DNA of 64,000 nucleotides from sequence record LC680884.1. The stretch is one strand, 5' to 3'. Within the stretch, counting starts at the first letter, position 1, and each line of letters begins with the position of its first letter. Both the position numbers and the translations under genes were made by a program. Below, piece after piece: positions 1 to 64,000 of this stretch. The notes under the pieces were generated by a model, which ran no database searches, was not told where the DNA came from, and saw only the letters and a list, made by a program, of their open reading frames with translations.

Positions 1-467
1 ATTGTTTTATCATCATAGTTGATAATATAACTAAAGCAATTCAATTCTAAAACATGTTCAACTTCTAATGCAATTAAACCTATTTCTTGAGCACCGAATC
101 TTATAAAACGTTTATCAAAAAATTGAACTAAATTATATGTTTTTGTTGAAACTCCCTGTGACCAAAGTAGATTTTCAATTCTTAAGAGATTAGGGGTATA
201 AACAGTAACATTTGGTTCTCCTAATTTTCCCATTGAATAGTAACCATATAAGATTAAGTCACCCAGAGAACCTACATGATCAGGATGCGTATGAGTTAAG
301 AGTACAGCTATCTTTTCAACATCATCTAATAATTTAGCTTCTTGCATTCGACTAAATGTTGTACTACCGCAATCAATTAGAAATAAGGTTTTGTCCTTTT
401 TAATAAAAGCAGAATTATTTCCAAGTTTAGTATTAAATGCACTTCCAGTACCAATAAAATTAAGCAT
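1..467 (-). CDS. Metallo-beta-lactamase-fold hydrolase (RNase Z/YhfI-like), runs off the window edge
   Basis: Hand-translated, not in the ORF track: MLNFIGTGSAFNTKLGNNSAFIKKDKTLFLIDCGSTTF...LTHTHPDHVGSL. Has the GTGS, DCG and HxHxDH motifs; SD AGGAG precedes ATG at 467. Confidence 0.85.
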   Translation of the reverse strand, partial: MLNFIGTGSAFNTKLGNNSAFIKKDKTLFLIDCGSTTFSRMQEAKLLDDVEKIAVLLTHTHPDHVGSLGDLILYGYYSMGKLGEPNVTVYTPNLLRIENLLWSQGVSTKTYNLVQFFDKRFIRFGAQEIGLIALEVEHVLELNCFSYIINYDDKT

Positions 468-495
468 AATGTCTTCTCCTTATAATTTTATATCT

Positions 496-507
496 TAATT
501 TACTGTT
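496..507 (-). promoter_or_regulatory. Late-type promoter motif AACA-N6-TA
   Basis: AACAGTAAATTA on the minus strand, ~30 nt upstream of the MBL gene. The motif is short and common in AT-rich DNA. Confidence 0.45.
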
Positions 508-765
508 AACCTTTTCTTTTTTTCTTCTTAATTTTTCTATAATTAATTTTTACAGGATTTTTCCCTGCTTTCATTAATATCTTTTCTTTATCACTTAAAA
601 ATATTTTTTTACTTGTGTTGCTTTCATTTATAATATCATCAATATTTCTATTTGAAAAGTAATTCAATTTCTTCATATCCCTTCTTAAAAATTTCCTTAA
701 AAAATGAGCAGTTTTTATAACATTGAATTAAACAAAATATCATAATAATTAAGGAGATGATATAC

Positions 766-1410
766 ATGAAGAAGGCTCTAATAGTTTTAGCATTCTTATT
801 AGCCATCCCCGTATTATTGGCAAATAAAGCATATGCGGCTACAAACCATACAGTTCAAAAAGGAGAAACGCTTTGGGGAATAAGTCAAACAAATGGTATC
901 ACACTTTATGAACTAAGAAAAGCAAATAATAAATGGGATGATTTAATTTTGATTGGTCAAAATATTATTATCCCAGCTAAAGGTGAATCTGTTTCTAAAC
1001 CTACAGTTAAAAATACTAAACAGTCAAAGCAAACTACTTCATCGGAAGTTAAAGCACCATCTAGTGATAGAGATTTATTAGCTAGATTAGTTAGAGCAGA
1101 AGCTGAAAGTGAACCTTATGCTGGTAAAGTAGAAGTTGCTAAAGTCGTTTTAAATCGTGTAAATAATGATCAATTCCCGAATTCTATTCAAGGAGTTATT
1201 TATGAAAGTGGTCAATTTTCTCCAGTTTCAAATGGCTCTATTTACAAATCAGCTGATTCTGAGTCTGTAAGAGCAGTAAATGAAGCATTTAATATTGGAG
1301 GAAACGGACAAGGTTCACTTTATTTTTATAATCCTTCAACAGCAACAAGTAGATGGTTGGATAGTAGACCAACCGTTAAAGTTATTGGAAATCATGTATT
1401 TAAACGATAA
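766..1410 (+). CDS. Secreted LysM + SleB/Hydrolase_2 cell-wall lytic transglycosylase
   Basis: Signal peptide MKKALIVLAFLLAIPVLLANKAYA; LysM HTVQKGETLWGIS; catalytic LLARLVRAEAESEPYAGKVEVAKVVLNRV...GQFSPV...LYFYNP...IGNHVF. Start moved to 766 to fit SD spacing. Confidence 0.9.
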   Translation: MKKALIVLAFLLAIPVLLANKAYAATNHTVQKGETLWGISQTNGITLYELRKANNKWDDLILIGQNIIIPAKGESVSKPTVKNTKQSKQTTSSEVKAPSSDRDLLARLVRAEAESEPYAGKVEVAKVVLNRVNNDQFPNSIQGVIYESGQFSPVSNGSIYKSADSESVRAVNEAFNIGGNGQGSLYFYNPSTATSRWLDSRPTVKVIGNHVFKR

Positions 1411-1443
1411 AAAAAATAACTCTCTTTTAGAGAGTTATTTTTT
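1411..1443. terminator. Bidirectional intrinsic terminator
   Basis: AAAAAATAACTCTC-TTTTA-GAGAGTTATTTTTT between convergent genes. Confidence 0.85.
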
Positions 1444-1447
1444 AAAA

Positions 1448-1675
1448 TTATTTATTAAGAATTATTAAATTTTTTTCAATAAATACTTCAGGAAAAGCAA
1501 AATGGATAACATTTTTATTTTTCTCTTTATCTTTAAATAAAAGATTATATTGTATACTATTATCATTAACATAGGAATCAATCTCGACTATTGTTGATTC
1601 TGAAAATTTTTCTTTCCCTATTTGAATTTCTTCTTTTAACTTAAATTGTGTACCTATATTATACATATTAATCAT
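1448..1675 (-). CDS. Hypothetical protein
   Basis: 75-aa ORF in operon orientation, followed by a terminator. Confidence 0.6.
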   Translation of the reverse strand: MINMYNIGTQFKLKEEIQIGKEKFSESTIVEIDSYVNDNSIQYNLLFKDKEKNKNVIHFAFPEVFIEKNLIILNK

Positions 1676-1756
1676 CCTTTATTATTTTATAGTGTCATAG
1701 TAGACTTTTTTTTGTAATCATTAATAGCATAATTAATTTGAAGATAGTTATTTAAC

Positions 1757-2080
1757 CTATCTTAAGACAATATATCTTTCAGGATTATCATACATTGAGA
1801 GAAATCTAACTGCTATAACAGTATTCTTATTGTTATCAATATATAATTCTCTATCTATTGATACTGGTCGCATTCGATAATCTTTATTCATTAAATAACT
1901 GTTAAATTCTTCTTTACTTACCTTATCGAATTCATTTTCATTAGGGCAATAAAATTCATTATTTTCTCTTTCTTTAAGAGATTTTTCAGCTTCATTTGCA
2001 GTGAGAAGAGATTCTTTTGCACATTCTAATAATTCCTCTTTATTTTCCTCATAATACACTTTCATAATATCATTGTCCAT
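1757..2080 (-). CDS. Hypothetical protein
   Basis: 107-aa ORF, tightly coupled to the upstream gene. Confidence 0.7.
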   Translation of the reverse strand: MDNDIMKVYYEENKEELLECAKESLLTANEAEKSLKERENNEFYCPNENEFDKVSKEEFNSYLMNKDYRMRPVSIDRELYIDNNKNTVIAVRFLSMYDNPERYIVLR

Positions 2081-2082
2081 GT

Positions 2083-2817
2083 TTATCTAGCTCCTCTCAG
2101 CAGAGTAATTTCAGTATCTAATAGTACTTTCTTCGTAATTTTAATCTCATTAATAACATAGTCATTCTCTTGTTTATTAAGAAGATTTATTGCCATTTCT
2201 TTAACTTCATCAATACTTAATTCTTTTTCCGAAGGTATTTTATAAAGTGGAAGACAAATCATTCCAAATGCATTAGTGACGTTAAATTTAATATTATATT
2301 CAAAGAATGGATTAATACTAGATAAACTATCAATATTAATTGGCTTCAGATCCGTACATTCAATACTTACACACTTATATTTATCTTGATTCATACCTTC
2401 AATATTACTATGAAGATGTCCATGGATATTTTTAGTAATACCGTAATCAGAAAGAATCCTAAGATTAACTTCACTGAGTGGTTCATGAGTAAGAATAAGA
2501 TCTTTATATTGATACATTCTATAAGGCATAAATCCAAAACGTTTAAATTTAGTTTTTGAAACACCATTATCATGATTACCAAGAACAAGAATATTTCTAG
2601 TCTTCTTAAGCTTATCTACAATATATTTCATTCTTTCTGTCTTACAGAAAAACATATCTCCAAGCCAAAATACTGTATCACCTTCAGATACAGTATCATT
2701 GAAATTTTTGATAATAGCTTCATCCATTTCATCAGTATCATTAAAATCTCTTATTTTTTCATATTTTAAAATACCTTTATGTCCAAAATGTGGATCACTG
2801 ATCACCCAATTAGTCAT
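2083..2817 (-). CDS. Calcineurin-like metallophosphoesterase
   Basis: ISDPHFGH, LGD, LGNHD, THEP and IHGHLH motifs. Confidence 0.88.
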   Translation of the reverse strand: MTNWVISDPHFGHKGILKYEKIRDFNDTDEMDEAIIKNFNDTVSEGDTVFWLGDMFFCKTERMKYIVDKLKKTRNILVLGNHDNGVSKTKFKRFGFMPYRMYQYKDLILTHEPLSEVNLRILSDYGITKNIHGHLHSNIEGMNQDKYKCVSIECTDLKPINIDSLSSINPFFEYNIKFNVTNAFGMICLPLYKIPSEKELSIDEVKEMAINLLNKQENDYVINEIKITKKVLLDTEITLLRGAR

Positions 2818-2864
2818 TATAAATTCTCCCCTTATTTCTCTAATTTTCTAGTATTCATAATTAC

Positions 2865-4082
2865 CTATCTAACTAAAATTAATTTTTCTTTTGCTCTAGT
2901 AATTCCTGTGTATAACCAATTTTTATGAAATTTCTTATTTAATCTTTCCTCAAACAATAGTACATTATCAAATTCAGAACCTTGGCTTTTATGACAACTA
3001 ATGGCATATCCAAATTTAAATTCACTAATACCATAAGTTTCAATAATTTTCTTTCTAAATACATAAAGAGATTTTTCATCAAATGATTCCCTTACCTTTT
3101 CATTCATAAAAGGAATTTTATTCATATATAATTTAGGGAATTTTTCTTCTTTAAAGAATTCTGGTCTAAAACTTATCTTATATGTAGCAGATCTTTTTTG
3201 ATTTTCAATAGATTCTATTCTACCTATAAGACCATTTACTAATGAAACTTCTAAATTATCTTCATAAATAGTGTGTTCCCATTGATTTTTTCCACAAATA
3301 ATCTTATCTCCCTCTACAGGAAATGGATTTTCTATTCCCAATATAAATCGTCTATGATAAGCATTAATACTTTGTACAGTCTTATTATAACCAGCAATTA
3401 TTTGATCTGCACCTAAAAACATGTCTTTATATAACTCATGCCTTCTAATTACCTGTACCCTATCTCCATGAGTTCCATATGATATAAATTTTCCCTCCCT
3501 TGCCAACATTGATAAATAAATAATTGGGTTATCTAATGCTTGTCTCATAATCTCATCAAGAAAAACATCTGGATTTTGTAATAGAGTGTTACTACTATTG
3601 CCGACTGGGAGCAATTGTCCCGGATCCCCAAGAGCCATTGTCCTAATACCAAAAGAGTGTACTTCGTTAAGCATTCCTGTATCTACCATTGATACTTCAT
3701 CAATTACAACTAATTTAATTTTATCATCCATTTCATCTTTTTCTTTTAACCTGAATATAAATTTAAGGATTTCACCTGTTTCTGGATCTTTAACAGGAAT
3801 AGCATGATAGATAAATTTGTGAATAGTACTAGCACCTACATTTCCCTTTCGTGTTAGAACGTTTGCCGCCATTCCTGTATATGCAATAAATACTACCTCA
3901 TCAACATCTAAACCTATCTCTTCAATTATAAATTTAACTAATGTTGATTTTCCTGTACCTGCTAATCCTGCAATAGTGAATATTCTGTCTGGATCTTTAC
4001 CGTTGGTCTCCCTACCAAAATACCAATCAAGACATTCATTTTTAGCTTTATTTTGTTTATCAGTAAGAGTTATATCAGCCAA
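2865..4082 (-). CDS. Dda/RecD-like SF1B DNA helicase
   Basis: Walker A GLAGTGKS, IDEVSM, GDPGQL, AISCHKSQGSEF and LYTGITRAK motifs. Confidence 0.92.
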   Translation of the reverse strand: MADITLTDKQNKAKNECLDWYFGRETNGKDPDRIFTIAGLAGTGKSTLVKFIIEEIGLDVDEVVFIAYTGMAANVLTRKGNVGASTIHKFIYHAIPVKDPETGEILKFIFRLKEKDEMDDKIKLVVIDEVSMVDTGMLNEVHSFGIRTMALGDPGQLLPVGNSSNTLLQNPDVFLDEIMRQALDNPIIYLSMLAREGKFISYGTHGDRVQVIRRHELYKDMFLGADQIIAGYNKTVQSINAYHRRFILGIENPFPVEGDKIICGKNQWEHTIYEDNLEVSLVNGLIGRIESIENQKRSATYKISFRPEFFKEEKFPKLYMNKIPFMNEKVRESFDEKSLYVFRKKIIETYGISEFKFGYAISCHKSQGSEFDNVLLFEERLNKKFHKNWLYTGITRAKEKLILVR

Positions 4083-4108
4083 TTTGTCTCTCCTCTTCCC
4101 TCTATCTC

Positions 4109-4558
4109 TTAAATAATATTATAATATTTAAGTAACATATCCATTATTATTTTATTTTTATCATTTATATTACATTCAGATACCCTTTCTTTCAATACCT
4201 TGTTATCAATATTTTTAAATTTTACTGAAAATTTATCATTCATCTCTTCAATTTCGATACAATCAATATTATTATCTGCTAAGGTTAAAAAGTGAATAAT
4301 ATATTCATTATGCTCTTGATTTTTAAAAGCATTAAAATAGTCATATTTCTTTTTATTTTTTCTTCTTAATTTTTTAGAAGAATCACTATATACTAAAAGC
4401 ATCTTATCATAATTGTCTCTCAATGGTATTCCTGAAAGAAATATTTTATCATCTTTTAGTTCTAATGTTTCATCATTTTCTGATAGAATCTCTTTAAGTA
4501 ATGAAAATGAAAGATGTGATTCTCGATAAAGAGTATGATGTGAATATTCTTCTGTCAT
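4109..4558 (-). CDS. Hypothetical protein
   Basis: 149-aa ORF; its ATG overlaps the upstream stop (ATGA). Confidence 0.7.
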   Translation of the reverse strand: MTEEYSHHTLYRESHLSFSLLKEILSENDETLELKDDKIFLSGIPLRDNYDKMLLVYSDSSKKLRRKNKKKYDYFNAFKNQEHNEYIIHFLTLADNNIDCIEIEEMNDKFSVKFKNIDNKVLKERVSECNINDKNKIIMDMLLKYYNII

Positions 4559-4719
4559 AGACTACCTCTTCTCTTATTCTTATAATCGATATTAAAACTC
4601 TTAATGCATCTCCTAATAGTTGTTTTACTTACATCTAGTTCGTCTGCTATTTCATTTAATGTCCAAGTAGGATGCTGTTTGATTACTTTTTGTAATTTTC
4701 CTTTTGTTAGCCTAATCAT
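4555..4719 (-). CDS. Small helix-turn-helix DNA-binding protein (54 aa)
   Basis: Hand-translated, below the ORF-track cutoff: MIRLTKGKLQKVIKQHPTWTLNEIADELDVSKTTIRRCIKSFNIDYKNKRRGSL. SD AGGAG; HTH pattern TLNEIADELDVSKTTIRR. Confidence 0.8.
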   Translation of the reverse strand: MIRLTKGKLQKVIKQHPTWTLNEIADELDVSKTTIRRCIKSFNIDYKNKRRGSL

Positions 4720-4731
4720 AATATTTCTCCT

Positions 4732-5367
4732 TTAAGATATAAGTCTTATTGAAAATGAAGTTGGATTGATATTCTTATTGTCAAAACTAGTACTATATGT
4801 TGGATTTTCTTTCTTAACACTATAATTCATTGTAAAAGAAACCCAAGGATCATTTGATATAACTTTTTTCCATATATTTGGGTTCTTAAGCGATTTATAC
4901 TTTCTTTTAAAGAAGCTTATTCTATTATCTACATTTTCAATAATATCCTTAAAAATGTTTCTATCAAAGAACTTAATTAATAATATTCTTGCTAAACTAT
5001 CAGCTTTTAATTCTTCTTCACAATATTCTATATTCATTTTATTTGGATTGTAATCTTGGTTAAAGAAAGTATGTTCACCACAAAAATGATGCCCTAATTC
5101 ATGAAGGAATGTATATATTATATCACCTTCTGTAAGTAAAAATTTACTATCCAGAATAATTGTGATTCTTTTTTTATGAAATTCATAGTATCCCTGTAAA
5201 GTTTCTTTTTCATTATCCATTCTATTTCTTAAAATAACAGAATCTACCCTTTTCATATAAAGATAATCTATCATTTTATTTTTTTGTAAAGTTCTCAAAC
5301 AATGAAAGATTGCATATTTTGCTTTTTTACTCCATTCACTATCAACCTTGTCAATTACACAAATCAT
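4732..5367 (-). CDS. ImmA/IrrE-like zinc metallopeptidase (HExxH)
   Basis: YTFLHELGHH followed by EEELKADSLARILL, the IrrE/ImmA-type HExxH...E.xA.A pattern. Confidence 0.7.
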   Translation of the reverse strand: MICVIDKVDSEWSKKAKYAIFHCLRTLQKNKMIDYLYMKRVDSVILRNRMDNEKETLQGYYEFHKKRITIILDSKFLLTEGDIIYTFLHELGHHFCGEHTFFNQDYNPNKMNIEYCEEELKADSLARILLIKFFDRNIFKDIIENVDNRISFFKRKYKSLKNPNIWKKVISNDPWVSFTMNYSVKKENPTYSTSFDNKNINPTSFSIRLIS

Positions 5368-5407
5368 TGTTCTTCCTCCATTTATTTATTATATTTTTAT
5401 CTTTATT

Positions 5408-5420
5408 ATAATATAAATTT
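5408..5420 (-). promoter_or_regulatory. Early-type promoter motif (1 mismatch)
   Basis: AAATTTATATTAT, 12/13 match to the repeated 13-mer, ~40 nt upstream of the peptidase gene. Confidence 0.5.
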
Positions 5421-5440
5421 CATTTTTTAAATAAACTTTG

Positions 5441-5452
5441 AACAATTACTTA
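5441..5452 (+). promoter_or_regulatory. Late-type promoter motif
   Basis: AACA-ATTACT-TA, 20 nt before the structural gene at 5472. Confidence 0.6.
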
Positions 5453-5471
5453 GAGAAGGAGGAATTTAATA

Positions 5472-7427
5472 ATGCTAGATGTATTTGAGAATAACTTATT
5501 AACAAATGCAAATTTTGAAGGAGTTTTTGATGGAATCGTTATGGAAAGTAATGACGATAACTCAATTATTGTATATATACCTAAACTATTTATAAGTATA
5601 AATGAAAAAGATAATATATTAATTGCAAATGAGAATATAAAGAATACAAATATAATTGGAAATGATATAACAAAAACATCTGTTAAAACTATTAATGGGA
5701 TTGTATGTAAGCCATTAATTAAAAATCAGCAACTTATAATACCAGAAAAAGGAGAACATGTTGTTGTTGTATTTTTAGATGGTGATCCTCAAAGAGCATA
5801 CTATCTTAACTATAATATTTATGGGGATATCAGTGATAATAAATTCACTAAATCTCTCAGAGAAGAAAGCAATAAATTTAATATTTTAAATATTATTGAT
5901 GAATTTTCTCTCATATATAATAAGAGCAATAAATGCTTCTATATTACTAACGATTCATATCAAATTAGAATCTGTCCTGAAGGTATAACTTTTCTTAAGG
6001 ATGGAGAGGAAATTGATATGAAAGGAAAAGATGGTAAACAAGGCGAACGAGGTGAAAAAGGAGAACAGGGGGAGAAAGGTGAGAAGGGAGAAACAGGAGA
6101 GAAAGGTGAACAAGGCGAACGAGGTGAAAAAGGAGAGCAAGGAAAAAGGGGTGAAAAAGGTGAGAGAGGTGATCCTGGTCCAAGGGGAGAACCAGGACCA
6201 GCAGGAATGGACGGAATTCCCGGAGAGAAAGGTGAACAAGGAGAGAAGGGTGAACAAGGCGAACGAGGTGAAAAAGGAGAAAAGGGAGATCCTAGAACTT
6301 GGGATGATTTAGAAAATAAGCCTATTGGAAAAGAAGGTCAATCTTATTTTATTTCATCTAACAACTCTAGTGATGTTACCTTGGATTATACATTACATGA
6401 AGGAAATTTTATTGAAAATGATCAAGAATTAATTGATGCTAAAGGAAAGGAAGTTACTTTTAAAGAAATATACAATGAATGGCAAAGATTTTCTCATTCT
6501 AAGAAATCAGAGGATCAACCAGCGTCTACTGATGAAATCACTAAATGGAGTTATAATGACGCTAGTGATAGTATTAAATGTACTGTAAATTCTAGCACAT
6601 ATATAGGTTTTGTTAGTCATGAAAAATATGATAACTTTGTTCATGAAGCAGTACTCTCATCAACTAATGGAGATGATGATACTATTGGTTTAATTGCTGC
6701 ATTTACAACTGATTCTAGTGGAAGAGAGTATACAATATCAGCAATAAGAGTAAGAAACAACGACCAAGGACATGTCCAAGTTAATGGAGTAAATTATCAA
6801 TGGGCATTAGTTTATAATTATGGAAGATCAGATGAAAAGGTACTTGCCTTTAAGAATATCAATGATACTACTGGAGCATGGAAAGATATACCGAATGGTA
6901 CTAAAATAAGTATTAGACGTGAAGGAAATAAAATTCAGGCATTAACATCTTTATTTAATAGTAAAACTCTACTTGAGGAATCTATTTTAGAAATTGAGTT
7001 AACATCATTGGATATTCTTAAAAAATTTATAGGCGCACAACAATATGGATTCTCATGTTATTCCCAAAATGAAACAACATTTAGTGATTTATATTTTGCA
7101 GTTAATAATAATCTTATTTATGATATTAGAAATAATGATGTTTGGAAATTTGTGAATTACAAATGGATCATACAAACTAGTAGAAGCACAATAAAAGATT
7201 TTGGAGCAGGTAAATTTCTCATTAATTTACAGACAAGAAAATTATTTTACACAGATGTTAATGGAATTAAATTAATAATTTCAGGAAGAAATAATGATTC
7301 ATATGATACAAGTAATCGCCCAACAAAAAATCTATTTATAGGTATGCAGATTTATGATAAGAATTTAAAGAAACCATTATGGTATGATGGAAAAAATTGG
7401 AGAGATTCTACAGGAACGATTGCATAA
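5472..7427 (+). CDS. Virion protein: gp5/gpV-like OB-fold N-terminus, collagen-like stalk and C-terminal beta domain (baseplate spike or fibre)
   Basis: [21 protein letters not shown] resembles the spike OB-fold signature; 30 Gly-X-Y triplets; C-terminal [28 protein letters not shown] tail-fibre-like motif. Confidence 0.7.
6024..6293 (+). repeat. Collagen-like (Gly-X-Y)30 coding repeat
   Basis: [15 protein letters not shown]...GEK GDP; 30 uninterrupted triplets counted. Confidence 0.95.
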
Positions 7428-7442
7428 TAGGAGGATATCTAA

Positions 7443-8015
7443 GTGTATATTATTCGTAACTATAGGAGATTTAGACGTAAGACTGAATATATTATTATAA
7501 CTCATGCAAGAAATTTAATGGAAAAAGTTTATATTGATCCCTCTGTAATCCAAAGTACTAATAAGTATACTTGGGGAATTTGGCAAAAATATTTTATTGA
7601 GGACTTAAAGAAACCAGCATTGCCTTGCCATTATTTTGAAGAATATTTAGATAGAGATTATGCAGTATTTAAAGGAATTGCAGATTTTCAACCTAGTTAT
7701 TTTATTGAGGATTTAGTATCAGCAGGAGTTATTGAGTATAAGTATTTAAATAGTATATTGATTGTTATTGGGGATGATTTTTCAGTCAATACTATTGAAA
7801 ATAGACTAGCTGAACATCTATGTGATAAAGTCATTACACCTCTTCTAAGGACTTATGAGTTAGATTTTACTAGAGTAAAATATATAGATGATTGTCTTGA
7901 AGAATCATGGGAAGAAAACTTAAAATATTCAACACTTGAATATAAGTATGTGAAAGCAAAATATTTTGACTTTCAAACAATTAAAAGCAATATTGATAAA
8001 TACAAAAAGAAATAG
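7443..8015 (+). CDS. Degenerate Amidase_2/PGRP-fold protein
   Basis: EYIIITH...LPCHYF...AVFKG...NSILIVIGDDF follows the T7-lysozyme/PGRP layout, but the Zn ligands are largely absent. Confidence 0.45.
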   Translation: MYIIRNYRRFRRKTEYIIITHARNLMEKVYIDPSVIQSTNKYTWGIWQKYFIEDLKKPALPCHYFEEYLDRDYAVFKGIADFQPSYFIEDLVSAGVIEYKYLNSILIVIGDDFSVNTIENRLAEHLCDKVITPLLRTYELDFTRVKYIDDCLEESWEENLKYSTLEYKYVKAKYFDFQTIKSNIDKYKKK

Positions 8016-8026
8016 AGGTGTAATTA

Positions 8027-10573
8027 ATGATAGTAGATAATGACTTACTAATTCTAATGGATGATAATTCAATAAACAGTAGTTCTGCCGCCGACATGAG
8101 AACTTCTATTACGCATTCCAAGGGTAATAAAATTACCCTTGATAACATCAGCAGTTATTATGTATTTGATAATAAGATTAAATTTGGAATGAATTTTTTA
8201 AGAAAATATGAACATATTTTCAAGCAGTATTATATGACATATACTATTGAAGATAAATACTTTTATAGACCGGAATATATAAGCTATTTATTGTATGAAA
8301 CAACTGATCTATGGTACTTATTGTTATTTATTAACAATATGACTCGTCCTGATGAATTTAATAAAAATAATATTATTATATTTGATCCATCTTATTTAAG
8401 TGTGTTTAATGATATTATTGAAAAAGAAAAAAATTCAATAAATAATATGTCTAATCCAACAGTATTGGAACGAGAGACTGTCAGAGATTTAAATCAACCA
8501 AGTAAAAGAATTTTATCAAGTCGATATGATAAAAAGATTAGCCCATTAAATCCACCTGAAAAACCAAAGAAACTTACTACTATTACAGACTTTGTTAATA
8601 ATTTTAAAGATATATATTCTCCAATTATGAGAGGTAAATTATTAAAGAAAATCTATAAGATAACAGATAATACTGGTAAATATGCAATGTTAACCAATAC
8701 ATTTGTGTCTAATAAATTAAGATTGGACGATAATTGTGATACAGGTTTTCCTATAAGTTTTGGAAAAAATTATCGACAACTCTTTGAAGGTTATATTTTT
8801 ATTGATAATGAAGATGAATATGAGTTTAAACCCATTGTAATGGGTAACTGTAAATTAAATATTGATGATAAACAAGTAATCAATACTCTTGGTGAAAATT
8901 TTACAATTAATGAGAATATTTTTGAAACACAAACAAAAAATTCAGATTTCAAAACTGGTAGTACTGATGGTTGGGATGTATTGGATGGAGAGTTAATCAA
9001 AGACAATGAAGGTAAAAATATTCTAAAAAAAGTATATGAAAAACAAGAAAAGGGTTCTAATATTGCTAAAGTTAATCTTGATGTTTCATTAATTAAGACA
9101 TATAGAGATCTAGCTATTACAACAACTTATAAATCAATTGATAATGGAAACTTATTATTTTCAGGTGCATCAGTAACAGTTGAATATACAGATAATACTA
9201 AAATTGTATTTGAAAATAATAAAGAGTATGCCTATTTTAATAATAATGCTAATTTTACAGACTCTGTTATAATTGTTACATTTATTAAAGGTAAGACACT
9301 TAAAAATATCACTATTGATTTCCCAGTTGAGAGAAAACCAATGTATAATGAACTATTGAATGGTGAAGTGAATATTTCTCAACTAAAAGTCCAACCTGTT
9401 TTATATGATTCAGCAAAGATTAAGTTATCAGGAAATAGATGGCATAAATTTAAACTTCAATATGACATGATTGAGCAACCGTCATCTTATCTACAATTAT
9501 TATTTAAAGGCTCAAATGATACACAATATAAAAATATTAATGAATCTTCATTTGCATTTTCTCCTGATGGTAATTTAAGTAAAAATGAACAAAAGAATAC
9601 CATTTTAAATGTTTTTTATGACATTAATGAAGAGTTTATTTTTACTCAAGAATATTTAAATGATAATAATTTTTCTTATGATGATATAAATCCAATTAAT
9701 GGTTTCATCCCACAAGGAATAAATTATACAATTAGACAATATTCTAAATTAAAATTAGTTCCAAATACTAAATATATGATTCAGGGAAATAGAGATGATG
9801 TTATACAAATTTATATGAACGATGAACTAATTCTTGAGAAATCATCTGGTATTGATGATATTTATACTAAAGATATTATTGCTACTAAGGAAGAGATTGT
9901 AGATCTATTAGTTGTATATAAACATTTTAATGGAAATGGAAAAGCATTCTTTAATATAAAATCATTACCAGATAAATATAATAATCCAGACTGGGGGTTA
10001 GTAGATAATAAAGGATCTATTTTAATTCCTTCTTCCACTGATTGGAAAGGAACAACTAATAGTGTTATTTTAAATGATTACTCTTCAGGTCTAAATAATT
10101 ATTATTTTACTGGCGATGATAGAGGTTTATCTGATTATCGTTTAAAAGTTATGGTAAAAGGAAGTAAATATCATCAAGGAAATCTAGGAGTAATCTTTAG
10201 AATGCAAGGTGAGGATGAATATTATCTATATACTATAAGAAGAAAAAATATAGACAAAGGAATAGTTTATCCTATGTTATCTGGTTTATATAAAATCTCT
10301 CCTAAATATTCTGAGATAGATATTTCGTCAGATGGATTGCATAAAGTAAGAGGAAAATTATTATCAACTACTGAACAGACTTATCTAAGTGATGAAAATA
10401 ATTGTATTTTTATTATGATGTACCATAATAGAATTAGAGTTTATGACAGAGTTGGTGGATATCCAATTGTAGATTTTACTGATACTGATTCTCCACTATT
10501 GGAAGGTAGTTTTGGATTCAGTATCTTTGATCAATCAGATGTTGAATATACAGATATTGAAATTTCTTATTGA
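8027..10573 (+). CDS. Baseplate wedge-like protein (T4 gp53/LysM-like N-terminus) with C-terminal beta-sandwich domains
   Basis: YRPEYISYLLYETTDLWYLLLFINNM resembles the gp53 RPE..A..YG...L.W..L..N pattern; lies in a late structural cluster. Confidence 0.55.
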   Translation: MIVDNDLLILMDDNSINSSSAADMRTSITHSKGNKITLDNISSYYVFDNKIKFGMNFLRKYEHIFKQYYMTYTIEDKYFYRPEYISYLLYETTDLWYLLLFINNMTRPDEFNKNNIIIFDPSYLSVFNDIIEKEKNSINNMSNPTVLERETVRDLNQPSKRILSSRYDKKISPLNPPEKPKKLTTITDFVNNFKDIYSPIMRGKLLKKIYKITDNTGKYAMLTNTFVSNKLRLDDNCDTGFPISFGKNYRQLFEGYIFIDNEDEYEFKPIVMGNCKLNIDDKQVINTLGENFTINENIFETQTKNSDFKTGSTDGWDVLDGELIKDNEGKNILKKVYEKQEKGSNIAKVNLDVSLIKTYRDLAITTTYKSIDNGNLLFSGASVTVEYTDNTKIVFENNKEYAYFNNNANFTDSVIIVTFIKGKTLKNITIDFPVERKPMYNELLNGEVNISQLKVQPVLYDSAKIKLSGNRWHKFKLQYDMIEQPSSYLQLLFKGSNDTQYKNINESSFAFSPDGNLSKNEQKNTILNVFYDINEEFIFTQEYLNDNNFSYDDINPINGFIPQGINYTIRQYSKLKLVPNTKYMIQGNRDDVIQIYMNDELILEKSSGIDDIYTKDIIATKEEIVDLLVVYKHFNGNGKAFFNIKSLPDKYNNPDWGLVDNKGSILIPSSTDWKGTTNSVILNDYSSGLNNYYFTGDDRGLSDYRLKVMVKGSKYHQGNLGVIFRMQGEDEYYLYTIRRKNIDKGIVYPMLSGLYKISPKYSEIDISSDGLHKVRGKLLSTTEQTYLSDENNCIFIMMYHNRIRVYDRVGGYPIVDFTDTDSPLLEGSFGFSIFDQSDVEYTDIEISY

Positions 10574-10579
10574 AAAAAA

Positions 10580-10617
10580 AAAATAACCATAGACATATTT
10601 ATGTCTATGGTTATTTT
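10580..10617. terminator. Bidirectional intrinsic terminator
   Basis: AAAATAACCATAGACAT-ATT-TATGTCTATGGTTATTTT between convergent genes. Confidence 0.85.
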
Positions 10618-10618
10618 G

Positions 10619-11110
10619 TTAAAATGCAAATCCATTTTGTGAAATACCATCTAACTTCAATTTATCTTTATAATATATAATAACTTCTTGATCAGAGGCA
10701 TATTTACCTATAGGCATTTGAATGTCATCTACTTTAAGTATATATTGTCTACTAGTTGTATTAGCCCATGCTATATATTTCTCTCCTTTTTTAAATGCTA
10801 TTTCATCATCATAGTCAAAAATATCTTCTAAAACTTCTACATATATTTTTTCTGGCATAATTGGTTTTTCATATGGATATTTAAAATAATCATTAGTAAA
10901 TTCTTCAATAAAATCTATAACATTCTCATGCTTTCTATGAGGTTTATCTAAATCAATATATTCACTATGAAAACGACTCATCATTTCACTATGAAATTGA
11001 GAAAAAGTTTTTAGATCTCTTAGAGTCTCATTTTCTTCTTGTAAAATTTTTTCATCTGTTACTAGTTCTTTAATATCATCAAGGATTTTATCTCTTTTTC
11101 TCTGATTCAT
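10619..11110 (-). CDS. Hypothetical protein
   Basis: ORF track starts at 11143; SD AGGAGG favours ATG 11110 (MNQRK). Confidence 0.7.
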   Translation of the reverse strand: MNQRKRDKILDDIKELVTDEKILQEENETLRDLKTFSQFHSEMMSRFHSEYIDLDKPHRKHENVIDFIEEFTNDYFKYPYEKPIMPEKIYVEVLEDIFDYDDEIAFKKGEKYIAWANTTSRQYILKVDDIQMPIGKYASDQEVIIYYKDKLKLDGISQNGFAF

Positions 11111-11330
11111 TTTTAATTTCCTCCTGTAATCTTCTTTTAACATATTCTTCTAATATTAAAATATTTACAGTCATAGATAATATAACGTTAATTATAAATA
11201 TCCCAATTTGAGTATTAATACTCAAATTGGGAAAATACTTAGTTAACACAGTTTCAGTACTTACTATTGATGAAGTTAAAAGAGGTATAAGAATAGATAT
11301 TTTAAGAAATATTTTAGGCAGTAGTGACAT
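11088..11330 (-). CDS. Small membrane protein (2 TM)
   Basis: SD AAGGAG precedes ATG 11330 (MSLLPK); two hydrophobic segments. Confidence 0.65.
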   Translation of the reverse strand: MSLLPKIFLKISILIPLLTSSIVSTETVLTKYFPNLSINTQIGIFIINVILSMTVNILILEEYVKRRLQEEIKNESEKKR

Positions 11331-11340
11331 ATTTTCTCCT

Positions 11341-13026
11341 TTAGAATGGAATTCCACTATCTTTTTCAATACCATTATTTGCTTCAACTTTTAAATCTAC
11401 TGGAGGAAATTCTGGTTGATTACTATTGTTATTATTAAAGAATGATCCCTTATTTTCCCTTGCCTTATTAGGATTAAACTCTTTAAATTTATCTCCACCA
11501 ATTTTATCTTCTGATAATGATTTTGCTAAATGAATATCATCCATTAATCGTAATCCATTACCTTTTTCAAATGGATGTGCAAAATAAGTTATTGATGGTT
11601 TCTTAGCACGAGATGCTATCAATTTAAATGTAAGGTACTCAACGCCTTCAAATTCCTCTTTATTAACAATTACGCCATAATCAGTATTTTCCTGCATTAA
11701 AGCAGATTCCCCAATATGTGATGCATTCAGATTCTTACCAATATTACTTTTACCTTTTTCTAATGAAGTTTCTAGTATACGATATGCTTCCCTATTCAAT
11801 TGTCCAGCTGAAATAACAGGAATATTTCTAGTCTTAGCAATAACGGTAAAATCATCAACCACCGAACCGAGTTCAAGTCTAAGATCAGAAGGATTATAGC
11901 TTGATGATCTAATACGCTTAGTATAATCTTGAATAAGACAAACTACTTCATATCCTTCTAATTCTAAATCATCACACATAGTATCTAAATCAGAAGTACT
12001 AATTGATTTATTAGGACGGTATTTAATAAAGAGATCAATAGGTGCTTCACCATTTTCGTCTACACCGATCACTTCTTCTCTAATAATTCGTAGAGCTTCT
12101 TCTTCAGTATAGTTCTCAATATTACTACCAGTGCTATGAACAAATATTCTTTGAAGAGTTTCTCGAATACTATTTTCTTGTGTTACATATAAAACACATG
12201 GTTTTTTAGTTTTATCTTTTGTAACAATCTCTCTATTATATTTACAAATCCATATTGCGATGTTTAATAAAGTCCCGGACTTAAATCCTTTAGGCAGACC
12301 AAAGATTAAATAAACTCGACCATTCTCAACTCCACCATCAAGCATCTTATTAAAATTTTTAATACCTAATTTCAAATGGTTATTTGGTTTCTTATATTCT
12401 TCAATAGTTGCTCTTACTACTGAATCAGCAGTATTTCCGTTAATATTAAAATCCATTGCGGCATATTGATTAACAGCCTTGGCAGATTTAATATCTTTAT
12501 TTAATTCCCCAACAATTCTCTCTAATGTATTATTAATCGACCGAAGATTACTAGAATCACTAGCTCTTAATTGCTGTAAAGCCATTTCTAAGTCAGGTGA
12601 ATGTCTTCTTAGATGGATATACGTTAAATTTTCTTCTACAAATTTATTAATAAACGTAATATCATCATTAGATAGAGGTTCATCAAAATAACCAGACTCA
12701 AATAATTCAAGTAAATCCTTTGAGTAATGAGGTAATTCTTTTATGCAATATTCTTTAAGAAGTGCATCTCTATAAATATTTTGATCCAATTCCCCTTCTA
12801 AAATCTTCTTAAGTAATTCTATTCTTAACATTCTTGAAAAATCTTCACTATAGGATCTGATATCAATAAAATTAATTAATTTTCTTAAATTGATAAGAGA
12901 TTTCTTAGTAATTAATGGATTATCAGATAATGTATATTGAATAATAGAATCAAACATCTCTATATTAATAGGGAGTTCAACAACTTCTATATCTTTCTTT
13001 TTACCACTTTTCTTCTTGAAATACAT
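11341..13026 (-). CDS. DnaB-like replicative helicase
   Basis: Walker A GLPKGFKSG, QEN, IQDY, ISAGQLNR, ESALMQENTD and ASR motifs; acidic IPF C-terminus. Confidence 0.88.
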   Translation of the reverse strand: MYFKKKSGKKKDIEVVELPINIEMFDSIIQYTLSDNPLITKKSLINLRKLINFIDIRSYSEDFSRMLRIELLKKILEGELDQNIYRDALLKEYCIKELPHYSKDLLELFESGYFDEPLSNDDITFINKFVEENLTYIHLRRHSPDLEMALQQLRASDSSNLRSINNTLERIVGELNKDIKSAKAVNQYAAMDFNINGNTADSVVRATIEEYKKPNNHLKLGIKNFNKMLDGGVENGRVYLIFGLPKGFKSGTLLNIAIWICKYNREIVTKDKTKKPCVLYVTQENSIRETLQRIFVHSTGSNIENYTEEEALRIIREEVIGVDENGEAPIDLFIKYRPNKSISTSDLDTMCDDLELEGYEVVCLIQDYTKRIRSSSYNPSDLRLELGSVVDDFTVIAKTRNIPVISAGQLNREAYRILETSLEKGKSNIGKNLNASHIGESALMQENTDYGVIVNKEEFEGVEYLTFKLIASRAKKPSITYFAHPFEKGNGLRLMDDIHLAKSLSEDKIGGDKFKEFNPNKARENKGSFFNNNNSNQPEFPPVDLKVEANNGIEKDSGIPF

Positions 13027-13123
13027 CCTACCATTCTCCTCTACGCTCGGTGTTATACACTTGTATGTTCATCTGTTGTTATTTTCTCTTTTTTATTTCT
13101 GATAATAAAATTTGATAGGAATA

Positions 13124-13393
13124 TTAACCTAAATTATTTAATTGTATTGGTTGACTCATAGTATAATTATTCGGATTATCTTCCCAATTATATTCACTAA
13201 GATCAATAAGTGATGTGATCATTCCTGAATTCGTTAAGAATTCTCTATATATTTCTGCTGTTTCTTTATTAATTAATAGAATATGAGTTACGACATTCTT
13301 AGTAACTATCTTCAAAGCATAATTAGGATTATTACCCTTATAGATATCTAATGTATCTCTAGCTACAAGTTGAAGTATTTCATCTTTACTCAT
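13124..13393 (-). CDS. Hypothetical protein
   Basis: Likely start ATG 13393 (MSKDEIL), overlapping the upstream gene end. Confidence 0.6.
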   Translation of the reverse strand: MSKDEILQLVARDTLDIYKGNNPNYALKIVTKNVVTHILLINKETAEIYREFLTNSGMITSLIDLSEYNWEDNPNNYTMSQPIQLNNLG

Positions 13394-14078
13394 TACTCTC
13401 AATTCCTTTTCTTTTTTGTGTATCTGCAAAACTCTTACCTTTTTTATTTCCAGCTTCCCATGCTTCGCTATCATTAGCAAACTTAGGTTTAATACCAGAA
13501 CTTGAATGTTTCCTTAAATTCATCTTCTCAAGTGTTTGAACTACTAGAGAATCTTTTACTAGAACTAATCCCCAATTATTTTCATTCTTTTGTTCTTCGA
13601 ATTTTTCATTTAAACCTACTAAGAAACCATTGATAAATATATTTCTAACACCTACAGTACTTTTACCTGACCTATATACTTTTCCAACATAACTCTTAGC
13701 AAATTTATCAATAACTTTTTCTGCATATTGAAATACACTTTTAGCAATAATAACATCTTCCTCTAAACCTAGAAATGTTATAGATGATTTATTTTTTGCA
13801 TATTTTGATATCAATGCTTCACACTTAAAATTCTTAGCTATAATAGCAGATAATTGTTTTTTCCACCAAGAAATTCTACCTGTAGGTTCAATTACTTTAT
13901 CATCTTGTACTACTTTCTTCTCAGAATTATCTTTTAATTCTACATCTTTCATGGAAATATTATGTTTTACCATTAATCTTTGTACTGCAAGCATTGCAGC
14001 TTGTGCTTCTTCGTCATTTGGAGCATCATTGGCTAATGCAAGCGCTTTTTTAATTTTATCAATAATTTTTGTATCCAT
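13386..14078 (-). CDS. DUF2786-domain protein
   Basis: N-terminal IIDKIKKALALAND..NDEEAQAAMLAVQRLMVKHNI is the DUF2786 signature. Confidence 0.8.
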   Translation of the reverse strand: MDTKIIDKIKKALALANDAPNDEEAQAAMLAVQRLMVKHNISMKDVELKDNSEKKVVQDDKVIEPTGRISWWKKQLSAIIAKNFKCEALISKYAKNKSSITFLGLEEDVIIAKSVFQYAEKVIDKFAKSYVGKVYRSGKSTVGVRNIFINGFLVGLNEKFEEQKNENNWGLVLVKDSLVVQTLEKMNLRKHSSSGIKPKFANDSEAWEAGNKKGKSFADTQKRKGIESNE

Positions 14079-14622
14079 TAAAGAAACCTCCTAGTTTATA
14101 AGGATCAATTCTAGTAATAATTCTATTCTTTTTAACAGCATAATTATATGTAAGTCCAGTTCCAGTCCAAGGTTCGCCATTATATACTGCTATTACATAT
14201 TTAGAATTATTAACCATCCACTTATCTCTATTCCACATACATTTTTTAGTATATTCCTTTTTAGACACATAGTGAACATAATCACTTCTATCTAATATAG
14301 CATGATAAAACATTCGATCATATTCTTTCCATTTTATTTCCTGACGAAAACAAGGAATTGCACATACTAGTTTTATATTCGGATATTCACTTTTAAGTTT
14401 TAAAACTATCTCTGCCGCCCAAGTATCCCCACCTAGAGCCATTCCTGTTATAAAGGTATCTATTCCATATTCTTTAATATGTCTAACAATTTCATTATAT
14501 AAAACTCTGATAATCTTTTGATTACCAGAGGTTTTTTTATTATACCCATACAATAGATGTGGTCTATGAGCAGTAAAACAAACAGTTGTATCATTATTTA
14601 TCTTCATTTTACAATTGCTCAC
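14059..14622 (-). CDS. YspA/DUF1273 SLOG-family protein
   Basis: CFTAHRP, FITGMALGGDTWAAEIVL, RDKWMVNNS and GTGLT motifs. Confidence 0.82.
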   Translation of the reverse strand: MSNCKMKINNDTTVCFTAHRPHLLYGYNKKTSGNQKIIRVLYNEIVRHIKEYGIDTFITGMALGGDTWAAEIVLKLKSEYPNIKLVCAIPCFRQEIKWKEYDRMFYHAILDRSDYVHYVSKKEYTKKCMWNRDKWMVNNSKYVIAVYNGEPWTGTGLTYNYAVKKNRIITRIDPYKLGGFFNGYKNY

Positions 14623-15088
14623 TTATCATATTTTTTTCTTTATGGAGAATCGTTACAATATTCCTAAGTTCATCAATAATACTCTTTTTCCAATTATCAA
14701 TTTCACTAAATAGACCTGTTTTAATATAACTAGGAATTTTCCACTTCTTAACATTCTTAATAAATTCTTTAGCGTCAATTTCTTCATTATTTAGTAATAA
14801 TTCAGAAGCATAGTCATGTAATCTTTTTTGCATCTCACTGTTTAATTTAAATGCAATGCTTTCAATAGCAATAAATACAATCTCATAATCTAAATTTCCA
14901 ATGTGTTCTAATGAATGAGGCACATGACCAAGAATATAATCGTATTCTGTAAAGTGTTTAGATTTTACCTTTTCCGCATGCTTATTTTTTACTACAATAT
15001 CATTTGGAATCCCATTATGAAAACCTTTAATCAATAATCCTTCTTTTTCAATTTCATTTAACAGTTTATTCATTTTAGATTTTTTCAT
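14609..15088 (-). CDS. Hypothetical protein
   Basis: 159-aa ORF coupled to both neighbours. Confidence 0.7.
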   Translation of the reverse strand: MKKSKMNKLLNEIEKEGLLIKGFHNGIPNDIVVKNKHAEKVKSKHFTEYDYILGHVPHSLEHIGNLDYEIVFIAIESIAFKLNSEMQKRLHDYASELLLNNEEIDAKEFIKNVKKWKIPSYIKTGLFSEIDNWKKSIIDELRNIVTILHKEKNMISEQL

Positions 15089-16200
15089 TATTTTTCCTCC
15101 ATAATAGCTTTATTGATAGTATCAAGAGTGAGATTAATACCATATTTTAACTGAATATATTTTTGAGTGGTAGTTGTTAGATCATATTCTCTATTAATAA
15201 TAAACATATATTCTTCGTCAACTTTATCTTCAATATCTTTTCTCTTAATATCAAGCTTAACATCACTATCCTGACTTACTAAACTTTTCATGGCTGATAC
15301 ATCTTCATCATTAATGTCTTTTGCTATGATTCTAACATGGTCATACTCTTTCTTTAGTTCCCCAATAATTTTTAATTTATCTTCTAAATTATCTCCCTTA
15401 ATGTCGTCCATATTAAATGTGACGTATGTAGGAGCATCTTCATTCTCAATAAATTTGGTTCTACACTCTAATGTTTCTTGATTATAAAATACCTCTACAA
15501 ATCCTTTTGGTTTTTCTTCTCCAAAGCAGAATCTACTAAATGAACTAGTATATTCAATTTTATTTTTGTAAATATTACGAGTATGAATATGACCACCAAT
15601 TGCTTTCCCATATACTAAATCTGCAATTCTGTCTGAATCATAAACAGGTGCATTTTTAACATGTCTTTCAGATTCAATGTCTGGGATAAATCCTACAAAG
15701 TCAAATGTACCATGAAAGAAAATCATATCATATTTAGCATCTTCTTCTAGATTAAAATATTTATCATAGTATTCTTCTTGGTTCTCTACGTATTCTTCAG
15801 GCATATACAAGAAGAATGTATCTGGAAAAATTTCTTCCTCTTCAACTGTTTCTATAATTCTGAATCTTGGATAATGTTTAGCTTCAATGTATTTAAAGTT
15901 ACTTAATTGGTTGAAATCATGTGTCTTAGTTCCTTTTAGTAATCTTAATTTAAAATTATATTTTAATGATAAATCAACTAATTCTAAAATAAATTTGATA
16001 CATAAAGTACTTCCTATTTCATTCATTCTAAGAATCCTATCAAATAAATCCCCAGATATAATGATGTAATCAATATCTTCTTTTTCGTTATCTATTTTAC
16101 TTATGAAATATTTCTTTAATTCCTCATATAATTTAACATCATCTTTTTTCCCAAAGTGAATATCTGCTATTACTAAACCATATAATTCATTATTCTTCAA
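15088..16200 (-). CDS. SbcD/Mre11-like nuclease subunit
   Basis: ADIHFG, SGDLFD, GTKTHD, FHG and GGHIH motifs; SS..RF..GEE..KGF C-terminal pattern. Confidence 0.85.
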   Translation of the reverse strand: MKNNELYGLVIADIHFGKKDDVKLYEELKKYFISKIDNEKEDIDYIIISGDLFDRILRMNEIGSTLCIKFILELVDLSLKYNFKLRLLKGTKTHDFNQLSNFKYIEAKHYPRFRIIETVEEEEIFPDTFFLYMPEEYVENQEEYYDKYFNLEEDAKYDMIFFHGTFDFVGFIPDIESERHVKNAPVYDSDRIADLVYGKAIGGHIHTRNIYKNKIEYTSSFSRFCFGEEKPKGFVEVFYNQETLECRTKFIENEDAPTYVTFNMDDIKGDNLEDKLKIIGELKKEYDHVRIIAKDINDEDVSAMKSLVSQDSDVKLDIKRKDIEDKVDEEYMFIINREYDLTTTTQKYIQLKYGINLTLDTINKAIMEEK

Positions 16201-16306
16201 GAGATTTTCCCCTCTCCATAATTCCTTTTAATAAAAGTATCTCTCCTTTTACCCTTAATTATTTATTAGTTGATTTCTTTTATTTTAATGAGAATTAATA
16301 TTTATA

Positions 16307-16510
16307 TTATAGCATAAACTTTCTTCTAAATTTTAATTTATTAATAATTTTCCTTTCAGCTCTCATTCTGTTAAATGTGGGAAAAATAAGACTATTAAAA
16401 ATCTCACTTTCTCTTTTTCCATCACTTGTTACACCCACTAGTAATGTTTTTGTTGAATCTTCTTCACTAAATTCAGTAAAAGTAATAGTTACTGGCTGTT
16501 TTTCTGACAT
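16307..16510 (-). CDS. Hypothetical protein
   Basis: SD AGGAGG favours ATG 16510 (MSEKQP). Confidence 0.6.
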   Translation of the reverse strand: MSEKQPVTITFTEFSEEDSTKTLLVGVTSDGKRESEIFNSLIFPTFNRMRAERKIINKLKFRRKFML

Positions 16511-16608
16511 TATAATTATCCTCCTATTTAGAAATTTACTTACATCTTTATAATATATAATTGAAAAATGAATTAATAATATTATTAACCGTATCAAAAA
16601 ATATAATC

Positions 16609-16621
16609 AAATATATATTAT
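16609..16621 (+). promoter_or_regulatory. Early-type promoter motif AAATATATATTAT
   Basis: Exact 13-mer in intergenic DNA heading a plus-strand operon; one of 8 exact copies I found. Confidence 0.75.
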
Positions 16622-16706
16622 AATTGTGATAATAATGAATATTTAATTCTATATTATCTAAAATAGGATATTTCTATGATCCGTTAAAGAGAGGAGGAAA
16701 CAAAAA

Positions 16707-17414
16707 ATGATAGAATTTTTAGTAATTGGATTAGCAGTTCATATTTTGCCCAATATTATGATGAAGATAATTAAAAATACAAAACTTGGTCATAAACTAC
16801 TTACATACACATTTGAGTTAGGTATGCAACATGGGAAGAAAGGAATTATCTTACATTATAATTTTAGAAGTATAATTGAGTATGGAATTGGACCAGAAAT
16901 AGCAACTGAATATTATATTGGTTTAGAGATTGGTAAATTAGAAGCAAAAGAAAGAAAAAGTTTTAAAAATGAATTTATTCAAGGTTTCTTTGAAACTGTA
17001 GAAGAAAATTTAGATACAATGACTAATGAAGAAATGAAAGAAATTAATAAAACACCAATTATATCAACAGTTAGCAATTATGTTAGAAGAGATAAACAAA
17101 AGGGAATCAATGATTTAAAATATTTAACAGTTAAAGAAGGAAGAGTAACAAAATTGAATATTTTTATTAATATTCTTTTACTAGTTTTATTATCTTTAAT
17201 TAACTTTCATCTTTTAATTCAACCAATTATTTGCTTTATTAGAAAACAAACAGCAAAAAGTAAATTTGGTAAGAAAGTTTTAAAAGGGAATTTTCAAAAA
17301 GGTTATAATGTTTATAATATTTCATTTACAAAAAATATAGCAATTGATTTATTAATTTCTCCCGCTGTATTAGATCCAATGAGAATTGGAAGAACAATAA
17401 GAAACTTCAAATAA
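16707..17414 (+). CDS. Membrane protein with a two-fold internal repeat
   Basis: Strong SD; TM segment + K(N/S)K(L/F)G(H/K)K(L/V)L...F.KG unit occurs twice. Confidence 0.75.
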   Translation: MIEFLVIGLAVHILPNIMMKIIKNTKLGHKLLTYTFELGMQHGKKGIILHYNFRSIIEYGIGPEIATEYYIGLEIGKLEAKERKSFKNEFIQGFFETVEENLDTMTNEEMKEINKTPIISTVSNYVRRDKQKGINDLKYLTVKEGRVTKLNIFINILLLVLLSLINFHLLIQPIICFIRKQTAKSKFGKKVLKGNFQKGYNVYNISFTKNIAIDLLISPAVLDPMRIGRTIRNFK

Positions 17415-17430
17415 AAAGTGGAGGAACATT

Positions 17431-17625
17431 ATGGAAAATTTTAATGGAGAAAAAGTTACTTTTGCTCGTAAGCTTGGTAGAACAGCAGGTAATCTTTTCA
17501 ATAAACGTATAAATAAAGTTGTAGGGAGAAATGAAACTTCTAGTAAAATGATTAAAAAGAATCACAATAATATTGAGGTTAGTGTAGTTAAGAAAAATAA
17601 AAAAGACATTTGGGGGAATAAATAA
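17431..17625 (+). CDS. Hypothetical protein
   Basis: SD GGAGG; 64 aa. Confidence 0.7.
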   Translation: MENFNGEKVTFARKLGRTAGNLFNKRINKVVGRNETSSKMIKKNHNNIEVSVVKKNKKDIWGNK

Positions 17626-18185
17626 TGAATATTTTTATGGATATTTTAGCATATGCTAATGACGAACTAGAAGAAAATCATGCTGTAAGTGTATTTTCAT
17701 CTAAGATTGGTAGTCATCTTGATAATTTGTTACAAGATGATAAAAATACTAATATGATCATAAAACTAGGAAATATTGATTCTTTAGAAGAGATTACACA
17801 TGAGGAATTAGAATTTATTAATAAATATTTATCTGACTTTATGAAGATTTATAGAGAAAGTGAGGTTTTTAATTCCTTTATGGAAATCTTATCCAATTAT
17901 GACTATGGAATACCAAAAGAAAAAATTAATCAATTAATAAAGTCACTTAATGTTTTGGTTAAAGAGAAAGTACCAAATCTAAATGTACTTGATGATATTA
18001 AAAAGAAAGAAATTGAAAATGCCATTCAGCTTCTTATTAAGTATACAAATGATTACAGTGAAGATGTAGTTGTTAAATCGTATGGTTTTGATGATCAAGG
18101 AAGACCATATATTGAATGGGTAAACACTAAAGTATCGTCTACAATATATTTTGATGATATGGATGTAAAATTAAAGGCAATATAA
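17625..18185 (+). CDS. Hypothetical protein
   Basis: 186 aa; stop/start overlap. Confidence 0.75.
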   Translation: MNIFMDILAYANDELEENHAVSVFSSKIGSHLDNLLQDDKNTNMIIKLGNIDSLEEITHEELEFINKYLSDFMKIYRESEVFNSFMEILSNYDYGIPKEKINQLIKSLNVLVKEKVPNLNVLDDIKKKEIENAIQLLIKYTNDYSEDVVVKSYGFDDQGRPYIEWVNTKVSSTIYFDDMDVKLKAI

Positions 18186-18197
18186 AGGTGATAAATA

Positions 18198-18530
18198 ATG
18201 ACTAATAAAATTATAGCATTATTTATCACAATTAATTTACTCTTTTTACTTTCAGCTTGTGGGAAACCAAATGAGGAAGAAGCACATAAGCAGGTAGAAT
18301 CATTTATTACAGAATATTATGGAGATGACCTTTTAGAATTTAATAAAGAAAATGTTGAAGTCAAAGAACTTAAAGAAAATATGTTTAGAGTATTAGGGAT
18401 GTTCAAAGTAAGAGAACCTAGAAAAATAGCAACAATAATGTATAGTATTGATGCTAGATATGATCCAGACAAAGATGAATGGTATTTTGAGAATGTTGAA
18501 ACACATGATATTGATGAATATTTAAAGTAA
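18198..18530 (+). CDS. Lipoprotein
   Basis: Signal peptide II with lipobox LSAC. Confidence 0.75.
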   Translation: MTNKIIALFITINLLFLLSACGKPNEEEAHKQVESFITEYYGDDLLEFNKENVEVKELKENMFRVLGMFKVREPRKIATIMYSIDARYDPDKDEWYFENVETHDIDEYLK

Positions 18531-18563
18531 AATAAAAAAAAAGAAAATTTGGAGGAGAATAAA

Positions 18564-19313
18564 ATGAGATTAATCGTAGAAAACGCAGTTAAAGAAGGAA
18601 CTAAAAAGGCTATTACTTATGGAGCAGCTATTGTTGGTGGAGGAATTGCAAGTGCTATTATTGGTAAGAAACTTTCTGAAAAATTACCTGAAAGTGTAAA
18701 AACCAAATTATCACCGAGTAATTATGTGAAAATGGGTAATATTAAGAAGGTAAATCCAGTAGGATTTGTTAAGGATAAATTTAGTAAAAGTAATAATGAT
18801 GAATATATTGAATCTGAAATGAAAGTACATTTACCAGAAAAAGAAAGATTTGAAAAAGATAATGGTGCATATTCATCTCAAAATGTTGGTATGAGAGAAG
18901 CTATTGATCCAAATAGAGAGACATTGGTTCGTGATACTGTTAAGATAAATGAAGATGAGGAAATTAACTTTCAGTCTAATATTATAATTGAAGATGATGA
19001 AGATATTGAAGTTAGCGAAGAGGAAATGAATAGTTTCTTTGATGAAGAAGTTGGAGAAACGGAAGAATTACTTGAAAAAGCTGAGGAAACTTTAGAAGCA
19101 TTAAAAGAAGATAAAAAATCTGACAAGAAATCTAATGCTGATAAGGCAAAGGAAATTGCTTCTAGTAAAGAAAATAAAAAACCATTTTATGAAGAAATTG
19201 CAAGTAAAGATAAAGAAGCTACAAAAGAACCAGTAAAGAAACCAAAAGCAACAAAGAAAGAAAAGACCGACAGTAAGACTAAGAAAAAAGAAAAGGAAAA
19301 AGCTGAAAAGTAA
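18564..19313 (+). CDS. Membrane-anchored acidic/Lys-rich protein
   Basis: SD GGAGGAG favours ATG 18564; TM ITYGAAIVGGGIASAIIG, then a long E/D-rich and K-rich low-complexity tail. Confidence 0.7.
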   Translation: MRLIVENAVKEGTKKAITYGAAIVGGGIASAIIGKKLSEKLPESVKTKLSPSNYVKMGNIKKVNPVGFVKDKFSKSNNDEYIESEMKVHLPEKERFEKDNGAYSSQNVGMREAIDPNRETLVRDTVKINEDEEINFQSNIIIEDDEDIEVSEEEMNSFFDEEVGETEELLEKAEETLEALKEDKKSDKKSNADKAKEIASSKENKKPFYEEIASKDKEATKEPVKKPKATKKEKTDSKTKKKEKEKAEK

Positions 19314-19334
19314 TATTTAATATAAATAGGGAGG

Positions 19335-20009
19335 ATGAAGGAGATATTCTTTATCTCCTTCATTTTGAAAACTGAAAGGATTGTTGAAAAGGTGAAGGTA
19401 ATTAGCGTTAATGAAAATGTTTTTGATCAAAAATATCGTGAAAAGAGTCTTGCATTCTTTGATCTAATTAGTAAAGAAAAATTTAGAGATGCATATTATG
19501 TAATTAATAATAAAGGAGAAGAAAATACATTTTCTATTACAACGTTAAAAAATGGTAAACCAATGTCTCTCCCCGAAAGTAAGTTTTACCAAGCTCTAGG
19601 ATTAAATCAAAAGAGTGTTAGTAATAAAGATCTAGAGGACATATTTGGTAAAACCCTCATCGTTATTTCCAAATCTGACTTCTTCAAAAGAGTAAGAAAA
19701 GAAATTATCAAAATTGAACGTAGACGATTCTGGAAGAAATTTAAAAAGATTCATGATGTAACCTCTATTATCGAATCCCTTCAAAAAGGAGAAGAAATTA
19801 TAGTAGAAGTTGTTCACAGAGGAGATGAGTTAATTCCTAAATCTAGTCTTAGAATTGAAGAAAATTCTTTCTGTTTAAATACAGGTGGAGTTATAAAAGA
19901 AATTACTGCAACAGAAGCCTTAGATTATATTGTATCTTATATCAAAAGGCAGACACATAAAAAGGACGACAGTTTAAGAGAATTTATTGTAAATACATTT
20001 ATGTCATGA
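19335..20009 (+). CDS. Hypothetical protein
   Basis: 224-aa ORF in the early operon; start uncertain. Confidence 0.65.
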   Translation: MKEIFFISFILKTERIVEKVKVISVNENVFDQKYREKSLAFFDLISKEKFRDAYYVINNKGEENTFSITTLKNGKPMSLPESKFYQALGLNQKSVSNKDLEDIFGKTLIVISKSDFFKRVRKEIIKIERRRFWKKFKKIHDVTSIIESLQKGEEIIVEVVHRGDELIPKSSLRIEENSFCLNTGGVIKEITATEALDYIVSYIKRQTHKKDDSLREFIVNTFMS

Positions 20010-20021
20010 GGAGAAATAATA

Positions 20022-20417
20022 ATGCTAAAGAGAAAATTAACTTATACTAATGGGGATATCCAAAGTGCTGTAACGGTAGAAATTAGTAAAGAACTAATGG
20101 AAGATGTTTTTCAAACTATTCCCGGAGGTCATTTTACTGCTGGTAGAATTAGTTCTATTATGATTAGTCATTCTACGGAGGGAAGAGGTTTAATATTTAT
20201 ACCTATTCGAATAACTAGTCCTAACAGTCAAAATATAAATTATTATGATAGAATGGTTAGTGCTCCAATTGCGAAAAATCCTATTGAATGGACTCAAATG
20301 GTTGAAGGAGAGAGTATTATATTTAATACTAACTCTCTTACTGAATCATTTGCAAAAAATAGAATTGAATCATTTGCAAATACCATAGTAAAAAAGTATT
20401 TTCAACATTTAGAATAA
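20022..20417 (+). CDS. Hypothetical protein
   Basis: SD GAGGAG; 131 aa. Confidence 0.75.
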   Translation: MLKRKLTYTNGDIQSAVTVEISKELMEDVFQTIPGGHFTAGRISSIMISHSTEGRGLIFIPIRITSPNSQNINYYDRMVSAPIAKNPIEWTQMVEGESIIFNTNSLTESFAKNRIESFANTIVKKYFQHLE

Positions 20418-20445
20418 AAATCTAAAGAAAGGAAGGAAATTTAAG

Positions 20446-20847
20446 ATGAATATACTTGTTCAACTGTTCAATGACCAGTTTATTCTTGGATTAAGAAATA
20501 ACTGGAAAGACCTAAAAGATGTATTGATTTTAAATCTTCCTTCTTACAGGCTTGTAAAGACTTCCAGTAATTTAATGATTAGATATTCAGTTAATAATAT
20601 TAGTTTATATATGCCAATAAAAGTCTGTAATGCGGATTATTTAGATCTTGCATGTTATACCACAATAATTGAAAAGCCTCTTGATTATAGAGAGGCTTTA
20701 ACTATTGATTTAAATCATGAAAATACTATAATTGACAGTAAATTACTATTACCAAAAGGAAGAAATCTATTCTATACAACTATAAAGGATGTAGTGGAGG
20801 ATTTACTTACCAATGATGAAAAAGGTATCCTTCAGTCACAGGCTTAA
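20446..20847 (+). CDS. Hypothetical protein (paralogue of the next gene)
   Basis: SD AGGAAGG; shares SS.N..I.Y..N...Y.P...L..Y..I with 20813-21253. Confidence 0.7.
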   Translation: MNILVQLFNDQFILGLRNNWKDLKDVLILNLPSYRLVKTSSNLMIRYSVNNISLYMPIKVCNADYLDLACYTTIIEKPLDYREALTIDLNHENTIIDSKLLLPKGRNLFYTTIKDVVEDLLTNDEKGILQSQA

Positions 20848-21253
20848 TTCTATGTTGAGTCATATTCCATATATGTTGACTGAAAGAAATGGAATAAGAA
20901 AAGTGATACTTGTTACTGATGATACCATACAAAAGAATATTAGTAAACTTAGACGTAATACCATTATTTCAATGTGTATAAATTCATCAGATAACGTATT
21001 AATTGAGTATGAAAACAATAAAGAAAATAGAAAGATTTATATACCAGTAGAAGGTAAGAGTCTTATGAAAAGTTTTAACCTAGGTATATATTCTAAAATA
21101 CAGGATTACAATGAACTTATAGGTATAGCTGATGCCAGAAAGCTATATAAAATAATTTCATCAAAACTATTACCAAATAGATATATAAATGATTTAATTG
21201 CCATTGAAAAATCTGTATTTAAGACGAGGGATATAATAGATGAAATAAGTTAA
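20813..21253 (+). CDS. Hypothetical protein (paralogue of the previous gene)
   Basis: 146 aa, overlapping the previous gene end. Confidence 0.7.
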   Translation: MMKKVSFSHRLNSMLSHIPYMLTERNGIRKVILVTDDTIQKNISKLRRNTIISMCINSSDNVLIEYENNKENRKIYIPVEGKSLMKSFNLGIYSKIQDYNELIGIADARKLYKIISSKLLPNRYINDLIAIEKSVFKTRDIIDEIS

Positions 21254-21274
21254 TCTTTAGGAGGACATTACTAA

Positions 21275-21313
21275 ATGATTAAGGTATTTAAAATTTCAAT
21301 CGAATACGAATAG
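21275..21313 (+). CDS. Micro-ORF MIKVFKISIEYE (12 aa)
   Basis: TTAGGAGG SD about 10 nt before ATG; fills the intergenic gap. Confidence 0.35.
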   Translation: MIKVFKISIEYE

Positions 21314-21344
21314 TAAAAAATAAAAATTAGGATGGTGCTGAATT

Positions 21345-21530
21345 ATGAATAATTATAAAATTGGACAGTGGGTGGTAATCCATGTAATTAAAGGATTTCA
21401 TCAAGAATATGTTGACGCAGAAATTATGGATATTTATGGAAATCTTATTGCTTTATGTGATAAGAAAGGAAGAAAATTCATAGTTAAACCAGATGCAATT
21501 ACTGGTTTAACTATGAATAAAGGGGCTTAA
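21345..21530 (+). CDS. Small hypothetical protein (SH3-like beta barrel?)
   Basis: YKIGQWVVI...AEIMDIYGNLIAL; followed by a terminator. Confidence 0.65.
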   Translation: MNNYKIGQWVVIHVIKGFHQEYVDAEIMDIYGNLIALCDKKGRKFIVKPDAITGLTMNKGA

Positions 21531-21549
21531 TAGCCCTTATTTTTTTTTT
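21519..21549 (+). terminator. Intrinsic terminator
   Basis: AAGGGGCT-TAAT-AGCCCTT followed by a long T run. Confidence 0.8.
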
Positions 21550-21562
21550 CTATTTTTTCCAA

Positions 21563-21574
21563 AACAAATAGCTA
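21563..21574 (+). promoter_or_regulatory. Late-type promoter motif
   Basis: AACA-AATAGC-TA right after the terminator, before 21603. Confidence 0.6.
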
Positions 21575-21602
21575 TAGATATAGAATAGGACGGTGGTTTA
21601 TT

Positions 21603-21980
21603 ATGTCTACAAAGCAAATTAGACGATTTCCAATATATCTTCAAAGTGAACAAATAGTATTGATGCCAAAAAACTGTGATATAGTATCTGTAAAGAGTCA
21701 ACAGGATAATATAGCCTTATTTGCATTAGTTAATCCCAATGAGGATAAATTAGAGGAAATAGAAGTAAAATTATATAGTGATGAGGAAAATATTGATATT
21801 GATGTTTCTAAATATCGTTATTTGGATTCAGTATTATTACGATCTGGATGCATTACATACCATGTTTTCATAAGATATGTAAGTAATAACAGTGGTGTAA
21901 GCAATAGTAGTGAAAAAATAAATACAAATATTTATAATACTGAAACTAAAAAAGGGTTACTTTCATCATTATTATCATAA
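21603..21980 (+). CDS. Conserved small phage protein (DUF7352-like)
   Basis: IRRFPI...MPKNCDIVSVKSQQDNIALFALVNP...YLDSV...YHVF pattern. Confidence 0.55.
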   Translation: MSTKQIRRFPIYLQSEQIVLMPKNCDIVSVKSQQDNIALFALVNPNEDKLEEIEVKLYSDEENIDIDVSKYRYLDSVLLRSGCITYHVFIRYVSNNSGVSNSSEKINTNIYNTETKKGLLSSLLS

Positions 21981-22016
21981 CATGAATATATTATGGTAAT
22001 CCTGAACAAATAAATA
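21979..22016 (+). promoter_or_regulatory. Two tandem late-type promoter motifs
   Basis: AACA-TGAATA-TA (21979-21990) and AACA-AATAAA-TA (22005-22016) before 22042. Confidence 0.55.
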
Positions 22017-22041
22017 AGATACTTAACTTAGGGGGATTAAT

Positions 22042-22974
22042 ATGAAAAAAATTACTGATAGTGCGCTGTTTAGACAAGTAGTTGCCAATGAAAGTGTTGT
22101 AAAAAGTATTAAAAATATTCATGTGTCTAGAGATAGAGTGGATATAACTAAATTAGATGAATCATTAAACATTATTAGTCGAAGAATTACTTTTCCAACT
22201 AAAGGAAAGACTATGCAATATGTAAATAAAGGAGATATCATTCTTATCAATAATCCAACTATTAAATTACCAAAATATCTAAGTACCTTTGGTAAAGTTG
22301 AAGGTGGAAAAATTGTTGCTTTAGTTGACATTGGTTATTATTCAACTGTGAATAAAACAACAGGAATGTATGATATCTACCCAAAAACACTTTTTAACCT
22401 TATGCAGAATGGAACAATATTGTTAGAATTAGTCAATAACTGGAATCGTTTTACTAACAATATGACAATCCTTAAAAATGGAGCAATTGTCTACTCAAAA
22501 CTAGTTGGTAAAGTAATGGATAAACTATTTGCTATTAATATTGATGATTATAAATTAGATCTCATTAACTTCTTTTTAGCTAAATTCTTCCTTATTAATT
22601 TATGTGGAAAAACTAATAATGATACTGTAGATAATATTGCTTATCATGCTTGTTTTAATAAGTCATCTCTTAAACTTATTAAAGAGGAAGAAATGCGTTT
22701 TGATAATAATGCGTATGAAGATATTTTTAAATTATTTGATAATTTAAGAGATATCAAAGGAATGAAAGATTTAAATGTTAGAAGTTTTGTAGAGAACTGG
22801 GCAAGAATGTATGGTGAGACTACATTATTAGGCTTGGACTATCTTCCTTCTTTCCTTTCAACTATTTTTGGAGCTGTAGTAAATGGTAATATCTCCAAAG
22901 ATTATATTATTGAAAGTGTTGCTGGAAAATTTATTAATAGTATTTATACAGAATTTAGTAAACTACTAAAATAA
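22042..22974 (+). CDS. Hypothetical (probable virion) protein
   Basis: 310 aa; heads the late structural operon. Confidence 0.75.
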   Translation: MKKITDSALFRQVVANESVVKSIKNIHVSRDRVDITKLDESLNIISRRITFPTKGKTMQYVNKGDIILINNPTIKLPKYLSTFGKVEGGKIVALVDIGYYSTVNKTTGMYDIYPKTLFNLMQNGTILLELVNNWNRFTNNMTILKNGAIVYSKLVGKVMDKLFAINIDDYKLDLINFFLAKFFLINLCGKTNNDTVDNIAYHACFNKSSLKLIKEEEMRFDNNAYEDIFKLFDNLRDIKGMKDLNVRSFVENWARMYGETTLLGLDYLPSFLSTIFGAVVNGNISKDYIIESVAGKFINSIYTEFSKLLK

Positions 22975-22990
22975 AGAGAGGTGATTTGGA

Positions 22991-25543
22991 ATGTTGAATG
23001 CTACTCTAAAGAGTATTTCATTAAATAAGAGTTCTTTAGATTCAATTAGTGTTCAAATTATTGCTGAAATTATCAATGATTCTGGCTATCCTGTTAAATT
23101 TAAGATTTTAGATGAAAAAGGAAATGTGCTAGATGGAATAGATAACTTTGTAGCTACTCCAATCAATATCTCTAAATTTTTTTATATTAGTAAGGATTAT
23201 TTTCAAGGAACTGAAACTGAATTTATTTTATATATGGAAGATGAGAGTGGTGCAACATCCTCTGTATCTAAAAAAATTGATACATTTAATATAGAAAATC
23301 TTTCAAGATCAGCTGTAGAGGAATTCCAATGGAGTGTAAGGAATTTCTCTACGGTTCCTATTTATTCAATTATTCAAGTATTGAATAATGAAGGTGAAAT
23401 AATTTATAATAGTAATGAGTATAAAAAAATTTATGGTATTGATTATACACTATACAAGTATGTATGCAATGATCTTTTAAATACATCCGAAGGTGAATAT
23501 TACTATAGAGTAAAATATTATAGTAAAGAAGAAAATTGGAATAGGTTTTATCCTAGTGAATCTGGTCTTAAATTAACATTGAGAGATAATACTAATCCTC
23601 GGTTGAGGATAAAGGATACCAAGATAAGAAGAGAAACTGATCATTTTGCTTTATCATCAAGAATATTGATTAGTGATGATGAAGAAGACGATATAATCTA
23701 TACGATAACTGATAATATTGGGAGTTCTATTGTTAATCTAAGAAGCTATACTTATAGTCCAAAATTAGAGCATCTCTATTATGAATATCCATTTAGTTAT
23801 TTTAATGTAAGTAAACTCACTCTAACAGTTGATGTAAATGATAAATTATACGGTAAAAGTCAACAACAAGATACTATTAAGCTTTATGATCTATATGATT
23901 TTTATCGTGAAAGAAATATGTTTAAATGGAAATTTCGAAATTACTCAAACAAGAGTATAGCAATGCAAGTAGAAGTAACTGATTTTGATGGTAAAATTAT
24001 TAAATCCGGTCAGGTTATTAGATATAGAAATAGTAACAATTATATTGACTTAGAAGATGAAACTAAATTCATTCTTGATAGGGATTACTATAAATACCAC
24101 TTAAAAGTATGGTGTGATGAAGAGGATTGGGAAGAATACTATCCATTTGATAAAAGATTAGAAGATGGCATTCAATTTACAGTAAGAAAACATAAAGACC
24201 CTGTAGTTACTATTAATGAATGTCGTATATACCGAGATTTAGATAATATAAAATATTTATTACTAAAAGCAAATATTAAAGATGATCCAGAGAATGACCA
24301 ATTCTTATTCACCATATCTGATGAAGATGGTAATATAATACGAAAAGCAAGAGATTTTATTGATACGCCATATGATTTAGATATAAAAGCCGTATATGAT
24401 ATAATAGATAGAACACATGTCAATATCACTCTAGCCATACAAGATGATAACAATGGAGAAAATATTCAAACTGTTTTAGCACCTGCATTTCAAATTAACG
24501 GATTAAAACAAGATAAAGGTCATATATTCTCATGGTATGTAGATAATTATTCAATTCAAAATTTAAAATTTTCCATTGAAATATTAAAAGAAAATGAAGA
24601 AACAACTGAAGAAGATTATATCGTCTATAGAGAGAGTGACTATCAAACTATCGGAAGTACTGTGAGACCAAGATTTGTTGAACAACGACTATATCCAAAA
24701 CTTCCTGAAGGCTCTTATCGTTATCGTTTAAAGATTTATTCTGAACATGAGGACTGGACTACGTATTATCCAAATGAAAAGGGATATGCATTTTCAGCAT
24801 TAAAGAATAATAAACCAGAAATTGAAGTACATTCGATAGAGCTAAAAAAAGAGGAAGATAATAAATTTGGTCTTTCAATTAATGGATCTGTTACAGATAT
24901 TGACGAAGATCTCGTTAAATTAACTGCAAAAGATCAATATGGTAATAAATTACTTGATAATGATTTTCAAAAAACACCTTTAGATTTTTCTATAAATTAT
25001 GGTTACAATGTGTCACAATTATTATCACCTAGATTAATAGTTTATATGGATGCATTAGATGAAGGAGATGCATTAAATACTAGAACTGAAATTATCAATC
25101 TTTTTGATATTCAAAATTTATATAGAGATTATGATAATTTTTATTGGTTATTTAGAAATTTCACAAATATTCCAATTATAATGCAGGTTGAAATACTTGA
25201 CAATGAAGGTAATTTAGAGGGTGCAGGAAAAGAAATAAGTGTTGGAAATCAAAGAGAATATAGAGAATACTTAGAGAGTATCAAATTTGATGATTATGAT
25301 GAAGGTAATTATTTCTTTAGGATTAGACTTTCTACGCCCTCAGAAACGTGGACATCCTTCTATCCTAATATAAATGGTTTACCATTTGAAATGATTAAGA
25401 ATAATGCCCCTATAATAAATGTAGATTCAACCAATGTTAAAAGAATTGGAAGTAGCCACTATGATGTATCAATAAAAGCTACTATAACTGATAAAGATGG
25501 AAATAAGGTTTATTATACAATAAGGGACGATATCAAGGAGTGA
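22991..25543 (+). CDS. Virion protein made of ~200-aa tandem beta-sandwich repeats
   Basis: Four full repeats of F.W.F.NYS...I.MQVEI.D..G...Y.YR.K.....W..YYP...G..F, plus the start of a fifth. Confidence 0.75.
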   Translation: MLNATLKSISLNKSSLDSISVQIIAEIINDSGYPVKFKILDEKGNVLDGIDNFVATPINISKFFYISKDYFQGTETEFILYMEDESGATSSVSKKIDTFNIENLSRSAVEEFQWSVRNFSTVPIYSIIQVLNNEGEIIYNSNEYKKIYGIDYTLYKYVCNDLLNTSEGEYYYRVKYYSKEENWNRFYPSESGLKLTLRDNTNPRLRIKDTKIRRETDHFALSSRILISDDEEDDIIYTITDNIGSSIVNLRSYTYSPKLEHLYYEYPFSYFNVSKLTLTVDVNDKLYGKSQQQDTIKLYDLYDFYRERNMFKWKFRNYSNKSIAMQVEVTDFDGKIIKSGQVIRYRNSNNYIDLEDETKFILDRDYYKYHLKVWCDEEDWEEYYPFDKRLEDGIQFTVRKHKDPVVTINECRIYRDLDNIKYLLLKANIKDDPENDQFLFTISDEDGNIIRKARDFIDTPYDLDIKAVYDIIDRTHVNITLAIQDDNNGENIQTVLAPAFQINGLKQDKGHIFSWYVDNYSIQNLKFSIEILKENEETTEEDYIVYRESDYQTIGSTVRPRFVEQRLYPKLPEGSYRYRLKIYSEHEDWTTYYPNEKGYAFSALKNNKPEIEVHSIELKKEEDNKFGLSINGSVTDIDEDLVKLTAKDQYGNKLLDNDFQKTPLDFSINYGYNVSQLLSPRLIVYMDALDEGDALNTRTEIINLFDIQNLYRDYDNFYWLFRNFTNIPIIMQVEILDNEGNLEGAGKEISVGNQREYREYLESIKFDDYDEGNYFFRIRLSTPSETWTSFYPNINGLPFEMIKNNAPIINVDSTNVKRIGSSHYDVSIKATITDKDGNKVYYTIRDDIKE

Positions 25544-25550
25544 TAAATTT

Positions 25551-27884
25551 ATGTCAATTAGATTTCAATCCGAATTCTTAAATTCACCTATTGACATTGA
25601 TGAACTTCTCAGTTATAACACAGATGGGTTCGATAGTACCCATCTGACCCTTTCTATAACTGCGAGAGATGATAATGGTGCAACAACTGAGAAAGATGAG
25701 GAAATCCCTCTTTTCTATATTGGAGAATTAGATAAACAAAAAAATCAATTCTCTTGGAATTTTAAAAACTATTCTAAACTAGAGATCTACATGCAAATAG
25801 AAATTATAGATAATAACGGCGATGTAATCACTAGAGGAGAAAAATTTAAAAAATCTCTCAGTATTACAGATACACTATTTACAGATAATTTACCTTCTGT
25901 CACTTATAAGAATGATGAATATTTTTATCGTTTAAGAGTATGGTGTGTTGATGAAGCTTGGGACAGTTATTTTCCAAATAGAGATGGGATATTATTTAAA
26001 ATTGATAAAGATTATAAAGAACTAAGAGAAATAACTATCAATGGCGATATTCGTTATATGAATAAATTTTTAATGGATAAATTAACAAATAAAAATTATA
26101 TTGATCCTAGTTATATTAAAAAATTAATAAATCTTATTTGTAATCCAGTAAATAATAGAGTATTTAAATTAACTACTGGTACTAAAGGAAAATATCTATT
26201 AACTAATAAGTTTGATGCTTATGGCGAAGAGGCTAATTTTGGGGTAAATGGTGAAAAGTATCAATTTACTATGAAAGATATAAATCATTTTATATCTGAT
26301 AGACATAAATTAAATGCGTATGTTGATGGTAAAAAGATATTTCACCGAGACAATAATTCTCAAAATAAGTTAGATGGAATAAGTCGTTCGTATTTAAAAG
26401 AGGGTGATATAAAAGATGATTCAACTATAGAATTGGAAACTTTTAGAAACCCATTAATTGATTACGAAGAAATTAAATGTACTTATATTATTCAAACAAA
26501 AGAAGACGTTGAGAATCTATATACAAAGGGAATTACTGTTAAAACAGATGGAATTGGAAAATATTTCTCTCATAGAGATTTTTCAGTTTATGTTAGATTC
26601 AAGAATAGTAACTCATGGAAACGTGTTAATCCTAAAAGAACTAAAATTATTGTTAATTACTTTACAGAAGATCGTTTTTCTCTAGAGGTAATTATAAAAG
26701 ATAATTACATTCCGAAAATTGGGAATGAGATTATGGTAGTTTCCAATAATATCACTGAATCAATGTTCTTTAAGACTGATGCTTTTAACTTAATGGCAAA
26801 TTACTATCAAGTTCCATGTTATTTTGTTCCTGTTTCTCATGTGACAAGTAATGGTGAAGTAGTTACAGAATTTATGGAAGATATAGAAAATGTAGAGGTA
26901 TTTGTTAATGGATATCGGTTAACTCCCAATGATGATTTTGCATTAATTAATATGCAACTTCATAATCAAATTCCAAGTATGATTCTTTTTAAAGATATGA
27001 CTCATTTTGGTTCTAAAATTGAATTAACTTTTAGAGATTATATGAAAAACTCATACTTTTTCTTTAGTGAAGTTCCAAAGAGAGAGGATAACAGGGCAAT
27101 AATAACTCTACAAGATGATTCTTATCCTTTAATAGATGGAACTTTTACTATTTATGCCAACAATAAGAAGCTAAATAGTACACAATACGATATCATAAAC
27201 TCTAAATCACTTATTTTAAAAAATATTGGAACCAGAAAAAATATAATGATTACTTTTCATTATCAAGAAGATGATCTTCTTAAAAGACTAATTGAACTCT
27301 ATAAAAAATATCCCTCAAAAGATGATATCAAGTCAAAGAGAATTGGTCAAGATAAATTCATTGAAGAATGGTTAAAAACTCATTCAAGTGAAGCTATAGA
27401 AGAAACTGATCAAGATAAATATATTGGACTTAAATATATTTATCAATTGAAAGATAAATATCAATATTTTGAGCAACTATTTAATATGATTAAAAATAAT
27501 ATTGCTCCCGAATTAGATTCAAATAACAACAATCTTTTTACTGGTTTAAAAGAAAGTCCAGTAGTTATGGATTATATGAAAAAATTACCTACCTATTTCA
27601 ATCATGATATAAGTGTTAACTGTAACAGATCCTATAATGAACGGAGATTTGAGGATAATATTTCCTTATTTAATCCCGGCAGGTCTTATCTTATTAATAC
27701 AAAAGTAGATAGACAATTTATACAGGATAAAGATTGTGATTTTGACTGCAATGAAATTGGTAGTATTGAGTTTTTAACTTATTTGAACGAAAATTTATCA
27801 CTAGTGTTGCCTTACTTAAATAACAATATATTAATCGATTGTAATGAACCGTATGATAAGGTAAATTACAAAGGATTAAAATAA
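25551..27884 (+). CDS. Virion/baseplate protein; N-terminus completes the repeat begun in the upstream ORF
   Basis: FSWNFKNYSKLEIYMQIEIIDNNG...YFYRLRVW..DEAWDSYFP matches the upstream repeat; own SD AAGGAG. Confidence 0.75.
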   Translation: MSIRFQSEFLNSPIDIDELLSYNTDGFDSTHLTLSITARDDNGATTEKDEEIPLFYIGELDKQKNQFSWNFKNYSKLEIYMQIEIIDNNGDVITRGEKFKKSLSITDTLFTDNLPSVTYKNDEYFYRLRVWCVDEAWDSYFPNRDGILFKIDKDYKELREITINGDIRYMNKFLMDKLTNKNYIDPSYIKKLINLICNPVNNRVFKLTTGTKGKYLLTNKFDAYGEEANFGVNGEKYQFTMKDINHFISDRHKLNAYVDGKKIFHRDNNSQNKLDGISRSYLKEGDIKDDSTIELETFRNPLIDYEEIKCTYIIQTKEDVENLYTKGITVKTDGIGKYFSHRDFSVYVRFKNSNSWKRVNPKRTKIIVNYFTEDRFSLEVIIKDNYIPKIGNEIMVVSNNITESMFFKTDAFNLMANYYQVPCYFVPVSHVTSNGEVVTEFMEDIENVEVFVNGYRLTPNDDFALINMQLHNQIPSMILFKDMTHFGSKIELTFRDYMKNSYFFFSEVPKREDNRAIITLQDDSYPLIDGTFTIYANNKKLNSTQYDIINSKSLILKNIGTRKNIMITFHYQEDDLLKRLIELYKKYPSKDDIKSKRIGQDKFIEEWLKTHSSEAIEETDQDKYIGLKYIYQLKDKYQYFEQLFNMIKNNIAPELDSNNNNLFTGLKESPVVMDYMKKLPTYFNHDISVNCNRSYNERRFEDNISLFNPGRSYLINTKVDRQFIQDKDCDFDCNEIGSIEFLTYLNENLSLVLPYLNNNILIDCNEPYDKVNYKGLK

Positions 27885-27907
27885 CAGAAAAGGATGTGTA
27901 GACTCTA

Positions 27908-30739
27908 ATGGCTTATGATTTGAGTTCTTTCTATACAAACACATTAAGCTCAAATAGCTTGAGTAAGACAATTATTGACCAATTAATGGCTGATAATCGC
28001 TTTAGTTCTGTCTCCAAAATTACCTTGAATGGTACTAACTATTCTTCTGGTAATGCTAATACTGACCCTATTGGCTACACAGAAACAGGACGTCCAATTT
28101 ATGAATCCAGTGTTGGAGTCACTATGAATGACGAACTTAAAGATGCTATTGAGAAAAAGCATGCTAGAAACACTGACTCTATGCTTAAAAATATTGGTAG
28201 TACTGTATTGGAAAATACAAGCACTGGTAATATTGCTGCTTTTGTTTCTCAAGGTGTTATTAAGGCTCTTATTACTGAAGATGGACACTTTACTGGTAAA
28301 ATTAAATTGGAAAACATTGAAGATCTTAATAAATTAACACTAGATACTTCTCGTTTTTATATTAAATCAGAAGTAGATAGTCTATTATCTGCAAAAATTG
28401 CAAAGTCTGATCTTTTCAATGCAGATAAAAAAATTTATTCTGAATTCATTGATAAAGATATTGTTCGTCATACTGAGTTTGATCCTCACTTCAATGATTC
28501 AGTTCGACACATTACTGGAACTGAACGTGGAGCATGGAATAATAAGTATGATAAACCTGCTACTGGTATTCCAATGAAAGATCTAGATCCAGTTGTTTCT
28601 GATCGTATTAAAGCATCTGCTTTAAATTCCGATCTTTCTAATCATACTAATAATCTTGATATTCATACATCATCTACTGAGCGTGCTAAATGGAATGCTA
28701 AGTATGATAAACCTGCTACTGGTATTCCAATGACTGATTTCTCTGAAATTGTTCAAAATAGTATCAATAGTGCGGCTAAAGCAGTTGATCTTCAAGATCA
28801 TGAAGACGATGTTATTAAACATATCACAGGCGAAGAACGTGATAAATGGAATGCTAAGTATGATAAACCTGCTAACGGCGTTCCAATGAAAGATTTAGAA
28901 TTACCTGTCCAAGATAAAATTAATGGTGCGGCTACAGCTACAGCTCTAACCGATCACAAAAATGATTCAGTTGCTCACATTACTAATGCTGAACGTCTTT
29001 CTTGGAATGGAAAATATGTAAAACCATCAACTGGTGTTCCAATGGCTGATTTGGATTCTAGTGTACAGAGTAAAATTGGTAGTGCGGCTACTAAGAAAGA
29101 ACTTACTGATCACGCTTCAAATACTACTGTCCATATTAGTGAAAAAGAACGTGAAAATTGGAATAACCACAAGGCTGATGGTACAATCCATATTACAGAA
29201 ACAGAACGTTCTAAATGGAACGTTAAATATGACAAACCATCAACTGGTATCCCTGAAACTGATCTTGCTTCTGGCTTACAGACAAAGATTAATGGAATGG
29301 TTACTAATGCAGATTTCTTAGAACACGAAACTGATAGTGTGCGTCACTTAGCTCAATCAGAACGTGATAAATGGAATGCTAAGTATGATAAACCATTAAC
29401 AGGAATTCCTGAAGAAGATCTTGAAAAAGATCTCAAAACTAAAATTAATAGTGCGGCTACTTCTGCTGATCTTGCGGCTCATGCCAATGATACTGTTAAA
29501 CATATTACAACTGTTGAGCGTAGTAACTGGAATGCCAAATATGTCAAACCAACTGATGGTATCCCTGAAACTGATCTTACCCTTGCTTTCCGTGATAAAG
29601 TAGCTGGAATGGCAACACAGGCAAATCTAAATGCACATGCTACTGATGCTGTTAAACACATCACTGCTGATGAAAGAATTGCTTGGAATGGCAAGTATGC
29701 TAAACCAGAAGAAGGTATTCCGGCGGCAGATTTGGAAGCAGGACTTGAGGCTAAAATCAATGGTTCAGCTTCTGCGGCAGATCTAACTACCCATGTAGAT
29801 AATACTACTGTTCACATTACTGCTGAAGAGCGTACTATCTGGAATGGCAAGTATGCTAAACCATCAACTGGTATTCCTGAGTCTGATATGGCACAGTCAT
29901 TTATTTCTAAAGTAAATGGCATGGTATCAAACACAGACTTTAATGCTCATGCTACTGATACAGTTAAACACGTAACTGCTTCAGAAAGAGCTAGCTGGAA
30001 CGCTAAGTATGCTAAACCTAATACTGGTATTCCAGAAAATGATCTGTCCGATGCCCTTAAAGGTAAGATTGATGGTGCGGCTTCTGTTGCTGATCTTTCT
30101 AATCATACTGGTGATACTACTGTTCACATTACAGATGCTGAACGCTCTAAATGGAATGCTAAATATGACAAACCAGCTGAAGGTATTCCAGCGACTGACC
30201 TCGAAAGTGGTTTTGTTACAACTGTAGATGGCTTTGCTGACCATGTTGTTGATGGTACTATCCATGTAACAGCGGCACAAAAAACTGAGTGGTCTGCTAA
30301 GTATGCTAAACCAGCTGAAGGTATTCCTGTTGCCGATCTTGAAGCATCTGTATCTACAGCTCTTACTAATAGTGCAAGTCATATCGCTGATGAAACTGTT
30401 CATGTAACTGATGAACAAAAAACTGAGTGGTCTGCTAAGTATGCTAAACCAGCTGAAGGTATTCCAGCGACTGATCTAGTAGTAGAATTGCAAAACAAAC
30501 TTAATAGTGTTTCTATGCCTTACACTAAAACGGTAACTGAAGAAGCTACTACTGTTTCAATTCTTGCTACTGAGCATGGAATCACTAAAGAGCCATTTGA
30601 ATATTCTGTTGTGGCTTATACACAAAATGCAGAATTTTGGGAAACTGTTCAACCATCTCTTGTTCGTATCAATGATACAACAAAAGATATTGAAGTACAA
30701 TTTCCTACTGCCTTTATTGGTAAAGTAGTGATCCGCTAA
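27908..30739 (+). CDS. Long tail-fibre protein with His-containing repeats
   Basis: 13 copies of H..D...H(I/V)T..(ER/QK)..W..KY.KP..G(I/V)P..D; visibly more GC-rich than the flanks, with GCT/ACT/CGT codons. Confidence 0.8.
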   Translation: MAYDLSSFYTNTLSSNSLSKTIIDQLMADNRFSSVSKITLNGTNYSSGNANTDPIGYTETGRPIYESSVGVTMNDELKDAIEKKHARNTDSMLKNIGSTVLENTSTGNIAAFVSQGVIKALITEDGHFTGKIKLENIEDLNKLTLDTSRFYIKSEVDSLLSAKIAKSDLFNADKKIYSEFIDKDIVRHTEFDPHFNDSVRHITGTERGAWNNKYDKPATGIPMKDLDPVVSDRIKASALNSDLSNHTNNLDIHTSSTERAKWNAKYDKPATGIPMTDFSEIVQNSINSAAKAVDLQDHEDDVIKHITGEERDKWNAKYDKPANGVPMKDLELPVQDKINGAATATALTDHKNDSVAHITNAERLSWNGKYVKPSTGVPMADLDSSVQSKIGSAATKKELTDHASNTTVHISEKERENWNNHKADGTIHITETERSKWNVKYDKPSTGIPETDLASGLQTKINGMVTNADFLEHETDSVRHLAQSERDKWNAKYDKPLTGIPEEDLEKDLKTKINSAATSADLAAHANDTVKHITTVERSNWNAKYVKPTDGIPETDLTLAFRDKVAGMATQANLNAHATDAVKHITADERIAWNGKYAKPEEGIPAADLEAGLEAKINGSASAADLTTHVDNTTVHITAEERTIWNGKYAKPSTGIPESDMAQSFISKVNGMVSNTDFNAHATDTVKHVTASERASWNAKYAKPNTGIPENDLSDALKGKIDGAASVADLSNHTGDTTVHITDAERSKWNAKYDKPAEGIPATDLESGFVTTVDGFADHVVDGTIHVTAAQKTEWSAKYAKPAEGIPVADLEASVSTALTNSASHIADETVHVTDEQKTEWSAKYAKPAEGIPATDLVVELQNKLNSVSMPYTKTVTEEATTVSILATEHGITKEPFEYSVVAYTQNAEFWETVQPSLVRINDTTKDIEVQFPTAFIGKVVIR
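28487..30480 (+). repeat. Tandem ~50-aa coding repeat array (13 units)
   Basis: Recurrent tggaatgctaagtatgataaacc / aagtatgctaaacc cores; the last two units are nearly identical at DNA level (aaaactgagtggtctgctaagtatgctaaaccagctgaaggtattcc). Confidence 0.9.
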
Positions 30740-30746
30740 TAAAATA

Positions 30747-30789
30747 AATGTAAATGAAGATAGGCTATTTGTCTATCTTCATTTACATT
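30747..30789 (+). terminator. Intrinsic terminator-like hairpin
   Basis: AATGTAAATGAAGATAG...CTATCTTCATTTACATT, 17-bp stem. Confidence 0.75.
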
Positions 30790-30816
30790 ATTATTTCTAG
30801 TTCTTAAGATGAAAAG

Positions 30817-30828
30817 AACATATAGATA
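30817..30828 (+). promoter_or_regulatory. Late-type promoter motif
   Basis: AACA-TATAGA-TA between the terminator and the next gene. Confidence 0.6.
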
Positions 30829-30861
30829 AGTAGAAAATTATTAAAGAAGGTGAGAGTTATT

Positions 30862-31449
30862 ATGCCTAACGAGATGCGGATAGAATCAAATGATGTACAG
30901 AATGGTTACATTTATAAAGAATTAAATAATAGATTGTCATATATGGAAAAGAATATAGAACAGTTATTTAACCTCCTTTCTGTCATAAATTCTTCAGGAA
31001 TAGAGTTGTCTCAATTAACTAATTTAATAAAAGATATTCAGAGTAAGGCAAACATTGAATATGTAAAAAATCATGTAGAAGATAGTAAACGTCACTTAAA
31101 CGATATTAAAGTATTAGATTGGGATTCTAAATATTCTAAACCTATTAATGGGATTCCCGAAAGTGATTTAGATGGGGATGTTCGTAGAAAGCTAAATGAT
31201 ATAAGAGAAAGTGAAGATGGTAGCTTAATTGGAGTCTTAAAATATTCAGAACTAATTGGTAATAGTAGTAACCATAGCTTTGTTATAAGACATAATTTGG
31301 GAACTGATGACATTAATGTAAGTGTATGGGATGAAGAAACAAAAGATTTAGTTATGACTAATGTTTCTATTGAAGATGCAAACACAATAAGAATAAATTT
31401 CTTATCTGCACCATCACCAAATCAATACAAAGTAATAGTTATAGGTTAG
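30862..31449 (+). CDS. Tail-fibre-associated protein
   Basis: One copy of the fibre repeat (HVEDSKRHL..WDSKYSKPINGIPESDL) and a C-terminal HNLGT.D..V.V.D domain similar to the fibre C-terminus; SD favours ATG 30862. Confidence 0.7.
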   Translation: MPNEMRIESNDVQNGYIYKELNNRLSYMEKNIEQLFNLLSVINSSGIELSQLTNLIKDIQSKANIEYVKNHVEDSKRHLNDIKVLDWDSKYSKPINGIPESDLDGDVRRKLNDIRESEDGSLIGVLKYSELIGNSSNHSFVIRHNLGTDDINVSVWDEETKDLVMTNVSIEDANTIRINFLSAPSPNQYKVIVIG

Positions 31450-31460
31450 GAGGTAAATAA

Positions 31461-33260
31461 ATGGCTACAACTAGTTATAAAGTTGGAGATAGAATTAAGG
31501 GTTCTAAATCCGGTTTCTATTTAATTGTAAAACAAGTTCTTTCCAATGGAGATATAAAGGTTCAATGTGTAGTTCCAAAGGGAAATGAAAAATACTATAC
31601 ACTTGCAGGAGGAAAAAGAACCTCTATTGGAAGTAGTTATGTTACAATTAAGAAAAATATGAAAGTGACTCTAACTACAGTAAAATATGACTACAAAGAG
31701 CAATGGATTAATCCGGCATGGTATTGGTATGGGAATAAGTATGATGGTGTCATGAACTATGGTACAAGACCTTATACCAAAATATCAAAAGGATCTAAAG
31801 CGGCTCCTAAATCTCAAACCAATGCACAATTATTTGATGCTACTGACTTATCTAAAAAATGGACACCAAAGAAATGGGTTTCTATTCCTGGAACATATCA
31901 GTGGGCTAATAGTACTAGTAATGGAGATTGGAGTGGCTGGTATAAAGGTTCTTGGTATCTAGCTGTTCATAATACTTATAGAAGACCAATTAAATTTAAA
32001 GTAAAATTAAAAACACCAGATAAAATCTCTAGATCTGCAACAGTAAATATTACAGGTATTAGATCTATTGCAGATAAAACAAAACCTAATATTGATCTGT
32101 ATGACAAGAGATCTAATAAGAATATCTTAATTCCGAATACACCAGAAACTTATACAGTTTACAAACCTATTACTGTTTTTTGGAAAGAAGATACATCTAA
32201 ATTTAAATATGATATAACTGCTCAAAGATACACTGATATTGATGGTAATACTAGTAACTTTACTTTTACTAATTATTATAAAATTAATAAGTATGGCACT
32301 TATGAAGTTGCAGTAAGATGTACTAATAAAGATACACCATCATTAATGGATTTTGCAACTTCAAGAATTATATATGAAGATCCAACACCTGCTCCTGATT
32401 TTAAGATCTTTGACAAAGCTGTTACATCAAGGATATATGATGAATACAACAAAGTATATTTAGCGGCGTGTTATCCAACTATTAATGTTCCTAGTGGTTG
32501 TACGTTATATGAAGCAAAGATTAATGGTAAAGCATATACTTTAGGTACTCCATTAGTAGAAAATGGTACTTATACAATTGTTGTTACAATTAGAAAAAAT
32601 ACTAACCATAAAACACTTACTAAAAAAGGTGTATTTACCATTGACAATGATCCACCTGATCCACCAATTATTAGAATTGACAAAGATTATCAAGGTAAAG
32701 ATTACGGACTCATAGGTAGATTCCCTAACCCTGTTTCACCAAGAATAATTGTACAATCTGGTTGTGTACCTGTAACAAAAGTTTATTATAAAAAAGATTT
32801 AAATGATACTCAATGGGTGCAAATACCAGAGGAACAAACATACTCTAAAAAGGGCATATATCGTATTGAATCTAAAGCACATAAACTTTCAAATGGTCTA
32901 TATTCAGAATATACGACTGTAGAATTCTATAAGAAAATAAAATATAGATATACGATCACTTTGGATCCAAATGAATTATGCTATAGAACTATAGCCACTG
33001 TTAATTTCCCGAAAGATCCTACAATGAAATTTCAATATCGGATTGATGATGGTGATTGGCGTTGGTACAGAGATCCAGTTAAAATCTATAAAAATTGTAT
33101 AATCTATGTACGAAGTCTAGATGGTGATGATGACTATGAAAGCTATATTACATCCAAAATAGTTGATATTATTGATACTACACCACCTGACACTCCAGTT
33201 ATTGGAGGAGTATCTGAAGGAGATGCTAAATCAACAGTTATCCCAACTATTGAAGGTTAA
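31461..33260 (+). CDS. Tail/receptor-binding protein with Ig-like repeats
   Basis: D..PP..P.I and G.Y...V modules shared with the next gene; Trp-rich N-terminal half. Confidence 0.65.
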   Translation: MATTSYKVGDRIKGSKSGFYLIVKQVLSNGDIKVQCVVPKGNEKYYTLAGGKRTSIGSSYVTIKKNMKVTLTTVKYDYKEQWINPAWYWYGNKYDGVMNYGTRPYTKISKGSKAAPKSQTNAQLFDATDLSKKWTPKKWVSIPGTYQWANSTSNGDWSGWYKGSWYLAVHNTYRRPIKFKVKLKTPDKISRSATVNITGIRSIADKTKPNIDLYDKRSNKNILIPNTPETYTVYKPITVFWKEDTSKFKYDITAQRYTDIDGNTSNFTFTNYYKINKYGTYEVAVRCTNKDTPSLMDFATSRIIYEDPTPAPDFKIFDKAVTSRIYDEYNKVYLAACYPTINVPSGCTLYEAKINGKAYTLGTPLVENGTYTIVVTIRKNTNHKTLTKKGVFTIDNDPPDPPIIRIDKDYQGKDYGLIGRFPNPVSPRIIVQSGCVPVTKVYYKKDLNDTQWVQIPEEQTYSKKGIYRIESKAHKLSNGLYSEYTTVEFYKKIKYRYTITLDPNELCYRTIATVNFPKDPTMKFQYRIDDGDWRWYRDPVKIYKNCIIYVRSLDGDDDYESYITSKIVDIIDTTPPDTPVIGGVSEGDAKSTVIPTIEG

Positions 33261-33278
33261 TAATAAGGGAGTGAAATT

Positions 33279-36200
33279 ATGATAATTAAAGACTTACCGT
33301 TAGGATCCTTAGTAAAGGATCCTAATACTAAATATAATGGAAAACCAATTGTTTGGAAATTGGTTGGTAAAGATTTAGCAGGTTATCCAGCAAATAGTGC
33401 TACTTTGATGACTAATAATATCATCTCTATTAAGACATTTGATGCTAAGGAACCTAGTAATAGTAATACAAATAGGCAAACATCAGGAAACAACAGATGG
33501 CTTTATTCCAATATGCGTCAATGGTTGAATTCAACAAAACCATCACCTTGGTTCACAGCAACTAATTCTTCTGATACACCTCCTTCTTCTGGTTCTAATG
33601 GAAATAGCTATGATACAGAAGATGGATTCTTAACTAATTTTAGTAGTGATTTTGCAAATAGAATTTTAAAGACTGATTTGAAAACAATTGTTCCATCAGT
33701 TGACGGTGGTGGAGTAGAGACTGTTCAAGATAATGTATTCCTATTTAGTATGACAGAAATGGGATTAGCAGGCTCAAGTGGAAAAGAAGGAACAACAATT
33801 CCATATTTAAATTCTTCATCTAATCGTATTCTTAAACCAACTGATGAAGCCGTTACACAAAGTAAATATCAGCATTCATCATTAAATTCTAGTTCAAACT
33901 ATTATTACTGGTTACGTTCTGCTTATCCTGATTTTGGTCATATTGTGTATCGTATTAACATAAATGGCGCATTTGCTCAGTCTGTTGCGGATAACGATAC
34001 AATTGGTGTTGCACCAGCACTTAACTTGGACTCCAACTCTACTATCTCCCACCAAGATACAGATGGAGTTTATGTTCTTGCTTTTGAAGGTTCATCTCCT
34101 AAAGATTTAAGTGGTATAAAATTTACACTTATTGATAAAAATACTAATATTAATATTACAACTGAAAATAGATTTTCAAATTCAGTTAAGTTAGATTGGA
34201 ATGCAGATGATAGTTCTATTGCTTATACTATTAAATTAAAAAAAGATGGAATTGAAATACCTTACAGTAGGCTTCAATCTTTATCTGAAAATGGTAAATA
34301 TTCAGCTATTATTACAGCAAAAGATAAAGCTTATCCGACTAATACTAGAGATTCGAATGAATTTACATTCTATGTACTTCCTCCTAAAAAAGATTTAGAT
34401 AATATTAGCTTTACTCTGAAGGATTTATTAACATCCTCTCAAATAGTTGAAGGCTCTAAATTTGTTGGTAAATTTCAACCTTATTGGGAAGAAATAGATG
34501 GTACAAATATTACTGTTAACTACAATGTTAATAGTACTCCCAAGGGATCTTTAGTTAAATCTAATACCTATAGTCAAGCCGGTCTTTATCAAGTTAGCTA
34601 TCTTATTACTGATAAGAATTATCCAGACAACCAAGCTACAGGTATTATAAACTTTGAAGTTATTGCCGCTCCTGAAGATTGGAATGATCTTGTCTTAGAT
34701 CTCAGAGATGCAATTACTACTAAACCTATTAGTGAAGGATCTCAATTTGAGGCTAAAGTTCAACCAACTTGGAAAGAAGATTCTAATATAACATATGGAA
34801 TAACTGTTACGTATAATAATAGTTTAATTTCATATAAAAAGGGTGATACATTAACTAATATCGGTCAATATACAATTAAATTTAATCTGACTGATAAGAA
34901 TTACCCAGATAATAAAAAGGAAATTAGTGTAAATTTCGAGATTATAGAAAAGATAACTGATCTTGATACTTATGAAATGGAATTTATTGATGTAAATCTT
35001 CCTCAAGCACCAAACACTATCATTTCTGAAGGAAAAATATTTAAAGATCAAGAAGTTAAACCATATTGGCAACCAATTCCAGCGGATTGTACTATAATAA
35101 GTTATACATTAGAGCGAGATGAATCTACAGTTCCTTTTACACCAAATAATGATGTTTATACAGATTATGGTAATTATTCTATTACTGTTGTCTTAGAAAA
35201 TGGTGCTGGAGAGAATAAGACTTTTATTCGTAATTTTATTATAGCTCCAATTAACACTAATCTTGATATTGAAATTTATAATGATTTTGATGAGACTGAA
35301 ATCAATGAAGGACGAATCTTCGAAGATGAATTAGTATTACCAACTTGGGATGAGCCAGAAGATTGTGATGTAGATTATACATTGCGATATGATGGAGAAG
35401 ATTTTGATTTTATGAAAGATCTCACAGTGTTATCAAATAAGGGTGACTATGAGTTAGAATTGATTATCACAGAGATAGATAATCCTACCAACACTACAAC
35501 TGTAGTGAGACACTTCTCAATTGTTGATAAAAAAGTTGATATGAATGAAATTGCTCTTGTAATTGTTAACGCTATTACAGATATACCTATTCAAAATAAC
35601 GATGTCTATAAAGGGATTCAAGTTAAACCATTTTGGTATACAGGACAGCTTCCATCTAATCTAGATTATGAGTCATGGATTACTTATAATGGTACTAGAC
35701 GGTCATATGATCCAACAGATGATGAAGATATTCTAACTGAATACGGAGATTATGTAGTAGAAGTTAAAATTTCAGATCATAACTTTCCGACAAATTATAA
35801 AATGGTAGTTAGAAACTTTAAGTTAATGCCGGGATCTATTGATATAACTGGAAAAGAGCTTATTATCAAGAATAAATTAACAGGCTCTATTATTGAAGAA
35901 GGACAAGTCTTTAGAGGAAAAGATGTGGCAGTTCAACCTACTTGGGATATTTTTGCAGGGTTAAAGTATGAGCATAAATTATATTTAAATGGAACCCTTC
36001 TAAGTTCTTTTAAACGTGAAGATACAATTAGAGACAAGGGCGCATATAGATTAGTTGTAACAGCTACCGATCCAAACTATCCTGAAAATAAAATTGAAAT
36101 ATCTCTTACATTTTCGTTAACAAATGATCTCGATGTTGATGGTAATGAAAATGAGGATGCATATTTAAATGGTCTTCCATATGTTATGGGAACACCTATT

Positions 36201-37595
36201 ATAGATTCAGGAGATTATAATTTACTTGTTGTTCGGAGAAAGAAATCTAATTTTATGGTTTCAATGTCTGATGTTAATTTTATCGTATTTAATCCTGATG
36301 AAGAACAAAAACCATTAATATTAGCAGACCCAGAGTATATACCGAGTATTAAGGATACTATTACAATTAGGTATCCAAATTATGGCTCAGAATTTGAATA
36401 TAAAATTGATAGTGCTGAAGAATGGCAATCATATAGTGAGCCGTTTGATGTAACTGATAACTGTATTATTCATGCTAGATACAAAGATCCTAATGGTTAT
36501 TTTGTTGAAGACACTAAAGCAATAACAAATATTGATAAATTACCACCAGAACCACCTGTTGTTATGGGCTTTAAAGAAGGTGTATCAACATATTTAACAG
36601 TTTCACCAACTGTCCAGTATGTTTATGGTGTCGATTTTACTGCAACCTTAAATGGAGAACCATATGAAATTGGGAGCCCAATATATAATGAAGTAGCTGA
36701 GATAAGAGATTATACTTTAGTTGTTACTGCTAAAAAACGTCTTAATGGTTTAACTGCTACAACTATAGTTAAATTTACATTAGATTCAGTTCCTCCTGAA
36801 CCTCCAAAAATTGTCGGTGTATTACCTGAAGTTATTCAAGAATCAGCAAGACCAGATATTGATTCTTATGAGGATAATCCATCTTATAAAGAAGATAATG
36901 AATTTGAAGCTAAACTTAACGGTAGATCATTTAAATTAGGTACTCTGTTAAATGATCCTAATAGTTATCAATTATCAGTAACAGCAATTAAGAAGATTAA
37001 TGGTCTAAGAGCCACTTCATATGTAGTATTTACAATTATTGATAAGATACCAGAACCAATTGGACCGCTAAGAATCAGCTTAGAACCATTAACTGAACAA
37101 AACAAAGTAAAGGCAATTGATGGTGAGATGGTAGTTGATCGTGATACAGGACATATTTCAATTTATGATGATGGATATCTAATTAGTAAAACTAAGGAAT
37201 TAGAGGAATTACTAGCATTGTCAGAAAAAAGAGCAGTTGCAATTGATATCTCTCTGCAAAATAATGAACAGAGAATCAATGACCTTAAAATTATGAAAGA
37301 TGTATTAAGGGAAAAAGTAACTGATCTACAAAAAAGAAATTATGAAATTGAAAATGATGTAAATACAATTAAATCCATCTTATCTTATTTAGACTTTACT
37401 GATTTAAGCGTTATCGATCAATTTAAAAATTCATTAGAAGAAATCGGTACTGTTACTAGTGGTATACGAGTTAGAATTGAAGAACTTAGAAATACTACCA
37501 CTGGAAAGACAGAATTAGCTCTTCAAATAATGGATGGTCTTCAGAACAACTCAAGCCTTATTGGTGAGACAATTTGGTATAAAAATAACACTTGA
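33279..37595 (+). CDS. Large tail protein: N-terminal DUF6273 (CLec-like) domain, ~90-aa Ig-like repeats, C-terminal coiled coil
   Basis: GNNRW..SN.RQWLN...VFLFS..E...YWLRSA...GVAPALNL; repeated VQP.W...G.Y...TDKNYP.N units. Confidence 0.72.
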   Translation: MIIKDLPLGSLVKDPNTKYNGKPIVWKLVGKDLAGYPANSATLMTNNIISIKTFDAKEPSNSNTNRQTSGNNRWLYSNMRQWLNSTKPSPWFTATNSSDTPPSSGSNGNSYDTEDGFLTNFSSDFANRILKTDLKTIVPSVDGGGVETVQDNVFLFSMTEMGLAGSSGKEGTTIPYLNSSSNRILKPTDEAVTQSKYQHSSLNSSSNYYYWLRSAYPDFGHIVYRININGAFAQSVADNDTIGVAPALNLDSNSTISHQDTDGVYVLAFEGSSPKDLSGIKFTLIDKNTNINITTENRFSNSVKLDWNADDSSIAYTIKLKKDGIEIPYSRLQSLSENGKYSAIITAKDKAYPTNTRDSNEFTFYVLPPKKDLDNISFTLKDLLTSSQIVEGSKFVGKFQPYWEEIDGTNITVNYNVNSTPKGSLVKSNTYSQAGLYQVSYLITDKNYPDNQATGIINFEVIAAPEDWNDLVLDLRDAITTKPISEGSQFEAKVQPTWKEDSNITYGITVTYNNSLISYKKGDTLTNIGQYTIKFNLTDKNYPDNKKEISVNFEIIEKITDLDTYEMEFIDVNLPQAPNTIISEGKIFKDQEVKPYWQPIPADCTIISYTLERDESTVPFTPNNDVYTDYGNYSITVVLENGAGENKTFIRNFIIAPINTNLDIEIYNDFDETEINEGRIFEDELVLPTWDEPEDCDVDYTLRYDGEDFDFMKDLTVLSNKGDYELELIITEIDNPTNTTTVVRHFSIVDKKVDMNEIALVIVNAITDIPIQNNDVYKGIQVKPFWYTGQLPSNLDYESWITYNGTRRSYDPTDDEDILTEYGDYVVEVKISDHNFPTNYKMVVRNFKLMPGSIDITGKELIIKNKLTGSIIEEGQVFRGKDVAVQPTWDIFAGLKYEHKLYLNGTLLSSFKREDTIRDKGAYRLVVTATDPNYPENKIEISLTFSLTNDLDVDGNENEDAYLNGLPYVMGTPIIDSGDYNLLVVRRKKSNFMVSMSDVNFIVFNPDEEQKPLILADPEYIPSIKDTITIRYPNYGSEFEYKIDSAEEWQSYSEPFDVTDNCIIHARYKDPNGYFVEDTKAITNIDKLPPEPPVVMGFKEGVSTYLTVSPTVQYVYGVDFTATLNGEPYEIGSPIYNEVAEIRDYTLVVTAKKRLNGLTATTIVKFTLDSVPPEPPKIVGVLPEVIQESARPDIDSYEDNPSYKEDNEFEAKLNGRSFKLGTLLNDPNSYQLSVTAIKKINGLRATSYVVFTIIDKIPEPIGPLRISLEPLTEQNKVKAIDGEMVVDRDTGHISIYDDGYLISKTKELEELLALSEKRAVAIDISLQNNEQRINDLKIMKDVLREKVTDLQKRNYEIENDVNTIKSILSYLDFTDLSVIDQFKNSLEEIGTVTSGIRVRIEELRNTTTGKTELALQIMDGLQNNSSLIGETIWYKNNT

Positions 37596-37609
37596 TTGGG
37601 TGATAATCA

Positions 37610-38146
37610 ATGGATTGGAGAATTGTAATAAGACCATTGCTTGAGAAAAATATGTTTAATGCTAAAGAAGGAGAAATCATTCTTGATAAGAAGACTGGGC
37701 ATGTAACAATTAAGCATAATGGTAAGTATAAAAGTAAAACAAAAGAACTTGAGGCTAGGGCAAATGCCCTCCTCAGTTATAAAAATAAGCTTGTTAAAAA
37801 GTTTATTGAATTAGCTGAAGAAATTGAAAGATTACTAAACTCTATAGATGTATTAAAAGATGATACTAAAAAGGTTAGAGATAGGGCAGAAGAATTATAT
37901 GTCAGTTTAACAGAATTAGATGCAGATGTTGAGAGTTTAATGACACTAATAGATAATTTTTGTAAAGAATTGAAGGATTTTCAATATAAAGAAATTCGTC
38001 CTTTTCTTGATCCTATAGTTGATAATCTGAAAGATATTCTTAAACTAAAAGCAACTATAGATGAAATGAAATTCTTGGCTAATGATATAACTAATCAAAA
38101 AATAAGTAACAAATCTGGTTTAGATCAAATTGGAGGTGGATATTGA
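37610..38146 (+). CDS. Coiled-coil tail protein
   Basis: N-terminal PL...GE...D..TGH.....G...SKTKELE module followed by heptads. Confidence 0.7.
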   Translation: MDWRIVIRPLLEKNMFNAKEGEIILDKKTGHVTIKHNGKYKSKTKELEARANALLSYKNKLVKKFIELAEEIERLLNSIDVLKDDTKKVRDRAEELYVSLTELDADVESLMTLIDNFCKELKDFQYKEIRPFLDPIVDNLKDILKLKATIDEMKFLANDITNQKISNKSGLDQIGGGY

Positions 38147-38685
38147 TGGCTTATAATGGAAGATTCGCATATCAACCTCTTTCTGAAGAATTTGCAAAAG
38201 ACTCTCAGCCCGGACAGTTGATAATGAATCGATTTGATGGTCATATATCTGCCAATAAGAATGGTATAATTGTTAGTAAAACTAAAGAAATAGAAGACAA
38301 ACTTGAAGATATTAATGAATTAAAACATGACGTTGATGAACAAACAGATGTTATTCTTAACTTATTAGAAGATATTGAAACATTCTTAAAAGGGGATTTT
38401 GAGGATGCAGTTGAGGCTCAAAATAAAACCTATGAGTTTGGTAAAAAGATACTTTTAAAAATAAAATATCTTGACCAACTAGATAAAGGTACTGCAAAGA
38501 AAATTGAAAGAATTAAGAAAATAATTCTTAATTTAGAAAAAGCCAATGACCTTCAAGTTGGTTGGATGGATGATTATGAAGTTGATGCTAAAAAAGCAAT
38601 AGATGATATAGGTGATTTAGCTTATGTTGATAATGAATTTAATATTATAACATCTCTTTATAATACCTACAAAAAGGAAGGTTAG
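38143..38685 (+). CDS. Coiled-coil tail protein (paralogue of the previous gene)
   Basis: Same PL...G....GHI....G...SKTKEIE module. Confidence 0.7.
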   Translation: MMAYNGRFAYQPLSEEFAKDSQPGQLIMNRFDGHISANKNGIIVSKTKEIEDKLEDINELKHDVDEQTDVILNLLEDIETFLKGDFEDAVEAQNKTYEFGKKILLKIKYLDQLDKGTAKKIERIKKIILNLEKANDLQVGWMDDYEVDAKKAIDDIGDLAYVDNEFNIITSLYNTYKKEG

Positions 38686-38691
38686 GATAAT

Positions 38692-39906
38692 ATGTCATTA
38701 AATATCATAGAGACATATCTAACTCCTAATGGAGAGCCAAGAAAGGGGAACAGACCACTGTTCCTCATTCTTTTTAGTTCTGAAAGATCGGGTTGTTCCA
38801 TTTATGATTTAGATAGAGAAGATAAATATGAGAATGGAAAGACTATGTTTAGAGGTCATTTTTTTATCTCAAAAGAAGGTGTTATTTTTAGAGGAAGATC
38901 TTTAGATACAATTGGCGAATTTGCTCATGATGATCAAACAGGAATGGACTTCAATAGAAATAGTATTGGAATTTGCGTAGAAGGTGATTATACATCCGAA
39001 TTAATGCCAACTATACAAAAGAATTCAATTGTTTTACTCATACAATACTTAAGAAATAATAATTCTACTCTAAAAACTATATACGCTTTAGATGAGATTC
39101 TTACTGATAAAAGCAATCCAGGAATATTCTTTCCATTGAATGAGATTATAGCCAATGTACTTAATGTGTCAATTGAGCCTGTAAGAAAAGCACCTAATGG
39201 GTTATTGAGATATGCATTTGGTAACAGAACACTATACTTTGATTCAAAAAAACCTGTCACTGGTAATGATGTAACAGAATTACAAACAATGTTAAATCTA
39301 TTTGGATTCAACTGTGATACTAATGGATATTTTGACAATACTACCATGTTAGCAGTACTTAATTTCCAAAAAAGCTATAACTTAATTCCAGATGGAATAG
39401 TTAATGACGAGACTTTTAGTCTTATAAAGAAATTATCATTAAAATTTTTTGAAAATAGAATGACCTTTTCTAGAATATTATACTTTGATAACAATAATCA
39501 GTTATATGGAAATGATATTAAGCGATTACAGAATAGATTACAGCTTTTAGGTTATGAATGTAACTCTAATGGTTTTTATGATAGTAGTACTGAATCTGCG
39601 GTTAAAAATTTTCAGGAATCACATTCATTAACTGTAGATGGAAAAGTTGGACCAATTACATGGAGTCAAATTACTGACACAAGTTTTACTTTTATAAAAA
39701 GGACACTTATGTATACTACTCCTATGTTATTTGGTGATGATGTTCGTTTAGTACAGCAACGTTTAAATGACTTAGGCTATATATTAGAACCTACCGGATG
39801 GTTTGATGAGACTACTATGCAAGCAGTTATTAAATTTCAATCATCTAAGGGAATGAAAGCTGATGGGATTATAAATGATTCTACAGCGAAGCAATTATTT
39901 AAATAA
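38692..39906 (+). CDS. Amidase_2-fold domain (catalytically degenerate) + three PG_binding_1 domains
   Basis: GHFFISKEG.IFRGR...NSIGICVEGDY...NPG.FFP; three G.DV..(L/V)Q..L..LG...G.FD..T..AV..FQ....L..DG.V units. Confidence 0.8.
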   Translation: MSLNIIETYLTPNGEPRKGNRPLFLILFSSERSGCSIYDLDREDKYENGKTMFRGHFFISKEGVIFRGRSLDTIGEFAHDDQTGMDFNRNSIGICVEGDYTSELMPTIQKNSIVLLIQYLRNNNSTLKTIYALDEILTDKSNPGIFFPLNEIIANVLNVSIEPVRKAPNGLLRYAFGNRTLYFDSKKPVTGNDVTELQTMLNLFGFNCDTNGYFDNTTMLAVLNFQKSYNLIPDGIVNDETFSLIKKLSLKFFENRMTFSRILYFDNNNQLYGNDIKRLQNRLQLLGYECNSNGFYDSSTESAVKNFQESHSLTVDGKVGPITWSQITDTSFTFIKRTLMYTTPMLFGDDVRLVQQRLNDLGYILEPTGWFDETTMQAVIKFQSSKGMKADGIINDSTAKQLFK

Positions 39907-39936
39907 GCAAAGACTATAAGAAAGTCTTTGCTTATT
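39902..39936 (+). terminator. Intrinsic terminator
   Basis: AATAAGCAAAGACT-ATAAGAA-AGTCTTTGCTTATT. Confidence 0.8.
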
Positions 39937-39950
39937 CTATTATAAAAATT

Positions 39951-39963
39951 AAATATATATTAT
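39951..39963 (+). promoter_or_regulatory. Early-type promoter motif AAATATATATTAT
   Basis: Exact 13-mer upstream of the RNAP beta' gene. Confidence 0.75.
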
Positions 39964-39999
39964 TTTTATGATTATAGTTTTAGAAAGGGGAGAAGATTG

Positions 40000-40038
40000 T
40001 TGGCAAAATTTAAAAAATTTTACTTGCGCAGAGAATAG
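40000..40038 (+). CDS. Micro-ORF (M)AKFKKFYLRRE, 12 aa
   Basis: SD AAAGGGGAG 7 nt before TTG, first ORF after the early motif. Confidence 0.3.
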   Translation: MAKFKKFYLRRE

Positions 40039-40131
40039 AAAACAGTTATAATAGAGATAGTGTATTTTAGATTTAAAAAAAAAGAAAATTTTCAAGTGTA
40101 TTAGAAAGATAAAATAGGGGGAAAACAGAAT

Positions 40132-41250
40132 ATGGGGAAGAAACTATCCTTAATCGATTTTAATGAGATTTACAATGAGGAGAATTTAATTACAAGAGCT
40201 AATCCAATTGAAAATCATGAATTCTCTGATGATGGTATTTACTCAGAAAGGATATTTGGTAGTTATAATGAAGACGATGATGATAAGGATATAGATACTA
40301 TTGGATGGATTAATATTGAACCTTATTATATTATCAACCCAATCTTATTTACTATCATCAAAAAATGTATTCCAAGTATTAATAAAATTATTAACTACCA
40401 ACAGTCTATTGATCAAAACGGTGAGAATATTGATCTAACAGAAGAAATTGGGGAAGATGATTATATCGGGTTAGTAAAGTTTAAGGATAATTTTGATGAT
40501 CTCCTTGAAAAATACACTGATAAAAAGAAATATCAAAAAGAATATGATTTCTTAATTGAAAATCATGATAAGATTTTTATTAATAAACTACCAGTATTTT
40601 CACACAAGCTTAGACCAGCTACATTATTAACTGGGAGTAAAGGAAAAGTATTGGCATTTGATGAGATTAATAATTACTACAACTTTGTTATTGAGTACAT
40701 AAACCAGATTAATGAGGGTGTAGTATCTGATGACAGCATTGATTTACTATTATTACCATTACTTTATAATATGCAATTCTATGCCAATAATATCCTAACA
40801 AGAATTATTAGTGAATACCTTCGAGGTAAAAAAGGATTTCTAAGAAAGAATATTATGGGTTCTAGAATCAATTTTAGTGCCAGAAATGTTATTACACCAT
40901 TAATTGGTCATCCTATTGATGAAGTTGCTATGCCTTATAAAACGTTCGCAGAACTTTATAAGTTTCAGCTTATCAATCTTATCAGTAAAGTAAAAGGTAT
41001 AAATTATAATGAAGCACTAAAATTTTGGGAAAAAGGCATACTAGGATTTAATCAAGAGTTATATAACTATATGGAAGAACTAATTACAAAAACTAAAGGT
41101 GGTTGTACATTTTTACTTAACCGTAACCCTACTATTAGTATTGGTAGTATTTTATACCTAAAGATTGGTCTTATTAAAAAAGATTATAAAGACTTAACAC
41201 TGGGAATTAGTAATAACTTATTGTCTGCATTATCAGGCGACTATGACGGT
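40132..41250 (+). CDS. Multisubunit RNA polymerase beta' N-terminal subunit (non-virion type), exon 1
   Basis: DGIYSERIFG, LPVFSHKLRP, GKKGFLRKNIMGSRINFSAR.VI, NRNPT and GDYDG motifs; 373 codons end at GGT (41250). Confidence 0.92.
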
Positions 41251-42147
41251 AAGGCGATTGCCGTCTTTAAACCTCTTTAATTGTCTGGGAAGCTAAGTCA
41301 TTTAAGATATGCCAACCAGCAGCCAAGACTATACATTGCTCTGAAAGAAGCTAATTAGAATGGAACTAATATGGAAAGAAATAATAGGATTTGAAGGTCT
41401 ATATGAAATAAGTAATACAGGTTTAGTGAAATCACTTAAACGAGAAGTTAGTGGAAAACTAAACAGTATTCGAATAATAGACGAAAAAATTCTTTCCTCC
41501 ACAAATAATGGAAAAGGTTATCTTGTAGTCACATTATATAGGGATAAAAAACGTTATTACAAAAAAATACACAGATTAGTAGCAGAAGCATTTATTGAGA
41601 ATTCAGAAAATAAACCAGAAGTAAATCATAAAGATGGTATAAAAACTAATAATTGTGTATCTAATCTAGAATGGTCTACTACAAAAGAAAACTGTAATCA
41701 CAGACAAAAAACTGGTTTAGGAAATATCAATAATGCTACTAAAGCAAAATATAAACCTATAGCTAAGTTAGATCTAACTACAGGGGAAATAATTAGTACC
41801 TATAAAAGTGTAAAAGAGGTTGCTAAAGAATTTGACTGTAAAATAGATGCAATAGCAAGAGTAGCTAGAGGTCAAAGAAATTCCTATAAAGGCTATGGTT
41901 TTAAATACATTTAAGTGGAGCAATGTATAGTAAGGTTCAACGACTATCGAAAACACGGATATTCGAGAAATACGGTATCTGGAAGTGAGTAGAGTACAGC
42001 CTAAGCTAATGAGGTAGCGAAAGCTTTAAATGGAAAAGGGAGGAACTATTAATTTGGTAATAGAATTAATAGTTAAGATATAGTCTGATTCTAACAGAAA
42101 TGTTAGCCCAATGGTATGAGAGGTTGCGCTCTTATATAAACTAAATG
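41251..42147 (+). mobile_element. Group I self-splicing intron (897 nt)
   Basis: P1: exon GACGGU pairs with GCCGUC, with U.G at the splice site. R element GTTCAACGACTA (~41935) and S element AAGATATAGTC (42075). 14-bp stem 41328-41341/41918-41931 encloses the ORF. Terminal G at 42147. Splicing restores DYDG-D in frame. Confidence 0.93.
41360..41914 (+). CDS. Intron-encoded NUMOD4-HNH homing endonuclease
   Basis: WKEIIGFEGLYEISNTG.VKS (NUMOD4); HRLVAEAF...VNHKDG.KTNN...NLEW.T..EN (HNH); C-terminal S..E.A....IAR (NUMOD1-like). Confidence 0.93.
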   Translation: MELIWKEIIGFEGLYEISNTGLVKSLKREVSGKLNSIRIIDEKILSSTNNGKGYLVVTLYRDKKRYYKKIHRLVAEAFIENSENKPEVNHKDGIKTNNCVSNLEWSTTKENCNHRQKTGLGNINNATKAKYKPIAKLDLTTGEIISTYKSVKEVAKEFDCKIDAIARVARGQRNSYKGYGFKYI

Positions 42148-42309
42148 GACGTATTGAATATCATTCCAGTATTTGATAATAAGATGAAAGAACATTTCTC
42201 ATTATTATCACCACAGAATTTCTTAGTAGACAGAAATAACGGGCGGTTTAATGGAGATTTTGATCTACAGAAAGATCAAATTTTGGGAATCTTTATTCTA
42301 AATAATTAA
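42148..42309 (+). CDS. RNAP beta' N-terminal subunit, exon 2 (spliced product 426 aa)
   Basis: DVLNIIPVFDNKMKEHFSLLSPQNFLVDRNNGRFNGDFDLQKDQILGIFILNN*, 53 aa; supplies the third Asp of the catalytic motif. Confidence 0.9.
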   Translation, partial: DVLNIIPVFDNKMKEHFSLLSPQNFLVDRNNGRFNGDFDLQKDQILGIFILNN

Positions 42310-42319
42310 ATAGAAGAAA

Positions 42320-42360
42320 AATAAATATAAAGGATAATATTATTATCCTTTATATTTATT
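42320..42360 (+). terminator. Terminator-like hairpin
   Basis: 19-bp inverted repeat AATAAATATAAAGGATAAT/ATTATCCTTTATATTTATT. Confidence 0.7.
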
Positions 42361-42374
42361 AAAGGGGATTAAAA

Positions 42375-42716
42375 ATGGATATTAAAATAGTTGAATCAAG
42401 ACTAAGAAAATATGGTGTTATAGTAACAAAAACATCAAGATATTCTCCTCCATTTAATGAACTTCAGCATAAATGGTTAGTCAATTTATATACTGCAAAT
42501 AAAAGAAGATGGTGGTTTGGATACACTCTCAGGCATATTAAAGAAGTTAAAACAGACTGGTTCTCACCAAGTTTAGAATCAGATAATATGCTTGTTAGAT
42601 TTATAAAGGATGAAATTGAATATATTGAATCAACAATATTGAAAGAAGATAAAAGTAAAGCTAAGATTAATAGAATAAAAGAAAATTACAATAAGTGGGA
42701 TGGTAAAATTGATTAA
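42375..42716 (+). CDS. Hypothetical protein (paralogue of the next gene)
   Basis: SD AAGGGG; Q.KW...Y...K...DN.L...NY..W..KI pattern shared with 42700-43023. Confidence 0.7.
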   Translation: MDIKIVESRLRKYGVIVTKTSRYSPPFNELQHKWLVNLYTANKRRWWFGYTLRHIKEVKTDWFSPSLESDNMLVRFIKDEIEYIESTILKEDKSKAKINRIKENYNKWDGKID

Positions 42717-43023
42717 TAAAAAGGATTTAAAGGAAATTAAAACAGATAAAGGTACTTATTATGCTAATGTAATTAGGAAGATATCAGGAGAACAATTTAA
42801 ATGGAAAATCACTATATACGAAAAAGTAAAAGGTAAAATATTTAGAAAATATAAAGCATTAACAAGTACAGAAACCATTTGGTACTATAACACAAATGAC
42901 TATTATTTAAAAGATGATAATTATTTAATTCATAAAGTAATAGAATTAATACGTAGTTACGAGAGAAATAAAGTTGAAATTATAGAGGATAATTATTTGA
43001 ATTGGAATCCAAATAAAATTTAA
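42700..43023 (+). CDS. Hypothetical protein (paralogue of the previous gene)
   Basis: 107 aa, overlapping the previous stop. Confidence 0.7.
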   Translation: MVKLINKKDLKEIKTDKGTYYANVIRKISGEQFKWKITIYEKVKGKIFRKYKALTSTETIWYYNTNDYYLKDDNYLIHKVIELIRSYERNKVEIIEDNYLNWNPNKI

Positions 43024-43035
43024 GAGGTGAAATAA

Positions 43036-43218
43036 ATGGCGTGGGGGATATCACCTAATGCAACAAAAAAAGAAAAACTAAAAGCTGAAATGGCTGATTT
43101 TCTAAATGGTTTAAACTCAACAGGGGAAATAAGCTATAGTATATATAGTGAAATGTTTGATTATTCTATGAACTTACTTGATGAGATGTATGAATTAAGT
43201 AAGTCAGAAAATAAATAA
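43036..43218 (+). CDS. Hypothetical protein
   Basis: SD GAGGTG; 60 aa. Confidence 0.7.
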   Translation: MAWGISPNATKKEKLKAEMADFLNGLNSTGEISYSIYSEMFDYSMNLLDEMYELSKSENK

Positions 43219-43248
43219 GAGATACTTGATGATTGTGAGGTAATTCTT

Positions 43249-43584
43249 TTGAAAAAATTAGTTATTGTGGGATTATTATCAGCCTTATTAGTAGGATGCA
43301 ATCAAGTAAACACCAATACTACGATAGATAATAAAAAACCATCAACTAACACATATAAAGAATATTCAACTATAGATAATTCAACAATAATTGATAAGGT
43401 AAAAATAGAAAGAAAAGGAAAAAATTCAAGAGATACATTTAAGATTATTTTATCTGATTCAGGAGATAATAGAGAATTATATGCAGGAAGTGAAGAGGTT
43501 TTTAAATCACTCAAGAAGGGCGACAAAATTAATGTATCTTATGATGAGGAAGATTATATTAGAGAAATAAAATTCTTAAATTAA
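43249..43584 (+). CDS. Lipoprotein
   Basis: MKKLVIVGLLSALLVGC lipobox; OB-like C-terminus (FKSLKKGDKINVSY). Confidence 0.75.
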   Translation: MKKLVIVGLLSALLVGCNQVNTNTTIDNKKPSTNTYKEYSTIDNSTIIDKVKIERKGKNSRDTFKIILSDSGDNRELYAGSEEVFKSLKKGDKINVSYDEEDYIREIKFLN

Positions 43585-43596
43585 TTAGGAGAAATT

Positions 43597-43851
43597 ATGA
43601 CAACTAAGACATTAGACATATTAAAATTGTTGCGTTCAAAGTCTATTATTGATATGGATTTCATGATTGCTGAATTGTTGATTAAGGATAATTCAGAAAA
43701 GACTAAAAAGAAAATACAATTCATTGCTAGAATAAGAGCGAGATTTAAGGGTTGGGAAAAGAATTACAAAATACCTAATATTAATGGGTTAGGAAGACCA
43801 CTTACAAAATATGAAATGTTAGAGATTGTTAATGAGGGAATGTATGACTAA
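43597..43851 (+). CDS. Hypothetical protein
   Basis: SD AGGAG; 84 aa. Confidence 0.65.
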   Translation: MTTKTLDILKLLRSKSIIDMDFMIAELLIKDNSEKTKKKIQFIARIRARFKGWEKNYKIPNINGLGRPLTKYEMLEIVNEGMYD

Positions 43852-43895
43852 AAAAAAAATAAAGGTTGAAATTAATCAACCTTTATTTTTTTTTT
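43851..43895. terminator. Bidirectional intrinsic terminator
   Basis: A-run, ATAAAGGTTGA-AATTAA-TCAACCTTTAT, T-run, between convergent genes. Confidence 0.85.
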
Positions 43896-45573
43896 CATAC
43901 TTAAATACCATATTACCACAATCCCATATTCTATAGAAATTTGTGTTATCCATTATTTCAAACTCTGTTAAACCATTATCATATAGCTCAGGAAATTTAT
44001 TTTTGAGTTCCTGTTTTCTAAAATTAAATCTATGAATTCGTTTAGTACCATCATTTCTATCCACATACCAGTAATTTGGTCGGCTATTATGAGTATATTC
44101 AAAATCATTCTTAATATATACATTTCCTTCAGACCATCTAATATCAGCATATGTTATAATGCTATCATATTCATAATTCTTAATAAAATATTTAAATAAC
44201 TTTCCAAATGCACCTATAGCACGATAGTCCCTATCAGTTGCAAATCTACTAAGTTCATAATCAAATTCTCCTTTATGTTTTGAACCTAGTGCTAATCTTC
44301 TTTTAACAAATGTCATAATAGCAATTAATTCATCACCATCTTCTTTTGGAAGCCATAATCCTAATTTAATACTAGCATTATCTTTTCCTTGGATATGATT
44401 CCGTTCTAAGAATTCATTTTTAAGAGAACTATCAATTTCCTCAATATAACATTTTCTTGCATATATTTTTTCTTGATTATTTATTCCAAGAATATGAAGA
44501 AGTTTGAATTTAACTAACTCATTTTTGTTAACCCATTCATCTTCAAATACATGAATAAGTCTTACTCCATGTTCCTTGCATTTTCTAGTCTTATCGATAT
44601 GATAATTCTTTCCTTTATGTTTTTCATTGTGCCAATATAAACCGTCATATTCAATGGCTATTTTCAATTCTGGTAAATAAATATCTAACTCTTTACCATT
44701 TAATATTGTTCTATTTCTAAGAATTATTTCACCTTTATAATTTTCTGAAATAAAATCTATAATTTCTTTTTCTCCTTTGGATTGTGTGAATATATTAGAG
44801 CATTTTGGACATCCTTCACCGTTAAGTCTATTGTTAGGATCTGCCTTCCATTTATTATTACAAATTAAACATTTATGCATAATTGGAACACGTCTACCTT
44901 TATATTCTTCTAATGCTATAAGATTTCCGTTAAATATTTCATTTAATCTTTCTTGATAATTTTTATTACTTCTTTTCTTATTATTACAGGAAGGACAATA
45001 TACCTTATTCTTAGTTACTAATATATTACCTGCAATTGCAGTAAAAATATAATTGCATTTTTTACATTTTAATTTACATTTACCAGATAATTTAGTAAAT
45101 TCTAAAATTTCATATGGTAAGAAACCATATTTTTCTTTTATTTTTTCTTCAAAGTGTTCAATATCTTTAGTGTTAGCTATATTTGATCTCTTTTGACCAC
45201 ATGTTCTACACATATGATATCTGAGTCCATCTTCTTTTATAGCGCCGTTTTTCATATTTGAACGTTTAATATCAAAGGTATCTTTACAAAAATTACAGGT
45301 AACATTGTATTTACCATCCTTAAAAGAATTAATTATGTAAGGATAGTAACCACATATTTTAAATAATTGATCATTTATTTCTTTTACAGTTTCTTCAAAT
45401 GATTTCTTTTTAAAATTATTAATTAAAAAATTTTTTACTTCTTCATTATAATACTTTTTAACACCCTTAGAAAATGATGACTCTATATTATTTTTTGTCA
45501 TAAATCTTTCTAGTGTTTTAATTGCCTTTCCTGTTAATTCTGCTAATTCTTTTTTAGAATAAAAGTTTTCCAT
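43876..45573 (-). CDS. Free-standing Hef-like homing endonuclease (HTH + Zn ribbons + DUF559/Vsr-like nuclease + GNAT-like C-terminus)
   Basis: Multiple CxxC pairs; ELDIYLPELKIAIEYDGLYWH; YARKC..., NHIQG, ELSRF, TYADIRWS.G.VY, IWDCG. Confidence 0.8.
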   Translation of the reverse strand: MENFYSKKELAELTGKAIKTLERFMTKNNIESSFSKGVKKYYNEEVKNFLINNFKKKSFEETVKEINDQLFKICGYYPYIINSFKDGKYNVTCNFCKDTFDIKRSNMKNGAIKEDGLRYHMCRTCGQKRSNIANTKDIEHFEEKIKEKYGFLPYEILEFTKLSGKCKLKCKKCNYIFTAIAGNILVTKNKVYCPSCNNKKRSNKNYQERLNEIFNGNLIALEEYKGRRVPIMHKCLICNNKWKADPNNRLNGEGCPKCSNIFTQSKGEKEIIDFISENYKGEIILRNRTILNGKELDIYLPELKIAIEYDGLYWHNEKHKGKNYHIDKTRKCKEHGVRLIHVFEDEWVNKNELVKFKLLHILGINNQEKIYARKCYIEEIDSSLKNEFLERNHIQGKDNASIKLGLWLPKEDGDELIAIMTFVKRRLALGSKHKGEFDYELSRFATDRDYRAIGAFGKLFKYFIKNYEYDSIITYADIRWSEGNVYIKNDFEYTHNSRPNYWYVDRNDGTKRIHRFNFRKQELKNKFPELYDNGLTEFEIMDNTNFYRIWDCGNMVFKYEKKNKG

Positions 45574-45607
45574 TTAATAATATTCCCCCATTTTATATTA
45601 TACAATT

Positions 45608-45620
45608 ATAATATATATTT
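45608..45620 (-). promoter_or_regulatory. Early-type promoter motif
   Basis: Exact AAATATATATTAT, 35 nt upstream of the endonuclease ATG. Confidence 0.75.
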
Positions 45621-45673
45621 GTTTAATGGTACTTAATTATTAAATGGAAAACTAAAATAAAATTATCTAAATT

Positions 45674-46879
45674 TTACTCAATATATTTATCTATATCAAG
45701 ATTTACAACTTTTAGTGTCATATCGTGAAATGCTTTTAAAGATGCGTTGAGCAAAGAAGTCCCAATACGGTTGGAAATTATTCCAACATTCCTAATACCT
45801 AAACGATAGTAGAGTTCTCCCGCACATTTACTACAATATTGTTTATTTAAACAATATAAAGGACTTCTAATCTTGATTATCTTACCAATATAGTTGTTAA
45901 TATTATCAGAAGTCAATAATACTAGTTTATTATTTTCTACAATATACCTATACATGAACATGTTTGCATTACCTTTATTAAGTTCAATGGTTATCGTCTT
46001 TTTCGTATGACAATCAGATCCTTCATCATCCAAAACGATATTTTGGAAGGCAGCACTAAGTTTCTTAGATTCATAACCACCTTCTCTAGTACCAACAGCA
46101 CGACTGTATGATGCTTGAGTAATAATATCAGAATAATATTGAATCTCTTCAGGAGGTATTCCTTCCATTAAAGAAGCGTCTGAGATATGAACCTGATCTG
46201 GATTTGCCAAGTTTTTAATTGCGCCCCTTAAAAGAGTGGTATTCTTATAGTTGTTACCAAAACTTCCACGAGCACCACTAGCATAAATTTGATAGTCAGG
46301 AATATCAGATACTCTTCCTTTTGCATCAGCTACTAACTGTTTTTCAATTTTATTAATAGCAATTAAATCGCCAGATTCCAATGCTTTTTTATGCTCTTGA
46401 ATTAATTTCTTTTTAAGAGCATCTGTTTCTTTAGGAATCTCTAGTAGATCATAAGTTAGTGATGCATTTAAGAATTTTGCAGTAATAAATCCAAGCCATT
46501 GTAATTTGTCAATATAATCTGCAAATTCTTGCACTGTAATTTTATCTTCAATCAAATATTCAGAGAGAGTATTTTCCAATCCACCAATATTACCATCATC
46601 AAATGAAATATTTTGGTATCCTACTAATTGAATAATCTTAGGGGATAACATAAATAAATTAAAAATATATCTTCCAACAGTTGTTGTCATACTTTTATCA
46701 TTATATAATCTACCCTTTGGTAATACAAATATATCATTTGGCTTGAACATAGCTTTTGTATTCTTTTTATTAGCGAAAAGTTTTTCTAGCATTTCTAATG
46801 TAATATCTTCCTCAGAAAGAGAAAATAAAAAGTCTTTATCCTTTTCCGAAATAGATATTGGTTTTTGTACTTTTTCCAA
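45674..46879 (-). CDS. Multisubunit RNA polymerase beta' C-terminal/middle subunit (probably virion RNAP)
   Basis: TTVGRYIFN; bridge helix TREGGYESKKL...DC.T; Zn site IRSPLYC...CSKCAG; trigger loop NVGIISNRIGTSLLNASLKAFH. Confidence 0.88.
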   Translation of the reverse strand: MEKVQKPISISEKDKDFLFSLSEEDITLEMLEKLFANKKNTKAMFKPNDIFVLPKGRLYNDKSMTTTVGRYIFNLFMLSPKIIQLVGYQNISFDDGNIGGLENTLSEYLIEDKITVQEFADYIDKLQWLGFITAKFLNASLTYDLLEIPKETDALKKKLIQEHKKALESGDLIAINKIEKQLVADAKGRVSDIPDYQIYASGARGSFGNNYKNTTLLRGAIKNLANPDQVHISDASLMEGIPPEEIQYYSDIITQASYSRAVGTREGGYESKKLSAAFQNIVLDDEGSDCHTKKTITIELNKGNANMFMYRYIVENNKLVLLTSDNINNYIGKIIKIRSPLYCLNKQYCSKCAGELYYRLGIRNVGIISNRIGTSLLNASLKAFHDMTLKVVNLDIDKYIE

Positions 46880-46910
46880 TTATTTCAACCTCCATATCTC
46901 TATATGTCTC

Positions 46911-46922
46911 TATTCTATTGTT
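46911..46922 (-). promoter_or_regulatory. Late-type promoter motif
   Basis: AACA-ATAGAA-TA on the minus strand, ~30 nt before the RNAP TTG start. Confidence 0.6.
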
Positions 46923-46941
46923 CATAGTAAATGTAAATTTT

Positions 46942-46954
46942 AAATATATATTAT
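46942..46954 (+). promoter_or_regulatory. Early-type promoter motif
   Basis: Exact 13-mer; faces only a micro-ORF and then the antisense strand of 47052-47744. Confidence 0.65.
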
Positions 46955-46993
46955 ATTAATGATAAAAGTTTTATTAATATGGAGGTTTTTCAC

Positions 46994-47035
46994 TTGGGAA
47001 AAGATATTACATTAGAAGCATTAGTTAATAAATAG
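46994..47035 (+). CDS. Micro-ORF (M)GKDITLEALVNK, 13 aa
   Basis: GGAGG SD 8 nt before TTG, directly behind the early motif. Confidence 0.4.
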   Translation: MGKDITLEALVNK

Positions 47036-47051
47036 TGAAGATAACGATAGA

Positions 47052-47744
47052 TTAAGTTCTATCGTTATCTTCAATTTTATCATATATTTTTTTGAGAATA
47101 TTAGTTTCACTATATGGCGCATTACTCTCACTTAGTTCTATTAATTTATTAAATTTTTCAATCATATCATCAGTCATAGCAAATGAATATTTTTTATTAA
47201 ATTCATTTATATCACCATAAACTTGATTTAAATTAACAAATATTTCACCAGCATGAACCAGTTCATGAACTGTTAATGATAATGGTACTAGACCTATTAT
47301 ATTATTATAATGATCATCTAATACTTCCTTTATAATAGTAAAAGAATTAAATTTTTTTCCTAAAAGGATATTTCTACTAATTGAAAGATTAATTATGTCA
47401 TGTATAGTAAAAGGATAATGGTGAAATTCTAATGACGCATCTTCTGCTGATACATTTCCTAAAACAGCACAATGAGATAAACCTAATTCATTCTTGAGGA
47501 AACCAATATAATGGGAATACTCATCACTTGATCTAATTTGACTTTTAATAGATCCAACTAATTTTTTCATTTTAGTATCATCATAGATATCAGTAAAATA
47601 AAATTTTTCTTGGAAGTAACCATCCATATTTTTTAATAAAATATTATCATTATTCTGTACACTCTGAATATTTACAATATTATTGACTTTAGCAGGACTA
47701 TTAATTTTTTTTATCATTTTCACATTTCCTCCATTTCTGAACAT
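47052..47744 (-). CDS. HNH-like (betabetaalpha-metal) protein, paralogue of 59002-59706
   Basis: C...LEFHHYPFT...GLVPLSLTVHELVH. Confidence 0.6.
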   Translation of the reverse strand: MFRNGGNVKMIKKINSPAKVNNIVNIQSVQNNDNILLKNMDGYFQEKFYFTDIYDDTKMKKLVGSIKSQIRSSDEYSHYIGFLKNELGLSHCAVLGNVSAEDASLEFHHYPFTIHDIINLSISRNILLGKKFNSFTIIKEVLDDHYNNIIGLVPLSLTVHELVHAGEIFVNLNQVYGDINEFNKKYSFAMTDDMIEKFNKLIELSESNAPYSETNILKKIYDKIEDNDRT

Positions 47745-47751
47745 AAAGATA
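47740..47751 (+). promoter_or_regulatory. Late-type promoter motif
   Basis: AACA-TAAAGA-TA before the baseplate gene at 47775. Confidence 0.55.
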
Positions 47752-47774
47752 AATAATAAGCGAGGTGAACACGA

Positions 47775-49991
47775 TTGGGAAGCAATTATAGTGTCCTCTC
47801 ACAAGGGGATATAAATGAGATTGAAAGCGTCCTTGAGTTCGCCAATGGTCTCATTCTAAAAGATACTGAATTAGCTGATTCCTTGGAAACTACAAATTCT
47901 TATCGTTTGTCTAATGAATTCATAAATATACGTTTAGGTTTATATGATGTAGATGAAGAAACTAAGAAAAAAATAATTGATGGTTATACTGAGTTAAATA
48001 GTTACTATAAAGAATTGTATGATAACTGGGGTATAGACTATTTAACTTCTAGAACTGCCAAAGATCTTCATATTTTATTAGCCACAAGACCTACTTTATC
48101 AAGAGAAGAAATGAATCTATTTTATGAGTGCTACTATGAAGTACTAAATTATCATAATAAAGTTACCTCTACTAAGGCATTTAAAAACCAAGATATGTAT
48201 AGAGGATTTATTAAATTGTTCTTAATATTCTCTACCGTCCAGAGATATCTAACTAGAAAGATGGAAAATTTCTTTAATATAGATGTTTATGATATGAGGA
48301 CTCTTAAAAATGCATTTATTTCAGTTGGTCTTGATTATTTTGAGGATATGCCAATTAACTATCAAAGAAGATTATTAAAAATGATTAATACATTATTATC
48401 TCATAAAGGAACTAATCAGGCTATTCTTGAAATTATCAATTTATTTGGTTTTGATAATATAGAGATATATAGATATGTATTGGCAAAGGGTTATAGTACA
48501 GATCCAAAAACTGGGAAATTAAACTATAATGATCCTTATCTAATGTTTTTTAAAACACCTGCTGATAAAGAAGTTGATTTTAAAAAAGATATTATTCTAG
48601 ATTATAATTCAATTGTTTCAAATGATCCTTATTGGCAAGCATCAGAAGATGAAGTAAAGAGCATTCCTTTTAATTTTATTAATTCAAAATATATGAGTGT
48701 TGATACTACAATAGATGCTATGAATGAAACAATTGGGTTAGCTTATTTCATGTCAATATTAAATAAGTTTCAATTAGATTATAGTCAAAAAGAAGGCATT
48801 GACTTTGGATTTATTAACGGAAGTATTTCTGAAAATATAGTCAAGATATATGATGCTATAGTAGCTCTGCAATCTTTAGTTATTAGAAGTCATGGTTATA
48901 GGGATACTATAAGTAAGAATCCAGATGTTATTAATTATATCTATGGCTATCGGGACATAGAAAATAGTATAGATATTAGTAGTATAATGAGTGAAATTAA
49001 AGAGATAGCTATTAAAAATGCTTCTAGAATCAATAATTATAAAGAAATTATTGAATTTACTGAGAATTTTAAAATGACAGGTTTTGAGAAAGAAAAATAT
49101 TCTATCGAAGATTTCTTAGAGGTTTTTAATACAAATGAGAAAATGCGAAAATATCTAGAAGATATGATTATAGAAACTGATAACTATCATATCTATAGAA
49201 AACTTCAAGAGATATGGGATATTGAAATGAGGACTAAAATCAGCAATTCTATTTATGGTGATAGTGAAACATTTAGTGATTACATTAAAACAAGAAATTA
49301 TGATCTATATAAATATATTCAAGTACCAGATACTATTAAAGATAGTGAGAAATTATTAGCTAATTTTTATAAAGATAGAGTATTTGAATTAACTGAATCA
49401 ATTGGAAACTATATTAGTGATCCGAAAGTAAGAAGATATTTTACAAATAATAATTTTATTGGACTAAGTTCATATATAGAAAAATATCTTTATACAATTA
49501 TTAGTATTTTTAAATCATACACTATTGATCTTTTATCAGCTAATATTGTATTTTCATTTGATGATAAAACATTTAATACTCTTAAATTATTTGATGATTT
49601 TAGTGCAACAACAGATCATAGTTTTGCAAGCACTATCGATCTATTAGATATTTCTAATATCTTAGATACTAATCTTAATATCAAAGTACCATTAAATATA
49701 AGAGATGTAATGTGGTGGCAATCTCAATTGTATAAAGATGATTCTAATATGGTTCTCAATGATGATCGAATAGTTCATACAATTCACTCACCAATAGAAG
49801 GTATAGGTTATCATGATCAATATAAAATTTCAGATATTCAAATAAATCAACATGATATCTATAAATTATCTGATCGCTTTAATTATGAGTCTAGTTTAAA
49901 CAATAATGATACTATGTTATTGAAAGAATCAGTAAAAATAACTGTATCTGAAGAGAATCAAGAAGATAAGGTTATTTATGAGGAAGTTTAA
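47775..49991 (+). CDS. Baseplate wedge-like structural protein
   Basis: LLSHKGTNQAILEIINLFG resembles the P2 gpI / T4 gp7-type KGT..AI motif; late promoter motif upstream. Confidence 0.55.
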   Translation: MGSNYSVLSQGDINEIESVLEFANGLILKDTELADSLETTNSYRLSNEFINIRLGLYDVDEETKKKIIDGYTELNSYYKELYDNWGIDYLTSRTAKDLHILLATRPTLSREEMNLFYECYYEVLNYHNKVTSTKAFKNQDMYRGFIKLFLIFSTVQRYLTRKMENFFNIDVYDMRTLKNAFISVGLDYFEDMPINYQRRLLKMINTLLSHKGTNQAILEIINLFGFDNIEIYRYVLAKGYSTDPKTGKLNYNDPYLMFFKTPADKEVDFKKDIILDYNSIVSNDPYWQASEDEVKSIPFNFINSKYMSVDTTIDAMNETIGLAYFMSILNKFQLDYSQKEGIDFGFINGSISENIVKIYDAIVALQSLVIRSHGYRDTISKNPDVINYIYGYRDIENSIDISSIMSEIKEIAIKNASRINNYKEIIEFTENFKMTGFEKEKYSIEDFLEVFNTNEKMRKYLEDMIIETDNYHIYRKLQEIWDIEMRTKISNSIYGDSETFSDYIKTRNYDLYKYIQVPDTIKDSEKLLANFYKDRVFELTESIGNYISDPKVRRYFTNNNFIGLSSYIEKYLYTIISIFKSYTIDLLSANIVFSFDDKTFNTLKLFDDFSATTDHSFASTIDLLDISNILDTNLNIKVPLNIRDVMWWQSQLYKDDSNMVLNDDRIVHTIHSPIEGIGYHDQYKISDIQINQHDIYKLSDRFNYESSLNNNDTMLLKESVKITVSEENQEDKVIYEEV

Positions 49992-50000
49992 AGAATAGTA

Positions 50001-50012
50001 AACATTTATTTG
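50001..50012 (+). promoter_or_regulatory. Late-type promoter motif (TG variant)
   Basis: AACA-TTTATT-TG upstream of the next gene. Confidence 0.45.
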
Positions 50013-50040
50013 TAAATATAATAAATTGGAGGTTTCAATA

Positions 50041-50775
50041 ATGACTGAAAAATTGAAATTCAATGATGGGATTAATATTGGAGATAAAACTTCTCAGCCA
50101 AGTTCTGGCATGGGATTAAAAGGTAAAGTAAAAGTAATGGATGAATTTGGAAATACAATTTTAGAAAAAGATAATCTAATTGTACTACGTGGAAGAACAT
50201 ATGCTTTGGAGCGTTTATTTGGTAAACCGATTGATGCAGAAGCTTCAGGTTATAAAGTTAACTTAAATAGAAGTATTTGCTTATTTAAAGTAGGTTCAGG
50301 TGGCGCTGATATTGAATCTGCACCTTTCCAACCTTTTGCACCATTGTATAGTGACGAAGATCTAGCAAAGCCAGTTCCATTTGTTGTTCAGGATCCAGCA
50401 AAGCATGAAACTCCTGAAAAAGAAAATAATCCTTCTATTATTGAGGAACTTTCAGAAGAACAAAGAAAACGTTATTATCTACCTGAAGTAAGATCTGATG
50501 GAACTACTGAATATTATGGTAAAGTTTTTGAAGTAGAACCTCAATGGGTATTCAGTAAAGAAAATAATGAAGTTTATCAAAAGATTATGCTTAAAATTAA
50601 TGCAGATGAAACTAGAGGATATCTCATTAATGAACTAGGCTTAGTATTTGCTGAGTATGATGAAGCTAATAATACCTATAAAGATACTGAGCTATTTTCA
50701 AGAGTAACTTTTGATTCAGAGTCACTCACATCTCTTACTAAAACAGTATTAATTGAATATCTTATTTATGCATAA
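50041..50775 (+). CDS. Baseplate/tail-fibre attachment protein
   Basis: KVGSGG...INELGL...LFSRVTF pattern typical of tail-collar/DUF3751-like domains; SD GGAGG favours ATG 50041. Confidence 0.55.
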   Translation: MTEKLKFNDGINIGDKTSQPSSGMGLKGKVKVMDEFGNTILEKDNLIVLRGRTYALERLFGKPIDAEASGYKVNLNRSICLFKVGSGGADIESAPFQPFAPLYSDEDLAKPVPFVVQDPAKHETPEKENNPSIIEELSEEQRKRYYLPEVRSDGTTEYYGKVFEVEPQWVFSKENNEVYQKIMLKINADETRGYLINELGLVFAEYDEANNTYKDTELFSRVTFDSESLTSLTKTVLIEYLIYA

Positions 50776-50816
50776 AAAAAAATAATCCTATATCATGTGA
50801 TATAGGATTATTCTTT

Positions 50817-50978
50817 CTATTTATTTTTACAATATTCTTCCCATTTAAAATCATCTACATAATGATCTCTTTTTAGACATTCTTCTTCCTCATTAGAATA
50901 CATAAATTTTTTAATTATGAAGAATATAATAATAAACCCAACTAAACATAGAGCAATAGTTTTTAAATCTTTGATCAT
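50817..50978 (-). CDS. Small single-pass membrane protein (53 aa)
   Basis: Hand-translated MIKDLKTIALCLVGFIIIFFIIKKFMYSNEEEECLKRDHYVDDFKWEEYCKNK; SD GAGG. Confidence 0.6.
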   Translation of the reverse strand: MIKDLKTIALCLVGFIIIFFIIKKFMYSNEEEECLKRDHYVDDFKWEEYCKNK

Positions 50979-50994
50979 CTATTTTACCTCTTAT

Positions 50995-51237
50995 TTACTG
51001 CTTATTTTTATTTTGAATCGTAACTTCTAAATCTAGACCATCTAAAATTTTCAATAATGTATTGATATTATAATTATTATCAGCATTAGTTATTCTTACT
51101 ATTTGAGGATGTTTTAATCCTATATTTTCTTCTAACTGACGTATAGATATTTTTCTTTTTTGTAACTCTTTTTTTATTTTAAAAGAGATATTTAGTTTAG
51201 CCGTCATCATACGCTCATCTATACTATTATCTAGCAT
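50995..51237 (-). CDS. XRE-family HTH regulator
   Basis: KISIRQLEENIGLKHPQIVRI...YNINTLLKILDGLDL. Confidence 0.8.
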   Translation of the reverse strand: MLDNSIDERMMTAKLNISFKIKKELQKRKISIRQLEENIGLKHPQIVRITNADNNYNINTLLKILDGLDLEVTIQNKNKQ

Positions 51238-51240
51238 CTA

Positions 51241-51741
51241 TTAATTCTCCTTAATATTAATTCGAGCTTCATTTAAAACACGAGTAAATTGTTCTCTAAC
51301 ATCTGGATTTTTAAAAAATTTATAAAAGATACTATTAATCATTGGATCAATTTGCTTTGAACCATTTAATAAATCTCTAAAATTTTTACATCTAAATGCA
51401 TATAGGAAGGTAGTATTGGAAATCCAGAATTTAAATGCATCCCATCCACCAATACCAACTTCTAACATTCTCTGATGATCTCTAGATCCATTAAATACTG
51501 TTACACCATTGCTGGATTGCATAGGATTTCCCATTTTATCAGGTACAATAAGGTGATTAGATGCATGCATTAATAATAAGTCACCTAGATAGATTCTTGT
51601 TATTCTATCTTCAACTCCCATTATCTTAGTTTCCATAGTATATAAAGTAAAACTATTATTATCAAATTCATCTCTTAATCTTTCAACTGCTTTTATTTTA
51701 TCATTTGCTGATCCTTCACTTAAATTAAGGATTTGTACCAT
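51241..51741 (-). CDS. Hypothetical protein
   Basis: 166-aa ORF in operon. Confidence 0.7.
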   Translation of the reverse strand: MVQILNLSEGSANDKIKAVERLRDEFDNNSFTLYTMETKIMGVEDRITRIYLGDLLLMHASNHLIVPDKMGNPMQSSNGVTVFNGSRDHQRMLEVGIGGWDAFKFWISNTTFLYAFRCKNFRDLLNGSKQIDPMINSIFYKFFKNPDVREQFTRVLNEARINIKEN

Positions 51742-51753
51742 TTATAGTAACTC

Positions 51754-52080
51754 CTATTCTATTCTTATTGATTTAATTTCTGGATCTACAATATTGTTAT
51801 AATCGATTATATAGATGATATTATGATCTTTATCATGGTCTATAACATTTATTGAAACAACATTCCCAATTTGTCTCTCAATATATTCAATTTCCATTGC
51901 AACAACATGATCTTCTAGTTTACCCGATTCTCTAATAGCATAGATAGTAACTGTTTCATTATTCTTTAGATCTTCTACTCCTAGCGCACTTAAATAATAA
52001 TTTAATACTTCTTCAGTCGATTTCCTAAGAGACTCATCTTTAATCATTGCAGTATCATTTTTTGTTTCTATTTTTATCAT
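51754..52080 (-). CDS. Hypothetical protein
   Basis: SD GGAGG; 108 aa. Confidence 0.7.
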   Translation of the reverse strand: MIKIETKNDTAMIKDESLRKSTEEVLNYYLSALGVEDLKNNETVTIYAIRESGKLEDHVVAMEIEYIERQIGNVVSINVIDHDKDHNIIYIIDYNNIVDPEIKSIRIE

Positions 52081-52140
52081 TACTATACCTCCAAATAGAA
52101 TAGGATGGATAAGTAAGGAATATTCCTTACTTATCCATTA

Positions 52141-52596
52141 TTATTTCACACTAATTAATTTTGATTCTTCATTTCTTTTTCTTTCAAATAGAATATCAAT
52201 TGATTCAGGCTCAACATCCAAGGGTTCTTCTTTAAAATAACCTTTAGGATCATTTAGTTTATAAATTGATGCTGTATCAACTACACTTCCAATTGAATAA
52301 TAACTCAATATCACTACATATTCTTTTAATAGAAATACATTAAGTAAATCAAAAGGATCATTTCTATCTTTTAGATGAGCAAACATTGGAACATCTAATT
52401 TAATATTGAACTCTTTTAATGCTTCTAAAAATGATTTTTCAACAGGATTATTTCTATTCTCTTCTCTTATTAGACTTTCAATACTAATTCCTTTATCAAA
52501 GAATTCATAATACGGCTCATCAGTATAATCATCAATTACATTAGATATCATTTTATCGATTTTCTTTGAATAGAATTCTTTATCTGATCTGTACAT
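52141..52596 (-). CDS. Hypothetical protein
   Basis: SD GGGGG; 151 aa. Confidence 0.7.
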   Translation of the reverse strand: MYRSDKEFYSKKIDKMISNVIDDYTDEPYYEFFDKGISIESLIREENRNNPVEKSFLEALKEFNIKLDVPMFAHLKDRNDPFDLLNVFLLKEYVVILSYYSIGSVVDTASIYKLNDPKGYFKEEPLDVEPESIDILFERKRNEESKLISVK

Positions 52597-52622
52597 TATT
52601 ATATTCCCCCAATATTATCTCT

Positions 52623-52859
52623 TTAGATTACTTCCTTGTCTTCATTCTTAAATATAGAAATTTCAGCAATAATTATACTTCCATCTTGTGATACACTAAA
52701 ATTACAATCAAACTTAGTTCCCAAAATAACATCTCTAAAAATCTCAATAGCATTAACAACATCTGTTATTCTATACTCTCTACCACAAACACTTAATTTA
52801 AAATTCTCATTATCTTCTTTATACTTTTTTAATAAATCTTTAAATAGTTGTGATCTCAT
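52623..52859 (-). CDS. Hypothetical protein
   Basis: SD AAGGAG; 78 aa. Confidence 0.7.
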   Translation of the reverse strand: MRSQLFKDLLKKYKEDNENFKLSVCGREYRITDVVNAIEIFRDVILGTKFDCNFSVSQDGSIIIAEISIFKNEDKEVI

Positions 52860-52893
52860 TTTATTCTCTCCTTATGCACTTCTTTTCCATATT

Positions 52894-52935
52894 TTATGTT
52901 TTAATATTATGTAATTTTAAATATAATTTATTCAT
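52894..52935 (-). CDS. Micro-ORF MNKLYLKLHNIKT, 13 aa
   Basis: GAAAGGAG SD before ATG, first ORF after the early motif at 52985-52997. Confidence 0.4.
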   Translation of the reverse strand: MNKLYLKLHNIKT

Positions 52936-52984
52936 TAATACTGTTTCTCCTTTCTCTTATCTAATCCCTATTATTAACATTAAT

Positions 52985-52997
52985 ATAATATATATTT
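52985..52997 (-). promoter_or_regulatory. Early-type promoter motif
   Basis: Exact AAATATATATTAT. Confidence 0.75.
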
Positions 52998-53059
52998 GAA
53001 ATATTACTATAATACGGTATGAAGATAAAATATCTCCAGATAGGAGATATTTTATCTTT

Positions 53060-53344
53060 TTAATAATAGAAACATTCTTGTTTCTTTTTGACTAGTTTTT
53101 CTCTAATTGAAAAACCAATCTTATTGTTACTTTCAAACTTTTGAATAATTTCAAAGTTTGTTCCCTCAATGATATTCTCGGCGGTAATTTTTGCACCTAG
53201 AAAGGAAAGCCATCTGTCTTCAGCTTCTTCAGCACTTTTTACACCTTCAGTACTGTAAATCCAATTAATTTTATTATCTTCAATATAAAATTTACCTGAA
53301 AGATACTCATTTTTAAGTGTCTGATAAAGCTCTTCTAATTTCAT
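53060..53344 (-). CDS. Hypothetical protein
   Basis: 94-aa ORF followed by a hairpin. Confidence 0.7.
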   Translation of the reverse strand: MKLEELYQTLKNEYLSGKFYIEDNKINWIYSTEGVKSAEEAEDRWLSFLGAKITAENIIEGTNFEIIQKFESNNKIGFSIREKLVKKKQECFYY

Positions 53345-53366
53345 GTGAATCCCATCTTTCTAATTT

Positions 53367-54617
53367 TTATAGTTCTATTTCAGATATCTTCTCCTTTGTG
53401 CCCTCCGCAATATACTTACTTATGAGGTTTAAAATTTTTAAATCACCATAAATCATTAGCGTATAAGTCATGTTATACATAGGTTCTTTCGTTATTAAGT
53501 TGAGAGTCTTCCAATCCACATTAAAGAGTTCCTCATATATCTCTTTGTTATCTACTAATACTCTGGCTTTCAAGAGTTTTGACATATCTAATTTTTGCTT
53601 TAGTGCTTCCTCTATAACTCCTCTTAACTCGGAGTTAATGAGTGGACTAAAATCTAGTATGTCAACTTCTGTATTAATATCTGGAAGGAATTGTTTATGC
53701 ACAATTAGATGCATACTATCATATTGTTCTTTTATAAAATGGGTAGGAAGAAAAAAGTCATATTTCATAGTTCTTCCTTCAATACTTGGCTCATTACTAA
53801 TTGTGTCTATTATTGGATCGTCTTTAGTTTCCATTATATAATTTGAATGAGACCATAGTTCAAAGGAAAAAGGAAAGTTTACTGTTGTACTATCAGTAAT
53901 TAAACCATTTTCATTTTTTTCATAAGTAGGTAAATCAGGAATATTTACAAGAATATTAGTTTTATAAGTATATGCATACTGGCTATTACCTGAAGATTGA
54001 TTGATTTTTTCTGTGATCGCATTATAGGAATTAGCCAAGTAGTATTCCTCTAACTTCTCCCTATCATCTGGTTTAGTTGGATCTAGATTTAATTTTTTCT
54101 CTATAATTTTAGTATACATCTTTGGTAATTCTGTCTGTAAACTTACATCATTTAAATAGAAATATCCACCAGTTTCAAATGTTTGTTTTACATAATGTAG
54201 TACATCATAAGCATACAATTCAGATGGTAACTTTATTTTAATATTGAAGTTTACCTTAATTCTATCAGGTATTGAGTATATATAAATATCATTTTTATTA
54301 TCGTATAGTACACCATTATATTTCTTCCTTGGATTCTTAAAGGTAAAATATTGTGTTGTGTGCCAATTTGGTAACAATTCCATAAATCCGGTTTCACCGT
54401 TATATTCAGGTGTCATAATTAGAGTAGGTTTTCTTAATTTTGTAATATCTACATTTTCCATTCTTATTTCATTTAAAGCACCACTAATATGAGTATCTTT
54501 AAAAAAATCAGGAGGAAACTTTGTAGATAAAAAATATCTAGCATAACCAGTAATATTTCCAATTAAAGAAGAAATAGATGTTGATATTTTACACGCCACT
54601 ATTCTAGATTCTCTCAT
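53367..54617 (-). CDS. Hypothetical (probable virion) protein
   Basis: 416-aa ORF, SD GGGGAG; no motif recognised. Confidence 0.75.
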   Translation of the reverse strand: MRESRIVACKISTSISSLIGNITGYARYFLSTKFPPDFFKDTHISGALNEIRMENVDITKLRKPTLIMTPEYNGETGFMELLPNWHTTQYFTFKNPRKKYNGVLYDNKNDIYIYSIPDRIKVNFNIKIKLPSELYAYDVLHYVKQTFETGGYFYLNDVSLQTELPKMYTKIIEKKLNLDPTKPDDREKLEEYYLANSYNAITEKINQSSGNSQYAYTYKTNILVNIPDLPTYEKNENGLITDSTTVNFPFSFELWSHSNYIMETKDDPIIDTISNEPSIEGRTMKYDFFLPTHFIKEQYDSMHLIVHKQFLPDINTEVDILDFSPLINSELRGVIEEALKQKLDMSKLLKARVLVDNKEIYEELFNVDWKTLNLITKEPMYNMTYTLMIYGDLKILNLISKYIAEGTKEKISEIEL

Positions 54618-54723
54618 TTATAATTCTCCCCATTTAAATAATTTTTAAACATATAATAAAAAAAAATAAGAACAACCTCTATATAAGATTGTTCTTATTT
54701 TAAATTCCCCATGAATTATCTAC

Positions 54724-55212
54724 TTAGTCATTATCAGTTGAATATCCTACTGGTTCATAATTGGTAATTTCGTGAAATTCATCATTATCATTACTAAATT
54801 TCATTGGTTTTCTAAAATTATATGTTTTTTCTGTACCACATTCATTACACATATCTGGGTATAAGTCATCTTCGCTATTAAGAACTTCATTACATTCAGT
54901 ACAGTAGGTAAAGTCTTTTCCCCCATTATATAAATTATCATCTTCTCTTTCGTCTTTCCATTCAAATTTATATGATCTAATAGGAAAATTATATAAACCA
55001 TTGAATCTAAAGATATATAAATCAGTATTGGTCATTCTATAAACACCAGTAACCTCTGTTCCTTTTTCAAATACAACAAGACTATTATCATTTCTAGAAA
55101 CAGAAGTAAAGAATGCAACATCTTCAGTTAGGATTGCCTTTCTACCTTGAATGTCTCTAGAACGTAAATTTCTCATTTTCATTAATTCCTCTGTTTGCGC
55201 TGTCATTGCCAT
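54724..55212 (-). CDS. Hypothetical protein with a C-terminal Zn ribbon
   Basis: CTEC...CNEC. Confidence 0.7.
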   Translation of the reverse strand: MAMTAQTEELMKMRNLRSRDIQGRKAILTEDVAFFTSVSRNDNSLVVFEKGTEVTGVYRMTNTDLYIFRFNGLYNFPIRSYKFEWKDEREDDNLYNGGKDFTYCTECNEVLNSEDDLYPDMCNECGTEKTYNFRKPMKFSNDNDEFHEITNYEPVGYSTDND

Positions 55213-55240
55213 TTGTTTTCTCTCCCAATTAATTAGTTAT

Positions 55241-55609
55241 TTAAACTAATTCTCTTATTTTTTTATCTTGTTCTTTAGTTTGTAAAGCTCCTGTTTCAAT
55301 TCTTTGAATAGTTCTTTTAGAGCAACCAAGTATTTCTGCAAATTCTTCTTGAGATAAGTTTTTCTTTTCTCTAATATTTTTTATCTCTTCTGAATGAAGA
55401 AGGTTATTTTCATTCCTATACTTAGTATAAGCTTTAATAAAATTTTCATCAATTCTCTTTGGATCAGTAATCTCTTCCCCACATATTGTACATTCTAGAA
55501 AACGACTAGTAATTTCAATTTCTTGTCCATAGAAATTAAATGTATCACTTTTAAAAACTTCATTAAAATCTCTCATCTCATAACACTCTGGACAAAATGA
55601 ATGTTCCAT
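55241..55609 (-). CDS. MqsA-like protein (Zn finger + XRE HTH)
   Basis: CPEC...CTICGEE then IKNIREKKNLSQEEFAEILGCSKRTIQRIETG. Confidence 0.8.
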   Translation of the reverse strand: MEHSFCPECYEMRDFNEVFKSDTFNFYGQEIEITSRFLECTICGEEITDPKRIDENFIKAYTKYRNENNLLHSEEIKNIREKKNLSQEEFAEILGCSKRTIQRIETGALQTKEQDKKIRELV

Positions 55610-55628
55610 TATTAATCACTCCTTTATT

Positions 55629-55808
55629 TTATCTTGTTGTTTCCAATACTAACATAGTAATATTAAAAATAAAGAATCCAATAAATAACAATGCAAATAT
55701 TGAGAATATAGCTTTCTCTAATTTAGTTTTAACAGTAACTAGTCCATAAGTAAATATGAATATGAATAATACACCCATAATCATTCCTAAAGTATCATTA
55801 ACAGCCAT
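55629..55808 (-). CDS. Small 2-TM membrane protein (59 aa)
   Basis: Hand-translated MAVNDTLGMIMGVLFIFIFTYGLVTVKTKLEKAIFSIFALLFIGFFIFNITMLVLETTR; SD AAGGAG. Confidence 0.65.
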   Translation of the reverse strand: MAVNDTLGMIMGVLFIFIFTYGLVTVKTKLEKAIFSIFALLFIGFFIFNITMLVLETTR

Positions 55809-55820
55809 TAACTTTACTCC

Positions 55821-55967
55821 TTAATAAACTTTGATAGATAGTATTTGCTTTCCTTCCATAACTGCATTATTGATCATTTTTGAAATAGCATCATTATAAT
55901 CTTTTGCAGGTATTTGAGTGTAGAATGTTCCATAATCTTTATACGCAATATGTACTGAATAATTCAT
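55821..55967 (-). CDS. Small hypothetical protein (48 aa)
   Basis: MNYSVHIAYKDYGTFYTQIPAKDYNDAISKMINNAVMEGKQILSIKVY; SD GGGGG; first gene after an early motif. Confidence 0.6.
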   Translation of the reverse strand: MNYSVHIAYKDYGTFYTQIPAKDYNDAISKMINNAVMEGKQILSIKVY

Positions 55968-56006
55968 ATTATTCCCCCTTAATTTTTATTATCTAATTAC
56001 AAAGAA

Positions 56007-56019
56007 ATAATATATATTT
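56007..56019 (-). promoter_or_regulatory. Early-type promoter motif
   Basis: Exact AAATATATATTAT. Confidence 0.75.
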
Positions 56020-56059
56020 AAAAACTCCTATAATCTTTTAGGATTATAGGAGCAATTTA

Positions 56060-56479
56060 TTATTTTTTGTTGAAATGAAATACTACATTCTCAATGAGAG
56101 TTTCAACAGCCTTCTCATCAAGTTCAGATGGCTTAAGACCAACACCTTCAGCAATAGCATGGAAGTTTTCTTTAGCCAACTTTAATTTTTCTTCAGATTG
56201 CAACTCTGTACCTTGACTCACTTGCTCTACACCTTTAGCGGCAACTTCAGCCACTTTTTGTAAAACATCAAAAGCATGAGCCGCAGGATGTTGTGAAACA
56301 CCCTTAGTCACAATAGCCTTTAGTACTCCTAATACAGTTGGGAGAGCATTAGTTACTTCTTGAAGGACTGGAGCTAGTTCTTTATGTCTTTTTAGGAAGA
56401 CACTAACTCCAAAACCTCCAGCTAATACAACTACTGCTAGAATAACACAATAAATTAAATTCATAAGTTCAGGTGTCAT
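56060..56479 (-). CDS. Holin (LL-H-like family)
   Basis: N-terminal TM, then AEVAAKGVEQ...EEKL..AK...ETLIENVV..FN pattern. Confidence 0.65.
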   Translation of the reverse strand: MTPELMNLIYCVILAVVVLAGGFGVSVFLKRHKELAPVLQEVTNALPTVLGVLKAIVTKGVSQHPAAHAFDVLQKVAEVAAKGVEQVSQGTELQSEEKLKLAKENFHAIAEGVGLKPSELDEKAVETLIENVVFHFNKK

Positions 56480-56501
56480 TAATAACCCTCCTTTATTTAT
56501 T

Positions 56502-56513
56502 TAATTTATTGTT
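56502..56513 (-). promoter_or_regulatory. Late-type promoter motif
   Basis: AACA-ATAAAT-TA, ~23 nt before the holin ATG. Confidence 0.6.
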
Positions 56514-56518
56514 ATAAA

Positions 56519-57289
56519 CTAATTAGAGGATAATGACTCACTTAATCTATTATTTTTACTTTGAATAAAAAATTCAATTCCAAAATAACTATCTAAGTAG
56601 TTCTTCATTTTTTCCATACTAGATTCTATCTCTTTCTCTAGTTTTTGGATATAAATATTTAACTGTGGCTCTTTAATAAAGTTATTCGCCTTTGTGATAT
56701 AAATTTCATTGGCAATAATTTGCTCATTTATCTTATTCTTAGATTCTTGATTGATTTCTCTTGATTTTTTTGTGATCTTAATACTCTTATCCAGACGTTT
56801 TAAATTATGATTTAGTCTAATATTTAATACTTCTTTTGATTCTATCTTCTGTCTAATAATACTAGATATGAATTCCAAAGTTGATTTCATTGAAACATTC
56901 TCAATAATTCTAGAATCAAAATCAATCTCAATTCTCTGTGAAGATAAAATTTCCAATATATTAATATCAAAAAATTCTTCATCAACATCTTTTGTTATTT
57001 TATCAAATAAATTCAGACTTGCATTAACTACATTAGTTTCAGTATTTTCATGGAAACCTGTTAAAGTTTTATTATCAAAAATACTTTCTAAAATCTTCTT
57101 AATCTCATTATTATACTTTGTAGCCAATAATTGTTCAACATCTTGTAAAAATGATTTAGAAGAATTTATTTCCTTGTAGATTTCTTTAATTTCATTAATA
57201 TTGTCTGAGAGACTTACTATATTACTTCTTGCATTATTGATATTATCATGTAGATTTCCGATTCTCTGTTTAACCGTTAACATTGTCAT
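56519..57289 (-). CDS. Coiled-coil hypothetical protein
   Basis: 256 aa, heptad-rich; SD AGGAG. Confidence 0.7.
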   Translation of the reverse strand: MTMLTVKQRIGNLHDNINNARSNIVSLSDNINEIKEIYKEINSSKSFLQDVEQLLATKYNNEIKKILESIFDNKTLTGFHENTETNVVNASLNLFDKITKDVDEEFFDINILEILSSQRIEIDFDSRIIENVSMKSTLEFISSIIRQKIESKEVLNIRLNHNLKRLDKSIKITKKSREINQESKNKINEQIIANEIYITKANNFIKEPQLNIYIQKLEKEIESSMEKMKNYLDSYFGIEFFIQSKNNRLSESLSSN

Positions 57290-57371
57290 TTATACTCCTC
57301 ACTCCATAATTTAATAAGTAAACTAGATTATCTAATATCTAGTTTACTTATTTTAGTTTTTAATTTGAAAA

Positions 57372-57707
57372 TTAATATTGTTTTTGAATATTTTCTATTA
57401 AATCAAACATTAATTTTTCAGCTTTTTTAAAACTACCTTTCCATATAGTAATAGATTCACTACATGACATACCATGATTAATTTTAAAAGTTAATGATCT
57501 CTTATTTTCTTTTATAGATCTTTGAATCAGTTTTAACATTCTATAAGTACATTCAAGAGTTAGAGGTGCATGATACTGATAACTATTAGAAAATGGTTTC
57601 TTACTTATAAAATTAAAACCATCAATCCTTTTAACTCCATCTTCCCAAATATTACGACAATGTAACTCTACATCTGATTTAATAAAATATCTAATCTTTT
57701 TTAACAT
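57372..57707 (-). CDS. Hypothetical protein
   Basis: 111 aa; SD GGGAG. Confidence 0.7.
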   Translation of the reverse strand: MLKKIRYFIKSDVELHCRNIWEDGVKRIDGFNFISKKPFSNSYQYHAPLTLECTYRMLKLIQRSIKENKRSLTFKINHGMSCSESITIWKGSFKKAEKLMFDLIENIQKQY

Positions 57708-57828
57708 CTATATTTTTCTCCCTATTTTTTAGCAGGATCATTTTTCCCATTGAATTAAATATAAATAGAAACGGTAACATACATAATATTATAAATATAT
57801 CAAATAAGATTATTAAGAAGTTAAACAT
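57691..57828 (-). CDS. Small hydrophobic protein (45 aa)
   Basis: SD AGGAGG just 3' of the tRNA; MFNFLIILFDIFIILCMLPFLFIFNSMGKMILLKNREKNIDVKKD. Confidence 0.45.
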   Translation of the reverse strand: MFNFLIILFDIFIILCMLPFLFIFNSMGKMILLKNREKNIDVKKD

Positions 57829-57871
57829 TATAGACCTCCTAAATAGGCAGTAAAAACCCTTCTAGACTTTA

Positions 57872-57945
57872 CTGGGATAGTAGGATTCGAACCTACGAAA
57901 TAGACATGTTAACAGCATGTTGCCTTACCACTTGGCTATATCCCA
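57872..57945 (-). tRNA. tRNA-Asn(GUU), CCA not encoded
   Basis: TGGGATA acceptor, D-arm GCCAAGTGGTAAGGC, anticodon arm ACATG-CTGTTAA-CATGT, T-arm GTAGG-TTCGAAT-CCTAC, TATCCCA + G73. Confidence 0.93.
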
Positions 57946-58035
57946 ATAAAATCTAGAAGAGTAAAATTTTTAAACTTATTAAATACTGCCATACTTAACA
58001 AGTTCATAGACAAATTTTAAAATATGTCGTCCTTA

Positions 58036-58047
58036 TATTTATATGTT
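58036..58047 (-). promoter_or_regulatory. Late-type promoter motif for the tRNA
   Basis: AACA-TATAAA-TA, ~90 nt upstream of the tRNA 5' end. Confidence 0.5.
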
Positions 58048-58081
58048 AAGTGTAGGATTATTTTTATAAAAATTAATGAAA

Positions 58082-58441
58082 TTAAAATTTTAATATTTCA
58101 TCAATTAAAGAACGAATAATAGTCTTGTCTCTATTTAATTTTGGATGAGAAAGATGTTTATCTAACTCTTCTATATCTGCTTTAAGAATATTAAATTGAC
58201 CAAGATTCATAGATCTTTTTAAATGTGTAAGATATTCAATATTCTTAATCCACTTGCTTTTAAACGGAGAAGAGAATTCTTCTTGTAGTTCATAATTTTT
58301 ATTATAATCTAAGAGTTCTTCAATAGCTAAATTTTTATAAATATTAATAGCTCTTTCTATTTCAGCTTTTAAATGTGTATGTAATGCATCAATTTCTTTT
58401 TCAAACTTTTTTAGAAGCAAAGCTTCAAGTACTATATTCAC
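58082..58441 (-). CDS. Hypothetical protein
   Basis: GTG start with SD AAAGGA; 119 aa. Confidence 0.7.
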   Translation of the reverse strand: MNIVLEALLLKKFEKEIDALHTHLKAEIERAINIYKNLAIEELLDYNKNYELQEEFSSPFKSKWIKNIEYLTHLKRSMNLGQFNILKADIEELDKHLSHPKLNRDKTIIRSLIDEILKF

Positions 58442-58492
58442 TTAAATCATTCCTTTCAATAATTTACCCCTTCTAAATCTTATTAGTTAAAT

Positions 58493-58646
58493 CAATGGCG
58501 AACAGAATTGATTAGACCAATAAAAATTAGAAGGAGTATCGGATTGGATGTAATAGAAAGATCGTTATCATCTAACTATTAATAGGGAATAGAAACGTTT
58601 GATGGTTATATTTTCTTAAATATAAAAAAGTGTTTTCCGCCAATGA
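58493..58646. ncRNA. Putative ~150-nt structured element
   Basis: Ends pair (TCAATGGCGAACA / TGTTTTCCGCCAATGA); internal stems; no ORF; strand ambiguous. Confidence 0.35.
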
Positions 58647-58670
58647 AAAGCTAATTTTATATTTTAGATT

Positions 58671-58931
58671 TGGTGACTGCTGTTGGAATTGCACCAACAT
58701 TAACAACTAGAACAGTCACATTGTCACCAAGAGGATCGGTAAACCTCTCAGTGACTAATGCGGAGGTGAAACAAAAACCAATGACAAAGATCATCCCATA
58801 AAGAGTTTACCTATAGAGGTATGCACAGAGTACTAAATGGAGAAATCACATTGCGAACAGTTGAGTAAGAAGGAGACCTCTCACTATCTCCTTCCGTGTG
58901 AACATCGTGAAAGGATGCTACTCTCACACGT
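58671..58931 (-). ncRNA. Putative ~260-nt structured RNA with a tRNA-like 3' end
   Basis: GC-richer, ORF-free island with at least four helices whose G.U pairs only work on the minus strand; starts at the +1 of a late motif; ends in T-arm/acceptor + ACCA. Confidence 0.75.
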
Positions 58932-58942
58932 ATTAAATTGTT
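58931..58942 (-). promoter_or_regulatory. Late-type promoter motif for the ncRNA
   Basis: AACA-ATTTAA-TA; the predicted +1 A (58931) directly precedes the first helix CGTGTG. Confidence 0.65.
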
Positions 58943-59001
58943 TGAAATGCAGGGTAATTTTTAAAATAAAAAAGAGAAATAAATTTTTTAAAACTTAATA
59001 T

Positions 59002-59706
59002 TTATGCAAGAAGTTCATCTTCTACTTCAATCTTATTAGGATTTTCAATATCTTTAATATTAAGTTTTAATAGACTCTTGTCTAGGATATCACCATTAAT
59101 ACTTCCTTCTCTATCTTCTTTCTGACTAAGTTGTTCTAAATTACCTAATAATACTTGGAAATTTTCAGTATTGGCTGACTCATACTTATTAATAAACTTA
59201 GTATAGTTACCAAATACATAGTTAAGGTTTACAAAAATCTTTCCAGAGTGTACTAGCTCATGGACAGTTTTTGTAAGTGGAACTAACCCTATATAATTCT
59301 GATAATGTAATTCCATGACTTCTTCAGCAATATCAAATGGATTAATTCTTTTTTCTCCATTAACAAGAATATGTTCATCTAGTACTATGCTTACAATATC
59401 AAAAAGAGTAAAAGGGTAGTGATGGAATTCTAAACCAACTTTTTTAATTTCCTTTGTATCTACCATTGGAAGGAAAGTACATTTTGTCAAATCTAGTTCA
59501 TTTTTTAAAAAGCCAATATAAGTTTTATATTCAAATGAACGTCTAATTATCTTTTCAATTCGTTTGATAAATTTTAGTCTTTCCTTCTCATTAGAAGTAA
59601 TTTCAAAATTAAAAAAGTCTGCACGATCATCAATAGAATCAATTACAACTTCATAAGACTCATCTTCATTTATAAGACTTGGATTATTCATCTTTGGTAC
59701 TAACAT
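59002..59706 (-). CDS. HNH-like protein, paralogue of 47052-47744
   Basis: IRRSFEYKTYIGFLKNELDLTKC...LEFHHYPFT...GLVPLTKTVHELVH; late motif at 59738-59749. Confidence 0.6.
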   Translation of the reverse strand: MLVPKMNNPSLINEDESYEVVIDSIDDRADFFNFEITSNEKERLKFIKRIEKIIRRSFEYKTYIGFLKNELDLTKCTFLPMVDTKEIKKVGLEFHHYPFTLFDIVSIVLDEHILVNGEKRINPFDIAEEVMELHYQNYIGLVPLTKTVHELVHSGKIFVNLNYVFGNYTKFINKYESANTENFQVLLGNLEQLSQKEDREGSINGDILDKSLLKLNIKDIENPNKIEVEDELLA

Positions 59707-59784
59707 TTTTTCTCACCATCCTTATAGTATTATGAAATATTATATTGTTTATTTTAATTATTATTAATAACATATACATGTTTC

Positions 59785-59797
59785 AAATATATATTAT
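59785..59797 (+). promoter_or_regulatory. Early-type promoter motif
   Basis: Exact 13-mer, 35 nt before the RNase H ATG. Confidence 0.75.
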
Positions 59798-59832
59798 TAT
59801 AATGAATACATATTTTTTAGGAGGAAATTCAT

Positions 59833-60366
59833 ATGAAAAAGATTTATATTTTCTCAGATGCCGCTTCATTTCATAATGGTAAACCAGATGCTCTTGGTAC
59901 ATGTGCAACATTATTTGTAAATGAAGAATTTCAATTAATAGGTAAACGATTAAAAGCTTTTGATAAATCAACAAATAATTATAATGAATTAATGGGTGTA
60001 ATTTTAGGGTTAAAAGAAATGAAAGATTTTGTTGAAAAGAATCCTAATGAAATAGGAGTCATTGAAATTATATCAGATTCAGAATATACTATACTAGGGG
60101 CAAGAGATAGATTAAATAAATGGATTAAAAATGGATGGAGAAATTCTTCTGGGGAAATAAAAAATCTAGATTTATGGAAATTATTAAATGAATATAAAAT
60201 TTATTTTGCTAGGAAACGTATCATATTACAGTTTAATTGGTTAAGAGGTCACAAAGGAAAGAACATTACATTAAAAGATGATCCATATACTTACTACCAA
60301 GAAATGGCAGATAGTCTTGCCGTTGAATATAAAGAACGTGCTTTAAAAATAAGAAATGGAGAATAA
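59833..60366 (+). CDS. rnhA: Ribonuclease HI
   Basis: IFSDAA, STNNYNELMG, ISDSEY, KWIKNGW...IKNLDLW, WLRGHKG and EMADSLA motifs. Confidence 0.92.
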   Translation: MKKIYIFSDAASFHNGKPDALGTCATLFVNEEFQLIGKRLKAFDKSTNNYNELMGVILGLKEMKDFVEKNPNEIGVIEIISDSEYTILGARDRLNKWIKNGWRNSSGEIKNLDLWKLLNEYKIYFARKRIILQFNWLRGHKGKNITLKDDPYTYYQEMADSLAVEYKERALKIRNGE

Positions 60367-60374
60367 GAAGGACA

Positions 60375-60863
60375 TTGAGTCCTTCTTTTTTTATAGGAGG
60401 AATATCAATGGAACTATTAATTGCTTTAATTGTACTGTTAAACCTTTTTGTTATTCTTTTTTTCGCTAAGTTTATGATTAAGATTGTAGGTACTTTAGAT
60501 AAAAGTAAGGGATTAAATTCTATTAATGGGAACATAGAAAAAAAATTAGCTAATAAAGATTTTGAGTCAGATACTAAATATCTAATGTTTTTAGTAGATT
60601 ATTTTTGTAACAAATCTAGAGATTTGAAATTAATCCCATATCAAAGAAGATCTACTAGTCTATCTTTATTAAATGATGATATTCTTATAAAAATAACTGC
60701 TGAGACTACTCATAGTGTAATGCAACAACTATCAGAACCTTATAAAGAAAGTTTAAGTGTCTATATTCGGGATTTAACTGATTTTGTTACTGTTTTGGTA
60801 TATAATCGAATTGCTGAGATTACAGTGGAACTTAATAGAACAACTATAAAAAAAGTAAAATAA
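60375..60863 (+). CDS. Single-pass membrane protein
   Basis: N-terminal TM; probable start is the MELLIAL ATG after SD AGGAGG. Confidence 0.7.
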   Translation: MSPSFFIGGISMELLIALIVLLNLFVILFFAKFMIKIVGTLDKSKGLNSINGNIEKKLANKDFESDTKYLMFLVDYFCNKSRDLKLIPYQRRSTSLSLLNDDILIKITAETTHSVMQQLSEPYKESLSVYIRDLTDFVTVLVYNRIAEITVELNRTTIKKVK

Positions 60864-60904
60864 TATAACGATTAAAACAGTAGAGTCCCAGTCTACTGTT
60901 TTAA

Positions 60905-61672
60905 TCATTTTAATAGAATATTTATCACTCTAAGTAAGAAATTAAGGTTGTTATTGATTAGAACATATTTTTTTAAATCTTCTGTTATTTCGTCCAAGTA
61001 ATACATATGATTTAAAATACCATATAAATATTTACCATAAATTAAATCTAGATAGTACTGATAAGGTAATTCTCTGGTTACGAAATTATATTTAAGTTGT
61101 ATTAATTTCTCAAATAGTGCATTTTCTTCATTATGTGTATCTAGGAAAAGAAGTTCTTCTAAATCTTTAAATAAGTAATCCTTATGGAATTCCTTTATTT
61201 CCTTACTATAACCCTTAATATCTAGAGTTCTATCTGATTTATAATAAAACTCTTTATTATCAATATTAATATAACTAATATACCTATTCTTTTCTTGGAA
61301 TTTATAATATTCGTTTAATTCTAAATTGGTTAACTTTTTATTAATGATAAAAACTGCATCTTTTTTAATTGATAAGATATCATCATCATCAATATTATTC
61401 TTCTCAAATAACTCTTTCCTAATTAAAACAAACTCATTGATCAATGCTTCACTAATATCAGGATTCTTTTTTAAGAACAAGCCAACTGTTTTATTCTTTT
61501 TTAATTTTTCCATTGAATTTAAATGTCGATATTCTTCTTCCGTAATAACATTATTTTTCCGTAGAATATTGACGCCAGCATTGGTCATATCATATTCTCT
61601 TATAATATTATTCTTGAGATAACTAATTCTTTTATTTAGATAATTATGTTTTTGGTATAAATTGTTTGTCAT
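60905..61672 (-). CDS. Compact family-B DNA polymerase-like protein (no exonuclease domain)
   Basis: Motif A-like EYDMTNAG; motif B-like KLKKNKTVG (K-x3-N-x3-G); motif C-like ILSIKKDAVFI; downstream KEFY and LDIKGY. Confidence 0.55.
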   Translation of the reverse strand: MTNNLYQKHNYLNKRISYLKNNIIREYDMTNAGVNILRKNNVITEEEYRHLNSMEKLKKNKTVGLFLKKNPDISEALINEFVLIRKELFEKNNIDDDDILSIKKDAVFIINKKLTNLELNEYYKFQEKNRYISYINIDNKEFYYKSDRTLDIKGYSKEIKEFHKDYLFKDLEELLFLDTHNEENALFEKLIQLKYNFVTRELPYQYYLDLIYGKYLYGILNHMYYLDEITEDLKKYVLINNNLNFLLRVINILLK

Positions 61673-61696
61673 AATTCAACCCCCCCTATGACAAAC

Positions 61697-61735
61697 TAAA
61701 TCGATTATAGGAATAAACCTATAATCGATTGTTTA
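61697..61735 (-). terminator. Terminator hairpin
   Basis: ATCGATTATAGG-AATAAA-CCTATAATCGAT downstream of the kinase gene. Confidence 0.7.
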
Positions 61736-61738
61736 TGT

Positions 61739-62287
61739 TTAAATAAACTTTTTATTCTCTAAGTATTGATAAACATCTTCCGCAGTAATATAATTATAGG
61801 GTGGAATATTGACTAACCAATCATTAATAATTGGTTTTAATTCTTTTCTTTCATTTGCGACATATTCTTTAGTTCTTTCATCTCTCTCTTTTGGTTGCTC
61901 CGAATCAATTCCCAAATAAAATACCTCTACATTATCAGTGTTATTAGAAAGGTATTCTCTCAAACTCTCAATTCCTTTTTTATTAGCAATAATAATACCG
62001 ATTTTATTTTCTTCAAAGCTTGGAACTGTCCCGTAATGGTATCCATTAATTTCAGTTTTAGCAATTAATGCATGTTCAATTACATCATAATGAGACTTAC
62101 TAATAAAGTGATAAGTATTCTCATCTGGTGTTCTCTTCTCCCTAGTAGTATATTGTGGAAGCTGTTGAAATAATTCTGGATAAGTACCAATTAATAAATC
62201 AGTGATATAATTCTTTCCACAGCCTGATGGTCCAGCAATAACTAATAATCTCTTTTTCATTATGTTAACCTCCTGAGTATAAGTCAA
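61739..62287 (-). CDS. Guanylate-kinase-like NMP/dNMP kinase
   Basis: GPSGCGKN P-loop, YTTREKR and YHYGT motifs; true start likely MKKRLL after SD GGAGG. Confidence 0.85.
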   Translation of the reverse strand: MTYTQEVNIMKKRLLVIAGPSGCGKNYITDLLIGTYPELFQQLPQYTTREKRTPDENTYHFISKSHYDVIEHALIAKTEINGYHYGTVPSFEENKIGIIIANKKGIESLREYLSNNTDNVEVFYLGIDSEQPKERDERTKEYVANERKELKPIINDWLVNIPPYNYITAEDVYQYLENKKFI

Positions 62288-62440
62288 TCTTTTGTTACTA
62301 ATTTACTAAAAATTTTAGATAATTAGTGACAGATGTATTGGAAATTAACAAAGATAAAATAAGTATATCCGCTATACTTATTTTAATGGAGGTTTAAGTA
62401 ATATCAAGTATGAACTGTTGTCCATACTTGATATTTTATG

Positions 62441-62824
62441 TTATTCAGCAAATAATTTTTTAATTTGTTTTTTCTCAATATCAGGAATTTCTTTTTCAGA
62501 GAAACCTTCCAAGATTTTATCAATAGCCATTGATAAAGTTTCTTTCTCAAATTCTTTAAAAATTTTCAAATTATCATATTTCTTTTCATTTCCACTTAAG
62601 ATGCTAATAATTGTATTAAGTTTAATAGTTGCGATAGCTTGCATATATTCTCTTAGGTCTAATCCAGTTTCAACTGTTGATCTAACATTATACGTTTGAT
62701 TAGAATTAATTCCAACTGTAAATTGTACAATATCACCTTCTAATTGAGGTTGTTCACTTTCTCCAACTTCCTCTTTTTCTACTACTTCTTCTTCTTGATT
62801 TTCTAAAACTTTTTCTTCACTCAT
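62441..62824 (-). CDS. Acidic hypothetical protein
   Basis: SD GGAGG; first gene after an early motif. Confidence 0.75.
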   Translation of the reverse strand: MSEEKVLENQEEEVVEKEEVGESEQPQLEGDIVQFTVGINSNQTYNVRSTVETGLDLREYMQAIATIKLNTIISILSGNEKKYDNLKIFKEFEKETLSMAIDKILEGFSEKEIPDIEKKQIKKLFAE

Positions 62825-62847
62825 TTTCTTAAACCTCCATCAATTAT

Positions 62848-62860
62848 ATAATATATATTT
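62848..62860 (-). promoter_or_regulatory. Early-type promoter motif
   Basis: Exact AAATATATATTAT. Confidence 0.75.
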
Positions 62861-62909
62861 GTTATAATATTTTAATTTTACTTAAAAAATATAAAAAAAA
62901 AATAACTCC

Positions 62910-63632
62910 CTAAAGGGAGCTATTTATTTGTTTTTTTAAATTGATAAGTAGTTTAAAGTCTATTATATTATTGATTACTTTATTAATTCTTTCGCTATCT
63001 ATTATTAAAATTTTATTAGAAAATTCTTTTTTAATAATATTAATAGTTTCTTTATCGATAGATGGGAAAATAAAGTTTCCAAAACTACTTTTCATGTTAA
63101 TATATTCATCTTTTCCAGTCGTAGACTTTAAGCTACCAAATATTAATTCATAACGACTCTCTTCATTAGAGAAATTGCATATACGATTAAATTCTTCCTG
63201 TTTAATTCCGTCTAAGATGACTTTTAACTCTTCATTACTTATATAATTATTTCTATTAGAAAAAATCTGTTTAGTGACTTTTTCAATGAGTTTTATTCCA
63301 TTCTTTTTAACCCTTGAACTGTCGATCATTGTATAGCTAGGTATTTCTATATCTAATTTTTTGTCATTCAATGGAATATTAAATAGCTCATATTTAGATA
63401 GATCAAATATATTATTCTGTTCTTTTATAACTGATGGAATATAAATAAAACCATCTTTTACTTCATGACGAATTAAAACATTAGTAGCTCTTTCAACAAT
63501 TACAGTCATAGGTAGTATACGAGCAAAATCAAAAATTGACTCATTTTCTTTGAAATGATATTCAATTTTTTCTTCATAACCTGTATGTTTTACATGTAAA
63601 ATATCAGTTAAAAATACATTTCCTCTAAACAT
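62910..63632 (-). CDS. Hypothetical protein
   Basis: SD GGAGG favours ATG 63632 (MFRGNV). Confidence 0.7.
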   Translation of the reverse strand: MFRGNVFLTDILHVKHTGYEEKIEYHFKENESIFDFARILPMTVIVERATNVLIRHEVKDGFIYIPSVIKEQNNIFDLSKYELFNIPLNDKKLDIEIPSYTMIDSSRVKKNGIKLIEKVTKQIFSNRNNYISNEELKVILDGIKQEEFNRICNFSNEESRYELIFGSLKSTTGKDEYINMKSSFGNFIFPSIDKETINIIKKEFSNKILIIDSERINKVINNIIDFKLLINLKKQINSSL

Positions 63633-63648
63633 TTTTATTCCTCCAATA

Positions 63649-64000
63649 TTATTTTGAAATAGGCAATATACTATTAAACTGTGTAGAAGTAGCACCTTTT
63701 ACTTCAAGAAATATAGTATCAATAATATCCCTAAACTCAAGACGATTATTATTTTTAGAAATGGTAGTTAGAAATGAACCTAGCATAATTTCTAGGCTCA
63801 TTTCTGTTAATCTATAATTCAATTTTCTTTCTGTAAATAAAATTAACCGTTTAATATCATTAAATAACTCCCTATTTTCTTTTCTTAGATCTCTCATTTC
63901 AATATGAACGACTATCTCACTTACTTTCTCATTAAAAGAATATAATTCACATGATAATACTCCTTGAATTGCTGTTTGTTTAGGATTTTTATTAACTTGA
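63649..64000 (-). CDS. Hypothetical protein, 5'-truncated by the window edge
   Basis: The frame of the 63649-63897 ORF stays open to the window end (QVNKNPKQTAIQGVLSCELYSFNEKVSEIVVHIE-MRDL...). Confidence 0.7.
   Translation of the reverse strand, partial: QVNKNPKQTAIQGVLSCELYSFNEKVSEIVVHIEMRDLRKENRELFNDIKRLILFTERKLNYRLTEMSLEIMLGSFLTTISKNNNRLEFRDIIDTIFLEVKGATSTQFNSILPISK

Follow-up and report, generated by a model that had tools for sequence, protein, structure and literature searches.

A late promoter heads an unannotated island

The window analyzed here, a 64,000-nt stretch of sequence record LC680884.1, derives from Bacillus phage PBS1. Its segment 58300-59300 matches PBS1 at 100% identity and the relatives AR9, Internexus, and Goe21 at 99.5%, 99.4%, and 98.9%, respectively. 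PBS1 and AR9 are classical model phages with uracil DNA and two multisubunit RNA polymerases. Within this segment, a 560-nt gap separates the homologue of gp242 (59002-59706) from that of gp243 (58082-58441), both on the minus strand, and the RNA described here forms an island in that gap. In all four PBS1-group genome records the gap is free of annotated features, and Pfam and PHROGs gave no functional hint for the neighboring proteins. The sole tRNA of the phage, tRNA-Asn(GUU), is encoded at 57871-57946, on the same strand as the island.

The G+C content of the island is 38-45%, compared with a window mean of 27.8%, and is on par with that of the neighboring tRNA gene. The original prediction, made by reading the sequence alone, had described an ORF-free, GC-enriched island. 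The enrichment stands, but open reading frames of 38-53 aa overlap the island on both strands, so that it is ORF-poor rather than strictly ORF-free. No Shine-Dalgarno sequence precedes any of these frames, and the RNA shows no convincing coding potential.

The phage non-virion RNA polymerase (nvRNAP) initiates transcription at A58931. The promoter has the AACA-N6-T(A/G) form of AR9-type late units, with AACA at 58939-58942, ATTTAA as N6, and T58932/A58931 (minus strand). The AR9 genome is co-linear with the window (AR9 position = 266910 - window position), and the late transcription start site (TSS) mapped there by dRNA-seq at 207979 (+) (Lavysh et al. 2017, Table S3; PMC5312081) falls on window position 58931. 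This is the very base that had been predicted as +1, and it supplies the late minus-strand start near 58931 on which that prediction depended. The sequence upstream of AR9 TSS 207979 appears in Table S3 as ...gcatttcaaacaatttaatA and ...ccctgcatttcaaacaatttaatA, and the start has a step height of 73 and an enrichment of 2.02 (PMC5312081).

In the same publication, TSS 207979 carries the label “tRNA” (Lavysh et al. 2017; PMC5312081). The tRNA-Asn of AR9 (208904-208977) lies about 900 nt downstream of this start, and a much stronger late TSS, with a step height of 2101, precedes it by 30 nt at 208874; the table assigns that TSS to g244 (PMC5312081). Since tRNA-Asn thus follows a stronger start of its own, 207979 is an orphan start that heads the non-coding island; judged by step height, its promoter is about 30 times weaker than that of tRNA-Asn. 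The transcription unit that begins at 58931 is missing from the annotation of every PBS1-group genome record. As such, both the annotation and the published promoter assignment (“tRNA”) are corrected, even if the region should be a mere leader.

Predicted fold of the RNA

The features of the unit are collected in Table 1. All of the predicted hairpins, the UGAGAG repeats, and the 47-nt 3′ module were found on the minus strand where they had been placed.

Table 1 Features of the transcription unit that starts at A58931, in window coordinates
Feature	Coordinates	Strand	Content	Basis
Late (nvRNAP) promoter, +1 = A58931	58931-58942	minus	AACA-N6-TA	Sequence and dRNA-seq TSS; upstream 50 nt identical in AR9
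Hairpin H1	58895-58930	minus	Outer CGUGUG(A) (CGUGUG 58925-58930)/CACACG (58895-58900); inner GCAUC/GAUGU	MFE and centroid structures
Hairpin H2	58869-58894	minus	9 bp, GAAGGAGAU/GUCUCCUUC; 8-nt loop	Folding and sequence
Central segment, weakly structured	58756-58868	minus	Contains GGUAAAC (58805-58811) and UCACCUCC (58762-58769)	
Hairpin H3	58723-58755	minus	12 bp including 2 G.U pairs; 9-nt loop with GUUUACC (58738-58744)	Folding and sequence
tRNA top-half module	58671-58717	minus	GACUGUU, CUAGUUGUUAAU, GUUGG-UGCAAUU-CCAAC, AGCAGUC, ACCA	
Module: acceptor 5′ strand	58711-58717	minus	GACUGUU	
Module: D-loop-like linker	58699-58710	minus	12 nt	
Module: T arm	58682-58698	minus	GUUGG-UGCAAUU-CCAAC	
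Module: acceptor 3′ strand	58675-58681	minus	AGCAGUC	
Module: discriminator and CCA	58671-58674	minus	A73 + CCA	
Trailer, A/U-rich	58596-58670	minus	Weak hairpin and U-run	Fold z -2.97; not called as terminator
Remaining leader before g243	58442-58560	minus	Long imperfect hairpin 58465-58538	Fold z -5.9

The whole RNA folds with -77.2 kcal/mol (z -2.57) on the minus strand, compared with -61.6 (z -1.23) on the plus strand, in agreement with the earlier remark that its G.U pairs make the fold strand specific. Relative to shuffles, the fold of the 5′ 64 nt (H1 and H2) has a z of -4.07, and that of the 3′ 90 nt (H3 and the module) a z of -5.08. Two of the smaller motifs came through only in part. 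UGAGAG does occur three times in the RNA, but 27% of the shuffles also contain some 6-mer repeated three times, and we rejected this repeat as a signal. The proposed pairing of GUUUACC in the H3 loop with the upstream GGUAAAC is confirmed as a complementarity, but one that is marginal with respect to chance, as 122 of 3000 shuffles (4%) matched the 7-nt complement.

The 3′ module resembles the top half of a tRNA

The module comprises positions 215-261 of the transcript begun at 58931, and the base that precedes its G+1 is a U (58718). It has a 7-bp acceptor stem (GACUGUU/AGCAGUC) followed by a discriminator and a 3′ CCA, and a T arm with a 5-bp stem and a 7-nt loop that carries U54, C56, and A58, while position 55 is G and not U. 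It is not a cloverleaf, given that the acceptor and T stems are just 12 nt apart, with no D or anticodon arm. We scanned for this architecture with a strict pattern, namely, a 7-bp stem (at most one G.U), a linker of 3-25 nt, a 5-bp stem, a 7-nt loop (U1, A5), a directly stacked 3′ strand, and then NCCA. The window has a single site of this mini-tRNA + CCA type, compared with 0.01 expected per random 64 kb (both strands), and a tighter version gave no match in Markov nulls derived from 2.4 Mb of fetched loci elsewhere.

The 17-mer of the T arm has 99 exact matches in IMG/VR. With 17/17 identity, it recurs as the T arm in tRNAs called by ARAGORN, 25 of them viral and 15 bacterial; at least a quarter of the 99 matches are T arms of called phage tRNAs (Met, Cys, Phe, Tyr, Asn, and Ile), and further matches are evident tRNA-like genes that ARAGORN misses. 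The claim that the last 47 nt are tRNA-like is thereby upheld for the acceptor, the T arm, and the ACCA end. The D-loops of the tRNAs that share this T arm are of the AGUAGUA or AGUAGUUA type and lack the usual GG. Such D-loops and the G at T-loop position 55 would point to a variant tRNA “elbow.” The linker of the module reads CU-AGUUGUUA-AU, in which AGUUGUUA agrees with AGUAGUUA at 7/8 positions; therefore, the module looks like a tRNA with a retained D-loop. Judging from these few sequences, it may resemble a tRNA that has kept its acceptor stem, D-loop, T arm, and CCA and has lost its D stem and anticodon arm.

Two narrower links to tRNA-Asn were discarded. In the tRNA-Asn of the phage, the T-loop is a canonical UUCGAAU and CCA is not encoded, whereas the module encodes CCA; because of these differences, the module is not a recent copy of that gene. 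Similarly, UUGUUAA in the linker would be a perfect Asn anticodon loop, but no stem presents it, and we roughly estimate the probability of such a match by chance at 5-10%.

The same 17-nt hairpin, GUUGGUGCAAUUCCAAC, is also found inside Rfam-confirmed cobalamin riboswitch aptamers. Therefore, the T-loop hairpin alone, which recurs in 5′ leaders as well, is a generic building block and no proof of tRNA mimicry; the tRNA-like reading rests on the stacked 7-bp acceptor stem and the ACCA end.

The element lies outside known RNA families

ARAGORN did not call the module with default settings or with -ps, and at -ps70 it returned spurious calls alone. The sole match in an Rfam 15 gathering scan of the window was tRNA-Asn. 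When the threshold was relaxed to E<=10 for 58300-59300, merely chance-level miRNA and snoRNA matches appeared, and the tRNA model was not among them. The window contains no Rfam match to ROOL, GOLLD, YrlA, 6S, T-box, viral tRNA-like structure (TLS), or cobalamin models, and it was negative for tmRNA in both ARAGORN and Rfam (RF00023). The tools that were negative here did find the positive controls, a tmRNA in L250 and ROOL in L031.

The original prediction had also set the RNA apart from canonical tmRNA and had recognized no described family in it, and both statements hold. The 5′ and 3′ ends are not paired with each other, as the 5′ end is locked in H1, pair 3-70 is C-G rather than G3.U70, and neither a tag reading frame nor tmRNA pseudoknots or a model match was found. 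The covariance-model check returned no family even at E<=10, and a description of this RNA was not found in the literature. The element is outside the tRNA, tmRNA, viral TLS, YrlA, ROOL/GOLLD, T-box, and cobalamin families.

The RNA is confined to the PBS1 group

We searched 50,697 phage records by blastn (word size 11) with 1001-nt and 286-nt queries, the latter at E<=10, and recovered seven PBS1-group records alone; no homologue of the RNA was found outside this species group. Across the RNA, the four PBS1-group sequences are identical except for one substitution and a deletion of 4 nt. The substitution (G/A at 58680) changes an acceptor pair from U.G to U-A and thus keeps the pairing, and the deletion (58801-58804, in Goe21) falls in the loosely structured middle. 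Given this near-identity and the lack of an outside homologue, neither covariation nor selection is demonstrable.

Synteny searches were performed with gp242 (queried alone and as an alignment of five members, against IMG/VR and metagenomes), gp243, and g246. They yielded 109 related loci, 80 metagenomic and 29 viral, and the RNA is absent from all of them. While gp242 is widespread among jumbo phages, gp243 and g246 are confined to the PBS1 group, to which the g243-g246 block is specific. In Listeria phage LPJP1 and Staphylococcus phage MarsHill, only short gaps follow gp242. In BpSp (56% gp242 identity) and the metagenomic phage L190 (66%), a late-promoter motif stands right after gp242, and the RNAs that follow it are strongly structured (z -10.0 and -8.4, respectively). 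Their sequences are unrelated to that of the PBS1 RNA, with local alignments no better than those of shuffles, and the 7-10-mers common to the PBS1 and L190 RNAs were dismissed as chance matches.

Sibling modules with the same T arm

A module of the same architecture is present at 2009-2053 of L053, a 161-kb viral contig, and reads GGUUGAG-ACAAGUAUUA-[same T arm]-CUCAACU-ACCA, with a different, fully complementary acceptor stem. It lies in the anticodon loop of a tRNA, which Rfam detects as a tRNA with a long insertion (47 bits) and which ARAGORN misses. With the 45 nt deleted in silico, the remaining sequence is called by ARAGORN as a canonical tRNA whose anticodon, CUA, is that of an amber suppressor. 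Therefore, at least two unrelated phages, PBS1 and that of L053, carry the module as a discrete cassette. Both modules have a 7-bp stem, a 10-12-nt linker, the T arm, a stacked 3′ strand, and ACCA; provisionally, they may be regarded as two independent members of a top-half class, both found through their shared T arm.

Variants with shorter stems or without CCA are more scattered. One adjoins a tRNA-Leu in the ROOL-containing tRNA cluster of L031, others precede U-runs (L058 and L094), and those of the L017 family are in 5′ leaders and have a covarying closing stem. In the leader case, the module lies between a terminator and the Shine-Dalgarno sequence of a phage structural gene, again with covariation of its stem. 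In addition, six Bacillaceae carry a longer tRNA-like element, UGGGUUA...same T arm...UAACCCA-ACCA, just upstream of alpha/beta-type SASP genes. This element shows compensatory stem changes and matches nothing in Rfam or ARAGORN.

A candidate punctuation module for host tRNA-maturation enzymes

The unit is real and transcribed, but it is an orphan without phylogenetic support. We tentatively favor the interpretation that it is a late unit whose first ~260 nt form a structured ncRNA and whose top-half module serves as a punctuation mark cut by host tRNA-maturation enzymes. Transcripts that start at A58931 are predicted from their sequence to fold into two 5′ hairpins, a loose middle with an unpaired UCACCUCC, the 12-bp hairpin, and the 3′ module. 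From these elements we infer a mechanism of tRNA-type punctuation, in which the host enzymes would recognize the module, RNase P would cut at the 58718/58717 junction, and trimming by 3′ exonucleases would stop at the CCA. This would yield a ~214-nt 5′ RNA, a 47-nt mini-tRNA, and the g243 mRNA or its leader. A minimal bacterial RNase P substrate consists of a 12-bp coaxial helix with U at -1, G1-C72, A73, and a 3′ CCA. By inspection of its sequence, the module has all of these features. A point against cleavage is that G-2/U-1 are able to pair with A73/C74, which extends the predicted stem to 8-9 bp and might impede RNase P.

For the RNA, a 3′ end at 58671 is predicted. The sequence directly 3′ of the module is ACCAAAUCUAAAAU, and no terminator-like site (a G+C-rich hairpin followed by a U-tract) is present within 57700-59800; the A/U-rich trailer (Table 1) is a possible primary 3′ end. 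A second AACA-N6-TA motif at 58623-58634 (minus) is absent from the published TSS list. Downstream, g243 (AR9 208469-208828) starts 230 nt from the module, and the published AR9 tables, early and late, list no TSS for it. Since no terminator follows and g243 lacks its own TSS, some transcripts from 207979/58931 probably run on into g243, and the RNA may thus be a 490-nt leader.

This leads to the main rival reading, possible but doubtful, in which the region does no more than provide the g243 mRNA with a long, structured 5′ leader, the module is a decayed tRNA relic or a leader stabilizer, and a separate sRNA does not exist. Besides the missing terminator and TSS, such a leader would be consistent with the expression of g243, which is late (1.5, 572, and 2326 at 5, 20, and 40 min) and exceeds that of g242, and with the restriction of the g243-g246 block to the PBS1 group. 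It also has precedents in the stem-closed modules with the same T arm that occupy 5′ leaders elsewhere, before the phage structural gene and before the SASP genes of six Bacillaceae, where NCCA comes next. On the other hand, another large hairpin intervenes in the 230 nt between the module and g243, and a relic should decay, yet both stems are perfect and the ACCA is intact. A leader role is, moreover, compatible with punctuation by RNase P; the two readings overlap, as an RNase P cut would leave a g243 mRNA with a helix-protected 5′ end.

We consider improbable the proposal that the RNA is a trans-acting late sRNA, whose unpaired anti-Shine-Dalgarno-like UUUGUUUCACCUCC pairs with ribosome-binding sites and damps host or earlier phage mRNAs, the mini-tRNA being a 3′ structure only. 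Its basis is that UCACCUCC, which is mostly unpaired in the predicted fold, equals 8 nt of the 16S rRNA 3′ tail, and that the otherwise unrelated RNAs downstream of the gp242 homologue in PBS1, BpSp, and L190 each hold 8-10 nt of this tail. Matching identity was reached by 196 of 5000 shuffles for PBS1 (4%), 50 of 5000 for BpSp (1%), and 1 of 5000 for L190 (0.02%), and in BpSp the motif occupies the single-stranded stretch that separates a 5′ hairpin from a terminator hairpin, an arrangement classic for sRNAs. However, the motif was noticed post hoc, and the PBS1 match by itself is weak (p ~0.04). Target prediction in the window gave generic ribosome-binding-site matches only, and a generic anti-RBS would also affect the late mRNAs of the phage itself.

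As the original prediction had proposed, the module could instead act as a decoy or mimic for a host factor that binds tRNA, such as RNase P, the CCA-adding enzyme, T-loop modification enzymes, the elbow and NCCA contacts of T-boxes, or a tRNA-directed defense nuclease. Enzymes indifferent to the anticodon read the acceptor stem, elbow-type T-loop, and CCA, and the module displays all three; its late start and a T arm of phage-tRNA type, unlike that of the phage's own tRNA-Asn, would also suit such a role. We nevertheless judge this quite improbable: the promoter is modest by step height, conservation is limited to one phage species, and known anticodon nucleases and T-box specifiers require the anticodon arm. 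As this arm is absent, mimicry toward anticodon-reading factors is ruled out. Non-function, i.e., a fortuitous intergenic structure or a small protein gene (the 45-aa ORF at 58657-58794, minus), is the explanation that we find hardest to accept. Overlapping frames of 38-53 aa and the lack of phylogenetic support among four near-identical genomes would permit it, but a TSS is mapped at the equivalent of 58931, the frames lack Shine-Dalgarno sequences, and the pattern statistics and the T-arm identity to real tRNAs speak against chance.

Returning to punctuation by host tRNA-maturation enzymes, a broader version holds that phages use the module as a discrete, transplantable cassette of 45-47 nt to cut or gate RNAs through these enzymes. 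We regard this generalization as unlikely at present. In PBS1 and AR9, such a cassette would form the end of a late regulatory RNA and set this RNA apart from g243, and in L053, its excision from the anticodon loop would control when the amber suppressor becomes functional; the sibling inside the suppressor tRNA hints at wider use. Should the PBS1 module prove to be processed, it would provide an example from nature, bacterial or phage, of a half-tRNA that acts as tRNA-type punctuation, as well as a ready-made minimal substrate for learning what RNase P, the CCA enzyme, and T-loop enzymes read in vivo.

Comparison with known systems

Several phage and bacterial RNAs share some properties with the PBS1 RNA. 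Like it, ROOL and GOLLD are structured phage ncRNAs close to tRNA genes, but they are far larger (~570-800 nt) and are not matched here by Rfam. The stable RNAs C and D (species 1 and 2) of phage T4 lie in a tRNA cluster and are part of the tRNA operon. They resemble the PBS1 RNA as small stable phage RNAs linked to tRNA genes and are set apart from it by description, since the latter has a late promoter of its own. The cobalamin riboswitch contains the T-loop hairpin of the module, but the rest of the aptamer is absent from the window, and the flanks of the riboswitch hairpin, unlike those of the module, form no stacked 7-bp stem with ACCA. The tRNA-like domain of tmRNA likewise has an acceptor and T arm, no anticodon, and an ACCA end; tmRNA differs from the PBS1 RNA in its paired 5′ and 3′ ends, G3.U70, tag reading frame, and pseudoknot ring.

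The two nearest counterparts concern the shape of the module and its position. The acceptor-T minihelix, the “top half” of tRNA, is a classic model substrate for RNase P and the CCA-adding enzyme, and it shares with the module a 7-bp acceptor stacked on a 5-bp T stem, a 7-nt T-loop with U54/C56/A58, A73 + CCA, U-1, and G1-C72. In contrast to the minihelix, the module is natural and genome encoded, ends a structured RNA of ~214 nt, keeps a 12-nt D-loop-like linker, and has G55. As for position, the module is a tRNA-like fold downstream of a longer ncRNA, as is the mascRNA of MALAT1 and MEN-beta, and an RNase P cut, here predicted, could likewise define the 3′ end of the upstream RNA. The eukaryotic mascRNA retains a complete cloverleaf whose anticodon loop is poorly conserved, whereas the phage module has neither D stem nor anticodon arm. 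By analogy, the element would behave most like an acceptor/T-arm minihelix and, by its position, most like the mascRNA of MALAT1.

Late transcription start sites of AR9 and the phage tRNA-Asn

In the published list of late transcription start sites (TSSs) of phage AR9, the 99.5%-identical relative of PBS1, TSS 207979 (window 58931) carries the label "tRNA", and the strong TSS 208874 (window ~58036) is assigned to g244 with a 146-nt UTR (Table S3 of PMC5312081). We found that the AR9 tRNA-Asn (208904-208977) starts 30 nt downstream of TSS 208874. Therefore, the published labels of both TSSs appear to be misassigned. The GenBank and RefSeq records of AR9 hold no tRNA-Asn annotation in the stretch around 208904-208977. 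The g243-g244 gap, in which this tRNA lies, is ~62 nt longer in PBS1 than in AR9, and consequently the tRNA leader is ~90 nt in PBS1 versus 30 nt in AR9. CCA is not encoded by the tRNA-Asn gene (…UAUCCCA-G-UAA); it is encoded by the mini-tRNA, the 47-nt tRNA top-half module that ends the putative late ncRNA.

The linker of this module (window 58699-58710, minus strand) includes UUGUUAA, which would make a perfect, though stemless, Asn anticodon loop, and whose GUU is the anticodon of the phage's only tRNA; this occurrence is probably due to chance (rough estimate, 5-10%). Downstream of the module, the additional late-promoter motif has no counterpart among the published TSSs, and the long hairpin, which differs by one substitution in Internexus, is located directly upstream of the g243 ribosome-binding site.

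Coordinates of the features in the window and in loci fetched from IMG/VR, GTDB or phage records (L-numbers)
Feature	Locus	Position	Strand	Remarks
ORF-free GC-enriched island, second in window	window	41915-42374 (core 41997-42107)	+	
Genuine tRNA-Asn gene	window	57871-57946	-	
Long imperfect hairpin	window	58465-58538	-	~29 bp, z -5.9
Second AACA-N6-TA late-promoter motif	window	58623-58634	-	AACA-CUUUUU-UA; in A/U-rich trailer 3' of module
ncRNA region after gp242 homologue	L005 (BpSp)	4737-4900		
ncRNA region after gp242 homologue	L190	3744-3935		
tRNA top-half module	L053 (IMGVR_UViG_3300045988_166770)	2009-2053		within tRNA 1973-2091
SASP-upstream tRNA-like element	L302	~6795-6870	-	also L229, L238, L297, L299, L317
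Small conserved leader motif	L017	~8038-8095		also L020, L022, L043, L075, L084, L095, L105, L249, L259

The T arm of the module in other RNAs

Matches to the 17-mer that forms the T arm of the PBS1 module, GTTGGTGCAATTCCAAC, were taken from IMG/VR and GTDB (L011-L109, L219-L338). Numerous tRNAs of phages and CPR bacteria, for the most part Met-CAU, have the T-loop UGCAAUU (G55) together with a D-loop, AGUAGUA or AGCAGUA, that is devoid of G18-G19. This combination suggests a non-canonical elbow whose two loops covary. Rfam-confirmed cobalamin riboswitches (L267, L268, L235, L230, and L274) likewise contain the 17-mer, as one of their hairpins.

In the phage tRNA of L053, the anticodon loop is interrupted by a 45-nt top-half module, consisting of a 7-bp stem, a 10-nt linker, the PBS1-module T arm, and ACCA. 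When the module is removed in silico, the loop reads CUCUAAA, and ARAGORN calls a canonical tRNA with the anticodon CUA (amber suppressor).

The T arm was also observed ahead of protein genes. Directly 5' of alpha/beta-type SASP genes (Pfam PF00269, searched in L302 only), a tRNA-like element that lacks annotation and is recognized by neither Rfam nor ARAGORN is present in six Bacillaceae genomes (from Rossellomorea, Niallia, Metabacillus, Schinkia, and B. coahuilensis). Its 7-bp stem shows compensatory changes, its middle part spans 25-38 nt, and it has the PBS1-module T arm and NCCA. The leader motif of the L017 type, which matches no Rfam family, lies in a phage structural module, after a terminator and before the Shine-Dalgarno sequence of a 121-aa gene. 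It comprises a covarying closing stem (CGUGUU/AAACGCG versus CACGUU/AAACGUG), a 9-12-nt A-rich linker, and a T-loop hairpin identical to that of the PBS1 module.

Separately, a MAG Bacillaceae contig (JBEQAC010000096.1; L250 6056-7236, minus strand) has four RNA genes head-to-tail within 1.2 kb, namely those for tmRNA, RNase P RNA, a tRNA-like element with the T arm, and SRP RNA; housekeeping RNA genes are not usually clustered in this way.

Other noncoding regions

The second GC-enriched island of the window, located directly after ORF 41360-41914, may interrupt a gene. It matches the group I intron model RF00028 at a sub-threshold but significant level (31.6 bits, E = 3e-6), and the match includes the AAGAUAUAGUC motif.

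Immediately 3' of the gp242 homologue, the late-promoter motif is conserved in BpSp and in the metagenomic phage L190. It is followed in each by a very stable non-coding RNA that differs between the two phages, and a segment similar to an anti-Shine-Dalgarno sequence is found in both RNAs (CACCUCCU; ACCUCCUUUC). In L190, the opposite strand has a perfect Shine-Dalgarno sequence ahead of a 27-aa hydrophobic/basic ORF, an arrangement similar to that of a type I toxin-antitoxin system.
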